A DNA stretch of 60,784 nucleotides, the filler included, from Circinaria calcarea (taxonomy: Eukaryota), in NCBI GenBank assembly GCA_051942165.1. It is 14 parts of 14 records of this genome, joined end to end, with 100 filler letters (N's around TTAATTAATTAA, not from the genome) between each part and the next. Parts side by side here need not be neighbours in the genome. Positions count along the whole stretch, not along the records: positions 17,482 to 21,743 come from JAVECS010002391.1; 13 more parts are not named here. The stretch is one strand, 5' to 3'. The translations under genes and the position numbers were made by a program. Position 1 is the stretch's first letter; each line of letters starts with the position of its first letter. This document shows positions 1 through 60,784 of this stretch, piece by piece. The notes under the pieces are model-generated. The model was given only the letters and a program-made list of their open reading frames with translations, made no database searches and was not told the DNA's origin.

Positions 1-3000
1 CGGTCAATGGGTTCTCGTTTGCAGCTATGGCATTTTCTTCTCCATCTCCGCCATGCGCTTTTCAACCAAACTTAGAGCCGCCTATCTACGTGCTGCAATA
101 TCACAGGACTTCAGGGACATAAGCCAAGGCGAAGTGGCCAACAACCTCTCAAGTAGCATAAGCAGCCTCGAGGACGCCTTATCGGAAAAGCTCGGCGTTG
201 TCGTACAGGCAGCTTCGACAGTAGTCACTTCACTAATAATTGCCTTTACGCGCAGCTGGCGGCTTACGTTGGTTATGTCCACGACGATCTTGGTTCTGCT
301 CTGCAGCAATTTTGGCACCGCTGCTGCTGACTCTCGGCTGGAGCGAGTTATTCAGGAAATAGATGGGCGAGCCGCTAGCTTGGCCGAAGAATGTATAACT
401 GGTATTCGGGTCATTTCATCTTGCGTCGCAAACTCAAAGATGGTGGGAAGATATACACAATACCTCCAGAGAGCAAAAACTCAAGGGCTACGTAAGAGTC
501 CCATTTTGGCAGCCCAGTATTCGATTAGCTATTTTATGGTTTTATCAGCATACGCACTTGCATTTTGGTACGGTACCAAGCTGTTTAAGCAGGGCCAAAT
601 TGAAAGTGGTGGAACCATCGTTATGTAAGATCACAAGCAGGCTATTTTGTTTTTTGAAAAAGAACCTGATTGGTGCTTTAGTGTTGTCTTATGCATAAAT
701 CAAGGGACGAATGCGTTACGGCAAATATTGCCTGTATATGGGGTCCTCGTTAAGGCGAGAACGGCTTTAGAAACTCTTGCAAAAGTTATTGCCTCTAAAC
801 CTTCGATCGACCCCCTTTCTCAAGAAGGCTTAGTCCTCAGTCATATCAGTGGCAACATTGAGTTGAGAGGCATTGAGTTTGCCTATCCCTCAAGGCCTGC
901 CATCAAAGTTTTAGACGGTCTTAACTTGTGTTTCGAGGCTGGCAAAACAACCGCATTAGTAGGACACAGTGGTTCCGGCAAAAGCACTATTGTTGGTCTA
1001 CTAGAGAGATGGTATGATCCTACTCAGGGAACAATACGTGTCGATGGCTTCAACCTTGATGTATTGAACGTAAAGTTTATCAGGAGTAATATTGGGCTGG
1101 TGCAACAGGTATTTTTCCAAATTCCGCAATTGATGATTCTGCTAAGTCTTCTAGGATACGACGCTTCTCAATGATACCGTTTTCTACAACGTTGTTAGTG
1201 GTCTTTATGGAACTCCACTCCAAAGGTTGACAGAAAGTGAGAAACGCCGCCTAGTCAAAAAATGTTGCATTGAAGCCGAGGCGCATGGATTCATTGAGGA
1301 GCTTCCTCAAGGCTACGATACAAAGGTTGGAGATAGAGGGAGCCAGTTGAGCGGGGGTCAAAGGCAGAGGATCGCTATCGCTCGTGCTATAATATCATCC
1401 CCCAAGATCTTGATATTTGACGAGGCAACTTCTGCATTGGATGGTCAATCTGAACGGCTGATAGAGATTGCTATTGAAAGAGTCTCTCAAGGCAGAACAA
1501 CAATTATAATCTCTCATCAACTATCAGTCGTCAAGCGGGCTGATAAGATAATTTTGCTGAAAAACGGACGCATTGTTGAAGAGGGTAATCACCAGTTCTT
1601 ACTTGAATCCAACGGTATATATGCACGCCTACATGAAGCGCAGAATCTCTTTGTTGGCAAAGTAGAAAAGGAAATGCAACCAGAAGTAACGGAAGTTAGA
1701 TTCAAACCAGACAAAGTTTCCAACCATACGACACTGTATACTGCTACCAGCAACCTCAGCAATTGCCCTCCAGAAGAACTTATCGATGAGCGGAGGTTGT
1801 CACTGGTCGTGTGTTTATTCGCCATCTTCAAAGAATACAGACCATTACGGCAACTTTTTGCAATCAGCTTATTAGCCTGCTTGACTGCTGGCGCAGTTTA
1901 CCCAGGGCAAGCCATTCTCTTTGGATATATTGTGACTGCCTTCCAATATGATGGCGATGTAGTCGTGCAGCAAGAGATTTTCTGGTCGTTAATGTTCTTC
2001 GTTGTTGCTCTCGGAGCCCTATTCGCTTTTATGGCACTCGGAACCCTTGCTTCTTTAATGGGTACCGTTACTAGCCGTCGTTATCGGGAAGAGTATTTCA
2101 GTGCTATAATGAACCAGCCCATCTCCTTTTACGATGAAGAGGGCAATTCACCTGGATATGTCACTGCCCGTCTTTCGTCGCACACAAGTCACCTTCAAGG
2201 CCTCATGACGATCCTTAATTCGCTCATCGTTACTGTTGTTAGTCTTTGTGCCTCAAGTATCCTAGCTGTAATAATCGCCTGGAAATTGGCACTCGTTGCA
2301 TTGTTCGGCAGTCTACCCATCATCGTATTTTCGGGATTCCTTCGAGTTAGGACACAATCCCAGAAAAGCAAAAATCTATCAGAGCCTCTGATAGAAAGCG
2401 CTCAGTATGCCGCCGAGACTATTGGAGCGGCAAGAACCGTGGCTTCCTTGACCATGGAACCAGAGGTGTGTGAGCGGTTCAGCCAGAAAATGCGAGAGTC
2501 TTTGCCCTTGTTTTATAAGAATATTCTGATCACCATGCCACTATTTGCTTTCTCCCAGAGCGGCAATCTTCTAGGTACGAAGTGTGATATACGATGAGAA
2601 ATTCGAGGTTTCCCGGTCTACAATGATTTATACTAACGCCTGAAAGGGATGGCTCTTGCGTTCTGGTACGGAGGGCATCTTCTGGCCGATCGAGAAATCG
2701 ATGCAAGACAGCTCTGGATTATCTTTCTCGCCGTTGTCGCGGGTGGAGAGGCCGCCGGCGAGTTCTTTGCAAGTTCCAACAGTCAGGAGCTCCATTCTTT
2801 CTCAACCTATAGACACCCGCTGAACCCATTTAGGTATCGTACAGGCGCAGAACGCGGCCAATGCGATGTTCAACCTCCGATCTCGAGCGCAACTCTACTC
2901 TCCGTCCGGCGGCCAATTCCAAAGTACGAGGTCTGCGACTGCCATCGACCTGGATAATATCCATTTCAGCTATGCGAACTCACCAGACCATGCCGTCCTC

Positions 3001-3694
3001 CAAGGTTTAAGCATCCATGTCTCCCCCCGGCGAACATGTCGCGATCGTCGGCGTTTCCGGGTCCGGAAAATCCACCATCATCGCCCTCCTCGAGCGCTTC
3101 TACGACGTGACGAGTGGCGAAATCAGAATCGGTGGGGTGCCGCTGAGATCCGTGGATATTCAGAGCTATCGGTCCGCTGTGTCTATGGTCTCCCAGGAGA
3201 CACTGCTCTTCCAAGGCACCCTGCGCGACAACATCCTACTCGGCGTCTCCGACGAGGAAGGGACCGAGAGCCGGCTGGAAGCAGCCGCACGGGAGGCCAA
3301 CATCCACGACTTCATCACATCCCTCCCCGAGGGCTACAACACTCCATGCGGGAACAAAGGCATGGCCTTCAGCGGAGGCCAGCGGCAGCGGATCGCCATC
3401 GCCCGAGCCCTGATCCGACGGCCGTCCATTCTGCTCCTCGATGAGGCCACGAGCGCGTTAGATTCCGAGAGCGAGACCGCCGTCCTCGCGGCTTTGGACA
3501 GGGCGGCCACAGGAAGGACGACAATCACGGTGGCGCACCGCCTGTCGACCATCAAGGGTGCGGATCGCATCTTGGTACTCGCGAGAGGGAGGATACGGGA
3601 GGAAGGAAAGCATGAGGAGCTAATGCAGAGGAAAGGCATGTACTGGGCCATGTGCCACTCGCAGCGTCTGGATCGGAGGTTGGAATCGGAATAG
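1..3694 (+). CDS. ABCB/MDR-type full-size ABC transporter, 5'-truncated at the contig edge; 1-nt frameshift at 3023-3028
   Basis: TMD1-NBD1-TMD2-NBD2 layout. Walker A GHSGSGKST and GVSGSGKST; signatures LSGGQRQRIAIARA and FSGGQRQRIAIARA; Walker B FDEATSALD and LDEATSALD. GT-AG introns at 625-681, 1109-1154, 2575-2646 and 2782-2833 join the ORFs. An extra C in the C6 run breaks the frame before the NBD2 Walker A. Confidence 0.92.
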
Positions 3695-4274
3695 GATAAC
3701 CGCATGCCCGCATGTTCAGATTCAGGCGGGAGAAATGAAACCTGCACCATGATAACATAGGTCAACGAGATCTGTCAATGACACAGAACTTGTAGATGCC
3801 CTCCACCGGGTGGGGGATTAGAATATACACCTATATTGAAAGTTGTGTACAGAGATGCGCTGAAATCTGGCCCTGGAGATCAAATTCCGATAACAACCGC
3901 CTCCGTCCCGACCCGCAAAACGTGTCCAAGTGAAACAAGCCAACCAATGCGTGCTATTGTCCAAAGCACACCCCGGGGGGTTCAAATTGAGCCTGAGGCG
4001 GTAGCCATACTTAACCATTGTAGATCTTCCCACCGTGACTTTTTGCTTCCCCTTCTCCGATGCTCCCACGCATATGCACGCTCAAGACTCCAACTCCGTA
4101 TACGCACACAGCTGTCGTACCACGTTACTATCGATGTTCGGGGCCATTAAGCTCTCGAACAATCGATCTTTCCTGGTTCCCAGACCATGAGGGAGCCCGT
4201 TGGTTCCCATCTCTGCATCCTTGGCTTTTTCCGCCAGTCTGCGCAGAACGGCTACACCGCGGTTTGTGATCATG

Positions 4275-4374
4275 NNNNNNNNNNNNNNNNNNNNNNNNNN
4301 NNNNNNNNNNNNNNNNNNTTAATTAATTAANNNNNNNNNNNNNNNNNNNNNNNNNNNNNNNNNNNNNNNNNNNN
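4275..4374. other. Artificial contig-joining spacer (44 N + TTAATTAATTAA + 44 N), first of 13
   Basis: Identical 100-nt spacers at 4275, 8646, 13015, 17382, 21744, 26104, 30457, 34798, 39137, 43475, 47812, 52138 and 56462. The linker gives stops in all six frames. Confidence 0.99.
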
Positions 4375-5034
4375 ATCCTAGCTAGCGTCTTCACTTATCA
4401 TATGGTAACCCTTGCGGGATCGCCCCAAAAAAGGGAAAGAGGACCATCAAAAAGCGCATAGGCTTCTGACACCAACTGTAGACACCAACTGTACAAGTAA
4501 ACCCAAGTGCGCCCAAGGAAGATTTCTTGTACCCCCTTCCAAGAGGGCTCGAAATCAATGGAAGCGAAGCGAAGGAGAGAAGGTTGATATGAAGATGGGA
4601 GATTGGAGATGGGAGATTGGAGATGCGAGAAAGGAGATAACTTCAGCAATTTATCCCAGTGTGCTTTTGTGCTGATGTACCCTATGTGTCGATGGGCGCA
4701 GTGGGCCTATATGTCGATATGCAATGAACGAACAAAGTAAGAGGATGAGGAGGTTTCCTAAAGAAGGACGTGTTCTTAGAGTAGAGGAATAGGCATAGGA
4801 ATTTAAATCTAAGACAGACAGTCCTATACGCTTGGGTTGAAATTTTCTTGCACGTATGGGAGGAACTTGGGGTTTCGAGGTAGCTTTAACTTTTCTCACG
4901 ACGAGTTGCAAAATATGGAGTAGATAGCTAGATAAGCTCGGAGGCCAATCTTGTAACTAATCTACCGACTAGACAGACCAACTGCTTCCTCCAATTCAAG
5001 GAATCTTGACTGCCATTATCATCATCTGCCCCTT

Positions 5035-6432
5035 CTAATCTTCATGCATCACATTCGAAAAAGCCTCTTCCGCCCTCTTTGGTTTTCCATCGTTCAACTT
5101 GATACTACCCATTTTGCCCTCCGTGAAAGCCTTGGCGTACGGATTCAATCGCAACAAGACTTGCTTGTTCTTCAACGGGTTCTTTTTCTGCACATGTGCT
5201 CTCTTTGTCAATGCTCCTCCCTTGGCAGGACGAACAACGGCTTGAACTTCGGAAGAGTTGATCAAACGGGAGATATCGGCATTGGAGACGATATTCGATG
5301 GGAGAAGGAAATCCTTCTTCAATGCGGACGGAGTAGTGGTACTACCGTAAATGGTATCCAATGCGGCAAAGGCAGCAGAAGTCCAGATGATAAAACGCCC
5401 TAGGTGTCCTCCTGGTGCGAGTTGCAAGAGATTCAGAGCGAAAACGCTGGATGTTTCTACACCAGGGATATTCCTGAATGCCTTGACCAACTCCTTTCCA
5501 TCCGTCTCGGGATCGTAGACGACCAATGGACCACGACGCTGACGATGACGACGACCACGTAACTTTCCTTTACCGGCGCGGAGTTTCTTGCTTGCACGAA
5601 CCCGGCTGAGATCTGGACCAGCACCGACAGCGTTGAGGAGGCTGACTGCGGCAGATGTTTTGGCAATGGAGGCAGATTCGAATGCGGAGGATGAGATTAC
5701 AAGGGGAACTTCGGGCACTGTAGAGATTTGATGGCCACGCGCCAACAGGAGAGAGGGGACAGAAGAGGCAGCTAGAGCGGAGGCTGTTGCGAAACGCCTA
5801 AACGCAGTAGGAATTAGAATTTGGACATCCTTGGAAAAGAATAGTGATGGAGAGATCGAATAAAACTTGTGATAATATCGACTTTGATACGTACTTTTGT
5901 CCGAGATTAATCTTTTGATGCCATTTTCGCCAGACTTTGGTCGGAGCAAACATACGACCAGAACGACACATGTTGCCAAATGCTGCTTGGCCGGCTCGGT
6001 GGGTTCCTGAACCAGAGACACGGGGGATACGAGCGACAGCGCGTCCTACATCCAGCTTCTATCAGTTGTTATCCTATTACCGTAGTCCCTGTGACTCTCC
6101 ATGCAAGCTCAGAAGTAATCCTCGTTGCTACTGAATGGCTCTGTATTTCGAATGGGATGAAGTGGACTAACCAGTGCCCCAGGATTCAGCAGAGGTCTGA
6201 TGACCGGCTTTCTCGCTCACAGCATATGGCTGTCTCTTGTTCTTGGCCATTCCAGTGTGAACACTCCTGTTATCGATTCAGTATTTCAATTGCGCACAGC
6301 TTCTGGTAGGTAGGTATCCTACTGAACAATGTCCGGGCGGATTGGAGCTCTGAACACCGCAGGGAGAGGGTGAGTCTCTCCACTGGGCTTGCCATCTGCC
6401 GTAGCTATCGTAACGGTAGGACGGGTCGTCAT
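5035..6432 (-). CDS. RPL4: 60S ribosomal protein L4 (uL4)
   Basis: Spliced translation reads [78 protein letters not shown]...[19 protein letters not shown]. Introns at 6267-6322, 6046-6171 and 5798-5894. Confidence 0.97.
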
Positions 6433-6875
6433 CTTGTGGGTGGTTTATCGATGGTCGTGAGTGGAATTGTCGTTATTATCGATGAGCGAATCTCGAATTG
6501 CAAGTGACGCTAGTGATGTGTGGGAATCGCCAAACCAAAACCCTCACGCTAAGTTAGTTGCAGATCATAGGGTTTGTAAGCAGCATTGCAATCACGGGTT
6601 CAAGACTATTAAAGAGTCTAATAGCTACCTACTTACTGAATCTAGATGAGTTATCCTATGCGTAAGGGCCCTAAAGGATTCACACAAATGCTATCTTCTT
6701 TTACTTGAGAAAGACGAAGCAAGGCGTCTCTTGTAGGAAGATACATACAAAGAATGGGTCCTTCCACGAGCAGTTTAAATCCAAACTTCACTAATAGCCA
6801 CTCTACAAACGCTTTCCATGAAGCGCAGTAAATGGTAAGCCATCGTGGGCATTGTCCCTTCCACTAAGGAATAAT

Positions 6876-7233
6876 ATGTCATACGAGTGTGATGTGAAAC
6901 CGGGTCGCCCCATACTGCTAACTGTAGTCATTTGGGGCATATTCGCAGCTTGGCTATCCGTCTGATACAGTACTATTCAAGCCCGATGCAGCAAAGACTC
7001 TAACCTTAAGTCAATAGGAAGGATCTATCATCCTTCTTGTCTTATTACTGATCTTAGACATAGGTATATGCATTGTCACTATCACTACCAGCACAACCTT
7101 TCCAATTACATGAGAGCAGATCAATATAGCTCTCAGCACACTTCTATACCTGTGCACTGGGAGTTCGGCGGACGCATCAATTGGAGTACAGCTCACTATG
7201 GACTACAATCGGTGGCGAGCATTAGTAAACTAA
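6876..7233 (+). pseudogene. Possible decayed small Cys-containing fungal protein gene
   Basis: Fragments in shifting frames (MSYECDVKPGRP / TANCSHL / QLGYPSDTVLFKPDAAKTL / ICIVTITTSTTFPIT*EQINIALSTLLYLC) resemble, from memory, a family of hypothetical ascomycete proteins. TGA at 7111-7113 where Trp would fit. Confidence 0.3.
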
Positions 7234-7852
7234 TAAGAAAGGGGAGGAGAGGTGCGAACCGGTTAACCGGTAGGCCTTCTGTGCATTTAATAAGGTAAAA
7301 GCTTCAATGCCATGTATGAATCCTAAATTGCTATAGGAGCGGACGCCATTGGAAAATGTATAAGCGTCACTGTCTCCCGTACGTGAGTGTTTTGCAGATG
7401 TGGTGTGGAAGCGAGCATTCCCTTGGAGTGTTTCTCTTGACAGCTTTTACTTATTAGTCGTACATGACGGTCCGATATTAAAGCAAAATAGTTTCAATAA
7501 GGTCGTTGGTTAGCGGAGGGGTAAAAGTAGATTCAGAAATGATTTCCCTTCTAGATGTTCCCTTGTAATCTAGCCATTTTAGAATTAAAGCATCCCGAAC
7601 TCCATCGAGACGCAGCTGTTCCTCCGCTTTAGACACTATTGTACGTTCACAGAAGGACCACCATCCCAACAGGACCTTGCCGGCTCCCTTAACCCATATC
7701 CCATGCTGGCCGCAGTTAAAGTCTATTGAGGCCCGGCCTAGAAAACCAGGAGCCTTCCTCATTCCCCACACCCAACAACTTTATCGAAAGGAGCCGGGGT
7801 TTGCAAACTTGTACACAGTCGATGTTGTGATGCATGATCTGAGTGAGAGTCC

Positions 7853-8645
7853 TCAATCATGCACCTTATCCTTCTCGCTTCTCCTTGGTCTCAGCGTAAA
7901 GTGCTGGTGAACTTCCAGCGGTACCGTAAGCACTTCTTTCTCTATCCCAATATGTGGCTTCCCATCCACACCGATAAACTTCCCAAACTTGTACTTCTCG
8001 TCCAACTTTTGCACCTCGAGTTCTCTTATCGCGTGACTCGCTGCGAGGTAGGCAACAATGCTTGCGAGGCTTGTTGGCATCCTGGGTAGAAACTTCTTTG
8101 GTCTTTGTATGTAGTAGAACATCGCGGCTAAGAAGTTGAGAATGAGAATCGTTATGGCGATGATAAACATGGTTCGATCCATAAATACTCGGGGTTGAAG
8201 GCTGTATACCTTCCCCTTGACAGACTCGGTGCCTGCAGGTGAAGCAAACAGATTGGTATTTAAGCCGAGTATGATGGCGAATATGGAGCGGTTGATAGCC
8301 TGTACAACTGGTGCCACCTCTGTGAATGGAGGGAGTACGGCTGAAGGATCAACAAGTGCGGTAGTATTCATGGCCATTTTGACGAAGTAGTTGAGCCAGT
8401 CGGAGGTAAGACTATGAAAGTGCCACTTTGACCCATCTCCCCATAGGATGTTATTACCTGATGTGCTCAAGACTGCACTCGCATTGACACCGGGCGCAAA
8501 AGACTGACTGATGTCTGTAGCAAAAGGGGTAGTCTGAATGTAGGAGAGAACTCGACCATCGGAGGTTGTATTGACAAGAAAATCTGCGATCCTTAAACTA
8601 AGTTGGCAGGTCATGAGCAATGCGTCGCTATCAATCATCCGTAAG
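7853..8645 (-). CDS. DUF3433-like fungal membrane protein, C-terminal part (5'-truncated)
   Basis: C-terminal TM helix followed by LPRMPTSLASIVAYLAASHA and YKFGKFIGVDGKPHIGIE, typical of this family. Frame is open to the contig edge. Confidence 0.65.
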
Positions 8646-8746
8646 NNNNNNNNNNNNNNNNNNNNNNNNNNNNNNNNNNNNNNNNNNNNTTAATTAATTA
8701 ANNNNNNNNNNNNNNNNNNNNNNNNNNNNNNNNNNNNNNNNNNNNC

Positions 8747-9280
8747 GAGGACGCCGGTCCGTTCAAACCCTTCTGTGACGACTGGAGGCCTTCGAACATG
8801 CTTGCGGACCCGACCACCTTCCAGATCACCGCCGTCTTGGATTTCGAGTTTACCAACGCTATGCCCGCCCAGTTCGCATACGACCCGCCCTGGTGGCTGC
8901 TGCTGCTGGGGCCAGACATGTGGCTGGAACACCATACCATGGAAGAATTCGTTACTAGCTACGAGCCCAGGATGGAACAGTTCTTGCGGGCGTTGGAACG
9001 AGTCGAAGCGAAATTAGGATCTAAGGGTAAGCAAACCGGTGGGCCGCGTCTTTCTGCCCGGATGCGTGACTCGTGGAGGACCGGGTGCTTCTGGTTCGAC
9101 TATGGAATCAGGAAGAGTTTCGACATAGACGCTGTCTATTGGGCCGCACTGCATGACGGTAGAACTGGTGTTGACTTGCTTGACGATAAAGCGCGGGCAC
9201 AGATGGAATCAACGATAGAGTTAAAGATGGAGCAATTGAAGGCCTACAAAGAGCAGTGTGCTACTCGTTTTTCTAGCTAA
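8747..9280 (+). CDS. Aminoglycoside phosphotransferase (APH)/kinase-like family protein, C-terminal part
   Basis: GPFKPFCDDWRPSNML (catalytic-loop-like), ITAVLDFEFTNAMPAQFAYDPPWWLLL. Truncated at the contig start. Confidence 0.8.
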   Translation, partial: EDAGPFKPFCDDWRPSNMLADPTTFQITAVLDFEFTNAMPAQFAYDPPWWLLLLGPDMWLEHHTMEEFVTSYEPRMEQFLRALERVEAKLGSKGKQTGGPRLSARMRDSWRTGCFWFDYGIRKSFDIDAVYWAALHDGRTGVDLLDDKARAQMESTIELKMEQLKAYKEQCATRFSS

Positions 9281-10087
9281 TGAGTACAGTCTTACGATTT
9301 TGCTCCCTGTTCGGGGCCCCTTCCGGCGCCGCCTCCGCCGCCCCCCTTCAATTCTGAGAATTCTCTCCAGCCTTTTTCACCAGCCCCTCCGTCCCCCGCT
9401 TCCTTTTAGCTTCTTCTCAGCGCCTCTGAAATTTCTCCGCTGCCTCACGCATGCGCTTCTCCTAATCATGGGTTGGGATTTTTATAAAGGCCGCCGCTAT
9501 TGGTCATGGTTGATGTTTGAGGCTTTCGCCTTAGTATCAAAGGGGCTTGACTAAGTTGCAGAGATAGACGCGAGTGATCGGACGAGGTCGAGATGGTTAA
9601 GGAGTGAGGCAAAGATTGTGTCTCGACTGTTCTTATACAGGCCTTCCAATTCATCTGACGTGCGAAGGCAGCCGCGCTGGCAAGGGAGTTGTCGAACCGG
9701 CATCTCGAGCACACCGTCATATAGCATTGAGAATATACAGACAGCAATTTTAAGTCAGTGAACACGCATCAAGGATTCGGAGGTTGATTGGAGCGTAATC
9801 GGAAGATTCGGCCTTTGGTTAGAGTGCAACTGCAGCAAAACATGCGAAACTGCTAGTACATCTGCAACCCACTGAGCAGATTAGGCAGCCGCTGGCGAGT
9901 CATCTTAATTTATTATTTATCAGCGACTTTGCTTGCCATTTGAATGGTTAGCCTTACTTGGCCCGCTTGTGAATTAAGCAAATTCGGTAAAACAGGGCCG
10001 TCTTTGATAATTCTTCCTCGGTCAATGAATGATAGCTGTTTCAACTGCGCCCGGATTTCCACGTAGGTCGAGGAAATTTGAGACTCA

Positions 10088-10148
10088 CCCTCCTTTGCAA
10101 ACCCTCCTTTGCAAACCTTCCTATGTAAACCCTCCTATACAAACCCTC
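10088..10148. repeat. 14-bp tandem repeat, about 4.4 copies (CCCTCCTTTGCAAA)
   Basis: ccctcctttgcaaa / ccctcctttgcaaa / ccttcctatgtaaa / ccctcctatacaaa / ccctc. Confidence 0.85.
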
Positions 10149-10188
10149 ACCAACTGGACGTATTTACAAAAGTACTCACCCTATTTTG

Positions 10189-10357
10189 TGTCAGGCTCTA
10201 CGGGTTAGGAGGGTGGCGACACGTCGTGTAGTTTGGCGTCTTGGCGTATAGTGAAAACCTTCCACACTCGCACACTTCTCTTCTCCCTGTAATTGATTAG
10301 TTTAGCTCTCGTATATATATACTGCGTAGAGCCATCGGATCGCTCGCGCGCCTCACA
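10189..10357. mobile_element. Candidate solo LTR (169 bp)
   Basis: TG...CA ends with an imperfect terminal inverted repeat (TGTCAGG...CCTCACA), an internal TATATATATA run and an internal inverted pair GGCTCTACG/CGTAGAGCC. No target-site duplication seen. Confidence 0.35.
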
Positions 10358-12604
10358 TTACCACATTACCACATACCTTAGCCTTGGGTACTTTTCAAAG
10401 TAAAGTACTCTACGGGCCTGATGGTACATTTTTGTAAGATACTAATCCCACAACTGAACGCTACCAGTAGTGGGTTAGCTTTGACATAAGCCTATAAAAA
10501 CCCTTCTTAAATTCCCAGCGGTTTTAGAATCATAAAATATATCCGCGTAAGTTATATTTTAGGTTTTCCGTTGGCGTAGTAGTTTGAGCACAAGGCTGGT
10601 CTGTATGTTTCTTTTTGGTGCCCCGAGTCACGAGTCACGAGTCATGGATTCGGATTTCCAACGTCCCCCCCTGGTTCCTCGACCTCCCAACTATTGGAAT
10701 GCCGGTTGCCGAACGAAAGGGTTGCAAATGCCGAAAAGGCTGCACAAATACAGGAAACGAAGAAGCAAGGAAGCAAGTGAGTTGTTTGGCTGACCACGGT
10801 AACCTCCGAACCCAACCCATTCCATCCCGGGGGGTTTTTTTTTCCTTTCTTTTCTTTTCTTTTCCCCCTCTCCTCCTTCTCCTTCTCCCTCTCCTTCCCA
10901 TCCCGCCTTGCGCCTTAGCCTTAGCCCCTCGGAATTTCCTACATCCCGCTTACTACCCTCCCTCCAACCTCCAACCTCGGTCCTCAGCTTCGCAAAATCC
11001 CAATTCTACTAACTGACACTCACCCAGATGCACCACTTATTTAATTTATATCGGGACTCGGAGATTTTTTCAGAACGGCAGACGCAGACTGTACTTTAGT
11101 TCCCTGAATCTGATTCCGGGGGTTTTGCAGAACAAAACGAAACAAATTGAAACAGAACGAAATGGGGGTACTGGGCGCTCTGGAAGGGAATTCAGGAATG
11201 GCCTAGCTAACGGGGAGTGATATCCCCCTTTAGGGTTTAGCTAACCCCTAAGTGAGGAATAGGATTTTATTGGTTATTTTTTTGTGAATTGAACGCGTAG
11301 TGGTTTAGCAGTTCAGAGCAGGAGGGGGCTTACAGTATATAATATCACATGTAAAAAAAACCTTGGATTTAACCTATAGAGTTAGAGTTGGAATTTGAAA
11401 GGACTGTATAAACTGGGTATGGTATGGTATGTATGGTCAGCTTTTGGTTCTTTCTAGAATACAAAGACAGTTCCTCCGTGGGGGGGTTCGATATACCAGT
11501 CGGAGTCTCGGAGAGCAGGATAATTTAAGCGGAAGGTTATAATATAGGGTATAGTATCGATTTGTAGTCAGAGGAAGGAAAGGTTGGGAACCAGCAATAA
11601 ACTGTGGATCGAGGCGGGAGGGAAGGGGAAGATATGGTAGGGAGGGAGGGTGGATGTCAAAAGAGGAAGGGGCATGTTAGGGGTTCGATCGATCATAGTG
11701 AAGGAAAAAGGGTGGATTTAAAGGGGGTACTCGAAGGGCTTGTATCAAAGGAATTTTTTTTTGGGTCTGACAAGCTGAAAATGGGTAACCGTAGTTGTCC
11801 ACGAAAAAGAGATCAGTCTTGCCCCCAGCTATCTGCTGTGTACCGTGGATGAATTAAAATCATATCATCTCTTTTCCCAGGTCTAGCCACGACCTCCCAT
11901 GGTGGTTTGGGTGGACTCGGGAAAGTTGCAAGATATCAGCCGTCCCCCGTGATGGAGGTAGAAGATCATAAAAAGTCGACGCACGTCGGGGAAAGATGCC
12001 CACTTTCCCCCGCCTAATGCACCCTATGGTATCCTAGCGTCATCCCTATGGTAGCCGGTAAAAGTACCCGAGATTTGTTTCTCCGGATGCAAACCCTTCT
12101 GAAGAGGACGTTATGGGGCATAAGTTATTTAATTTCCTTATCTTTTTACCAAGTCCCTCAAACCGAGGCGGGTGCGAGCAGAAGCTCGTTGCGAGAACAA
12201 TATAATACCGGAGGACCCCTTACAGTTAGTTATATCACAGACGGCTAATAACACAAAGACCCTGAAGGTTTTGAAAAAAATTCCCTGTTTCAAGGACTCG
12301 AATTATGTATATAGGTAGGTGAAGGGAAACGGAGAGCACACCGCCCCCTCTTCTCATTGATTTGTCTGTCAGTAGCAAACGGGTTTGGCACACCAGCCTC
12401 CAAGGAACCTGTAAGTTTGGGTGGGGGTTCCATATACTCTGCCGCGAAAAGCATTATTCTCGGAGAAACTATGGGGAGACGATGGGGAAACTAATGACTA
12501 CTACTCCACTCCTACAACCTCCAAAAAGCGTCCAGCTCGTTTATCGTATCTCCCACCTCTCAGATTACATTCACCAAGAAAACTCCAACTCCCCTTCTCA
12601 CCCC

Positions 12605-13014
12605 TTACGTAACCATTCCCCTTCCCACCAACGCATTCCCATCAAATATCAGAAACTGCGCCATCCCATACCTATGATCCAGCATCCACGTCGCTAACTC
12701 GGCAACCGCAACGTTCAAAATCCCAAATGTCATCGGCCTCACAGGGTCCGCATTCCACATGTGCAGCATGCTCCCGTCGGTCATCAACCAGACGAAGCCA
12801 TTGACGGCGAGGGAGTGCGCGTTGTAGTGGACGAGACTGTCTTCGATGGAGGCGGCGGCTTCAATGAGCAAGCCGGGGATGTTGTGGCTTTCGACAGGGA
12901 GAGGGCGGAAGAAGGTTATGGAAATGAAAGTGCTGAGGCCGGCGAAAACGCAAAGAGAAAAAGGTGGGTCGCGCGGAGGCATGCGGGGGTGAAGGGGACG
13001 GGAGGGGGAAGTGT
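12605..13014 (-). CDS. Small hypothetical fungal protein, C-terminal part (probably a secreted family)
   Basis: Frame is open to the contig edge. It ends ...MWNADPVRPMTFGILNVAVAELATWMLDHRYGMAQFLIFDGNALVGRGMVT*, a C-terminus I recall from small proteins of lichen-type ascomycetes. Confidence 0.6.
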
Positions 13015-13417
13015 NNNNNNNNNNNNNNNNNNNNNNNNNNNNNNNNNNNNNNNNNNNNTTAATTAATTAANNNNNNNNNNNNNNNNNNNNNNNNNNNNNN
13101 NNNNNNNNNNNNNNGTGAGCAGAATGAGCAGGGTGAGCAGAATGCTCGGTATGCTCATGGTGCTCGGGAAGGTGAGCACAGTGAGCAGAGTGTTATATAT
13201 AGCAGGCTATTCCCGCTCTTTAGAATAGCATGTTTATAGACCGTGTTCAATAGACTCCATACTATTGAGCCTAGGGCAATAGTTCAACTACACCCTATGT
13301 AACCGTGCTATCACCGATCGGGACTTATCATATTCCTCAATAGGCCCCAAGGATTGCAGCGCCCTTACAGACGGGTACTAGACTGGCAGGTCTAGTAGCG
13401 GGCTACGATTACCCCCC

Positions 13418-13519
13418 CACGCGGGTGACAAAAAAAATGAGAATGGAACCCCAGAAATGTCGAGGTGGTTTTCGCGAAAAAGTGGGGTTCCATTCTCATT
13501 TTTTTTGTCACCCAGCGTG
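13418..13519. mobile_element. Foldback/MITE-like element with a 31-bp perfect inverted repeat
   Basis: GGGTGACAAAAAAAATGAGAATGGAACCCCA (13423-13453) pairs perfectly with 13483-13513 around a 29-nt loop. Pairing extends by CACGC/GCGTG with one bulge. Confidence 0.7.
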
Positions 13520-13565
13520 CCCCCCCACCCCAAAGGCCTGGGGTGGGGTATTGAGAACACTGCTA

Positions 13566-13695
13566 CTGTACCTTGACAGATCGGGTTGACCCTAGTGTTG
13601 GTCGGAAAAACTTCTGAGTGGTTGGAGTACGCCTCCGCGCCAATTGGAAGTTGCAAACCTTATACCACGGGTCGACCCGATCTGTCAAGGTACAG
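13566..13695. mobile_element. 130-bp MITE with 27-bp TIRs flanked by TA (Tc1/mariner-type signature)
   Basis: TA|CTGTACCTTGACAGATCGGGTTGACCC ... GGGTCGACCCGATCTGTCAAGGTACAG|TA, with one C/T mismatch between the TIRs. Confidence 0.75.
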
Positions 13696-13944
13696 TAGCT
13701 CCATTGTACATCCACAACAGAGCTATGTTGTACTAGTGGACCTAGTGTGGCCAATACGAGAACACAGAGTACCAGCCTACTCTCCGTGCTTTATGGTATC
13801 AGGCTTAGCTTATCGGCGCCGTGCTCCCGAGCACAACAGATTTCTAACGAAAAAAAACAAAACCTCCCAAATCACCCGGTGTTATGTAGCTAGGTATCCA
13901 ACAACTCTCATGTCCACAACAATGAGCTCAAAAGTCCTCCTTCT

Positions 13945-15417
13945 ATGCCTCAATACGATCACGTCAGCTCGTGGCTTGCTTCTGCCCATGAATCCTGCCT
14001 GCTTCTGACTCCTCCGCCCGACGATGACTCCAAGCTGCGCCCGGCTCCCTTGAAGCGGAGGCGCACCATGTCGAGTATGCCCGCCTCCAGCTCGCATCGC
14101 AGCAACAGCCCGAAGCGGCGAAGAACCGACGATACCGATGATGTTCAGCCTGGGCAGAGCGCGTCGCAACTTGGAAGCGAGACTCCACTGGCTTTGAATC
14201 AAAGGAATACATTCAGCCCTTCCGCTAGTGGAGTTTCATCGAGTTCGAAACGTTCATCAAGCCCGACACGTGAGACACCAATTATACTGAGGACTGCGTG
14301 GCCGCCGGTGTTGATAGAGAGCCTTAATGGTTTAAAAGAGGCCCCACCAGAGCACGCCGAACGACTCGGTCACCGGCTTGCCAAGGGCGTTGACTTCGGC
14401 TTCATTCCTCAGGGCTTGCAGGTACGTTAATTTGACTCAACGTTCTCAAATTGGGTTTACATGTGTTTAGTATGTCATTAAGAACGACCCCGAGGTGGGC
14501 CACCAAATTATCAAACCGGCCGACTTCGACCACAGCGACACGCGCTCCACCGAGGAGCTGTCTGCCATATGGAAGGAAGCCAAGAAGATCTATTTAAATG
14601 CGCGTGATTGTAAGGATGGTAGCAGGGATGAGAATGCGTGGTGTGATGATGTGGTGTGACCTCTGGTTCATTTAGCCATGGAATTATACGGTAATGATAA
14701 ATGGTGGTTCCAGAGTGTGTATGTGCAACTTTCCCAAGTCTCCTCAAGATATAGCTAATCCGCCATTCGTCTAGTCAATCGCAGTCTATCAATCCTCTCT
14801 ACCTCTCCACGATCCCCGCCCCCACCCTCACCGACCCTACCCGCCGCAAACCCATTGGTCGTAAAACTAACTTCGCCCTCTCATACTCGCATCGCGACTC
14901 CAATTTTTCAGCCCTCTACAAAAGACTTGACGCCGCAAATATTAGGGAAATCGGACACACGCTTGATGCATTCACCAAGCGAACCGCCCTCTTTTCTGGC
15001 TTTGAAGTTAAACCCGCATCCGGAGACCACACTGAGGCAGAACTGCAGATGAGTATATGGATCGCCGCATCCTTGCGTAAGAAGCAGGAACTCGCAAAAA
15101 TCGCGCAAGCTCCGTTCGAGCGAACAACGTTGGTCGAGCCTGCGCTTACCATTGTTGGACATGAACATTCCGTCTACTACGCGTATCCACGCGATGATTT
15201 AATATCTGGACGAAATGGTGTGCGTGTGCTAGGTCCCGATCTGGATCGGTTTGAGAGGCTGAGTACAGATTCAGTACGTGGGATTTTCCGGTTGGTTAGA
15301 CTGTATGGGAATTTACTAAAGTATGGGATGGATGAGGGAGAAGAGGGGTATTGGGGACGCTTCTTTGGGCCAGTCCTGAATAAGCTAGCCCGCATCTCTG
15401 AAGAACGGAATGATTAA
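13945..15417 (+). pseudogene. Fungal PD-(D/E)XK nuclease-like gene with a premature stop
   Basis: Introns 14422-14470 and 14719-14774 give about 455 codons: Ser-rich N-terminus, DENAWCDDVV*PL, RKTNFAL, FSGFEVK...EAELQMSIWIAA, TIVGHE. In-frame TGA at 14657-14659. Confidence 0.75.
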
Positions 15418-15571
15418 ATTGAGGAAATTAATATCTATGTTCCATCTCCTATCGCACTAGCACCCAACTATATCAAGAGTATGTCCTCTCCATTGGCAAC
15501 GCCTATCCCAAACTCTTCCATCGATGCCAGAAAAATAACGTCATTCGTACAAGTGAAGATCTACACTTTGA

Positions 15572-16057
<486 letters not shown>

Positions 16058-17481
16058 TAACATGTAGTTGGTGGCACTGTGGTTGGTAGAGCCCAAAATG
16101 GCGTGTAGCCCTATTACCGAGCCTCCTGTTAAAGTATATCGAAGCGCCATTTTTATGCAGCTGTCGATCGCCCCATCATCATCGATATCATTTTGTTATT
16201 CTAGTCGTAGGGAATGCGGAAAGTTCGCACGATTTAGATAATCCTGGAAGGAAGGGTGATGGGAATATTCCGTAAATTCGACGACGATGAAGACTGTTAC
16301 AAGAAAAGTACATCTATCTACCTGAGAGCTATTTAAAAAATGTTAACGATTATTGTTAAGCTACGGCGTCACTATGAGGGCATTAACGAGTGAATAAGAG
16401 AATATTTTTTTGTACTATGTGTATTCTACAATTGTGACCGTAGTAGAAGGATTATCTACGTGGGTGGGAGCTCAGAGTAACAGTACACGGGCGCTTCTAA
16501 AACTCAGACGGAATTTTTAATACCAGTCTACTGCAAGCCACCAACAGCTTAAATAACGCCACCAATATTTCAATAGTAAGCCTGATTCTTTGACAGTAAA
16601 CAAACTAATTTTTTTATAAACGCGTTCTTTTTTTATTGACCTCGCCGCTGCCTAATTGCTTTCGCTGTCGCCGTCGAAACCTTCCGCGCCCAAAAATTCA
16701 TACGCTAGAATTTCTGCTATACTTGATAATAACATATTTTACAAAGGACCTTTACGAGAAGGTAAGAACGCCCGCCAAAAAGCGGTTAAAGGTAAATACT
16801 CCGTTTTTTTATAATATACTTACTAACCTCCGCTGTTTACTAGGTACGGGAGTTCTTAGATGGCCTTCTGTCAAACCTTTGCGGTTAGATCCTCGGGCGG
16901 ACGTTGTTCCGCCCGTGCCCACATATATAGATAGATTCTTCTACTGTGTTACACACGCAGCATAGCAGACCATACACACGCAGTTGTAGCAGCAGTTATT
17001 CCTTCATTCCATTATCGATGCCATAGTGACTCAGCAGCTTGACACCTTCAATCTCGTTATTACGCGTTGGAGGAAGCCGTTCAGGCATTGGTAGTGGAGC
17101 AGTAAGATGCGCTCTTTAAAAGATAGATAAATATGCTGTCTAAAGTGACGGGCCCGGTACGGCAGGAAGGCATAAATTTATTGTTTGGAAAGCTTCCGGA
17201 ACTACCTATATCGTGGGCGGAGGATACGGATTCTTAGTTGGCTCGGCAGGGCATGTCTACGTTAGGCGTTACGGAGCTTAGGGTGGAGCAGAAGAAAGAG
17301 GAAGAAGAAAGGAGGACTAGATGGAATAAGGTGGAAAATTATAATAATTGAGAGGAAATGGAAGGTTAGGGGGGCTGTCTCNNNNNNNNNNNNNNNNNNN
17401 NNNNNNNNNNNNNNNNNNNNNNNNNTTAATTAATTAANNNNNNNNNNNNNNNNNNNNNNNNNNNNNNNNNNNNNNNNNNNN

Positions 17482-17599
17482 CCCGATAGATGACGAGGCC
17501 GGCGGTATAGAAAAGAAGCAGCATTGCCAAGAAGATGGCGGTATCGAGGGGGCTGAGCAGCTGGCCCATGTAGGGCTTCAGGCTGGTGCGTATGTCCAT
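17482..17599 (-). CDS. Probable cytochrome P450, N-terminal 39 codons (3'-truncated at the contig edge)
   Basis: MDIRTSLKPYMGQLLSPLDTAIFLAMLLLFYTAGLVIYR: a hydrophobic anchor ending in ...LVIYR, as in fungal P450 starts that precede LxxHPLxxxPGP. The catalytic part is not in the window. Confidence 0.6.
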
Positions 17600-17695
17600 A
17601 CTGCGAGTTCGACGCTCTCCGGACGACCAAAGCTGTATCTCGATCCCGTTGGGTTTACCAAATTGAACACGAAGACGATCGAGTTTTAATCAAGT

Positions 17696-18009
17696 ATCTC
17701 GCGATGCTTACTTTCCCAAGGGAGTCTCCCTGCTTACAACGGGTCATGATGCGCTTTCGAGAGATTCCGGGAAAGGCTCAGCCGTTGACAGAGCATACGC
17801 ATCCCCCTTGGGAGACTTGCAAATCTGGATCAGCCAGTGGAGATGCGGTAATTTCCATCTTACTCTATCAAGGCAAACGGTGGCACAACCTAATCTGTCT
17901 GATAACGAAGCTTATGGTCGATTGGTGTTTCGCTTAGTCAATAACAGAATAAATAATGAAGAGGGTGATAAGCGGCTTACGAGAAATATGTGCGGCGCTT
18001 ACGGGAGAT
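17696..18009 (-). promoter_or_regulatory. Cluster of tox-box-like sites (ATCTCNCGNA) upstream of the P450-like start
   Basis: Perfect matches on the minus strand: ATCTCTCGAA (17756-17765) and ATCTCCCGTA (18000-18009). One-mismatch copies: ATTTCTCGTA (17978-17987, minus) and ATCTCGCGAT (17696-17705, plus). Confidence 0.6.
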
Positions 18010-18343
18010 TTATATTTTAACTTCTAAGTGCTAGTCGCATAATCGGCGGTCCCGAAAAAGGTCAGCCGTGACTGAGAGGAAGATTTCGTATGTGCGACGA
18101 TCGTGCTGTGCGCATGTCCTTGTTGTGTAGATTGTGGCGACCTTAGTAGATCGTGTCTAGGGAAATGGAGACATTGGATAAAGTGTGTTGTACTTGGCTA
18201 TCTGGTGCACCATAATCAACGTTTAATTACTGCGGGTGATGAGCCTATAATTTCCGAGAGTCTATATTTCTATTCCGTTTGTCTAGAGGCTCCTCTCGAG
18301 TTTGAATGCTACCACAACGCATCCTTTACGTCGAGAAAAAAAG

Positions 18344-19418
18344 TCATTTTGCTTCTAGAAGCACTTTGATCACGTCACAATGACCGCCTGCAGCGGCAAG
18401 ATGCAGCGCCGTGTATCCCCGGGCATCACCGGCGTCAACTGGAATGTCAGAACTGTCCAATAATAGTCGCACAACGGAAAGGTCGCCTCTCTCAGCCGCA
18501 ATATGTAGGGCGGTCTGGCCTAGATTATTAATCGCCGCGAGTCCTGTGCCTTTGCTCTCGGGGGTGGTGGGTGTTGTTTCAGTGACAGCTTCAGTAACGG
18601 CAAGATTCAGACCTGTGAGATGTTCTGGCTCCATCTCAATTGGCTCCATCTCAACTGGCTCCGTCTCACAAGAAGTCCAGTGTGTCTGGAAATTCATATC
18701 CAAGGCAAAGGATGTAGGCTCCAGAAATCCAAGTGTCTATCAACATATTAGAATCCAGCTCGGCGTATTCGAGAACTGTGAAGCGGGAGAAAACGCACCT
18801 GATCCGTAGAAGCCATATTTTCCCATTCGGCAGTCTGACTGGGGTCATCGGAAACGTTGACCTGGCTCTGGTTCAAAGGACACGACGGACTGAATGAGAA
18901 GGTTTGTCTCGCTGGTGCAGCCCAAGATCCCTCGACTAACTGCTCAAAATCACAGTCTCCCTCTTCGGGATCCTGGATGATGCTATGATCATAACCCTGA
19001 CCAGACGGGTCCAAGAAGCGCGAGCATGCGGAGTAATTCGATGTAGCGTGATCGCTTTTATCAGGGACCAAAGCAGACTCTAGCTCGTCAAGACCGTCTT
19101 GGGAAAATCTCTCGATAGACATGGGCTGTCTGGAGCAGATGGGGGAGGGGGAGGGTTTAACGTGTTGCAGACTCAACTCCCTGCTGAGCCTTGGTGGATC
19201 TTGGCTACTAGATGAGGCCAGAGTGCTGGTCAGCTCCTCCAGAGCCAGCAGGCGGTTCTTGATACCTTGACCTTGCTGGTGTGAGCTACCGATACGCATT
19301 GAGAGCCTTGAAAAAGTTCACACTGACGGTACTTCTTCTGAGCCACACGATTTTGCTCTTTCCTTCGCTTAGATACGCTCGAAGGGTGCTGAGGGCCGGG
19401 CTCTAGGCGTTCGGCCAT
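18344..19418 (-). CDS. bZIP-basic-region plus ankyrin-repeat (bANK, TOXE-like) transcription factor, about 318 aa
   Basis: Exons 19418-19328, 19271-18799 and 18736-18344. Basic region SKRRKEQNRVAQKKYRQGIKNRLLALEEL. C-terminal ankyrin repeats GQTALHIAAERGDLSVVRLLL and GYTALHLAAAGGHCDVIKVLL. Confidence 0.88.
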
Positions 19419-20832
19419 GCTCAAGGTTCAATAAAGGACCTGCTGATCGCGATGCGTGGTTCCAGCCACCCCGCCAACGGGACGGTAGGATCCTCTTCAC
19501 TTATATGGCAGCACCGGACGGTCCTCCAAGAAGATGTGAGACAACGGTAGTTGAAGAAATAGGCGTTGCGTATTTAATTATGGGGGACGGTACTGAGTCC
19601 CAGATCGATTGGGGCGACTATCGAGGTTCCGGGCATGATCGGTAGGGGAAATTTTACACTATCATCTGTAGATTTTCCTTCGCTGGATGGACGAAGGATT
19701 CTCAACGGTCAATGCAGATGAGATGAATTGGGACTTTGAGTGAGAGGTGTACAAGTGGCATAGTGAAGATGCATGCAACGATCAAACAACGAATCCAATG
19801 TCCAGGTGAAGATGATTTGTTACCCATGCCGCAGAAGCTTTAGAACATACATAGTATAGTGGCCCGAAGCTGGCCAGGTAGCTACTGCCCGCATGCGCCG
19901 AAGGAGGAAGAGCGCCCGAGTTAGGATGCTTACGAAAGACTTTCAGTGGCGATTGAGAGGTTGCCAGCTCGAAAATGATAGCGGGTCCCCCGATGGTTTA
20001 TGTACCATTCGAGCGCTTCCTCAATCTTGAACTCCCAGACACTTGCTGCGACTACACGGTGTAGCATAGCAGCCTCTAGCTTCACCCTCTTTCAGTTTAT
20101 CTTGCCATGTAACGACGAATATACATTTCTTCTATCGCCATACGCGATGCCCTACCGCCTACTGCTACTATAGCCCGGCTAGCGCCCCTATGCCGGCTTC
20201 CGATATGCAATGCTACTATCTATTAGAATCACTTCCCGAAGATATCACTTGCTAGTTTGGTAACGCAATCACCACATGATTCCGGAAGTTATATATTATC
20301 CCATTAAGGGTATTGACTCTCAACGGACAGCATAAGATAGGCGCGGGCATGATCATTGGTAGCAAAAGTGTATGGCGCCTTTTCCGGGCCATGCCTACCT
20401 TATTTTTGGGACATGAGCGGGAGGAGGACTATCCTCCGGATGTAAACTGTTGCTGAGTGTCGAATCCCCCGCCCATTCTCCGACTAGAAACACGAATCCC
20501 ACATGTCGCCATTTGAGCTCGTAGTCACCCATGAGGTCGCTGCAACATTACAGACGTATGCCGTTGTGGCACGAGGCCTGTTGCCCTTCCAAACGGGTCC
20601 CGTGGAGCCCGGTTCGCCAACGAGATATCGTCGTGCCATCCTCGAGAGGTCTCCCCACTTTGTGCCTGTGCCAGCTCCAGCTTACTTCCTATTTCCGCGC
20701 ATACCCTGGCTGCACGCTATAATAGTGTCCGCATAGCCCTCGACTAGAAGACACGCTTGAATGATCCGCAATGCACACCCTGGCTTGCATGATATAATGG
20801 TGCCCGCACACGCTATAGTAGTGCCCGTGTTG

Positions 20833-21663
20833 CCCCCGGGGTCTCAGGGGGGGTCGTCGCTTAGCACGGGGGGGGTCGTCCGGTATTTTTGTCGATCCGA
20901 GTATTACCCGAAACCAGAATTTATAATTAAGCGTAATTCACTGCTCCGGGCTTATGCCTTCTATCTATAGAGGCTACGCTTGCCGAACGCTCGCGCCTTG
21001 TGCCCCGGCCTCCGCTAAACATTGATATAGTTGAAAATAGTACAGTGAGTGCTACTACACGACCTGTTGGTGGAACCACTATTGCCACTATTGCATTGAA
21101 GGTTGTCTAACTAGCTACGCAATGTGGGCGAGATATATACTCGCCCACTACTATGGTATTCCCTATTGGGTGTTGTCTATAGCAACTCGCTAGTAAGGTA
21201 GAATGCACCGTATTTTAACTGATATACTTATATCTCTGCCTTTGCTTAATATTTATATATTTTATGAAAACGAAGGTAGAAATAGGGGTATGGTAATCCT
21301 GATATAATATATTCCGCACAAAATAGTACTGAATATATTCTGAATATATTCCGTTTTTTCCACAAAACTGACTTATAACCCTCTATCGTAGTGCGCGCTC
21401 CGTGTATTATAGCTAAAATCTATACCTTTCGTGCCTTTCGTGCTTTGGGAATGCGCCGAATTAGCCAATTAGCCTTCTATATTTAGCATATCCTTTCGAA
21501 TTTACGTTATTTATATACTAATTCGAGCCGGTCCTAACACTCAGGGCGAATTGCGCCTGGCTTAAAACGAATACGCCTAGTTTTTATTATATACCGGGGC
21601 GAAATTTAGATACCGGACGGCCCCCCCCCGGAAAGCTTGGCGACCCCCCCTAAGACTCGGGGG
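20833..21663. mobile_element. Non-autonomous TIR element (~830 bp), degenerate
   Basis: ~54-bp imperfect TIRs: CCCCCGGGGTCTCAGGGGGGGTCGTC...GGGGGGGGTCGTCCGGTAT versus the reverse complement of 21610-21663 (CCCCCGAGTCTTAGGGGGGGTCGCC...GGGGGGGGCCGTCCGGTAT). AT/TpA-rich noncoding interior; TG on both flanks. Confidence 0.65.
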
Positions 21664-21844
21664 TGAAAGAAGAATCTAGATGCGCCTTGAGAACAAGGCT
21701 ATCTCCATATGCTGAATCAGTAAGCGCTTGGGCTACTTAATATNNNNNNNNNNNNNNNNNNNNNNNNNNNNNNNNNNNNNNNNNNNNTTAATTAATTAAN
21801 NNNNNNNNNNNNNNNNNNNNNNNNNNNNNNNNNNNNNNNNNNNG

Positions 21845-22063
21845 CATTGGTACACCGGCGAGGGAATGGACGAGATGGAATTCACCGAGGCCGAAAGCAA
21901 CATGAATGACTTGGTGTCCGAGTACCAGCAATACCAGGAAGCGTCCGTATCCGAGGGCGAAGAAGAGTAGTATGTCTATCCAAACTCAGAATGCATCATG
22001 GGGATCAACATGCTAACCCACGATTGCAGTGAGGAGGAAGCTCCCTTGGAGGGCGAGGAATAA
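21845..22063 (+). CDS. TUB2: Beta-tubulin, C-terminal end
   Basis: [42 protein letters not shown][intron 21970-22029][10 protein letters not shown]. Confidence 0.97.
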
Positions 22064-22693
22064 ACGAACGCTTTGTGTATGGTAGGCCGTGCGCTGCCGC
22101 CGGGTGCCTTTGTACCTGCATGACTTATGCCGAGTTTGGGGTTTTGTGTGTCTTGGCGGCAACAGCGGTCTGATGGTCAAGCGTATTTCTGAAAGGGTCT
22201 TACAGTCTAGAATTGTGGGAGCCAAAGTTACCAGAATGAAGTAGTCAATGATATTACCCCTAAACATTATGCTGGAATTGTATGGCGTACACAGTATTGT
22301 GAATATTTTAGTGCCGTCCATCCTTTCCATCCAACGTCCTTTCGTCTAAATGGCTCCGCTGTCAAAAGTGCATAGTGAGTCGGGCCGAGAACGGGTCCCT
22401 GCCGAGGACCGCGGGCTGACCGTTGAATGATGATCACGCTAAGATAAGCAAAGTCAATTGACACTAGAAAAATAGATAAACGTCAGGCGGAGATGGAAAA
22501 TTTTGGAAGGCTCTTAATGCATAGGAGCCCTCTGGCGTTGTGTCTTTTGCTGCCGTTGATCAGTGTCGTCGGACTTCTTGTAGCCATCGTAGGACAGTAT
22601 TGCTGCACCATCTCTTAGGGACCTGATCCATATTGGCTACATTCTCCCTACATTCCTCACTCTCTCGGATATTAGAGCTATCCCACTTCCACA

Positions 22694-24941
22694 ATGGCAA
22701 AGGGGAAAGTCTGTCTAGCTTATAGCGGCGGCCTTGATACGAGTTGCATCCTGGCCTGGCTCATTGAGCAAGGATAGTGAGTGTTCGCCATGAGCTCGTT
22801 CTGGTGGCTACCAGTCCTGACAATCATCTAGCGATTGCGTGGCTTATATGTGCAATGTCGGTCAAGAAGGTATTAGAAAATCTTCGCCAAGGTCTACATC
22901 GAAGTACTGAGGGTAGCCAAGAGGACTTTGCAGCTGCGGAGAAGAAGGCGCTCAAGATTGGGGCGAAGAAATGCTTTGTTGATGATAAGCGCGCCGAGTT
23001 TGTGGTAAGGCTCCGGACTTGCAAGGTTGCGTTACTAGTAACTGATGATAGGACAGAAAGAACTATGCTTTCCCGCAATCATGTGCAATGCAATCTACGA
23101 GGTACGCCTCCCATCATGCCTCTCCAAAATTATAACGTCGAAATTGAACGAGGCCCAAGGGAACCTATCTTCTGGGAACATCACTCGCCCGTCCAGTCAT
23201 TGCTAGGGGGATGATAGCTTTTGCGCAACAAGAGAATTGCCAGTATGTGAGTCACGGGTGTACTGGAAAGGGTAACGATCAGGTGAGGTTTGAGTTGGCA
23301 TTCTATGCCCTTCAACCATCCATCAAAGTCATAGGTTAGTCAACTTCTGATCTAAACCATCCATCAGAGGCTAACGCTGCACTTAGCGCCGTGGAGAGGT
23401 GAGTGATAGTCACTGCAAAGTCTCAAGCTAAAAAGGGATTAACTATTCTTCTCGCACGTTAGATCCCAGTTTCTACGAGACTTATCCGGGACGCCAAGAT
23501 CTACTCAAGTACGCTGAAGAAAAGAAGTAAGCCTGGTCAATAAGAGAACTCAATGCATATATGCTGATGGGGTTGAAAGGATCCCTGTGAGCTCAACTAA
23601 AGCCAAGCCCTGGTAGGTTTTCGACGGTGTGAAAGCCCCGAACCCCGGTGCTAAGTTTTCCAAAGGTCCATGGATGAGAATTTGGCCCATTGCAGTACGC
23701 ACTTATCACAGGCTCCTTGTTACAATCCGAAGTAAACTAATATTACGAGCAGGCTACGAGGCAGGCATACTCGAGGATCCCAATACTACACCTCCAGAGG
23801 ACATGGTAAGTTTATAGGCTTCGACCCTGCCGGTCCCGATTATAACTTTCCTAGTGGAAACTCACTGTCGATCCGATCAAAGCTCCCGAAAAACCGGAAG
23901 ACTTCACCTTGACCTTTGAGAACGGCCTTCCCGTAAAACTGGAACAAACAGAACAAGGCAAAAGCAAAACCGTCACTGACCCGCTTGAAATATTTCTCTC
24001 TGCCAATTCTATTGCGAGGTATGCATGCTTGATAGAGTACCGCTTGCAGGACCAATTTACTTACTTCTTTCTTGCAGGGCACATGGTATTGGAAGAATAG
24101 ATATAGTGAGTCTTTATGGTTCGTGATAATAATTCATCTGACCCCTGGCAAACAGGTCGAGAACCGATTTATTGGGATCAAGGTATGTAGATATGAGGAA
24201 ACAATACGTCGTTTGCGGGCTAAATACTGTTGTAGAGTAGAGGTTGTTATGAGACTCCTGGTAAGTGCCCGACATACATCCATGTTCAGTTCTCTCATTG
24301 ACCATTCAAAGGTCTCACAATGCTCCGCGCAGCCCATATGGACCTTGAAGGTCTAGTCATGGACCGGGAAGTTCGAGCTCTGCGAGACCAATTCGTAAGT
24401 TCCGTGAGCTCCAAAGAAATTTCTCTTGAGTCCAGCCCTCACATATGGATTCAGGTCACCTTCAACTACTCCAAAGCCCTCTACAATGGCTTATACTTTT
24501 CCCCCGAACGTGAGAATTACCATGTCTCTTCGCTACTTTTTCCAATGACGCTAAAAAGGGGCCTCACAGGTGAATTCCTAGAATCTTGTATCGTCCAAAG
24601 TCAAAAGGACATTAACGGCATCGTCCGTTGTCGAGCCTACAAAGGGAACTTTAGCGGTACGTCACCTCAGGTTCCCCAACAATTAATCACTAACGTGCAT
24701 GATCTCCGTAGTCCTTGGACGCTCGTCCGAAAGTTCAAACCTCTACAGCGAGTCCGAGTCCTCGATGGACGAAATTGGCGATTTTGCACCGTCCGAGACG
24801 TCAGGTATGTTTTTCTATTACATCTCCACCAAGTACTCGTGCGGTTCAAAATTAAGAATGCGAATAGGCTTCATTGGCGTCATGGCAATTCGTCTGAAGA
24901 AATACGGCGCTATGAAGGCGGAGAAGGGGGAGAGGTTGTAG
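22694..24941 (+). CDS. ARG1: Argininosuccinate synthase (19 exons)
   Basis: [86 protein letters not shown]. Eighteen GT-AG introns traced by hand all preserve the frame. Confidence 0.96.
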
Positions 24942-26756
24942 CATCTCTACCTTTTCTGTTTGATGACGAGTATGATAGACAAGGGGGGGAGCTAAGTCCC
25001 AGATGGGAATTAAGTTTGTTAAGGAAAATGGAATCGAAATACAGATGCCCCAAACAATCGTCTGCTTGAAAGTTGTAATAACTATCATCCTGCCCACCAA
25101 CGACAGTCTAATCCCCTCTACCCACCCGAACCAGACACGACCCCCATGCCCATACACCCCAACCCCAACCTATATCCCCATGCCCATACCGCCTGAACCA
25201 GATATCTCCTGTCCCCTTTAGCTTGTCCTTTTAACTTCAAAAAACCAAACAACCCCCCCCGCCCCCTTTTTTTATTTTTATTTTATTTTCTAGACCAGAG
25301 GGCGCACACCGGCCAGTAGATAGAATCCCAACCTGACAACTACCTAATACTAACTACCTAACCCCTGCGCCTGGCCGACACACTACACTACCCTGACCCC
25401 CTTTTCATTCATACCCTAATCTCCAATCTCCAATCGCCAATCTCCAATCTCCAATCTCCACTTTATCCGTTTTGTATCCCCATTAAAACATACTTCCGAC
25501 TAAACCTAACGAACGAACTGGTTCTTGACTATGTATGATGTATGGTACGGCTTATGACTACGGGTATGACTATGAATTACGAATAGGGTTTACTGTTTAC
25601 TTAGTTATTTTAATATCCTATATGCCGACGCCTTTTAATTTTGTTTTTTTGGTGGGGGGGGGGGCGTGTTATGATATAATACATTTACTTTTCTGAGGGA
25701 TACTAAAACCGGGGTGTGTTGGGGCGATTGAATCTTTTATCCGATCCAACTGGGGAATTGTCGGACTTGTCGGACTTAAGCCTACAACGACCGTCGATAA
25801 AGAACTTCCAGTTGCGTTCATTTGTTAAAATCAGAAGAACGCCAAGGTTGTTACGACTGAAATTGCATAACCTAAATCAATATTTACTCATCAGTTTGGT
25901 GCCCTCTAGCGCCAAAGTGGTAAGGATTGATAGGTGACGTTCTAATTCCTGCTTTGTCTCGTCAAACTCATCCTTTTGTATATTTACCTCCCATTTTGTC
26001 CTGACTCCTGTCTACATTATTCCCCCAAAAGATCCCCACCCCCTTCCATTAAAATCGCCATGTCCACCTCTCCCCTAAACCTAATAAGGAACTTCACCCA
26101 CACNNNNNNNNNNNNNNNNNNNNNNNNNNNNNNNNNNNNNNNNNNNNTTAATTAATTAANNNNNNNNNNNNNNNNNNNNNNNNNNNNNNNNNNNNNNNNN
26201 NNNGATAGAGGGGAGATAGAGGGCAAGAGAGGAATCCCAAAAAAAAAAAAAAAGTTCCTGCGGGAAAAAAAATACGATAAATAGATAAATAGATTTTTCC
26301 TTTTTCCCTTTCATGGCCCGTAAGTATTTCTCAAAAATTTTCAAGTGCAAAGGAAAACCCCAAAGAAAGAAACGGTCAGAACCTTTTTTGTTTTAAAATA
26401 AATAACGCCACTAATTCTCTACAGCGTTATCACAGCCTATCCTATCCCATCCCATCCCAAGACCCAGGACACCTCCTTCCGGTTTAGCTTTCAACCACAT
26501 CCCCTCTTCCCCGAATGCGACCGAGAGAAAGCAAGAAGAAAATCGTTTGAAATTTCGGCAGAGAAAGATCAACGGTTCTTACCCCTTTCATCCCCTCTTC
26601 ATGGCCAAATAGCCTGGCCAAACTCCCCCCCCCCGGTTTTTGTTCGACATCCATTTGCTTATAAAGTTATATATACCCCGTTCTCCTGTAGTTATTACAG
26701 CTTCATCTCCTTTTCCTCTGCATCCAGCAAATCCTAGAACCCCATGTCCCTACCAC

Positions 26757-28678
26757 CTACTTGCAGAACCAAAGGCCCAAATACAAAGTCAGCATGCGCG
26801 GGAATCAACCCCGTCACCGGATCCCACTTCTCGTGCTCTATAACCCCGGCGTGCCACACCCCTGGTTCCCGCCCTTGACGATATCGTTCAGGATGCCCGC
26901 ATTCGCATATGGCGAGGGGTTCACGAATCCTAGACTGCCCTTGCGGATATCGAACCGCGCTTCGTTGTTCACTTTAATCACGGCGCCGAAGTCGGTGAGG
27001 AAGCAGAGGTGCCGTAGATATGCTGTTTGTAGCCTCTATCAAGAGCGACGACGTATTTGGCGCCCATTGGCCGACACGTCCGGGAATCCGCGCGTCTGCT
27101 GCGAATTGTTGAAGCGGTCGGCGCCGTAGGACGGGGGATATCTCGGAACCAGCCTTTTACGGCGGCGGATTGGTAGGCTGGCAGGGGGAAGACATTGGAG
27201 AAGCCGCCGTCAGAGTAATAACCGTTTCGCAAGCTTCTTTGGGCACTGCGACGGATGCGTTGGGGCGGATCTGATTGTCTCCGATGGAGAGAACAAAAGG
27301 ACAGGTACCTGGAAAGGAAAGATGAAAGATCCCAGAGGTTCCGTCGTTGGATGCGCCTGTAGTGGAGTCAATACATTGGTCACGGTTGCCTGCGACGCCG
27401 TAGTCGGAGGAGGAATAGAAAAATGTAGTGTCGGCGAGATCTATTTTGGAGTGTTAGTCGTACTGACGGATCTCGTACCCGGGGGGGGGGGGTTCATGCT
27501 CGTTGTAAGCGTAGGATTTGGAGATGACTTTAGTAGCGGAGCAGCCACCGCAGTTCTCGGGACCCGTGTAACCGCCTGGAAGAGGGTCGGAATAGGACGC
27601 ATCAAAGGCTTTGTCGTCGCCTGGGCAATAAGAAGCGTCGAGGACATCGATAAAGTTATTAAAGGAAGTAAAATATTGTTCCGGAATGCCACCGACTTGA
27701 TACAGCGTCACTTGGATGGGATTGACAAGCGCCATGGGGTATTCCAGATCAAAATCTCACTCAGCATTGAGATTGAGATTTCGAGTTTCGGACATAAATC
27801 CCCCGTCGACCGAGTCGAGAACTGGTCACTTCTGCACTTGAAACTTGGAATCATTACCAAAGAGGAAATCGAAATGGGTGCCAATGTAAGATTGTGGAGG
27901 ATATTCGACTATGCCATAGCTGTTCTTGGATTGGTGATTGGCACAGTGAATGGAATTCCGTAGAGGGCTCGCAGGCAGAGTGGAGTCACGTTATTGCTGC
28001 TGTCCTCGAGTTAGTTGCGAATGCCACCGCCTCCAAAAAAGAAGAGCTTCGGTATGGATCCAGGAAGATAGAAACCAAGACTAGATACCGACTTGCCTGT
28101 ACGCTTCTCCTTATCCTTACCCGGGAGTTGCGGAGATAAGATCGTGGTATCAAAGTGAACAGTACGCGTGATGAAATCGATGTGCGGTTGTACATGCTCT
28201 GGAACATGATAATCGGTGCAGGCAACCTGTCCCTGACCACTCTCGTGTTTGTACATGGAACATTCGGTTTTAAAAGACTTTAGTCTCGTTCACAGTAACA
28301 TCGAAGTGTAACCAGCCAATTGACTAAGATTTGCTAGTCCACTCACCAGGAATACCGGCAGACGTCAGCCAATGTTGAACGACTGCGATGGTCTCGTGAC
28401 TCGGGGCGAAGGCTTCTACGATCGACTTGTGCGACCAGTGTTAGTCAGACTTTTCGGAATTGGGGTGGGAGTCTTCTATAAGAAAGTCTTCAAAGTTTGT
28501 CCATGTTACCCTCCTTCAAGGCAATCTTCCTGGGCAGCAAGCGCTTGACGCTCACCTCAGAGTACTTCGTCCATCCATAAGAGATCACGTCACGTTTCTC
28601 GTATCGAACATGCTTGAGGGAGGGAACAGCTGTAGTTATAGCAGCAAGAGCCAGGAGGATGACAAGGGAACAACGCAT
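26757..28678 (-). pseudogene. Sedolisin/tripeptidyl-peptidase (peptidase S53) pseudogene
   Basis: Signal peptide MRCSLVILLALAAITTAVP; prodomain AFAPSHETIAVVQHWL and YHVPEHVQPHIDFI; LDASYC; GGFSNVFPLPAYQ; catalytic-Ser region GTSASSPT; WDPVTG. Broken by several frameshifts and in-frame stops. Confidence 0.85.
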
Positions 28679-29963
28679 GGCGAAGGGCCAATTAATCTCA
28701 GTATAAAAATAGAGTTCTATACAGACAGCAACTGGTATGCAACCTTTATGAACGAAATGATTCGAAAACTAAACGTACGGCCTCACCGCCCTTGCTCATG
28801 AACTTGGTACGGAAAACAGTCTCCTCTTACCGTCCAAAGTAGTTGAGATAAACGTTACACTCCGATCACTTACGACCTCCCCACGACGAACACATGGGCT
28901 TCTTGTACTTCTCCCTCAACCATGCGTGCAGTACCCCTAGCCTAGCTTAGCCCAACGATCAAAGAGATAAAAGCCTACCGGCTCTAGGAGGAAGGCGAGC
29001 GACATATCTCTCTCGTAGAGTACCTACGTACAGAACCTTGGTTGTACGAGTAGGAAGCTCTAGACCTACATCTACGCAGCAGCAGCAGCGGCAGCACTCC
29101 CTACTCCTTATACTAGCAGCTCAAAGTAGCCATGACTTGCCGACGATTAAAAGCGTGGGTCAATCAGGTAGATACTGTACTGTGTTCCTTGTCACTGGCA
29201 TAGCAAACCGTAGCTTGAAAGTCTGATTGGTGAGTTTGATCCGGAGCCTGTACATAGAAGCAGCATGAGCAGATTAGATGGCTCGATATTATTCCTCCAA
29301 AGAAGATAGGTGATATCAGGTCGGGGCGTTCCCTGCCTGTGCCGTTCGGATGAGGTCGAGTTTCTACAAGTCTATTATCATAGACGGCGGCATGGACAGC
29401 AGCTGCCTTTCTCGCTGCACGGCAAACAATACGCCAGCCAGCTGTTCAACTGTTGGCTTCGGAAGTCTCCATTTTGGGAGGAGGAGAATCGAAAGAGGGT
29501 ACGGAGTAGCAGACACTGATCTCCTAGTCCGTAATTCGAGGAGAGCGAACCCCAGACGTACATAGCAATACTCTCATCTACGAGCGTGCTGCATCATAGA
29601 AAGAAATTCAGTGCATACATCAATTCTCTAGATATTCCTCTCAAGTCATCTATCCTACAGAAGATGCCATCCAAGCCAAATGATAGTCGATGTCAACGTT
29701 CGACTCGGATGAAACATGTGTACAGCAACGGTGACGCCCCTGTGCTCAATGGACAGATGCCACCTAAATATCAATGTAACGCATCACGGGCTCTCCACGG
29801 ACAGGGCAGCCATCCAAACAGAGCGATAAGAACAAGCCCAGGCGAAACGCCCAGCAAGCATATAACCTCCCTATTCCTTTTGCCATGGTATCAAATGATC
29901 AAAACAAATCAGTGAGCGCCAATATTCCCGACCAGAGCCTTGTCATCAAAGACCCGCTCATAC

Positions 29964-30456
29964 TTACATCCCATTCATTCCGTTCATACCGTTCATGCCC
30001 AACCCCTGTCCCATCATTCCTCCATTCATCATCGCCTGCTGCTGCTGCTGCTGCTGCTGCCCCATCAACATCTGTTGATGCTGCTGTTGCTGTTGCTGCT
30101 GTCGCTGTAGCTGGGGTTGTTGCTGCTGAGGTTGTGCTTGCGGCCCGAAAAATCCTTTCTGCTTTAGCAAGATCGTCGCTTGTTGTCTCGCTTGCACCTT
30201 GAGCTGCTCTACAACATGGTTCGGTATCTGTCCTCTATACCGCGCTTGCGCCTGCTGAAACCCGCGTTGGAATATATCTTTCTGTGTTCGGAGGAACACA
30301 GCCTGGATTCGCTGTTGTTGTTGTTGTTGTTGTTGCTGCGGAGACAATTGCTGCTGTCCTGCGTGCTGCTGTTGCATAGCCATGTTGGAGGAGCCAAGGT
30401 GAGGGGTACCGTTAGCGTTACCACCACTTACCGACTGATGGCTGAGGGTTTGCAGT
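29964..30456 (-). CDS. Gln-rich C-terminus of a nuclear protein (possibly Spt20-like), 5'-truncated
   Basis: Frame open to the contig edge. CAG/CAA polyQ tracts; ends GMNGMNGMNGM*. The identity is a guess. Confidence 0.6.
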
Positions 30457-30556
30457 NNNNNNNNNNNNNNNNNNNNNNNNNNNNNNNNNNNNNNNNNNNN
30501 TTAATTAATTAANNNNNNNNNNNNNNNNNNNNNNNNNNNNNNNNNNNNNNNNNNNN

Positions 30557-32757
30557 TTGCAGAGCTGGGAGCATTGCTGTCGGAACTTGGGGAAGAACAA
30601 TTGAGCAAGAGAAGGAGTTCTGTACCGCGCAATGATCTAGTCGAAGATCAAGCTCCAAAGAAGTCTCCGAACCAGAGAAATTGGAAGAATGCCTTGACGC
30701 TGTCAGGCGCAGCTGGGGGTGAAGATAATCGGCTACCACCCATATTGGAGGACAAATACTATCCACGAAAAACCCTAGAGTATGACGCATATCCCTGGCA
30801 TGCTATTAACGAAGTCACTACATACTGAGACACATACAGTGCGGAGGAATTACTGGGTATCTTGTCGCCCCCCGACAATTCGGCAGATTCACCAGATCTC
30901 GGTCCTCCACCGGTTGCGCATTTCGAAGAAGGGGACCCCATCAAGTATGACACAATTACAAAGGTGCAGGAAAGTGACAGTGTGACGAGTTTTCCAGTGG
31001 AGACATCTTTTTCAAATCTAGAGACTAGGAAGAAACGGAGAGAAAGTTCCTACACGAGAGAAGTGAACCGCCCAAATGACCCGGATCCAAGCAACGTGTC
31101 CGTAAACCAGCCAATCCTGAACAGCATCCTAGGTCAACCACTCAAATCAGGAGCAAAGCGAAAGTTTAGTACAAGAGATGAGGAAAAGCGCGATGAACCT
31201 TCTATACCTACTATGACAGATGGCTTTCGGTTCAGTCGTCGCAATGAAGGTACGAGTGATGGATATCACGATGCATCCAAGCCGGAACAGCGTATCGACG
31301 ATGCTGTACATTGCAGTAGGACAGCCCAGGATATATTGGAAGCTCGTTCATCTTCATCAGACAAACCATCTGAGACAATCAAGAACTTTCCGGCAGTAAG
31401 ACGAGCATTGGGAGAAAGTATGAGATCCTAGATATCATGTGGATGATTCAAGCTAACGTAATTGACAGAGAGCGTAAATACAGATCCCGTCGTCTCTCCC
31501 GCCAAACCCACGAGGGCCAGTCTGGAGGACAGGCTTGCCGATCTTAAAAAGGATAAACCCAAGAAACCTCGAGATCGCGATCGAACTCGTGACAAAGCTC
31601 CGGTACTCAAGATACTGCAACCTAGCCAAGAGCAGTCGGAACCAAAGTTTGCCTCTATTGAACCTACTACCGACTGTGTGAAAGATGAGCCGGAAACACC
31701 TGCCCAACCAGACATAAATTCCTTTCCACCCATCTCTACTGCTCCTTCAGCTCCTCGTCCAAATTCTCGTGATACTCCTACCCCTTCAGACCTTCAAGCA
31801 GACCCTTCTGCTACGGCGGGCCGCACTACACGTCGCCCTCGTAGTAGTGTTAGTTATGCAGAGCCGAATCTAAGAGACAAGATGCGTCGACCAACCAAAG
31901 AGCTCGTTGATGCCGTAGGCGGTGATGAGCGAAGCCAACGTGCAACAAGCGTCAAGCTTGAGAACGGGAGAGACAAGGACCAAGATGTTGTTTTTGATCG
32001 AATGGTTGAGAAGGAAAAAGGGAAGATGAGGACTGTGATCATCAAGAAAGAAGACGGTACAGCGGAAAGTACGGCTTGGAAGTCTTTACCTCAAGTTGGA
32101 AAAGAGAGTGATAGAGCCGAGCCCGTGAGTCCGCTAGCGATGAAGGCTGGTAGTGGCTGCGTGACAGCTTTACCTTCTAGCATCCTAACGGAGAGGAAAA
32201 AGCGGGTACCAACAGCACCACCTGAAATAGAGAACCAAGCCGACGACCGTCCGCATATTCCAGCCTCCACATCAGGATCTGCCACCGCAATTGCCGCTCT
32301 CGTCGCAGGTAGCAACCGTAGACCATCCCGCAATCCCGACCCTCCACCAGCAGAAGCACAAGAACCGGAGATTCTGGACTTTTCAATCCATAATCCCGGA
32401 TTCAAAGCCCAACTGGGCCTTGACGTCTACGATTTCCACGACTCCTCCCCCATTGACGTGGCCGCAGCTTCAAAGGAAGTCAAGTCCCTAGCGGCCAAAG
32501 CCGCAAAGTCCTCGAGACGATACTCTAGCGTGCCTGACGCGTTGGGGAAGAATGATGTTCGGAGTTCTGCCGCCGAGGGGGGAAAGGTTACGAATGCCAC
32601 TGCAGCGAGTATGGGGTCGAAGAGTACAACCAGTCGACGGGCGGTTGGGCATGATAATGGGCCCGCTGCTGCGGCAGTCAAAGAACAGGGCAAAGGAGAT
32701 ACGATGATGGGGCGGGCGGAGAGGGCGGCGGGGCGGAGGAGGAGTATGATCATTTGA
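30557..32757 (+). CDS. SGO1: Shugoshin, 5'-truncated
   Basis: SGO C-terminal motif RRPRSSVSYAEPNLRDKMRRP. Introns at 30780-30839 and 31418-31468; ends RRRSMII*. Confidence 0.88.
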
Positions 32758-32891
32758 AAGTCCGGGTCGGGTCGAGGAGATTTTTGGCATTCTCTTTTGC
32801 GTGTCCACGTTCTTGGTTGGGTTTCATCCGCTCTTTTTGGCCCAGGGGCCGATTCTGTTCCGGTGGTGGTGCTGGGAAATATCCGCGTTGA

Positions 32892-33029
32892 GGATTGGAT
32901 TGGATTGGATTGGATTGGATCGGGATGGCATAGGAATAGGAATAGGATTGTGGGACAAGGATAGCTAGCGAAAGTGTAGGACGAAAGAAAGTAGATTGGG
33001 CTTTGGCTTTGGCTTTGGCTTTGGCTTTT
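32892..33029. repeat. Microsatellites (GGATT)n and (GGCTTT)n downstream of shugoshin
   Basis: Direct reading: about 5-6 GGATT units near 32892-32920 and 5 GGCTTT units near 32999-33029. Confidence 0.85.
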
Positions 33030-34897
33030 GACCAATTAGGTTGGTTGGGGTGGGTTGGGTGGGGTTGGGGGAAATGGAACTTTTTGGTTTTGACAAACTC
33101 GAACTATTTCTTTCCCGATCTCTCCCGTTCGCGCGCTTGAGATGGGACAGGCTTGCTTGGTGATAAGTAAGGTATTTTGCGTAGAACTAAAGGATCTAAA
33201 AGGTGTCTAGTCTATTTAGGCAAGCAAGACACTTTTTTGATGGTCGCTTCGGCTATCTCTATCTCTATGTGGGTGGGGAAATTTGCTAATTATGTTTTCC
33301 CCCCTACCTATTCTTGAAATGCTGTTCTGTTCCTATTGTCCAATCAAGCTTGACATTTGTTTGCCCCGCATACCATACAAAGCTACGAAAGCCTTGACTG
33401 GATCGAAGCAGAACAGCAGCATATCATGAAGCGTGATAGATAGGATAGACTTCCCCCCGGGTTAAGAACCGACATGATAACAGCAATTAGAGTCTTGGGC
33501 TACACCTTATGGTACCCGTTGTGCTTGGCAGGAGCGGCAACTGGAAAAGTTGATCTAGCGTAAGCGGAAAGGATTGCAGTTCTGAACTAGGATAAAAGGG
33601 TTAAGATGAGGAATGCAGTACCTTATCCCCTTTCGAGTACTGTACTCCAGTACCTGCCAAGCTGCAGGGAACGAATCCGGTGAGCTCGTGCGACCGGTAG
33701 TGGAGGACGTGTTTACAAACGGATGATTGTACAGGACGGTCTCATGGACGGGGAGACGATGAGGTCCCTGATTACGCTTGATGTTGCATTCGGCGAGGCC
33801 TGAGTGTCTGGAGCTTCGGGATGACTGGCGACCATCACTTACGATAACGCGTTAGCACGAGTACTCTAATATACTTTTGGTCCGCATGCGATTGGCAGTC
33901 TTGAGCTTGCCGTCAGTGGGATCGAAAGGTTTGATGCTGGTAAAGCCAAAGTATAATAGCGGCAGTAACGGCATACTTGCTTTGAGGTATGAGGCATATA
34001 ATTGCTTTGTACCGACGTAACACCGGATGCGTGCGCGTTTGAGATTTGGTATTTCAAGGGATCCACGTATTTAAAGCTAGACTTGTAGATTGTGAGTGAT
34101 GCATGGAGTGGATACCACCGAGTGGCTCAGTAGAAAACCGCCAGCCGGAATTTCGACCATGGGATCACTGAACGATTGCTGGCATACTTACCTGCAATGC
34201 AACGCTGAACCTTCATGCTCTCGAGCAATGATGCTATCCGGCATATCCGCCATTGCACATGATATTGCATCACAATGCCAGAAGATCGGAGCAACCGTCG
34301 ATCGGCCCGGTCCGTTTTCGATGCTTGGTTCACAGCTTCTCTTCCTTCGATCGTATACGATGGCGGTTATCAGGCAGGCGAGGATTGCAGAATCGGAATC
34401 AAAAGGTCAGAGGCAGTTGTGCTACTATGAGTGGTGTAACATAGCTTTCGCTCGAAGTATACGATCACTGGCGCGAGTAACGGATTGGCCTTTGAGGAAT
34501 GGCGAGGGAATTCCGAACCTCAATGCAGGGCTGTTAACTTGCGCCTGTGTGAAACGTTGACGACGGGATGCAAAGACCTGAGATGCAGAGTCGGAATGCG
34601 CAAACGGTGCAAAGTTCTCGAGACGGAAAACAACCAATCGGGAGACCCAAAGGCTGACCGTGTCTTCGGTTCCATGCATCCAACGTGTCCATGTGTCCAT
34701 CGAACAAGCGGAGGAGCAGATGCAGCCTCGGGTAGAACCGGCTCGACCGTACAGGAAGATCTTCTGCAGTCGAAGACCTTCTTCTGAAAAGAAAAGANNN
34801 NNNNNNNNNNNNNNNNNNNNNNNNNNNNNNNNNNNNNNNNNTTAATTAATTAANNNNNNNNNNNNNNNNNNNNNNNNNNNNNNNNNNNNNNNNNNNN

Positions 34898-35883
34898 CAG
34901 CGCTGCCTTTCATAAACGGCGGGCTCGCTGGCATGGCGGCGACAACCCTCATCCAGCCGATTGACATGATAAAAGTCCGCCTCCAACTATCCGGCGAGGG
35001 TCTCTCCACTGGCCCACGGCCATCTGCCCTTGCCATAACCCGCTCCATCATCACCTCGGGTCGCTTCCTAGATCTCTACACCGGCCTCTCCGCCGGTCTC
35101 CTTCGTCAAGCCGTCTACACGACCGCACGCTTAGGGTTCTTTGACACCTTCATGGCAACGTTAAAAAGGAGGGCTGCAGAGCAAGGCAAAGAGATCGGCT
35201 TCCGGGAACGTGCCTTGGCTGGACTGAGCGCAGGAGGCTTGGCCGCTATGGTAGGAAATCCAGCGGATTTGGCTCTGATCCGGATGCAGAGCGACGGGCT
35301 TAAGCCAGCAGCGCAGCGCGCTCAGTATCGCAGCGTCGTTGACGCTCTAGTCCGCATCTCCCGCTCCGAAGGCATAACCAGTTTGTGGGCTGGCGCCCTG
35401 CCCACTATCGCTAGAGCCATGGCCCTAAATTTCGGCCAACTCGCATTCTTTTCGGAGGCCAAGACACAGCTGAAATCTCGGACGCAGCTATCTCCCCACA
35501 CGCAAACACTGACAGCTAGTGCCATCGCCGGCTTCTTCGCCAGCTTCTTCAGTTTGCCATTTGATTTCGTGAAGACACGGTTGCAGAAACAGACGAGGGG
35601 GCCGGATGGGAGTATGCAGTACAAGGGTATGGTGGATTGTTTCCGGAAAGTGGCGACGCAGGAAGGGCTGCTGAGGTTTTACCGCGGATTTGGGACTTAT
35701 TATGTTCGGATTGCGCCGCATGCGTGAGTTCAATTTTCCGGTTTCCCCTCTCCAACTTACTTTCCCTTTTTCTTAATTTCCAACATTCGTGTCTCCGGGT
35801 GCTTGGCCTGGTAGCTGATTGCGACGGTGGATAGGATGGTCACTTTGATCGTGGCCGATTACCTGGGCTGGATCACAAAGTAA
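34898..35883 (+). CDS. Mitochondrial 2-oxoglutarate/malate (dicarboxylate) carrier, 5'-truncated
   Basis: Three carrier signature motifs: QPIDMIKVRLQ, NPADLALIRMQ, LPFDFVKTRLQ. Intron 35724-35834; last exon MVTLIVADYLGWITK*. Confidence 0.92.
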
Positions 35884-36173
35884 AATAAGAGGCTGTATCC
35901 TTGGGTGGAGTAGGGACTTGTGAGAATTCGGATCTGATTCAAGGATGAACCTGGACATCGGACTTTGCTGATGAGAGCGAATCGACATGCGAGAATCTTT
36001 CTTCTTGTCAATTATTACTGAAACATAGCGTAACGGGGTATATCATTTGCTCGAACTAGCACCTAGAGAGAGAGAGAGAGTAGCCTGTTTGAAGAAATAG
36101 CATTAGATACTGCTTCACTAAACAGACCTGCCAAGACCATATCCCATACCTTCATTCCCCTACATGTACACCT

Positions 36174-37821
36174 TCATCCTCCTCCCTCCTCATAATCACC
36201 CTCCCCCTCCTCTTCCTCGCCCAAATCCACAATCACCGCCGCCGAACTCGTCGGTGGTCTGTTCTCCTCTTCCTCCTCTTCCTCCCCATAATCTCCGGGA
36301 ACCTGCGTCCCCGGAATCATACTTACCTCCCTCGCCATCGAGCTCGCCACTCTCTCCGCCTTCACCCGCGGTGCCTCGGACCTCGCTCTCTTGATCGCGT
36401 TTGAGCGCAACGAGGCATTGTTGTTGTCGTCGCCGCTGTCAATGTCTTCGGCTTGCTGCCTTTGCGTGGCGGCACCGCGGGCGGGATTGTGGGAGCGCAA
36501 GTCGTCGTCCGAGGAGGAGGCGCCGTCGTCTTGCATGCTTTGGGCGGCTTGGATACGTTTGATTTTGCGGACGAGGACGGGGTCGGTGTGCAGATCGAAG
36601 GCGGTAAGCATCTGTTTGGGTGTGGTTAATTGTTGCTTTCCGCAGTGCGAGAAAAGGTTTTGGATAGGGTTGGTCAGGTTGAGATGGGCGGTTATTGACT
36701 TACCACTTCGCAAACGGGACATTTCATCGCTTGCTCCCCATCCAAAACTCCTCTCCGGTTTGTGCCTCCTATCCTGGCTCCACTCCTTGATATCATATCC
36801 AGGATCGCGCTTTTTTCGAAACTGTGCGGGCATTTCTTGCTTGTGACGGGGTCTTGCATAGGGAGAAGGGTGATGGGGCATTTGATACTGATACGCTCGG
36901 ACGCGACCTCGAGGTCGGATTCATCGTCCCCGGCTGCGGTTTGACGCGTAACGCGGGGGTTTTCAGTGTTTGCAGGGCGAGCGGAGGCGGGGAACCAGGT
37001 CGAGGCGTGGGGCAGGAGAGGAGCGTCGTCGCCTGGGTAGGTGGCGTCGTGGAGGATCTTTTTGAAACCGATGTAGTCATTGTGGGTTGCGTAGCTGGAG
37101 GGACATAAATGCGTTAGTCCCTAAGGTTTGAGAAGCAGGTCTCTGTATGGATATAGACATACCGAGCACGTAATGGCAAACTGCTGTACCTAGCTTCATG
37201 TTCTTGGAGTTTCCTCTTCAACAACCTGCCTGGCCCTGTGTTCTCTGCGCCTTGTGATTGACTCGTCTCTTCGTCCTCTGCACTGTCGTCATCGAGATCT
37301 CCGCCTCTCCTCCGCTGTCGCTGACGAAACTGGCTGGCGCCTAGAGTACTTTGAGTTGCGGCCACGGCGCCCCCGCCGGCAGCAACGTTGGCGTGAATTT
37401 CAGACAACGCCTCTTCCGTTGCCTCCACGGCTGCTCGGGCATCTATTATATTCCTAATTCCCTCCTCCATGCCGTCGGTTAGGGTTTGCACCCTCTGTCG
37501 CATCTCGTCAATGGCTCTTTCTCCTTCCTCATCCTCATCGAGTCCTTGCTGTGCTAGCCTAGCTCTACGTCTTTGCTGGAACGCAGCTTTCCGTTGGTAG
37601 CGATCAGTAATCTCAGCGGCGCATTCTGAAAGCTGTTTGTTTGCTTCGTTGAGCCGTTCTTTGAGCTTTTTGAGACTATGGGTCTGTGGGAGAGTTTGGA
37701 AGGCGCGTTGGGCCGCGTCGTTCAGCGGATGGGACTGTGGCTGGTAGGCCGGAAGCGGTCTAGGTTCACGGAGTGGTCTATTCGATTCACCAGACTCCCG
37801 TGGTCTCGAAGATGGAGCCAT
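36174..37821 (-). CDS. NSE2: Smc5/6 SUMO E3 ligase Nse2/Mms21
   Basis: Introns 37095-37162 and 36612-36703. N-terminal coiled coil, YATHNDYIGFKKILHDA, SP-RING KCPITLLPMQDPVTSKKCPHSFEKSAI...KCPVCE. Confidence 0.88.
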
Positions 37822-38076
37822 TATTAATTAGGTATGGAAGTTTGTCTTCTTCAGCCCTTAATCAACCAAATAATGTGGTCAATCAAGAACGCGATTAGGT
37901 AGCCGGAAATGGCTCCGTTAGATGACGCGCTAGAAGCGAATAACCGAGATAACCGAGAGTTAGTCGCTTTAGTCCCCAGGGCCCCCAGCCATTCAACCTG
38001 ACTCTGTTTCCAGGCGTTGACATAACATCTTTATTCCCCATCATACAAAGCAACCTCTCGCTTTACATAATCCGGA

Positions 38077-39136
38077 ATGCCACGCACTAGCCACAGAAGT
38101 TCTTCTGCTCTATGTATTGAACTCGACAAAGCCCAGCCGACACACTTCCCTGGTGACACTTTAGAGGGTTATGTTACGTGCGACAACACATCCTCTGACC
38201 GGCAATCCCAATACTCCGCTGTACGGCTGAAACTGTTCGGTCGAGCCAAAACCAAATACATGGTCAAGACGAGCGACGGAACTTCCATTGAGCGAGGACG
38301 TGCAGTGTTTTTCGAGGAACAGCGGACTTTGTCCAAGGGTCCTATCTGTAAAGATGGCCAGCACGCGTGGCCCTTCTCAATCACCATTCCAAAGACATCG
38401 ACTCCTGGATTTGCAATACGAGGTGACGAATTCAAGCCAAATTGGGGCTACTTGTCAACTACAGACGACACAAGTTCTAGACAGATAATTGATGTGACCC
38501 AGCATGCTTTACCTTCCAATATGTACTACTTCAGTAAATCTGCAATGTCGGGTAAAACCGTTGAGGCATATATTGAATATGCCCTCACCGCGGAGTCGGG
38601 AAAGACGAAAGCCTGTCTTCCACTCTATATACGGCAGCGCTCCGTTCAGAGTCCAATCACCAATTACAAAATGCAATCACTATCATCTCCACAAGTAATC
38701 AAAACTCCAAAACTGCTGTCTGAATATGCCGATCGACCTTTGACATTCCGGCAGAAGTCTAGAATGGTCTTTCGCCCTTCAAAGACCCCAAAATATGCTT
38801 ATACCGTGCAAGTGGAATTTCCCACTGTTATTCAACTTGAACATCCGGATCCAATTCCTTTGAAAATATCTCTCATTCCAGACCTGAATCCAGAGAAGAC
38901 CACAATCTGCCCAGACAAGGACATCAGTAGTTTGCCACCTGTCCAAGTCCTTTCAGTGGAGATGAAACTGAAGGGTGACGTTAACATTCGCTGTCCAGGG
39001 ATTTTCTGGGATTCAAGCACTGAGAAGAACCACACCTTTGATTTCCCGTTCCGGAAGTATTTCAGGCCTGTGGTAGTTCCGGTCATTCAACCAGCAGACT
39101 CAAAGCATGTCATTTCCGTACCTGAACGTCAAACAG
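38077..39136 (+). CDS. Fungal arrestin-like N-domain protein, 3'-truncated
   Basis: FPGDTLEGYV, LKLFGRAKTK, WPFSITIP, LPSNMYY, EAYIEYAL match arrestin-N-like fungal proteins. Divergent from NSE2. Confidence 0.7.
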
Positions 39137-39236
39137 NNNNNNNNNNNNNNNNNNNNNNNNNNNNNNNNNNNNNNNNNNNNTTAATTAATTAANNNNNNNN
39201 NNNNNNNNNNNNNNNNNNNNNNNNNNNNNNNNNNNN

Positions 39237-40124
39237 ACTCTCGGGATGATATTCTTCCAATGTTCTGTGGGAGGTCCAGAAGATTGCTTGCCCGATATCC
39301 CATGGCACCAGCACTTTCAAGCTGCCTCAAGCTTGGTCAGAAAACTCGAGTTGCCCCATGCGCTTGTTCATGGTAATTCGGCGCAGCTGCATCCTCCGTT
39401 CAACATGACTCTCGCCTCCTGGATTGACATTCTTGGCGCGACGATGCTAGGACGAGCTCCACAGTTTGCAGATACGTACCGGGACAAACATCTAAGCGCG
39501 TCCACCTCCGGTCTCTGTGAATTAATGGGCTGCGAAGATCGTATGATGTATCTCATCTCTGAGATTGCATGCTTGGAGGCATTGAAGATCGGCAATGTGC
39601 TGGACGACATACAACTCTGCGAACACATCAAAATACTCGGCCAGCAGATGGACCTTACAGAGCCTCCACCCGGTGCTGTCGCTTTGCCATATTCATCCAC
39701 TGGCGCAATACGACCAAAACAACTGTCAAGGAACATGACCGCCTTGTTTAGAGTCGCAGCGCGGATCTGGCTTTGTAGCTTAGTCCCAGGCTCTAGCAGA
39801 TACGATCAGTCCATGTTGGACTTGGTATCACGCCTTGCCGGTCTTCTGGACTTTATTCCTCCGGGGCCAGAAGGCTTTGACCGATCGTTGGTATGGCCTC
39901 TGTTAATCGGCGGCTCGCAGAGTACGCCATCATCTCCATTCCGACATGTGTTTGCGGATCGAATAGCCTATCTCGGAGATCAAGCGGAATTCGGAAGCTT
40001 TGGACGAATGAAGCGTTTGCTTCAAGAAGTGTGGATTCAATCAGACGCACAAGCAGGAGAAAGTCGGAACGTTCACTGGCGGGACGTGATGCGGCAGAAG
40101 GGCTGGGACTTTTTGCTCATATAA
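39237..40124 (+). CDS. pro1: Pro1/NosA/RosA-like C6 transcription factor, C-terminal Fungal_trans_2 domain
   Basis: [77 protein letters not shown]. The zinc cluster lies outside the contig. Confidence 0.8.
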
Positions 40125-40893
40125 TCGGTCTTGACGACTGTATTTTGCCAGCAGAAAGTCGAATTCCCCAAGATATTCTGTGCATCCTGGTTTGGACTTC
40201 TTACGGATGTTTATTTTGCTGCCATTAGGATAATGATGGGAAAGCGACATATGGGAAGCATGAAAAGGGAGTTTTTGATGACATTTATGCGGCTTGCGGA
40301 TACCCCACTGTGTGTTTCAATTTGGGCTGTGACAGAAACAGTCATTACACTGGCAGCGCCTGGAGCGTTAGAGGGAGGAAAGTCCTCGCGGACTAAGATG
40401 GAGTTACAGCGTGAGCGGAGGATGTCACATTCCCTCCTGATTGCAATCAGTGCATACGACCAGTATTGCTCATTGGGAAACTACCTTTGGAACAGCCCTT
40501 GTTGGCTAGATACTTGTATATAGTCCGCCCTTCGCCTTGGCGACAGTGGCTTGATGGATATGTAATACTATTTATTACCCTCACATTCGAGAAGCCTTTT
40601 CCAATTGATATCTGCGATTTCTCGGTGACCGTCTGTTTCTAATGTTAACCGGTAGCATTGAGATTCCTACCGTAGTCGTAAGTCTGCTCCTCTCCCACAC
40701 TACGGAGTATCGCTGCATGTTCGAAGAATTGTGCGAGAAGTAAGTTTTGTCCTATCGGTCGTATCGGCTACCTCCGCTTTCCTCTTCGCAACAAGAATAC
40801 TATTCTAGTAGGTTCGGTCCAAAGATACATCTCAATGTCTGCTCACTCATCGATTGACTGTGTTCCTGTCAACTTCTGGCTTTGGGTACCGCC

Positions 40894-43474
40894 ATGATTT
40901 GTGGCGTTGATACTGCGGACATGGGCAAATCGAAGAACCCGCAGCTGGAACCTCTGTCTAGCCATGCATATAATGAAAAAGTCAATGAGCTCAGGAAAGA
41001 AGAATATCCCATGCTCAGCGGTATGAAGAGTCTCTATTGGAATCAATGTTATGTTGCTGATTTTGACGAGTATCCAGGGACAGTCTATCTTGATCATGCT
41101 GGCGCGACCCTCTATGCGAGGTCTCTCATCGAGAAATTTTCCAAGGATATGATGTCTAACCTGATGGGTAATCCTCATTCGGCATCTTCTTCATCCCAGC
41201 TCTCTAGTCGACTGATCGAGAATGTCCGGATTCGAGTCCTTGAGCTTTTCAATGCCGACCCGGCTCATTTTGACGTAGTCTTTGTGGCAAATGCAACGGC
41301 TGGGATTAAGCTGGTAATGGAGTCGTTTAGAGAGATCCCGAACGGTTTTTGGTACGGCTACCACGAGGATGCGCATACCAGCCTTGTCGGCGTTCGCGAG
41401 GCTGCCATGGCCGGACATAGATGCTTCCAGTCTACAGAAGTCGAGAGATGGCTAGATGGGCAAGACGCTCACAATGTCGGATTAAACGAATCGACACTGG
41501 GTCTCTTTGCATACCCTGCTCAATCCAACATGAATGGAAGCCGCTTACCACTTGAATGGCCGGGTCGGCTCCGGAAGTCGGGCGTGGAGTCACATCGTCG
41601 TGTTTACAGCCTTCTTGACGCTGCTGCACTAGTTTCCACATGTCCACTCGATCTCAGCAATGTCTCCCAGGCCCCGGATTTTACTGTGCTGAGTGTAAAC
41701 AAAATCTTTGGCTTCCCTGACTTGGGTACTCTGATTGCCCGGAAAGAGTCCAGTCACATTCTCGGAAAACGCAGATACTTTGGCGGTGGAACCGTGGAGA
41801 TGGTGACTTGTAGAGAAGAACAATGGCATGTCAGGAAAGAGGACAGTCTACATGAGCAGTTGGAAGATGGGACTCTTCCTGTTCATAGCATTCTCGCACT
41901 GGATAGTGCTATTGATGTACATCGCCATCTCTTTGGGACTCTCGCACAGATCTCCTCGCATACCTCATCTCTTGCAAAGCAGCTCTATGACGGTCTCACG
42001 TCGTTACGCCACGGCAATGGAGGTGCTCTTTGTACAATATATCAGAACGCCGGAGCCTCCTTTGACGACAGCCGATCTCAAGGTCCGGTCGTTGCATTTA
42101 ATCTCCGGAACAGCCAAGGTATGTGGGCGAACAATTCCGAGGTCGAGAAGCTTGCAGCAGTTAAGAACATCCATTTTCGAAGCGGTGGTTTGTGCAATCC
42201 GGGGGGGATCGCGTCCGCGTTGGGTTTAAGTCCTTGGGAAATGAAACGGAATTTCTCAGCAGGACAGAGGTGTGGGAACGAACGTGATGTTATGAATGGA
42301 AAACCAACAGGCATGATTAGAGTCAGCTTGGGAGCAATGAGCACAATGCAGGACGTTACAGCTTTCTTGGACTTTCTGAGGGAATTCTTTGTTGATAAAG
42401 CAACTTCGGGTCAAGAAGCAGTACCTGATGTACTGCCGCTTCCCGGATTATGTATCGAATCATTAATGGTATTCCCGATCAAGAGCTGTGCTGGTTGGAG
42501 TGTTCCACACGACATGGTCTGGGATATCAAACCTGAAGGTCTGGCTTGGGATAGGGAATGGTGCCTCGTCCACCAAGGTAGTCGAGCCGCTCTAAGCCAG
42601 AAACGTTACCCTAAGATGGCTCTGCTGAAGCCGAGCCTCGACTTTGATAAGGGCGTCTTGCGTGTACGGTATCACGACACTGTCTTCCCATCTACCCCTT
42701 CCGAAATCACCGTTCCCCTGTCCTCGAACCCAACCCACTTCCATAGTTTCACCGACTCGAGCAAACACCCGACCTCGCGGGTGTGTGGCGACACCGTCAG
42801 CGCCCAAACGTATGCGTCACCCACCATCACCACCTTTTTCACGGATATCCTCGGCGTACCGTGCTACCTCGCCCGGTTCCCTCCCTCGGGCTCCGCACCC
42901 TCAACCCGACACGCCAAAGCCCAGCTCCAGAAACATCAACCGTCTCCACGGTCCCAAACCATGCCCGGCTCGTTTCCCCAACCCCCCGCACCGCTTCGCC
43001 ACCCAATCCTCCTCGCCAACGAGTCCCCCATCCTCGCCATCTCCCGCTCCAGCCTCAACCGCCTAAACGAACAGATCAAATCCCAATCCCCCTCCGGCAA
43101 AGCCACCTCGGCCGACGTCTTCCGCGCCAACATCATCATCGCCCACGATCCCTCGTCGCCCCCCGGGATCGAACAGCCTTACGTCGAAGACTCGTGGCGG
43201 TACGTGACCACGCAGAGCCGGGATCCCGCCAGGGAAGACGGAGGAGAATCACCACGCGGGGCGGGGACCGTGCTGGAAGTGCTCGGCGCTTGCCGGAGGT
43301 GCCAGATGGTGTGTGTGGACCAGCAGACGGGCGAGAGGAACGAAGAGCCGTTTGTGACGCTGGCGAAGACGAGAAGGGTGGACGGGCAGGTGGTTTTTGG
43401 GGTGCACATGGGGTTGAAGGGTGGGAGTGGGAGTGGGAAAGTCAAGGTCGGGGATCGGGTTTTGGGGTTTAGGG
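40894..43474 (+). CDS. hxB: Molybdenum cofactor sulfurase, 3' end just truncated
   Basis: Aminotransferase class V domain (VYLDHAGATLY, HTSLVGVRE, LLDAAA, NKIFGFPDLG, RSGGLCNPGG) plus MOSC_N (FPIKSC, WDREWCLV) and MOSC (FRANII, CRRCQMVCVDQ). In-frame 57-nt intron at 41021-41077. Start codon could be 40894 or 40921. Confidence 0.95.
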
Positions 43475-43621
43475 NNNNNNNNNNNNNNNNNNNNNNNNNN
43501 NNNNNNNNNNNNNNNNNNTTAATTAATTAANNNNNNNNNNNNNNNNNNNNNNNNNNNNNNNNNNNNNNNNNNNNATATACTATCAATTACGCGTACAACT
43601 GATTCTGTCTCCCTACCTTCA

Positions 43622-45064
43622 ATGTCGGTCTCAACTCCGGTTTATCCACCTGGGGGAGACCAGAATCGAGCCTCATCAGTAATTGCGGTTTACTGGATAG
43701 AGCTTACATTGGCCCTGTTCTTTATGGTCTCAAGATTAACAGTAAGAAAGCTCACGAGAATTATTGGGTTTGATGATATCCTTATGCTTTTGGCAGTGGT
43801 GAGCTACTTTTATGGTAATATATATTATAGTTGCAAAGTTTACTAACGTGCTTTGAAAGATCCTATTTGCCATCGGAACAGGAGTTATAACTAAAATGGT
43901 ATTGCTTGGTGGAGCTCGTCATCAAGTTTATCTGGACCCGACCCAGATCTCTATTATTGCAAAGTATTTCTCGATCTCCACACCGTTTGTTATTATGGCG
44001 GTGGCATTTGGGAAATTCTCAGTCGCTATTCTTATCCTTCGAATAAACGGTCCCACCAGTCTTTGGCGGAAGTGGTTTCTCTGCCTGGCTATAATCTTGC
44101 TTTTTTTATTAAATGTCTTAAACAGCATCTTAGTTCTCGTACAATGCAATCCGCCACGAGCTCTGTGGGAGTCAGTCCCCGGATCTAGGTGTTGGAATCG
44201 ATCAGTCGCGGTCAATTTCTCTATTATTACTTCTTGTGAGATTTCCCTATGATGCTTTAAGAATTCAAGAAGCCCGAGTTAATTACTCCACAGCCTATAA
44301 TGCTTTCCTAGATTTCTCTCTAGCCCTTCTTCCGGCTATGATCTTCCGGCAGCTTCAAATAAGCATGCGGCAGAAAGTCGGTTTGTCTATTCTATTAGGC
44401 TTGGGTATACTGTTTGTTTCCCCATAATCTTCCACGAAGACTGCAGATGCTGACAGGCAACAGGGCAGGCATCGCGGCATCTCTCAAGACGGCACAGCTA
44501 TCTAGACCAGCAGTAGATGTCACATGTAAGTCGAGCATTATTGGAGTGAAAGTACCTATGATACGGATGGCTAACGATACTTCACGTAGGGGGATCTTAT
44601 AGCTTGCTCCTTTGGATTTCGTAAGCCAACCTCACCCCGCTACCGAGTTTCCATTTCTTGATCCTGCCGCATCCCACCCAGCTTCCTCATCTCCCAATAT
44701 AAGCCTCATCCGCAGACTGAATCTCTAGTACCCATATCTACGTCGTACTAACATACCACTCAGAACCGAACTAACTCTCATCATTATTTGCGGCTCCATA
44801 CCCACCCTCAAGCCTTTGTACGACCTAGCTGCAAAAGGAAAGCCCCTAACCAGGAACCAATCGACGCAACAAGCAAGTCGTATCCTTCCCGCACGTAGCA
44901 ACAACAAGTTCCAGCATATATCTGCAACTGCGAGTAACAGCTCAGCAAAGGTCACGTTGCGAGAAGCACATGCATTGGATGTTGAGTACGGCTTCGATGT
45001 GGATGTGCAACGGGGCCGGCCTGCGGAAAGGGGTGGCCATGGGGGTAACAACGATTCAGTATAG
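43622..45064 (+). CDS. Pth11-like (fungal rhodopsin-domain) integral membrane protein
   Basis: Seven-TM pattern with GFDDILM, KFSVAILILRI, QCNPPRALW, DFSLALLP, TELTLIIICGSIPTLKP. Five GT-AG introns restore the frame. Confidence 0.85.
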
Positions 45065-45352
45065 GAAGGTTAGAGTTGGTAACTTGGCTTCAGTGCTTAA
45101 ATTGAGGAAATAATTAGTTCAAAGCTTAGCCTATATATCGTAACCAATATAACAACCAGTGCATAAAGATGTTAACCAGTTGTTTTTATATTCTATGACA
45201 TAGGAATTCGGAACAGTAACTGGCGTTGTGGAATCAGTGCACATGGAGGAACTTAAGAAATGCAGGTAAGCGTTGGGGGAAACCTGAGTCTATACGAATC
45301 CTCGTATACGTCTGCTTAATTAGGTAAAGGCTACTGCGCGTATCCAAGATGT

Positions 45353-46771
45353 TTACTTTACCACGGCCACGATAACACTATCACGCAGGTCCTGTGTGTA
45401 CGTATAGACCGCCTGCAGCTTCAACCCTGCTTCATCCAACAGAGCGCGCCATTGTTTCTCCGATCTCTCTATGGACGCCAGACTTGCCATCATAGCGATA
45501 TCCAGCTGTGCGGCGTGCCAGTGGGTATTGGTTTCCGGAAGGATCTTCTCGTCTATCAGGATCGCGGAGTCTGCGGACATGGCTGCCATTGTGTTTTGCA
45601 GAAGACCGACGCACTTCTCGTCAGGGAAGTCGTGGAGAACATTACGCATATAATAATACGAAGCCCCTTTTTCCAGGTCAGCTGGATTACTTGTGGCTAT
45701 GGTACATCACGTACGCACCTTTGACCGGCTGTGGGTTCCAGAAGTCATGTTCCATATGTTCGACGCCCTCCACGGTCACGGCGTGTGCAATTGTTGCGGG
45801 AAGATCTTGCAAGACTATTCGCCTGGTGATAGTTGGAATCTTCCTTTTGAGGGCAGCACATTGTTGGCCCAACCCGCCGCCGATATCGACAAAGAGCGGG
45901 GCTTCTAATTGAGGATCCCGGGACAGCTCTTCAAGTGGAAAGACATCTAGCCAAGTTTTCTGGTTTTCTCGCTGCACCGTCATCCAAAGGTTGAAGTCTT
46001 GCATCAAGCGAGGCTGACTGATAGCCCATGCGAATGCCGATAGATCGGTATTGTGAGCGGCCTGAAACGGCGTATGGAGAACGTCAGACGGGTTCCTGTA
46101 GTTGGTCTGGACCAAGAATTCGGGCAGAGCTACCCAGCAGGGTAATTGAGCATCAAAGCTGAGAAACGCAAGCAAGTCAGCTTAGTCTCGATCATTTGGA
46201 AGGACAGACATACTGGTGTTCAACGCCCGCTCTGAAACCCGGGATGCTCAGGCTTCTGGTAATGTGCGTGGCCGCATATCTGTCTTCCTTTTGCTCTTCG
46301 AGCATCCTGAAAGAAGCCAGATACCGAAGGATGCGCTCTAGCAGAACTCGTGAGTCGCAAAGGCCGTGAAGGAACTGTAATATAAATGCATATGTGGAGA
46401 AAACCTCACTTAGTAAAGTATAGTCTGTATCAGTTGCCATTGCGAGCTCTGTGGTGCTCATGGAGGGCGTGCCATTGGCCAAAAGCTCAAATAACCTCAA
46501 GTCGATGGCAATTTTGCACATGGATAGTTGTAGAGGCTATTGCGGTTTAAGATGTAGTCAGCAAGACGTTGAAACCAGTTGAAAACCTTTTGAACTAATT
46601 TACAGCGAAGGAAATGCGATTAACTGTCTCAACGGGAGCTTCCACAGCGGATGAGAGTTCTCGAACCGCATCGTACAACTCTCTGCGCAAAGACTCGTCC
46701 TGCGGCACTTGGTGCTTGAGAGCTCTAAGCTGAGAAATGAGACCCCGAAGGTCCTGAGTGGACGATGCCAT
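45353..46771 (-). CDS. SAM-dependent O-methyltransferase (Methyltransf_2, secondary-metabolism type)
   Basis: N-terminal winged-helix dimerisation region (LFELL, RILRYLAS), FVDIGGGLG, LQDLP, HDFWNPQPVKGA, MRNVLHDFPDEKC, ERSEKQW. Multi-exon. Confidence 0.92.
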
Positions 46772-47119
46772 TCTTACTCTTGGCTGCCAAAAATCTAAAC
46801 CTCCCGAGGCCCAATGCCTCAAGTGTGGGCAAGATAGATGATGCCCTGGTGCCCTGAAACGAAGTGGAAGGGTTTAACTTCGGCGCAAGATTTTCCGAAC
46901 CGAACCAAAATATTACGGTATTCTCACTCTGGCCGCAAAAATTGCCTTATTAGGTTTAACTTATCACTCGATCAGGCCTAATTTTTCACTCAATGAGCCT
47001 AGTCTTTCGCTCAAACGGGCCTAGTTTTTCGCTCGAATAGGAAAAAATCTACTATATTCAGCGTAGCGTACTAGCTTTTATGCTGAGCTTATGCTATTTT
47101 ATGCTTCTTGTTATACTAT

Positions 47120-47363
47120 CCCTTAAACCGTCCTTCAGGCATACACATCACGTGCACGGTACAGGGAGTTTCGGGCACTAATAAAACCTTAATTCTAGCC
47201 AATCGGAGGAGTTATAAAGTAAAAAATAAATGTATGTTCAACGCAGCAAGTAGGCAATAAGCAGCATACATTTTGCGGTGTATTGCTCGCTAAGTCCCCC
47301 CAGACCCCCCCCCTACTAGTATAGCGTGCACGTGACGTGTATACCTGAAGGACGGTTTAAGGG
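47120..47363. mobile_element. 244-bp MITE with 39-bp TIRs and an apparent 7-bp target-site duplication (ATACTAT)
   Basis: CCCTTAAACCGTCCTTCAGGCATACACATCACGTGCACG versus the reverse complement of 47325-47363: two transition mismatches. ATACTAT at 47113-47119 and 47364-47370. Confidence 0.78.
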
Positions 47364-47811
47364 ATACTATGCTGCGTGCTATGCCATACTACGTGCTCTT
47401 TCCATGCTATACTGCGAGCTATGCTATACTGCGAGTTATGCTATATTACGTGCTCTTTCCATACTCTATGCTATGCTGCGTGCTATGCTATGCTGCGTGC
47501 TATGCTACGTGCCATTTCCATGCTATGCCGCCAGCTATGCTATGCTGCGTGCTATACTCTATGCTATGCTGTGTGCTATGCTTTATGCTATGCTGCGTGC
47601 TTTCGTTATGCTATGCCGCGTGTTTTCGCTATGCTATGCTCCATGCTTTTTCCATGCTATACTGCATGCTCTTTCCATGCTATACTGCATGCTTATTCCA
47701 TGCTATGCTGCATGCTCTTTCCGTGCTATACTATATACTCTTTCTATGTTATATTATATAATCTTTCTATACTATGCTGCATGCTCTTTCTATGCTATGC
47801 TACGTGCTTTC
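47364..47811. repeat. (ATGCT)n-derived degenerate satellite running into the contig end
   Basis: 5-bp ATGCT/ATACT period with a recurring higher-order unit resembling GCTCTTTCCATGCTATACTGC. Confidence 0.9.
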
Positions 47812-47911
47812 NNNNNNNNNNNNNNNNNNNNNNNNNNNNNNNNNNNNNNNNNNNNTTAATTAATTAANNNNNNNNNNNNNNNNNNNNNNNNNNNNNNNNN
47901 NNNNNNNNNNN

Positions 47912-48522
47912 TCCCGAGACCTGAGATAGCAATAAAGCTACTATTGTCAGCGAAGGAATGCCCGAGTATAAAATGACATAGCTTACTCGATCTTGTGTTC
48001 CTCGCTGGTCTTAAACGAGTTCATGGGCGTGAAGCCCTCGAAGTGATCATCAATCGAGACAAGCGGTGATTGGGTATTCTTGCTGGGACATTCCTCTTTA
48101 GGGATTGGAAAAGTCCATCTTCTTCCCCTACCAGAAAGATGCTTTGAACTTCCTATGAGTGTGAAGGCTGCCACTTTGGTTGGTTTACCTCGAGGATCGT
48201 CCGCAAGTGAATGAATAACCAAGGAATCTTCTTCGCACGCCAAGATCAAATGGAGCAGCCATTTGACAGAACCTTTACTATACTCCAGAGGAATGCCTTG
48301 AGCTCGATACAAGCCCGGATATTTTGGTGGAGATGGCTCCTTAGCCGAGGTTGATTCTTTAGTTAGGGTTGGTTCCTCTGTCGGGTCGAGTTTTTCGGTG
48401 GGAGTTATTTTTTTGCCCGAGGAAGTTATTACAATGGTACGAACAAGGGAGAAGGTTAAGAGGAAAGTTAAGACAGACGTGACCAAGGCGGTCGTCAGGA
48501 TGAGTGACGTGCTATCCCACAT
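47912..48522 (-). CDS. N-terminus of a SesB/SERAC1-like alpha/beta-hydrolase-domain protein, 3'-truncated
   Basis: N-terminal hydrophobic segment, YRAQGIP, SLADDP, IDDHFEGFTPM, then an intron starting GTAAGC and DFIAISGLG, the start of this hydrolase domain. Confidence 0.7.
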
Positions 48523-49674
48523 ATTACAACCTTTTTGATAACATAATCTCTAGAGGGAAAGAGCTGCGCAATAAGCCTGTAGTTGTTCTTTTAAGCTTGC
48601 GTCAGCTTTGCTGCCTATTTTGGCGCTAGGCTATACGGACCCTTGTATATGCAGGACAAACTTAAGATAGCGGATTCGGCAAAAGAAGGGGGGAGTAGAA
48701 AAGATAGGTTTTGGTAAGCACCTGGTCAACCGCACTGGAAAGGGGGCTTCTTGGAATAATGAATGAACACGATGACAAAATAGGCCTTGGTCTTGGAAAA
48801 TAATACAGCTTATGGATTCCTCGCGTATTCCGGGATCGTGAAAACCGGCTTCGCCAGAAATAGACGAATGTTATAATCACGCCTGTCACTCCATATTTCA
48901 GCGGTTTCCAGATCTTGATTCCGCACGGATTACACATATCTCACACAGATTTACAGCAGTCCCACAGTATTTTAGCGGTATTCCATAGTAATTATACGTA
49001 CACATTTCACGGCTATATCGTGCATGGCTTTGGAAGACGTAGTGCCTTCTCGGTAATGCTCCTGCTTTTCTCTAGCTGTACTATACTGTACTGCTAGTGC
49101 GTACTGAGAACTCGTCTTCTAAGGCCGTAGTTAGTTTACCTTACGCGCACCGCCCCTTTAATCTCCCAGAATCTTCATACCCAAGGTACTGAGGCTACTA
49201 CCCCTGCTTAACGAGATTAGTTGTACTGTCGGTACCGGCTGTACTATTGGAGGCCCTGTTTGCGAGTGAAATTTGTTAGAGAGCGTAGTGGAAAAGGAGA
49301 TGGGAGCGGGAGGGGAGAGACGAAGGGAGAGCAGAAGCACTTGGCTGGGCCGAGTTATATCCCACAAACGGGGTAGGGACGTTGTATATAGAAAATCGAA
49401 GGCAATATGGCACGAGCCGAATGTTGGAACGTGGTGCACAGACGCATGATGATAAGCTACTTGTTTTAGGCTGAAATTCAGCTGCTAGGCTATTTGTTCT
49501 GTGTTGCTATTATAACTGTGTATGTGTTCTACGTCCCTTCTTGCAACCCTTGAGATTTAACCTAAAGCCATACATGAGCTAACCATCCCTTCCTGACTCC
49601 ATCATAGTGGCCTTGATTTCAAACCCCCTTCTTACTCGTTCTTCGTTTCAAGGCATTATCTTTCCAGAATGCCA

Positions 49675-52137
49675 TTATTCACATTGTGCCCCATTTGCCC
49701 TTTGTTCAAATTGATCGACGATGCCCATCGTCCACATAGTATGTCTGTGGTCTGGACCTAGCAGGTTAATCTGGCCACGCAGTGCTTTTCGCTGTAACAC
49801 CATCGCTGGCTCGGTTTCCCCCATTTCCTCCAGGACGACACCCAAATTGTTCATTGCCCACAGAGTGTCCGCATGGCTGAGCCCAAGTACTTCCACCCGA
49901 CCGTCCAATGCTTTCTCGTACAACTCAGCAGAATCTTTCAATCTTCCTTGCTGCCGATAGCATGCGGCCATGTCCATCATAGTCCAGAGAGTATGAGGAT
50001 GGGTTTCACCTAGCACTTTCCTTCGGATAGCCAAAGCTTCATTGTGTAAGCCAACCGCTTCGCCAAGTCTGTCTTGCTTTCGATAAGTTCGAGCTAAAGT
50101 GTTGAGAGTCCATACAATCTGCAGATCATCAGGATGAAGGATCACGCGGAGCTTATGAAGAGCTTTGAGATGCATGCATTCTGCCTTTTCAAAATGACCG
50201 AGGTGCCGATACACACGCCCTAGCTCGTTGATAGTCCAGATTGTCTCCAGGTGGTCAGTTCCAAGGCTGGACTCTTGGATGGCAAGTGCTTTCTCTTGCG
50301 TAAGGGCTGACAACTCGACTCTTTGCTGTTGATCGTAAATAATGCCTAAACTGTTCATCAGCCAAACAGTTGAGATGTGGTCTGCGTCAAATCGACGCCG
50401 CTGCGAATCCAAAGCGTCAGTAAGCCATCTCTCACACTCTGTTAACTTTCCACTCATGGCACACTCTCGTGACAGGTCTCTTATTACCGTTAATTTCTCA
50501 AAGTAGGAGATCTTTGGTATTCTGCTACTCAGGAACTCAGGATGCGACTGGTGATCTTCGTAGACATTACTATCGCTCAGAAGTATCTCTTGTATATCCT
50601 GGATCCAATTAACCAGATGGTCCGGAATCTGACTGCTGGGGCCTTGTGCGATCCAATTTTTCAACAGGCTTTGCTGCTTTAAAAGGAACTGTAATGGAAA
50701 TATAGACCATTGCCAGAACAAAAATCTCAAAATCCACCCTCGGCGGCAAAGTTGCGGTGAGAGAAATTCAGTAATCTTTTGCTCAAGGGTCGAATCGTTG
50801 ACGGAGCTGCTCAGATGATGGCACCAGAATAGTGTTGCGTACTCAAGGAGAGGGTACGCCTCAGTAGAAGTGTGCACCGGATCCTGAGTATTGTGCCAGG
50901 ATTGGTATGCGAGGCATACCTGGACAATCTCATGGTGTCCCTGCTGTTCCTGGATGAAAAAATGGGAAGCTATTTGTTCCACTTGATAGTCGGCTTGACT
51001 GAGGAGGAATTCGCGAACCGACAAGTGCACAGGCCGAAACAGGTCGTCGGCGGGGAAATATTCAATCAGCGAACTGCAAAGCTCTAGAATTGTAGCTTTA
51101 AATGGCTTCTTCGACTCAACCATTCGTGCTTGAAATTGTTCAAAAGCTAGGATAGTTTCCAACTCGTTCCAATGCAGTGGCCGAGCTGCGCAACATATCC
51201 ATAGAAGGATCCGTCTCGTAATTAAGCGTCTTCTCGGTGGCTCCTTGGCAAGTTTGTTTAGAATGGAAGAGTAAATGACGTCGATTCCTATAGGAAGTTC
51301 ATGGAGAAGCTCAATTATTTCATGAGAGCAGGTAGCTGACTTTAGCGTTTTGATCATGAGACTAGCCCACAGAAACATACCGTTGGCGGTATGAGACAAC
51401 TTAGTGAATACCTGATCTCGTAATCCAGAATCCTCTAATGGCAAATCCGCTAACTGCTTAGATATATAATTGTCGATATCTATGCTCATAACAGCTGACG
51501 TTAGGGCAATTCTAGATAAGCCGCTTAATCGATTACTCAAGTTTGGATTATCTCGACTGAGAAGGATAAGTTGAGCATTTGCAGTATCATTAACGAGTTC
51601 TTTGAACAACTCTGACATATTGAGAGAGTCTTCTAGCTCGTCGAGACCATCAACAACAATGAAAGCCTTCTCCAGTGGACGAATTAGGTCTTTCAAAATA
51701 GCCATTGGCTGATCGGCTGATGATACTTTCGATCTTCCGTATCTTCCTGCAACACTGAACGCAGCGGAGATGCGGTCAGGAATATCGTCCAATTGGGAAA
51801 GAATCTGTGCAATGACGCTGGCAAGAGTTGTGGTTACTGATAGATTGTTCTCCTCTGCTTTCTCACAATAAAGGAATGCGGAAACACATCGCGGGTCATC
51901 AGTTACATATTCTCTGATCTTATGATTGATAGTAGTGCTTAGAACAGTCTTCCCACACCCAGGAGGTCCAGTGATCCAAATAGCACGAGGCTGGAAAGAT
52001 TGCAACCACGATTGGAAGGCTCTATTGCATAGTAGCCACTGGCCGCACGGCTGAGACCGTCGTTGTGACTCTCGGATGAAAGTTGCCTCCATTTCAGCAG
52101 GTGAAAGCCAACGCATAATTTCGCGTCGCTCATTTTT
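49675..52137 (-). CDS. Fungal NLR-like protein: NACHT + winged helix + TPR repeats, 5'-truncated
   Basis: Walker A GPPGCGKT, Walker B FIVVDGLDE, ANGMFLWA, ARPLHWNEL, HLSVREFL, about six 42-aa TPR-like repeats. Frame open to the contig edge. Confidence 0.92.
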   Translation of the reverse strand, partial: KNERREIMRWLSPAEMEATFIRESQRRSQPCGQWLLCNRAFQSWLQSFQPRAIWITGPPGCGKTVLSTTINHKIREYVTDDPRCVSAFLYCEKAEENNLSVTTTLASVIAQILSQLDDIPDRISAAFSVAGRYGRSKVSSADQPMAILKDLIRPLEKAFIVVDGLDELEDSLNMSELFKELVNDTANAQLILLSRDNPNLSNRLSGLSRIALTSAVMSIDIDNYISKQLADLPLEDSGLRDQVFTKLSHTANGMFLWASLMIKTLKSATCSHEIIELLHELPIGIDVIYSSILNKLAKEPPRRRLITRRILLWICCAARPLHWNELETILAFEQFQARMVESKKPFKATILELCSSLIEYFPADDLFRPVHLSVREFLLSQADYQVEQIASHFFIQEQQGHHEIVQVCLAYQSWHNTQDPVHTSTEAYPLLEYATLFWCHHLSSSVNDSTLEQKITEFLSPQLCRRGWILRFLFWQWSIFPLQFLLKQQSLLKNWIAQGPSSQIPDHLVNWIQDIQEILLSDSNVYEDHQSHPEFLSSRIPKISYFEKLTVIRDLSRECAMSGKLTECERWLTDALDSQRRRFDADHISTVWLMNSLGIIYDQQQRVELSALTQEKALAIQESSLGTDHLETIWTINELGRVYRHLGHFEKAECMHLKALHKLRVILHPDDLQIVWTLNTLARTYRKQDRLGEAVGLHNEALAIRRKVLGETHPHTLWTMMDMAACYRQQGRLKDSAELYEKALDGRVEVLGLSHADTLWAMNNLGVVLEEMGETEPAMVLQRKALRGQINLLGPDHRHTMWTMGIVDQFEQRANGAQCE

Positions 52138-53514
52138 NNNNNNNNNNNNNNNNNNNNNNNNNNNNNNNNNNNNNNNNNNNNTTAATTAATTAANNNNNNN
52201 NNNNNNNNNNNNNNNNNNNNNNNNNNNNNNNNNNNNNACACCGGCACCACCCCGTACCACTTGCTGGCAGAGAGTACTGTTTGGGCCTGGTAAATGAGGG
52301 GGACGGAAAGAGTTAAGTGCTCGAGGGATAGGGAGAGCTGCGGCCATGTGGAGGCTACCCCTTGATAGCGGGATCGAGTCGGTCAATCAGATCACTTACT
52401 GGTGTATATGCTGCCACAACGACCTGAGAGGAGTAAGATTAATGTTGTGGGAGACATGGGATCAATCCTGCTCAAACCGGTCCGGCATATCGAAATTGGC
52501 TGATAGGAGTTGTCTTTGTTCTCCTATTCTGCATACCGAATTCGACGACAGAGCGAGAAAGAAGCATTTACGGTCAAATACAACGTACAACAGGAGTGAA
52601 AGATAGTAACTGTGATGGCCTGTGACAGAAGGAAACGATACGCCGCATCCGGCAATGCCTCAACATGGTTTTCTTTGTTACCCGCATCATTGGGATTCTC
52701 GGAACTCGAACAAATACGGGCACGCAATTAGACCCGGAGCAACGAGAACGTACTTGTAGGAGAGTGCGGTCAATGACGAATACATAGCGAATTTGTTGGC
52801 CTGATAGCAGAAGATTTGAACGGAAAGAGGAGGTGACCTTGCTCGCTCGAGAGCTGGGTTTGTCCATGCTGACCTCAATCGAACCAACTAGATCACTCGA
52901 GATAGGTCTTTGAACTTAACCATACGTAGATAGATGGTAGTAAATGGCTGTTAATCGAAAACTACAACAGTCAACTACCTACTTCTGTACCTGTTGTTGC
53001 GGTCCGGAGGTTTGGTGTGGTAGAATAGTTCTAGGCCTACCATATTCTGAAAAGGCTAGAGCTAGAACTAGCCTAAATTCGGCTCAAATATCGGCCTTCA
53101 CATGACCTAACGCGCCCTATTCACGTGATTCGTCCTTCACAACCTCTACTCCCTACTCCACTTCTCGACTGAGGTAGTAGGCCTCGAAGTCTTGCAATCA
53201 GGTATTTCATGGCAACATCTAGGAATTACTTTGGGAGATAGCTCGTACGAGCTGCGATTTTGTATTTTGTCAAGCCATTAATGGATACGGCTACAAAACG
53301 AGAAAATCATGGGATGGGAGCCTTTGTGGAGGAGTCCATTATGTGTGTTAGAAAACGATGTTGAAAGGTCACAACAGTAGGATCATCGTGCGAGTCGCTA
53401 TGGAATCTGCCTTGTCTAATGTGCGGTGGATCCAACTGGACAGAACGGTTGTTCACTCAGATCATTTGAATGGTTTGATTCAATGCAAATGTCGGATATA
53501 TCTTATCCACTCAT

Positions 53515-54543
53515 CTACCTCCTTCTCTTACACTCCCTCGCCTTCTTTGGTCTGATCGGCCGCTTCCTGGATGGCGGCTGCGTAGTAACGATAGCACCCG
53601 CGGTGCTATCATTTTCATTCCCGCCCACTTCGTCCGCATCCCCCATCTCTACGTCCTCGTCTTCACGGCGCCTCTTATTCCCCCTATGCGCCACCACTCT
53701 CCTCTCCTCCTTCAACACCTGTAGAGCATCCAGCAACCTTTCCCTCCATATCACCTCCCGTTCTGCGGTCATACCCAGCCGCCCCGTGATCATCTTTACA
53801 TCCACCTCCTTCAACCCGCGGACCTTCAACAACGACGGAAGACCCTTCAGCTTCCTGAAGTTATTCCGTGCATTTGCTTGACCGTTGAAGGTATTGTGCC
53901 CGATCTCCAGAACCAGCTCCTCAAGCCCCTCGCAGAATTGCAAGCACTGCCATGATTCGGCATTATCGACCATAGCCGTCATCACCACAACAATGCGGCG
54001 CAAATTTGGCCGCGATCGCTTGCCGATGGCGCCCATGAACTCGCCCATGGCAAGGGGATCCCGGAGCCGGATCTGGTTCTTGCCGTAATAGATGGCGGCA
54101 GCTTCCTTGTATGTCTGCTTGTCGAGGAGAAACAGAGCAGTTGGTTGCCAGGGAAGGCGATACGGGCATGTCATGAAGTTGTGGGTGTAGTTGCGGGGGT
54201 GATCGAGGTTGAGAGGCTCAGTGGGTGCGAGGAGGAGGCTGAAAATCTGAACGCGGATCTCTGCCGGCAGGATCTTGAACGGGCTTATCGGCTCTCGGTG
54301 AGATACGAGGGCCCCTTTTTGGTGGTTAGGCTAGATGACCAGCAGTGGAAGTATTCCAAACTCACTAAGTGTCGGCATACCCAAGCATGGACGGCTAAAC
54401 TCTGCTGGATATCGTAGGACTTGGGCTTCTTCGGGTTGTGTTGAAGCCTGTGTATCTTCCGGAGGTGTTGAGCCTTCGATCTCTTCCGTATCGATCGGAT
54501 CTCCTAAGGCGTACTTTAGCTTAAGACCATGGTTGGTGGACAG
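53515..54543 (-). CDS. Conserved fungal hypothetical protein (LPxEIR...IY/F motif, DUF7730-like); start uncertain
   Basis: PFKILPAEIRVQIFSLLL...LLDKQTYKEAAAIYYGKN...LLKVRGLKEV. Intron near 54315-54365; basic C-terminal tail. Confidence 0.6.
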
Positions 54544-55911
54544 CTAAATTAATATGGAAAAATGAGTTGTATAGGAGAGCGTGAAGTACACAAAAATATC
54601 TAGGAATAGATACTTGTTAAGTTGGCGAAGCATGAATGATCTTGAACTTATACAAGCAGAGAGAAATAGGCACGACAACACTCGATAGTTCGCCTGACGT
54701 ACCTTCATCATACTCTCGAAGACGTTGCTCCCGCTTCCTCGACGCCACATACTCATCCCATGCATCATCCATCGCTCTTCTCTGACAGTGCCTACTAGGT
54801 AGAGTAAGTAGGTTATCTTGAAAGAGCTGTTAGTAAGAGTTCTCTCAAACTGATTCTGTCTGGGCACGAATAAGGTAGAGTATAAAGATGAAAATAGGAA
54901 GAAGGAGTGGAAGCGCTGTGGGCGAAGCTTAAGTAGTAAGAAATTATTAGCGAGATTGGTGTTGGGAATTGTTATGAGAAGGAGCAGGCGGGCCTGCGGG
55001 GCTATATAGCCCCAGAATAGATGGTCATAGAATGAATCAGTTCTATTCCATCATACTCTGCCGTGACAGGAATACTGGAGCTGTTGAGCTTAGGTGAATG
55101 TCTCAGTGAATAAGTCCACCACGTCTGATTAGAGGAACATCCAAACGAAGGTCCCCACCTTCGCAGAATTGCCCTAACCCAACTCGCCCTGGTACTTGTT
55201 ATACGACAAATGAAACTGCCTAATTGCAAGATATCAGATATAAGATTCATGGCTATAATAGTTTATATAGGGTGTTCTGAGAGATCCTCATGTTGGATTG
55301 GAATACTCATGTGAAGGGCCTTGATAAGTACTGTTTTAATATCTAGTAATAGGCTCCGCCGCCAGATATGTCACGCATTTGCATCTCCATTCTATGTGCA
55401 ACAGAGTTGATTGCTATCTAGTGCCACAAGGTAGGCTTTACGGCATAACCTGCAATAGAAACAATCTTGTGTGGCGCAATTCCTTATTTCCATGTGTCTT
55501 CTTTACTAGCTTGCAAACATGATAGCTGGTGATAATTACTCATACATAGATATTCGTGGGAGAGTATGAGCAAAAAACCTGAAAGGAAATGGAGAGGAAA
55601 TTAATAATAACGAACCAATCTGAAAAGTTGGTTGTAGCAATACCATCAATAACAATTCTTCATCGCAGATACCACTTTGTGAATTCATCAAGAATCAGGC
55701 CGTACAATGTCCACCCATAGTTATAGGACTCTGAGTCATCATGAGTAAAAAATGCGTGCGATCTGCAGTGCACTCTGAGGATAGGATAATATATCTTTCC
55801 CGATGGTGAAAATGTCTATGAGCTATCAGGCGATAAGATTTAAAGCAAGCCGTATGTTGGACAAGAGATTAACGCTCAAGCTTCATCATACTGCGGAGGA
55901 GCTATACCTTT

Positions 55912-56461
55912 CTATACCGCTTCGTAATCGTTCAACTCGTCGAGACATGGCCAGTGTTCAGGGTTCTCATCGAGTGTATTGCCGATTCGGACGCCGGCAA
56001 CATAGCCAGTGTTAATAGTACCTCTGCACCCAAAGCAGAACATCACATCCGTTCTCCTCGCTAGGTTCAGGGAAGTGCGAGATCTGCCGCATCGACACCT
56101 TGGTAGATTATGTCGGCGGTGAGTAGAGTTTGTTATACATAGACCGGGAGGATTGCGCAGTCCCGCGGCAATAGTGCGACGGGCGTAGCGAAGGGCCATT
56201 CGATACTCATCAGCGAGTTGTACGGTTTGATTATAAGCATCATGGAGACAGGCATGGCATTTCCAGCCAAGAACACGTCGAGAACATATACATGTATCTC
56301 TGCCATCGGGGTAATTATGTAATTCTCGCCTTCGACACATATTGCAGGTAGGGGTATGAATCTGATTGATCAAAGCGCTCAGATCGTTCACCGGGTTTGG
56401 GCCACCTCCTGCGATTAGAGATGTATTAGTCGCCGAAGTATCAGCGTGGCAGACCCTTTGA
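55912..56461 (-). CDS. Hypothetical Cys-rich protein, C-terminal part
   Basis: ORF with CNMC, CIC, CHAC, CRCG and CFGC motifs near the contig edge. Confidence 0.5.
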
Positions 56462-56561
56462 NNNNNNNNNNNNNNNNNNNNNNNNNNNNNNNNNNNNNNN
56501 NNNNNTTAATTAATTAANNNNNNNNNNNNNNNNNNNNNNNNNNNNNNNNNNNNNNNNNNNN

Positions 56562-57188
56562 AGTACAGTCTGGTGATACTCGTGGATCTGCTGGTTATCC
56601 AAAGAGCTTTGATCTGGTACTCCACCCGGATCGTCACGATATGGAAATAATGCAGCCCGATTGGCTTCATCCTCTGCATCTCGAGCAGACAACCCAGGGT
56701 CATCTTGGAAACGAACGGATTTGGAAGGATTGGGAGACATTGCGTTAGATCGCTTCAGGGAGGATGGAGAAGCTAGGTCGCGAGGTCGAGGATCTTTGGC
56801 ATGTGCGAAATCGGCTTTGAGGGCGGGATCATTAGGCTGAGATATTATCGCAGTTGAGTTGGTTGGAAAACCCCGAAACTGAGAAGTGAGGTCATCGTAT
56901 TGTGACCGTAGTCGGATTGCTTGATCCTGCATATTACTCGATGCCCTACGCCAACCCATCAGCAGGAGCAGTGCCGGGCTCAATACCAACGTACGAGTCC
57001 CCTCTATCTTCTAGCCTGGCTGCCTCTTGTTCAATTGCTTCAATGCCCTCTCGCATCGAGTCCAATGACCTTGAGATGTTCCCATCTTGCGAATTCGGTT
57101 CCAGATTCAGGGAGATGGCTCGTTGTCGCTCGAGGAGGGATAGCTTGATGTGGTCCGCCAAAAGGTATAGCTGTGATGGATTTGCCAT
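56562..57188 (-). CDS. SYN8: Syntaxin-8-like Qc-SNARE, 3'-truncated
   Basis: MANPSQLYLLADHIKLSLLERQRAISLNL..., KSVRFQD, LFPYRDDP, LDNQQIHEYHQTV leading into the SNARE motif. One intron near 56946-56994. Confidence 0.85.
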
Positions 57189-57565
57189 AACGAAGCTGCC
57201 AACATTGACAGGTCAAGACCACCGTTGCTGATCCACCATGAGGACTCGATGAACGTCAGCGTTGGACAGAGCCAGTTTGAAGTGTCGCCGAGTATACAAG
57301 CAACTCTAAGTTTGCGGAAGATGCGGAAACAGTCTGAATGCAGTGTTGCGTAAGAGGGATGCCGTGTTCAACACGGTTGTCTTATGTCGCACCTCTGACC
57401 GGACAATCGACGCTACATAAGGCGCCCATATTTAGCCTCATCGGAGCCATATTACTCCGACTAGGCTGAAACCACAGAGTAACTCCAGTTCTAAGCTTTT
57501 TCCTTCCCGCCGTCTGCTTCGTCCCCTGCACGTTTCAAGACGACTTCAGGCCAAGCCGCCCAAGC

Positions 57566-59014
57566 ATGTCGGACTCTGGTCCTCAATCGTGGATGAATGG
57601 GTCAGACGAAGGTGATGGTGTCGTTGATCAGCTTCTGTTCGCAAACCGTGTCACCTCGAGCTCTCGGAGCCCTCAAGGTCGACGGCTGCCACCGCATTCT
57701 TTCAGGCGTCGACTCCCATTTACCATGCGACCGGCACCACCACCAGAGTTACAACCTGAAGCTCTCTCAATCCCTAGTGCTCTGAACCGTGTTGATTTCC
57801 AAGATCTCGAATATGTTGAGGGATACGATGAGAACCTCATGTGTGCCATCTGCCACTGCCCGTTCGTTAGCCCAGTCAGACTGGACTGCGATCACGTCTT
57901 CTGCCAAAGTTGTGTCCATCGTGCCATGGAACATTCAGAGAGCTGCCCTACTTGCAGGAAGAGAAGCACGGAACAACCCGAGGGTGTGCCAGTCCCAAAA
58001 CTCATCCAAAGTATGTTGGATGGATTGTTGGTGAAATGTCCTTTACGTGAAGAAGGCTGCACCGAGACCATGACCAGGGGGTCTGTACAGGACCATATTG
58101 ATCAATATTGTGACTACACGAAGGTTAAATGCCCTTGGGAGCGGTGCACACTAAAAGCGAGGAGGAAGGATGCTAAGAAACTTTGGTGCCAGCATTCAAT
58201 GCTGTCATGTCGAGATTGCCGCCAAGATATCATGGAACGAGATCTTGACTACCACCGCGAAAAGCTATGTGAGCAACGCAAAGCTTCTTGTCCACACTGC
58301 AAGCAAGAGATGCTTCGTCAAGGCATTGACGAGCACATCAATCACTGCCCCGACGCTACATTTCCATGTGATGCAGCTCCATATGGTTGTGACTTCATTG
58401 CAAAGCGAGAGTTGCTCAACCAGCACCTTGCTACATGTCCTCTCCATAAGCTTTCACCCTTTCTGATCAAACAAAAAGCATCTCTCGAAGCCCACGATCT
58501 TGCACTGCAGCATCTTACGCGCAAGAACACTCTCATGCAGCAGTCGCTCGCAAATATCCAAGAGGTCCTTTCCACCGACCTCGTCAATATGTCATCACCG
58601 TCAGGTCGTCCGGTGGAATCCGCCCCCTTTGATTCCACCGCCGCACATCTTCTGTCACTTCACGAATCCCTTCGTACAGAGGTCGAGCGAGTGTCTTCGG
58701 CCGTCTCCGAGCTTGACGCAAGGGCTAACGTGATGATGATGAATGAGAGCCTCCGTAATAAGAAGGACGTTGCCCACACTAACGCTGCTCTGAGTAATGT
58801 GCGAATGCAACTGCACTGGTTGATGAGTGCAAAGTTGCAAAGCCAGCAAAGAGCGGGAATTATCCATTCACATGGTAGCTCCAGTGAGGCTGCATCTTCC
58901 GAACCAAGCGACAGGACTGGTGGTGGTACAGCGGCTGCGAGAGGAGCGACGAATCTACCTGGACAGCCAGTGAGGATGCCTAGTGACTCGACTAGGCAAG
59001 ACACCAAGTTATGA
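57566..59014 (+). CDS. RING finger + TRAF-type zinc-finger protein (putative E3 ubiquitin ligase), 482 aa
   Basis: CAICHCPFVSPVRLDCDHVFCQSC...CPTC (C3HC4 RING), several TRAF-like fingers, C-terminal coiled coil. Single exon. Confidence 0.85.
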   Translation: MSDSGPQSWMNGSDEGDGVVDQLLFANRVTSSSRSPQGRRLPPHSFRRRLPFTMRPAPPPELQPEALSIPSALNRVDFQDLEYVEGYDENLMCAICHCPFVSPVRLDCDHVFCQSCVHRAMEHSESCPTCRKRSTEQPEGVPVPKLIQSMLDGLLVKCPLREEGCTETMTRGSVQDHIDQYCDYTKVKCPWERCTLKARRKDAKKLWCQHSMLSCRDCRQDIMERDLDYHREKLCEQRKASCPHCKQEMLRQGIDEHINHCPDATFPCDAAPYGCDFIAKRELLNQHLATCPLHKLSPFLIKQKASLEAHDLALQHLTRKNTLMQQSLANIQEVLSTDLVNMSSPSGRPVESAPFDSTAAHLLSLHESLRTEVERVSSAVSELDARANVMMMNESLRNKKDVAHTNAALSNVRMQLHWLMSAKLQSQQRAGIIHSHGSSSEAASSEPSDRTGGGTAAARGATNLPGQPVRMPSDSTRQDTKL

Positions 59015-59820
59015 TTACACATCTTTGCTAATGGGCTTGGGTAAGTTACAGGTCGGGACATGGATCTCTAAGGAGGCTTGTCGGGCATCTAGTGCTATTA
59101 CAATGCATTGGGATGGAGAGTCATATAACTGTTCATGTACCCACGACCTCCTCAAACGAGGGGATTAGATCAAGTCTAGCATGGCGGAACTTTGATCATG
59201 GTTTTGGTACCACGACCGGGTGAGGGCTGCTTGTGAATAGACATGGATTCGTTGAGCGCGCAAAGAATCCTAGTGTACTGGAAACTGGTGGCTTCATGGT
59301 TCGTCTCGTGTCTCCTTTAGCTCCATATCATGAGAGATCAACAAACATGCTCCTAATAAAGTCTCCCGTTCATTATGATTCGCGCAGCATCATTCAATAT
59401 TGTGAATGTCATTTGATGTTGCAATTAGAAGTGCGAAACAATAGGAATGTGGTCGGCAAGGCTGGCGGACAATAGAAGTTCAATTGAATCAATTGCGAAC
59501 GTCGCGAGATTTCCCATTGACGTTTCCGGCATCAATAGAAACATTCACTCATCACCACAATGCCGCCTATCATCAACCCCAATGCCATTGTTGCTCTGCT
59601 GGTGTATTCGCTGTTTCCGGCCAGCCATCTGGCTGATTTCCATCTTTCATTCCTTCAATCCATCTTGACTTACACACATACCCACCAGCATTTCTTGTGT
59701 TCGTGCACCACAACTCTTCTTCTTAAATCCGTTCATTGTCCGTGTGAGTCGAATTCGATTAGCTGTCGGAGTTTCTGTAACCCCTTCGAGGCTTGAGGTT
59801 TCTCGTTCTTTCCATCCATC

Positions 59821-60784
59821 ATGTTCGCGACTTTTTCAGCTTTGCGCAAGCGTTTGACCGGCTATGTCTTTTCTCGTCGTGGTACTGCGTTGTCAGCTGG
59901 CCCAATGCCAAAGAAGGAAAATGCAGGAACCAAGAAGCCAAGCAACTCAAAGGTGAAGAATGGTAGAGTCGGTAAGACGTCTTCGAATGATAAGACCAAG
60001 CAGTCCGCCATCAAGGAGAAGCTCAAGCATGACTACAAGATGTCTGGTGCCTTGGACGATATAGATGAGGATGAAGTCAAGGTGGTGTTCAACGACGACG
60101 ATGATACACTCGTCACGGACGCGCCAGATCCCGATGACCTTATGAAGGACCCTACTCTGGTCCCGGACGATGAACTGTCATCCGAATCCGACGACCTGGT
60201 CGGGACTCGATCCCCTAGGCTTTCCAGTGTCGAACGAGGCGCCCATTTCCTCAACATCGAAACCGAGCGCACCCAACGCCAGAAAGCACTCGAATCAATT
60301 GCCCATGGTGACTGGACTGCTTCGGAAATCGAACTGTTCAACAAGCTCAACCTCCGAGGCTTCGAACCCTTGTTTCCTGCCAGCTGGCAAGCCGAATTCA
60401 CCACATGCCCCGACACGCTTTTCACCGAGTACGCTACCGAATGGTTTATCAGTTCCAATTACCAGACTAAATTTCGAGGTAAATCAGTCCTATCTTACCC
60501 CTTCCTACCCAATACATCTTCTAGGACGGATGAAAGCTAAGACTTCGAATAGCAACCAAAGCCTTGGGTAACCTTACCACTCTCGGTGTTCGCGTCCGTG
60601 ACCGTCTTCTTGGACATCACACCACTGAACCCACTCTCTACAAAGGGATCAACGATTATATCAAATGGTCCCTCCAGGATGGCGATCTCACTCGTTACAA
60701 CTTCATTCCGGCTCTGGTGGTCAATGCAATGAAACCAGGCGAAACCGTTGACCAAGTCGTAGCCCGCACCACAGCTGAGCTTCA
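59821..60784 (+). CDS. Conserved fungal hypothetical protein, 3'-truncated
   Basis: LFNKLNLRGFEPLFPASW...PDTLF, intron 60479-60552, then ATKALGNLTTLGVRVRD...YIKWSLQDG, open to the window end. Confidence 0.7.

Follow-up and report, generated by a model that had tools for sequence, protein, structure and literature searches.

A predicted bANK regulator gene upstream of a cytochrome P450 gene with candidate tox-box motifs in the lichen fungus Circinaria calcarea

One 4262-bp contig in a MAG of the lichen fungus Circinaria calcarea carries, at its left end, a gene for a predicted bANK transcription factor. A cytochrome P450 gene follows downstream in head-to-tail arrangement, with candidate binding boxes in the promoter between them. 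This arrangement of regulator, P450 and motif suggests that the contig covers one edge of a regulated cluster of natural-product genes, and we give a probability of about 0.5 to the fuller reading, in which the bANK factor binds the boxes and activates both the P450 gene and secondary-metabolite cluster genes. The window analysed here is a stretch of 60,784 nucleotides that consists of 14 unlinked contigs, each ~4.2 kb, with N linkers between them. Position 17482 is the final N of an artificial linker and the contig sequence begins at 17483, so that everything to the left of 17482 in the window belongs to an unrelated contig. The regulator gene, the downstream P450 start and three of the motif copies (boxes A-C) are all on the minus strand, and a fourth copy (box D) is on the plus strand. 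An Rfam scan of the 4262-bp contig gave no matches and a tRNA scan of the whole window found no genes. The two genes are laid out as follows.

19328..19418, minus strand: regulator exon 1, with the start codon and a bZIP-type basic region; absent from the public annotation
19272..19327, minus strand: regulator intron 1 (predicted), 56 nt, with a GTCAGT donor, a CTCAC branch-like site and an AAG acceptor
18799..19271, minus strand: regulator exon 2; in a low-confidence model, the basic region is followed by a short helix and then by a long stretch without predicted regular structure
18737..18798, minus strand: regulator intron 2, 62 nt, GTGCGT...TAG, identical in the NCBI model
18344..18736, minus strand: regulator exon 3 including the TGA, two ankyrin repeats (Pfam)
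17483..17599, minus strand: first 39 codons of the P450 gene, which encode an N-terminal membrane anchor and match residues 1-39 of P0125 without a difference; the gene is cut by the contig end

Splice enumeration gave an open joined frame of three exons on the minus strand (957 nt, 318 aa), in agreement with the initial annotation, which had described an intact regulator of ~318 aa with a bZIP basic region and ankyrin repeats. Exon 3 matches the Pfam ankyrin families in two stretches (Ank_4, E 1.2e-16; Ank, E 2.6e-15). Exon 1 alone matches bZIP_1 (E 0.0064) over model positions 7-22 only, which correspond to the basic region, with a score of 17 bits that falls short of the Pfam gathering cut-off of 27.6 bits. 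By direct reading, this basic region holds NRVAQKKYR, an N-x7-R signature, and its AQ...(F/Y)R pattern is one that we take to be Yap-like. Yap/Pap1 proteins lack ankyrin repeats and use a leucine zipper to dimerise, whereas the lichen factor has ankyrin repeats and no zipper: past the basic region we read one or two leucine heptads only before a serine-rich, proline-containing stretch, which argues against a leucine zipper, and Pfam matched no zipper part in the protein. Exon 2 matched no Pfam family and carries a DCDFEQLV motif that is conserved in the paralog P0122. Within exon 3, a tandem repeat of three 15-nt units (18626-18670) codes for a short acidic peptide repeat. The protein ends directly after the second ankyrin repeat, and P0122 runs 8 residues longer. 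An AlphaFold2 model of the public protein record (P0002, 3-row alignment) has a mean pLDDT of 39.6 and a pTM of 0.18, which makes it too poor to be used for repeat counting; in this low-confidence model, the helix stops ~20 residues past the junction of exons 1 and 2. The gene sequence supports a basic-region plus ankyrin architecture, with the basic region on a predicted exon 1.

The public record for this gene, the 297-aa NCBI protein P0002/KAL9114565.1, is identical letter for letter to the 318-aa model from the start of exon 2 onward; it begins within the proposed intron 1 and omits exon 1. If that annotation were correct, the gene would encode a plain ankyrin protein that lacks a DNA-binding region, with the 'basic region' a chance open reading frame in the 5' leader. 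We regard this as very unlikely. The position of the NCBI start inside the proposed intron, the sub-threshold bZIP_1 score and the annotation of P0122, which also lacks a basic region, all fit with it, as does the lack of relatives for exon 1: a PDB phmmer search with this exon gave no matches, and a word-based search (40 aa, including 8 read-through residues) gave no candidate sharing three words. On the other side, the bZIP_1 match coincides exactly with the basic segment of that family and carries the N-x7-R signature; the intron has a donor, a branch-like site and an acceptor that restores the frame; and in the low-confidence structural model the residues just past the junction are helical. 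The open reading frame of P0121, a close relative, crosses the intron 1 stretch in a frame relation that differs from that of the window, which, judged from the protein letters, points to a frame-shifting indel in intron 1 of a kind tolerated in introns. It is precisely at the proposed intron that this difference falls. The annotated starts of both Circinaria proteins moreover look truncated, that of P0122 lying still further in. The evidence from which exon 1 is predicted comprises a sub-threshold Pfam match and a predicted intron with a non-YAG acceptor.

Relatives of the non-ankyrin part of the regulator appear confined to Circinaria-like assemblies. Among 446 candidates, three proteins were recovered, including the regulator's own record; the others are P0121, which is 82-95% identical and encoded on a 14.6-kb contig, and the paralog P0122. 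The ankyrin exon matched 1138 proteins at E<=0.001, almost all of them generic ankyrin proteins that we set aside, with P0002 the only useful match. An Atlas search with P0002 returned ankyrin clusters only (recognition 1915, under the 2300 mark) and was uninformative, and the PDB search with exon 1 found no homologue of TOXE, Aps2 or Apf2.

Among fungal pathway regulators, bANK factors form a small class that is poorly understood. Passages of PMC4109984 and PMC6389888 describe them as having a bZIP basic region, no zipper and ankyrin repeats in variable number. Each of TOXE, Aps2, Apf2 and FGM4 governs a pathway or cluster for nonribosomal peptides, according to passages of PMC4109984, PMC3729494 and PMC6389888. 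The founding member, the HC-toxin regulator TOXE of Cochliobolus carbonum, shares with the lichen factor a basic region without a zipper and C-terminal ankyrins, and at this level of architecture the label 'TOXE-like' is supported by the sequence; TOXE has four ankyrin repeats and comes from the Dothideomycetes, whereas the lichen factor has two and comes from the Lecanoromycetes. Aps2 and Apf2, pathway-specific activators of the apicidin and apicidin F clusters of Fusarium, also share the bANK architecture, with four ankyrin repeats as against two. FGM4, the regulator of the fusaoctaxin cluster fg3_54 in Fusarium graminearum, is bANK-like and shows little overall similarity to TOXE/Aps2, with three ankyrin repeats as against two; its cluster has two NRPS genes and includes a P450 (PMC6389888), and the passages of that paper give no binding motif for it. 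A fifth protein, Bap1 of Cladosporium fulvum, has been grouped with these factors. The three repeats of FGM4 indicate that the class tolerates variable ankyrin numbers, and the two repeats of the lichen factor are a count unlike that of all described members. By its predicted architecture, the lichen protein adds a new member to a known class, that of the bANK factors. We found no report of a lichen bANK member in the literature searched.

The gene downstream of the regulator had been described in the initial annotation as a P450-like start ~745 bp away on the same strand. Its ATG lies at 17599, 744 nt past the regulator stop, and the frame stays open until the contig ends at 17483. Neither the 39-aa fragment nor P0123 matched any Pfam family, and the only two PDB matches, to photosystem proteins at E 1.6, were dismissed as noise. 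P0124 (1651 aa, E 5e-5), a low-complexity repeat protein, was set aside as a compositional match. In the Atlas, all of the best 30 matches of the fragment/P0123 are unnamed short Ascomycota clusters, and the nearest named cluster is a P450 fragment (0.81), which we treat as a lead only. The assignment comes from P0125 (KAL9106016.1), a 353-aa partial protein on another contig of the same MAG whose residues 1-39 are those of the window fragment. P0125 matches Pfam p450 (PF00067) at E 1.4e-19 and 70.7 bits, against a cut-off of 22.8 bits, with 39 of its 39 PDB matches to P450s; the match extends up to position 330 of the 462 in the Pfam model, and the protein ends at its own contig end. Through this second contig, the truncated gene is shown to be a cytochrome P450, as had been proposed. 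A tblastn search with P0123 found no P450 continuation on the other 13 contigs of the window. The locus shows no core gene, whether NRPS, PKS or other, since the contig ends 117 nt into the P450 gene. The locus offers a single visible promoter.

The tox-box consensus ATCTCNCGNA, which the initial annotation had given, agrees with the one quoted second-hand in passages of PMC4109984 and PMC3729494, and a passage of PMC4109984 reports the box as functional in either orientation. The spacer between regulator and P450 holds two perfect copies of this TOXE binding site, with 10-bp cores at 17756-17765 and 18000-18009 (both minus), and one-mismatch copies at 17696-17705 and 17978-17987, just where they had been reported. 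The copies in the spacer are as follows.

17753..17765, minus strand: box A, perfect, ATCTCTCGAA, 157 nt upstream of the P450 ATG; 3' flank ATCTCTCGAAAGC as in box B
17997..18009, minus strand: box B, perfect, ATCTCCCGTA, 401 nt upstream of the P450 ATG; shared 3' flank ATCTCCCGTAAGC
17975..17987, minus strand: box C, one mismatch, ATTTCTCGTAAGC, oriented like box B and 22 nt downstream of it
17696..17705, plus strand: box D, one mismatch, ATCTCGCGAT, 97 nt upstream of the P450 ATG, followed by GCTTAC
18231-18240, minus strand: further one-mismatch copy, missed in the initial annotation

Boxes A-C lie in sense orientation 157-401 nt upstream of the P450 ATG. Boxes A and B agree in the five bases after the box (AGCGC) as well as in the preceding base, and both read AATCTCYCGWAAGCGC, with box C a looser copy; the result is an element of ~13-16 bp in three same-orientation copies, whose 10-bp core is the Cochliobolus carbonum tox-box. 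By our own calculation, flank identity between boxes A and B has a chance of ~1e-3 per flank, given both sites. When ATCTCNCGNAAGC was sought across the window with at most one mismatch, three of the four matches fell in the P450 promoter. Read on the complement, boxes B, C and D contain CTTAC, which we take to be a Yap-type half-site. A single 22-bp tandem duplication may account for boxes B and C, which would then not be independent sites. Taken from sequence, these copies are a plausible cis-motif lead at the P450 promoter.

How unusual the copies are depends on the stretch considered. In the 744-bp spacer, scanned on both strands, the two perfect copies compare with 0.022 (zero order) to 0.040 (first-order Markov) expected, in line with an earlier estimate of ~0.02 chance matches; the calculation is analytic and its Markov model was trained on the spacer itself. 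The corresponding probability of at least two perfect copies is 3.2e-4 to 7.8e-4. Among 916 windows of 744 bp taken from the other 13 contigs (step 50), none had at least two copies and 15 had at least one. Over the whole window, the 10-bp motif is at chance level and not enriched: three perfect copies were observed against 2.18 expected, a number that 34 of 100 shuffles reach, and 65 copies were observed against 50.0 expected when one mismatch is allowed. The only perfect copy outside the spacer (58480-58489) lies inside a RING/TRAF zinc-finger open reading frame on an unlinked contig. De novo 15-mer pairs with at most two mismatches are not rare, occurring at least once in 12 of 30 shuffles of the spacer (mean 0.67), so that the argument from flanks is valid only conditional on the boxes having been specified beforehand.

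These statistics bear on whether the regulator and the boxes belong together. The factor and the P450 could both be real while the tox-box matches are a coincidence or the sites of another factor, with the bANK protein recognising a different sequence and either controlling the P450 or not; we consider this a doubtful but possible account. It is favoured by the chance-level count over the whole window, by the unremarkable de novo repeat statistics, by the possibility that boxes B and C reflect a local duplication, and by the motif having been picked after the regulator had already been seen. It also draws on Apf2, which is 31% identical to TOXE and has the candidate box TGACGTGA, noted by its authors as unlike the tox-box (passages of PMC4109984); the same candidate site is given there for Aps2/Apf2. 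As a much closer relative of TOXE has a different box, conservation of the box across fungal classes was not to be expected beforehand. Against coincidence stand the low probability of two perfect copies in a single pre-specified spacer (3e-4 to 8e-4), the flanks that boxes A and B share beyond the 10-bp core, and the concentration of extended matches from 60 kb in the P450 promoter. TOXE is, to our knowledge, the only bANK factor whose DNA site has been defined by binding. That a two-ankyrin bANK factor of a lichen Lecanoromycete has kept the tox-box code of TOXE, in an extended form, AATCTCYCGWAAGCGC, with an exposed Yap-type half-site, is a tentative proposal to which we give clearly less than even odds. 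The first 1.7 kb upstream of the regulator gene contain no perfect or one-mismatch box; likewise, in the passages of PMC4109984, the promoter of Apf2 itself has no Api-box.

A different question is whether a cluster exists at all. Unclustered P450s are numerous in fungal genomes, and this one could stand alone, for example in detoxification or sterol-type metabolism, with the regulator a chance neighbour; nothing is visible past the P450, and P0125 likewise stops at a contig end. We think this rather unlikely, given that the box array lies in the promoter of the same P450 and that, in the passages cited above, TOXE, Aps2, Apf2 and FGM4 are all tied to nonribosomal-peptide pathways or clusters. 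Under the reading that we prefer, a regulated locus edge, the bANK factor would bind the candidate boxes in the P450 promoter, its basic helix presumably touching the complementary strand at the (C)TTAC/TTTC-CG half-site, helped by the ankyrin repeats. The bound factor would then activate the P450 gene and, past the contig end, further genes of a putative secondary-metabolite cluster, whose existence and nature are presumed.

Lichen fungi grow very slowly, and their clusters are mostly silent or unassigned. We found no report of the tox-box outside the HC-toxin literature in the literature searched. Automatic annotation can miss a short basic-region exon, which lets bANK-type regulators pass as plain ankyrin proteins. 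If the proposed reading is true, the extended element would mark an undescribed lichen natural-product cluster, and the paralogous factor P0122, encoded elsewhere, would mark a second. A regulator with a readable cis-code would offer a handle on its regulon in fragmented assemblies and on pathway activation in heterologous hosts. If the tox-box code has been retained, promoter sequence could reveal bANK regulons directly, even in fungal classes distant from each other.

TTAATTAATTAA occurs 13 times in the window, every copy within a 100-nt run of N, and the 13 linkers (4275-4374, 8646-8745, ... 56462-56561), each carrying it centrally with stops in all six frames, join 14 contigs of 4223-4274 bp each that are arranged by descending size. 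Since the window consists of separate contigs, synteny across linkers is meaningless and adjoining window sequence is uninformative for the locus considered here, the left edge of which (17482) is the last position of a linker. Circinaria calcarea is a lichen-forming member of the Lecanoromycetes, family Megasporaceae. A regulator gene and the start of a P450 gene lie on the fifth contig, as follows.

Features of the regulator/P450 contig
17482+1 to 21743, 4262 bp: fifth contig of the window
19418-19328, minus: regulator exon 1, predicted by intron enumeration
19327-19272, minus: regulator intron 1, predicted, 56 nt, GTCAGT donor, CTCAC branch-like site, AAG acceptor
19271-18799, minus: regulator exon 2, gene model
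18798-18737, minus: regulator intron 2, GTGCGT...TAG
18736-18344, minus: regulator exon 3, gene model
17599 (ATG), same strand as the regulator: P450 gene start, 39 codons, open to the contig end, 744 nt past the regulator stop
20834-20856 and 21641-21663: inverted repeat pair 1, arms 87%, G/C-run-rich, upstream of the regulator
20868-20886 and 21610-21628: inverted repeat pair 2, arms 95%, G/C-run-rich, upstream of the regulator

When GT-AG introns were enumerated on the minus strand, one model kept the basic region intact and in frame with the long second ORF; its joined exons (957 nt) encode 318 aa. The ankyrin exon is a 100% match to KAL9114565.1 (P0002, the public protein of this gene; 'MAG: hypothetical protein Q9187_007450 [Circinaria calcarea]', on a 4262-bp contig), and model and public protein are identical from the start of exon 2 onward. 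P0002 begins at an ATG within predicted intron 1, so that exon 1 is missing (19272-19418). The regulator is recorded at NCBI as a plain hypothetical ankyrin protein without the basic-region exon.

Among 446 candidates from 5.8 billion proteins, the non-ankyrin part of the regulator (P0002 residues 1-215) has two relatives only. P0122 (KAL9117806.1, on a 7335-bp contig), from the same MAG, shares 49% identity by BLASTP (57% in the alignment) and is therefore a paralog; its N-terminus likewise appears truncated. The other relative, P0121 (199-aa ORF on a 14.6-kb contig, 82% identical), stays in a single frame from the last part of exon 1 across into exon 2; in the window, these two stretches occupy different frames. 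Judged from protein letters, not DNA, this difference implies a putative 1-nt indel within the proposed intron 1 and would thereby lend that intron indirect support. All three proteins share an invariant DCDFEQLV followed by SW.AP (P0002 residues ~115-130, exon 2), which could serve in activation or interaction and lies in a region that is otherwise poorly conserved and probably disordered.

Exon 3 matches five ankyrin families above Pfam cut-offs (e.g. Ank_4, E 1.2e-16), in two repeat stretches at the extreme C-terminus. Directly preceding them, three tandem 15-nt units (18626-18670, within this exon; the second matches the first at 93% and the third at 80%) encode an acidic five-residue repeat where P0122 is gapped in the alignment. 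Exon 1 (33 residues) matches Pfam bZIP_1 with E 0.0064, below the gathering score, over model positions 7-22 only, which constitute the basic region, and contains the N-x7-R signature (NRVAQKKYR). Because only one or two leucine heptads follow the exon 1/2 junction before a serine-rich stretch containing proline, the regulator has no zipper. A word-based protein search returned no candidate relatives of the basic exon, a PDB comparison gave no match to it, and a structure model (pLDDT 39.6) was too low for use.

By architecture only, the regulator belongs to the bANK class, fungal proteins with a bZIP-type basic region and ankyrin repeats. TOXE, Aps2 and Apf2 are described in PMC4109984 as having a basic region, no zipper and four ankyrin repeats, and PMC6389888 refers to 'variable ankyrin-like repeats' in the class, with three in FGM4. 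The Circinaria regulator differs from both in having two. P0002 and P0122 both stop shortly after the second repeat, so this count looks genuine rather than the product of truncation. No report of a lichen bANK factor was found in the literature searched.

The 39-codon P450 fragment alone matched no Pfam family. An HMMER search run in full against 1.84 billion representatives returned two proteins at E≤0.001, P0123 (99 aa, 95% identity across all 39 residues) and P0124 (1651 aa), a low-complexity protein that was dismissed. The sole other member of P0123's 90% cluster is P0125 (KAL9106016.1, 'Q9187_008622, partial [Circinaria calcarea]', 353 aa, 2534-bp contig), which carries a Pfam p450 domain (E 1.4e-19; 70.7 bits, cut-off 22.8 bits). 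Each of the 39 PDB proteins that P0125 matches at E≤0.001 is a P450. Its residues 1-39 are identical to the fragment, and the initial annotation was thus correct in calling this a P450-like start. As the regulator paralogs are just ~50-57% identical, the identical N-terminus indicates the same gene continuing on an overlapping contig rather than a paralog. Neither contig shows the heme loop.

The TOXE site consensus, or tox-box, is given as ATCTCNCGNA in PMC4109984 and PMC3729494. Perfect copies number three in the whole window (2.18 expected; 34 of 100 shuffles reach three), two of them, boxes A and B, within the 744-bp spacer between the regulator stop and the P450 ATG; the third (58480) falls inside the ORF of a RING/TRAF zinc-finger protein, on an unlinked contig. 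For the spacer, a zero-order model predicts 0.022 perfect copies and a Markov model fitted to the spacer itself 0.040, giving a chance of at least two of P 3.2e-4 to 7.8e-4. Of 916 windows of 744 bp taken from the other contigs, not one has two. Copies with at most one mismatch total 65 in the whole window (50.0 expected), and the spacer scan gave the following.

One-mismatch tox-boxes in the spacer
17696, plus
17978, minus: box C
18231, minus

Tox-box use outside the HC-toxin and apicidin papers was not found in the literature searched, where the consensus string occurs in two papers.

Boxes A (17756) and B (18000) also share five 3' bases (AGCGC) and one 5' base, and are the sole 15-mer pair with at most two mismatches in the spacer. 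At least one such pair arose de novo in 12 of 30 shuffles, so the pair stands out only through its coincidence with the pre-specified boxes. Box C (ATTTCTCGTAAGC), 22 nt after box B, may have arisen from it by a small tandem duplication. ATCTCNCGNAAGC with at most one mismatch occurs four times in the whole window, three of these being boxes A, B and C. All have the sense orientation with respect to both genes and are situated 335-579 nt beyond the regulator stop and 157-401 nt ahead of the P450 ATG. Their complements, GCGCTTACGGGAGAT (box B) and GCGCTTTCGAGAGAT (box A), both contain a TTAC/TTTC-CG segment that we take to be a Yap-type bZIP half-site.

A second short repeated element in the P450 promoter, CCCAAGGGAGTCT with TCCCAAGGG on the other strand within CCCTTGGGAGACT, occurs at 17714-17730 and 17803-17818, as inverted copies ~90 nt apart on either side of box A. 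A two-mismatch extended box (GTCTTTCGTAAGC; 19928-19940, minus) lies ~510 nt upstream of the regulator start codon. Weak autoregulation could act through it, or it may have arisen by chance: the window has 20 such copies where 17.3 are expected.

No ORF exceeds 90 aa in the regulator's 2.3-kb upstream region. The inverted-repeat arms there enclose ~720 bp of AT-rich DNA without an ORF, and the whole (20834-21663) resembles a miniature inverted-repeat transposable element. No core biosynthetic enzyme is among these five products of the window's unlinked contigs.

Products of unlinked contigs
1155-2597: ABC transporter fragment
5035-6045: ribosomal protein L4
40858-43473: molybdenum-cofactor-sulfurase-like protein (Aminotran_5 + MOSC)
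49675-52137: NACHT/NPHP3-TPR NLR-like protein
57470-59014: RING/TRAF zinc-finger protein

Three points count against over-reading the locus. Apf2, far nearer TOXE, has a different candidate box according to PMC4109984; the visible sequence offers a single promoter and no core synthase; and the exon encoding the basic region is a prediction rather than an observation. Most parsimoniously, a bANK pathway regulator would adjoin a tailoring P450 whose promoter holds the regulator's candidate binding sites. A regulator and P450 so arranged would mark the edge of a secondary-metabolite cluster.
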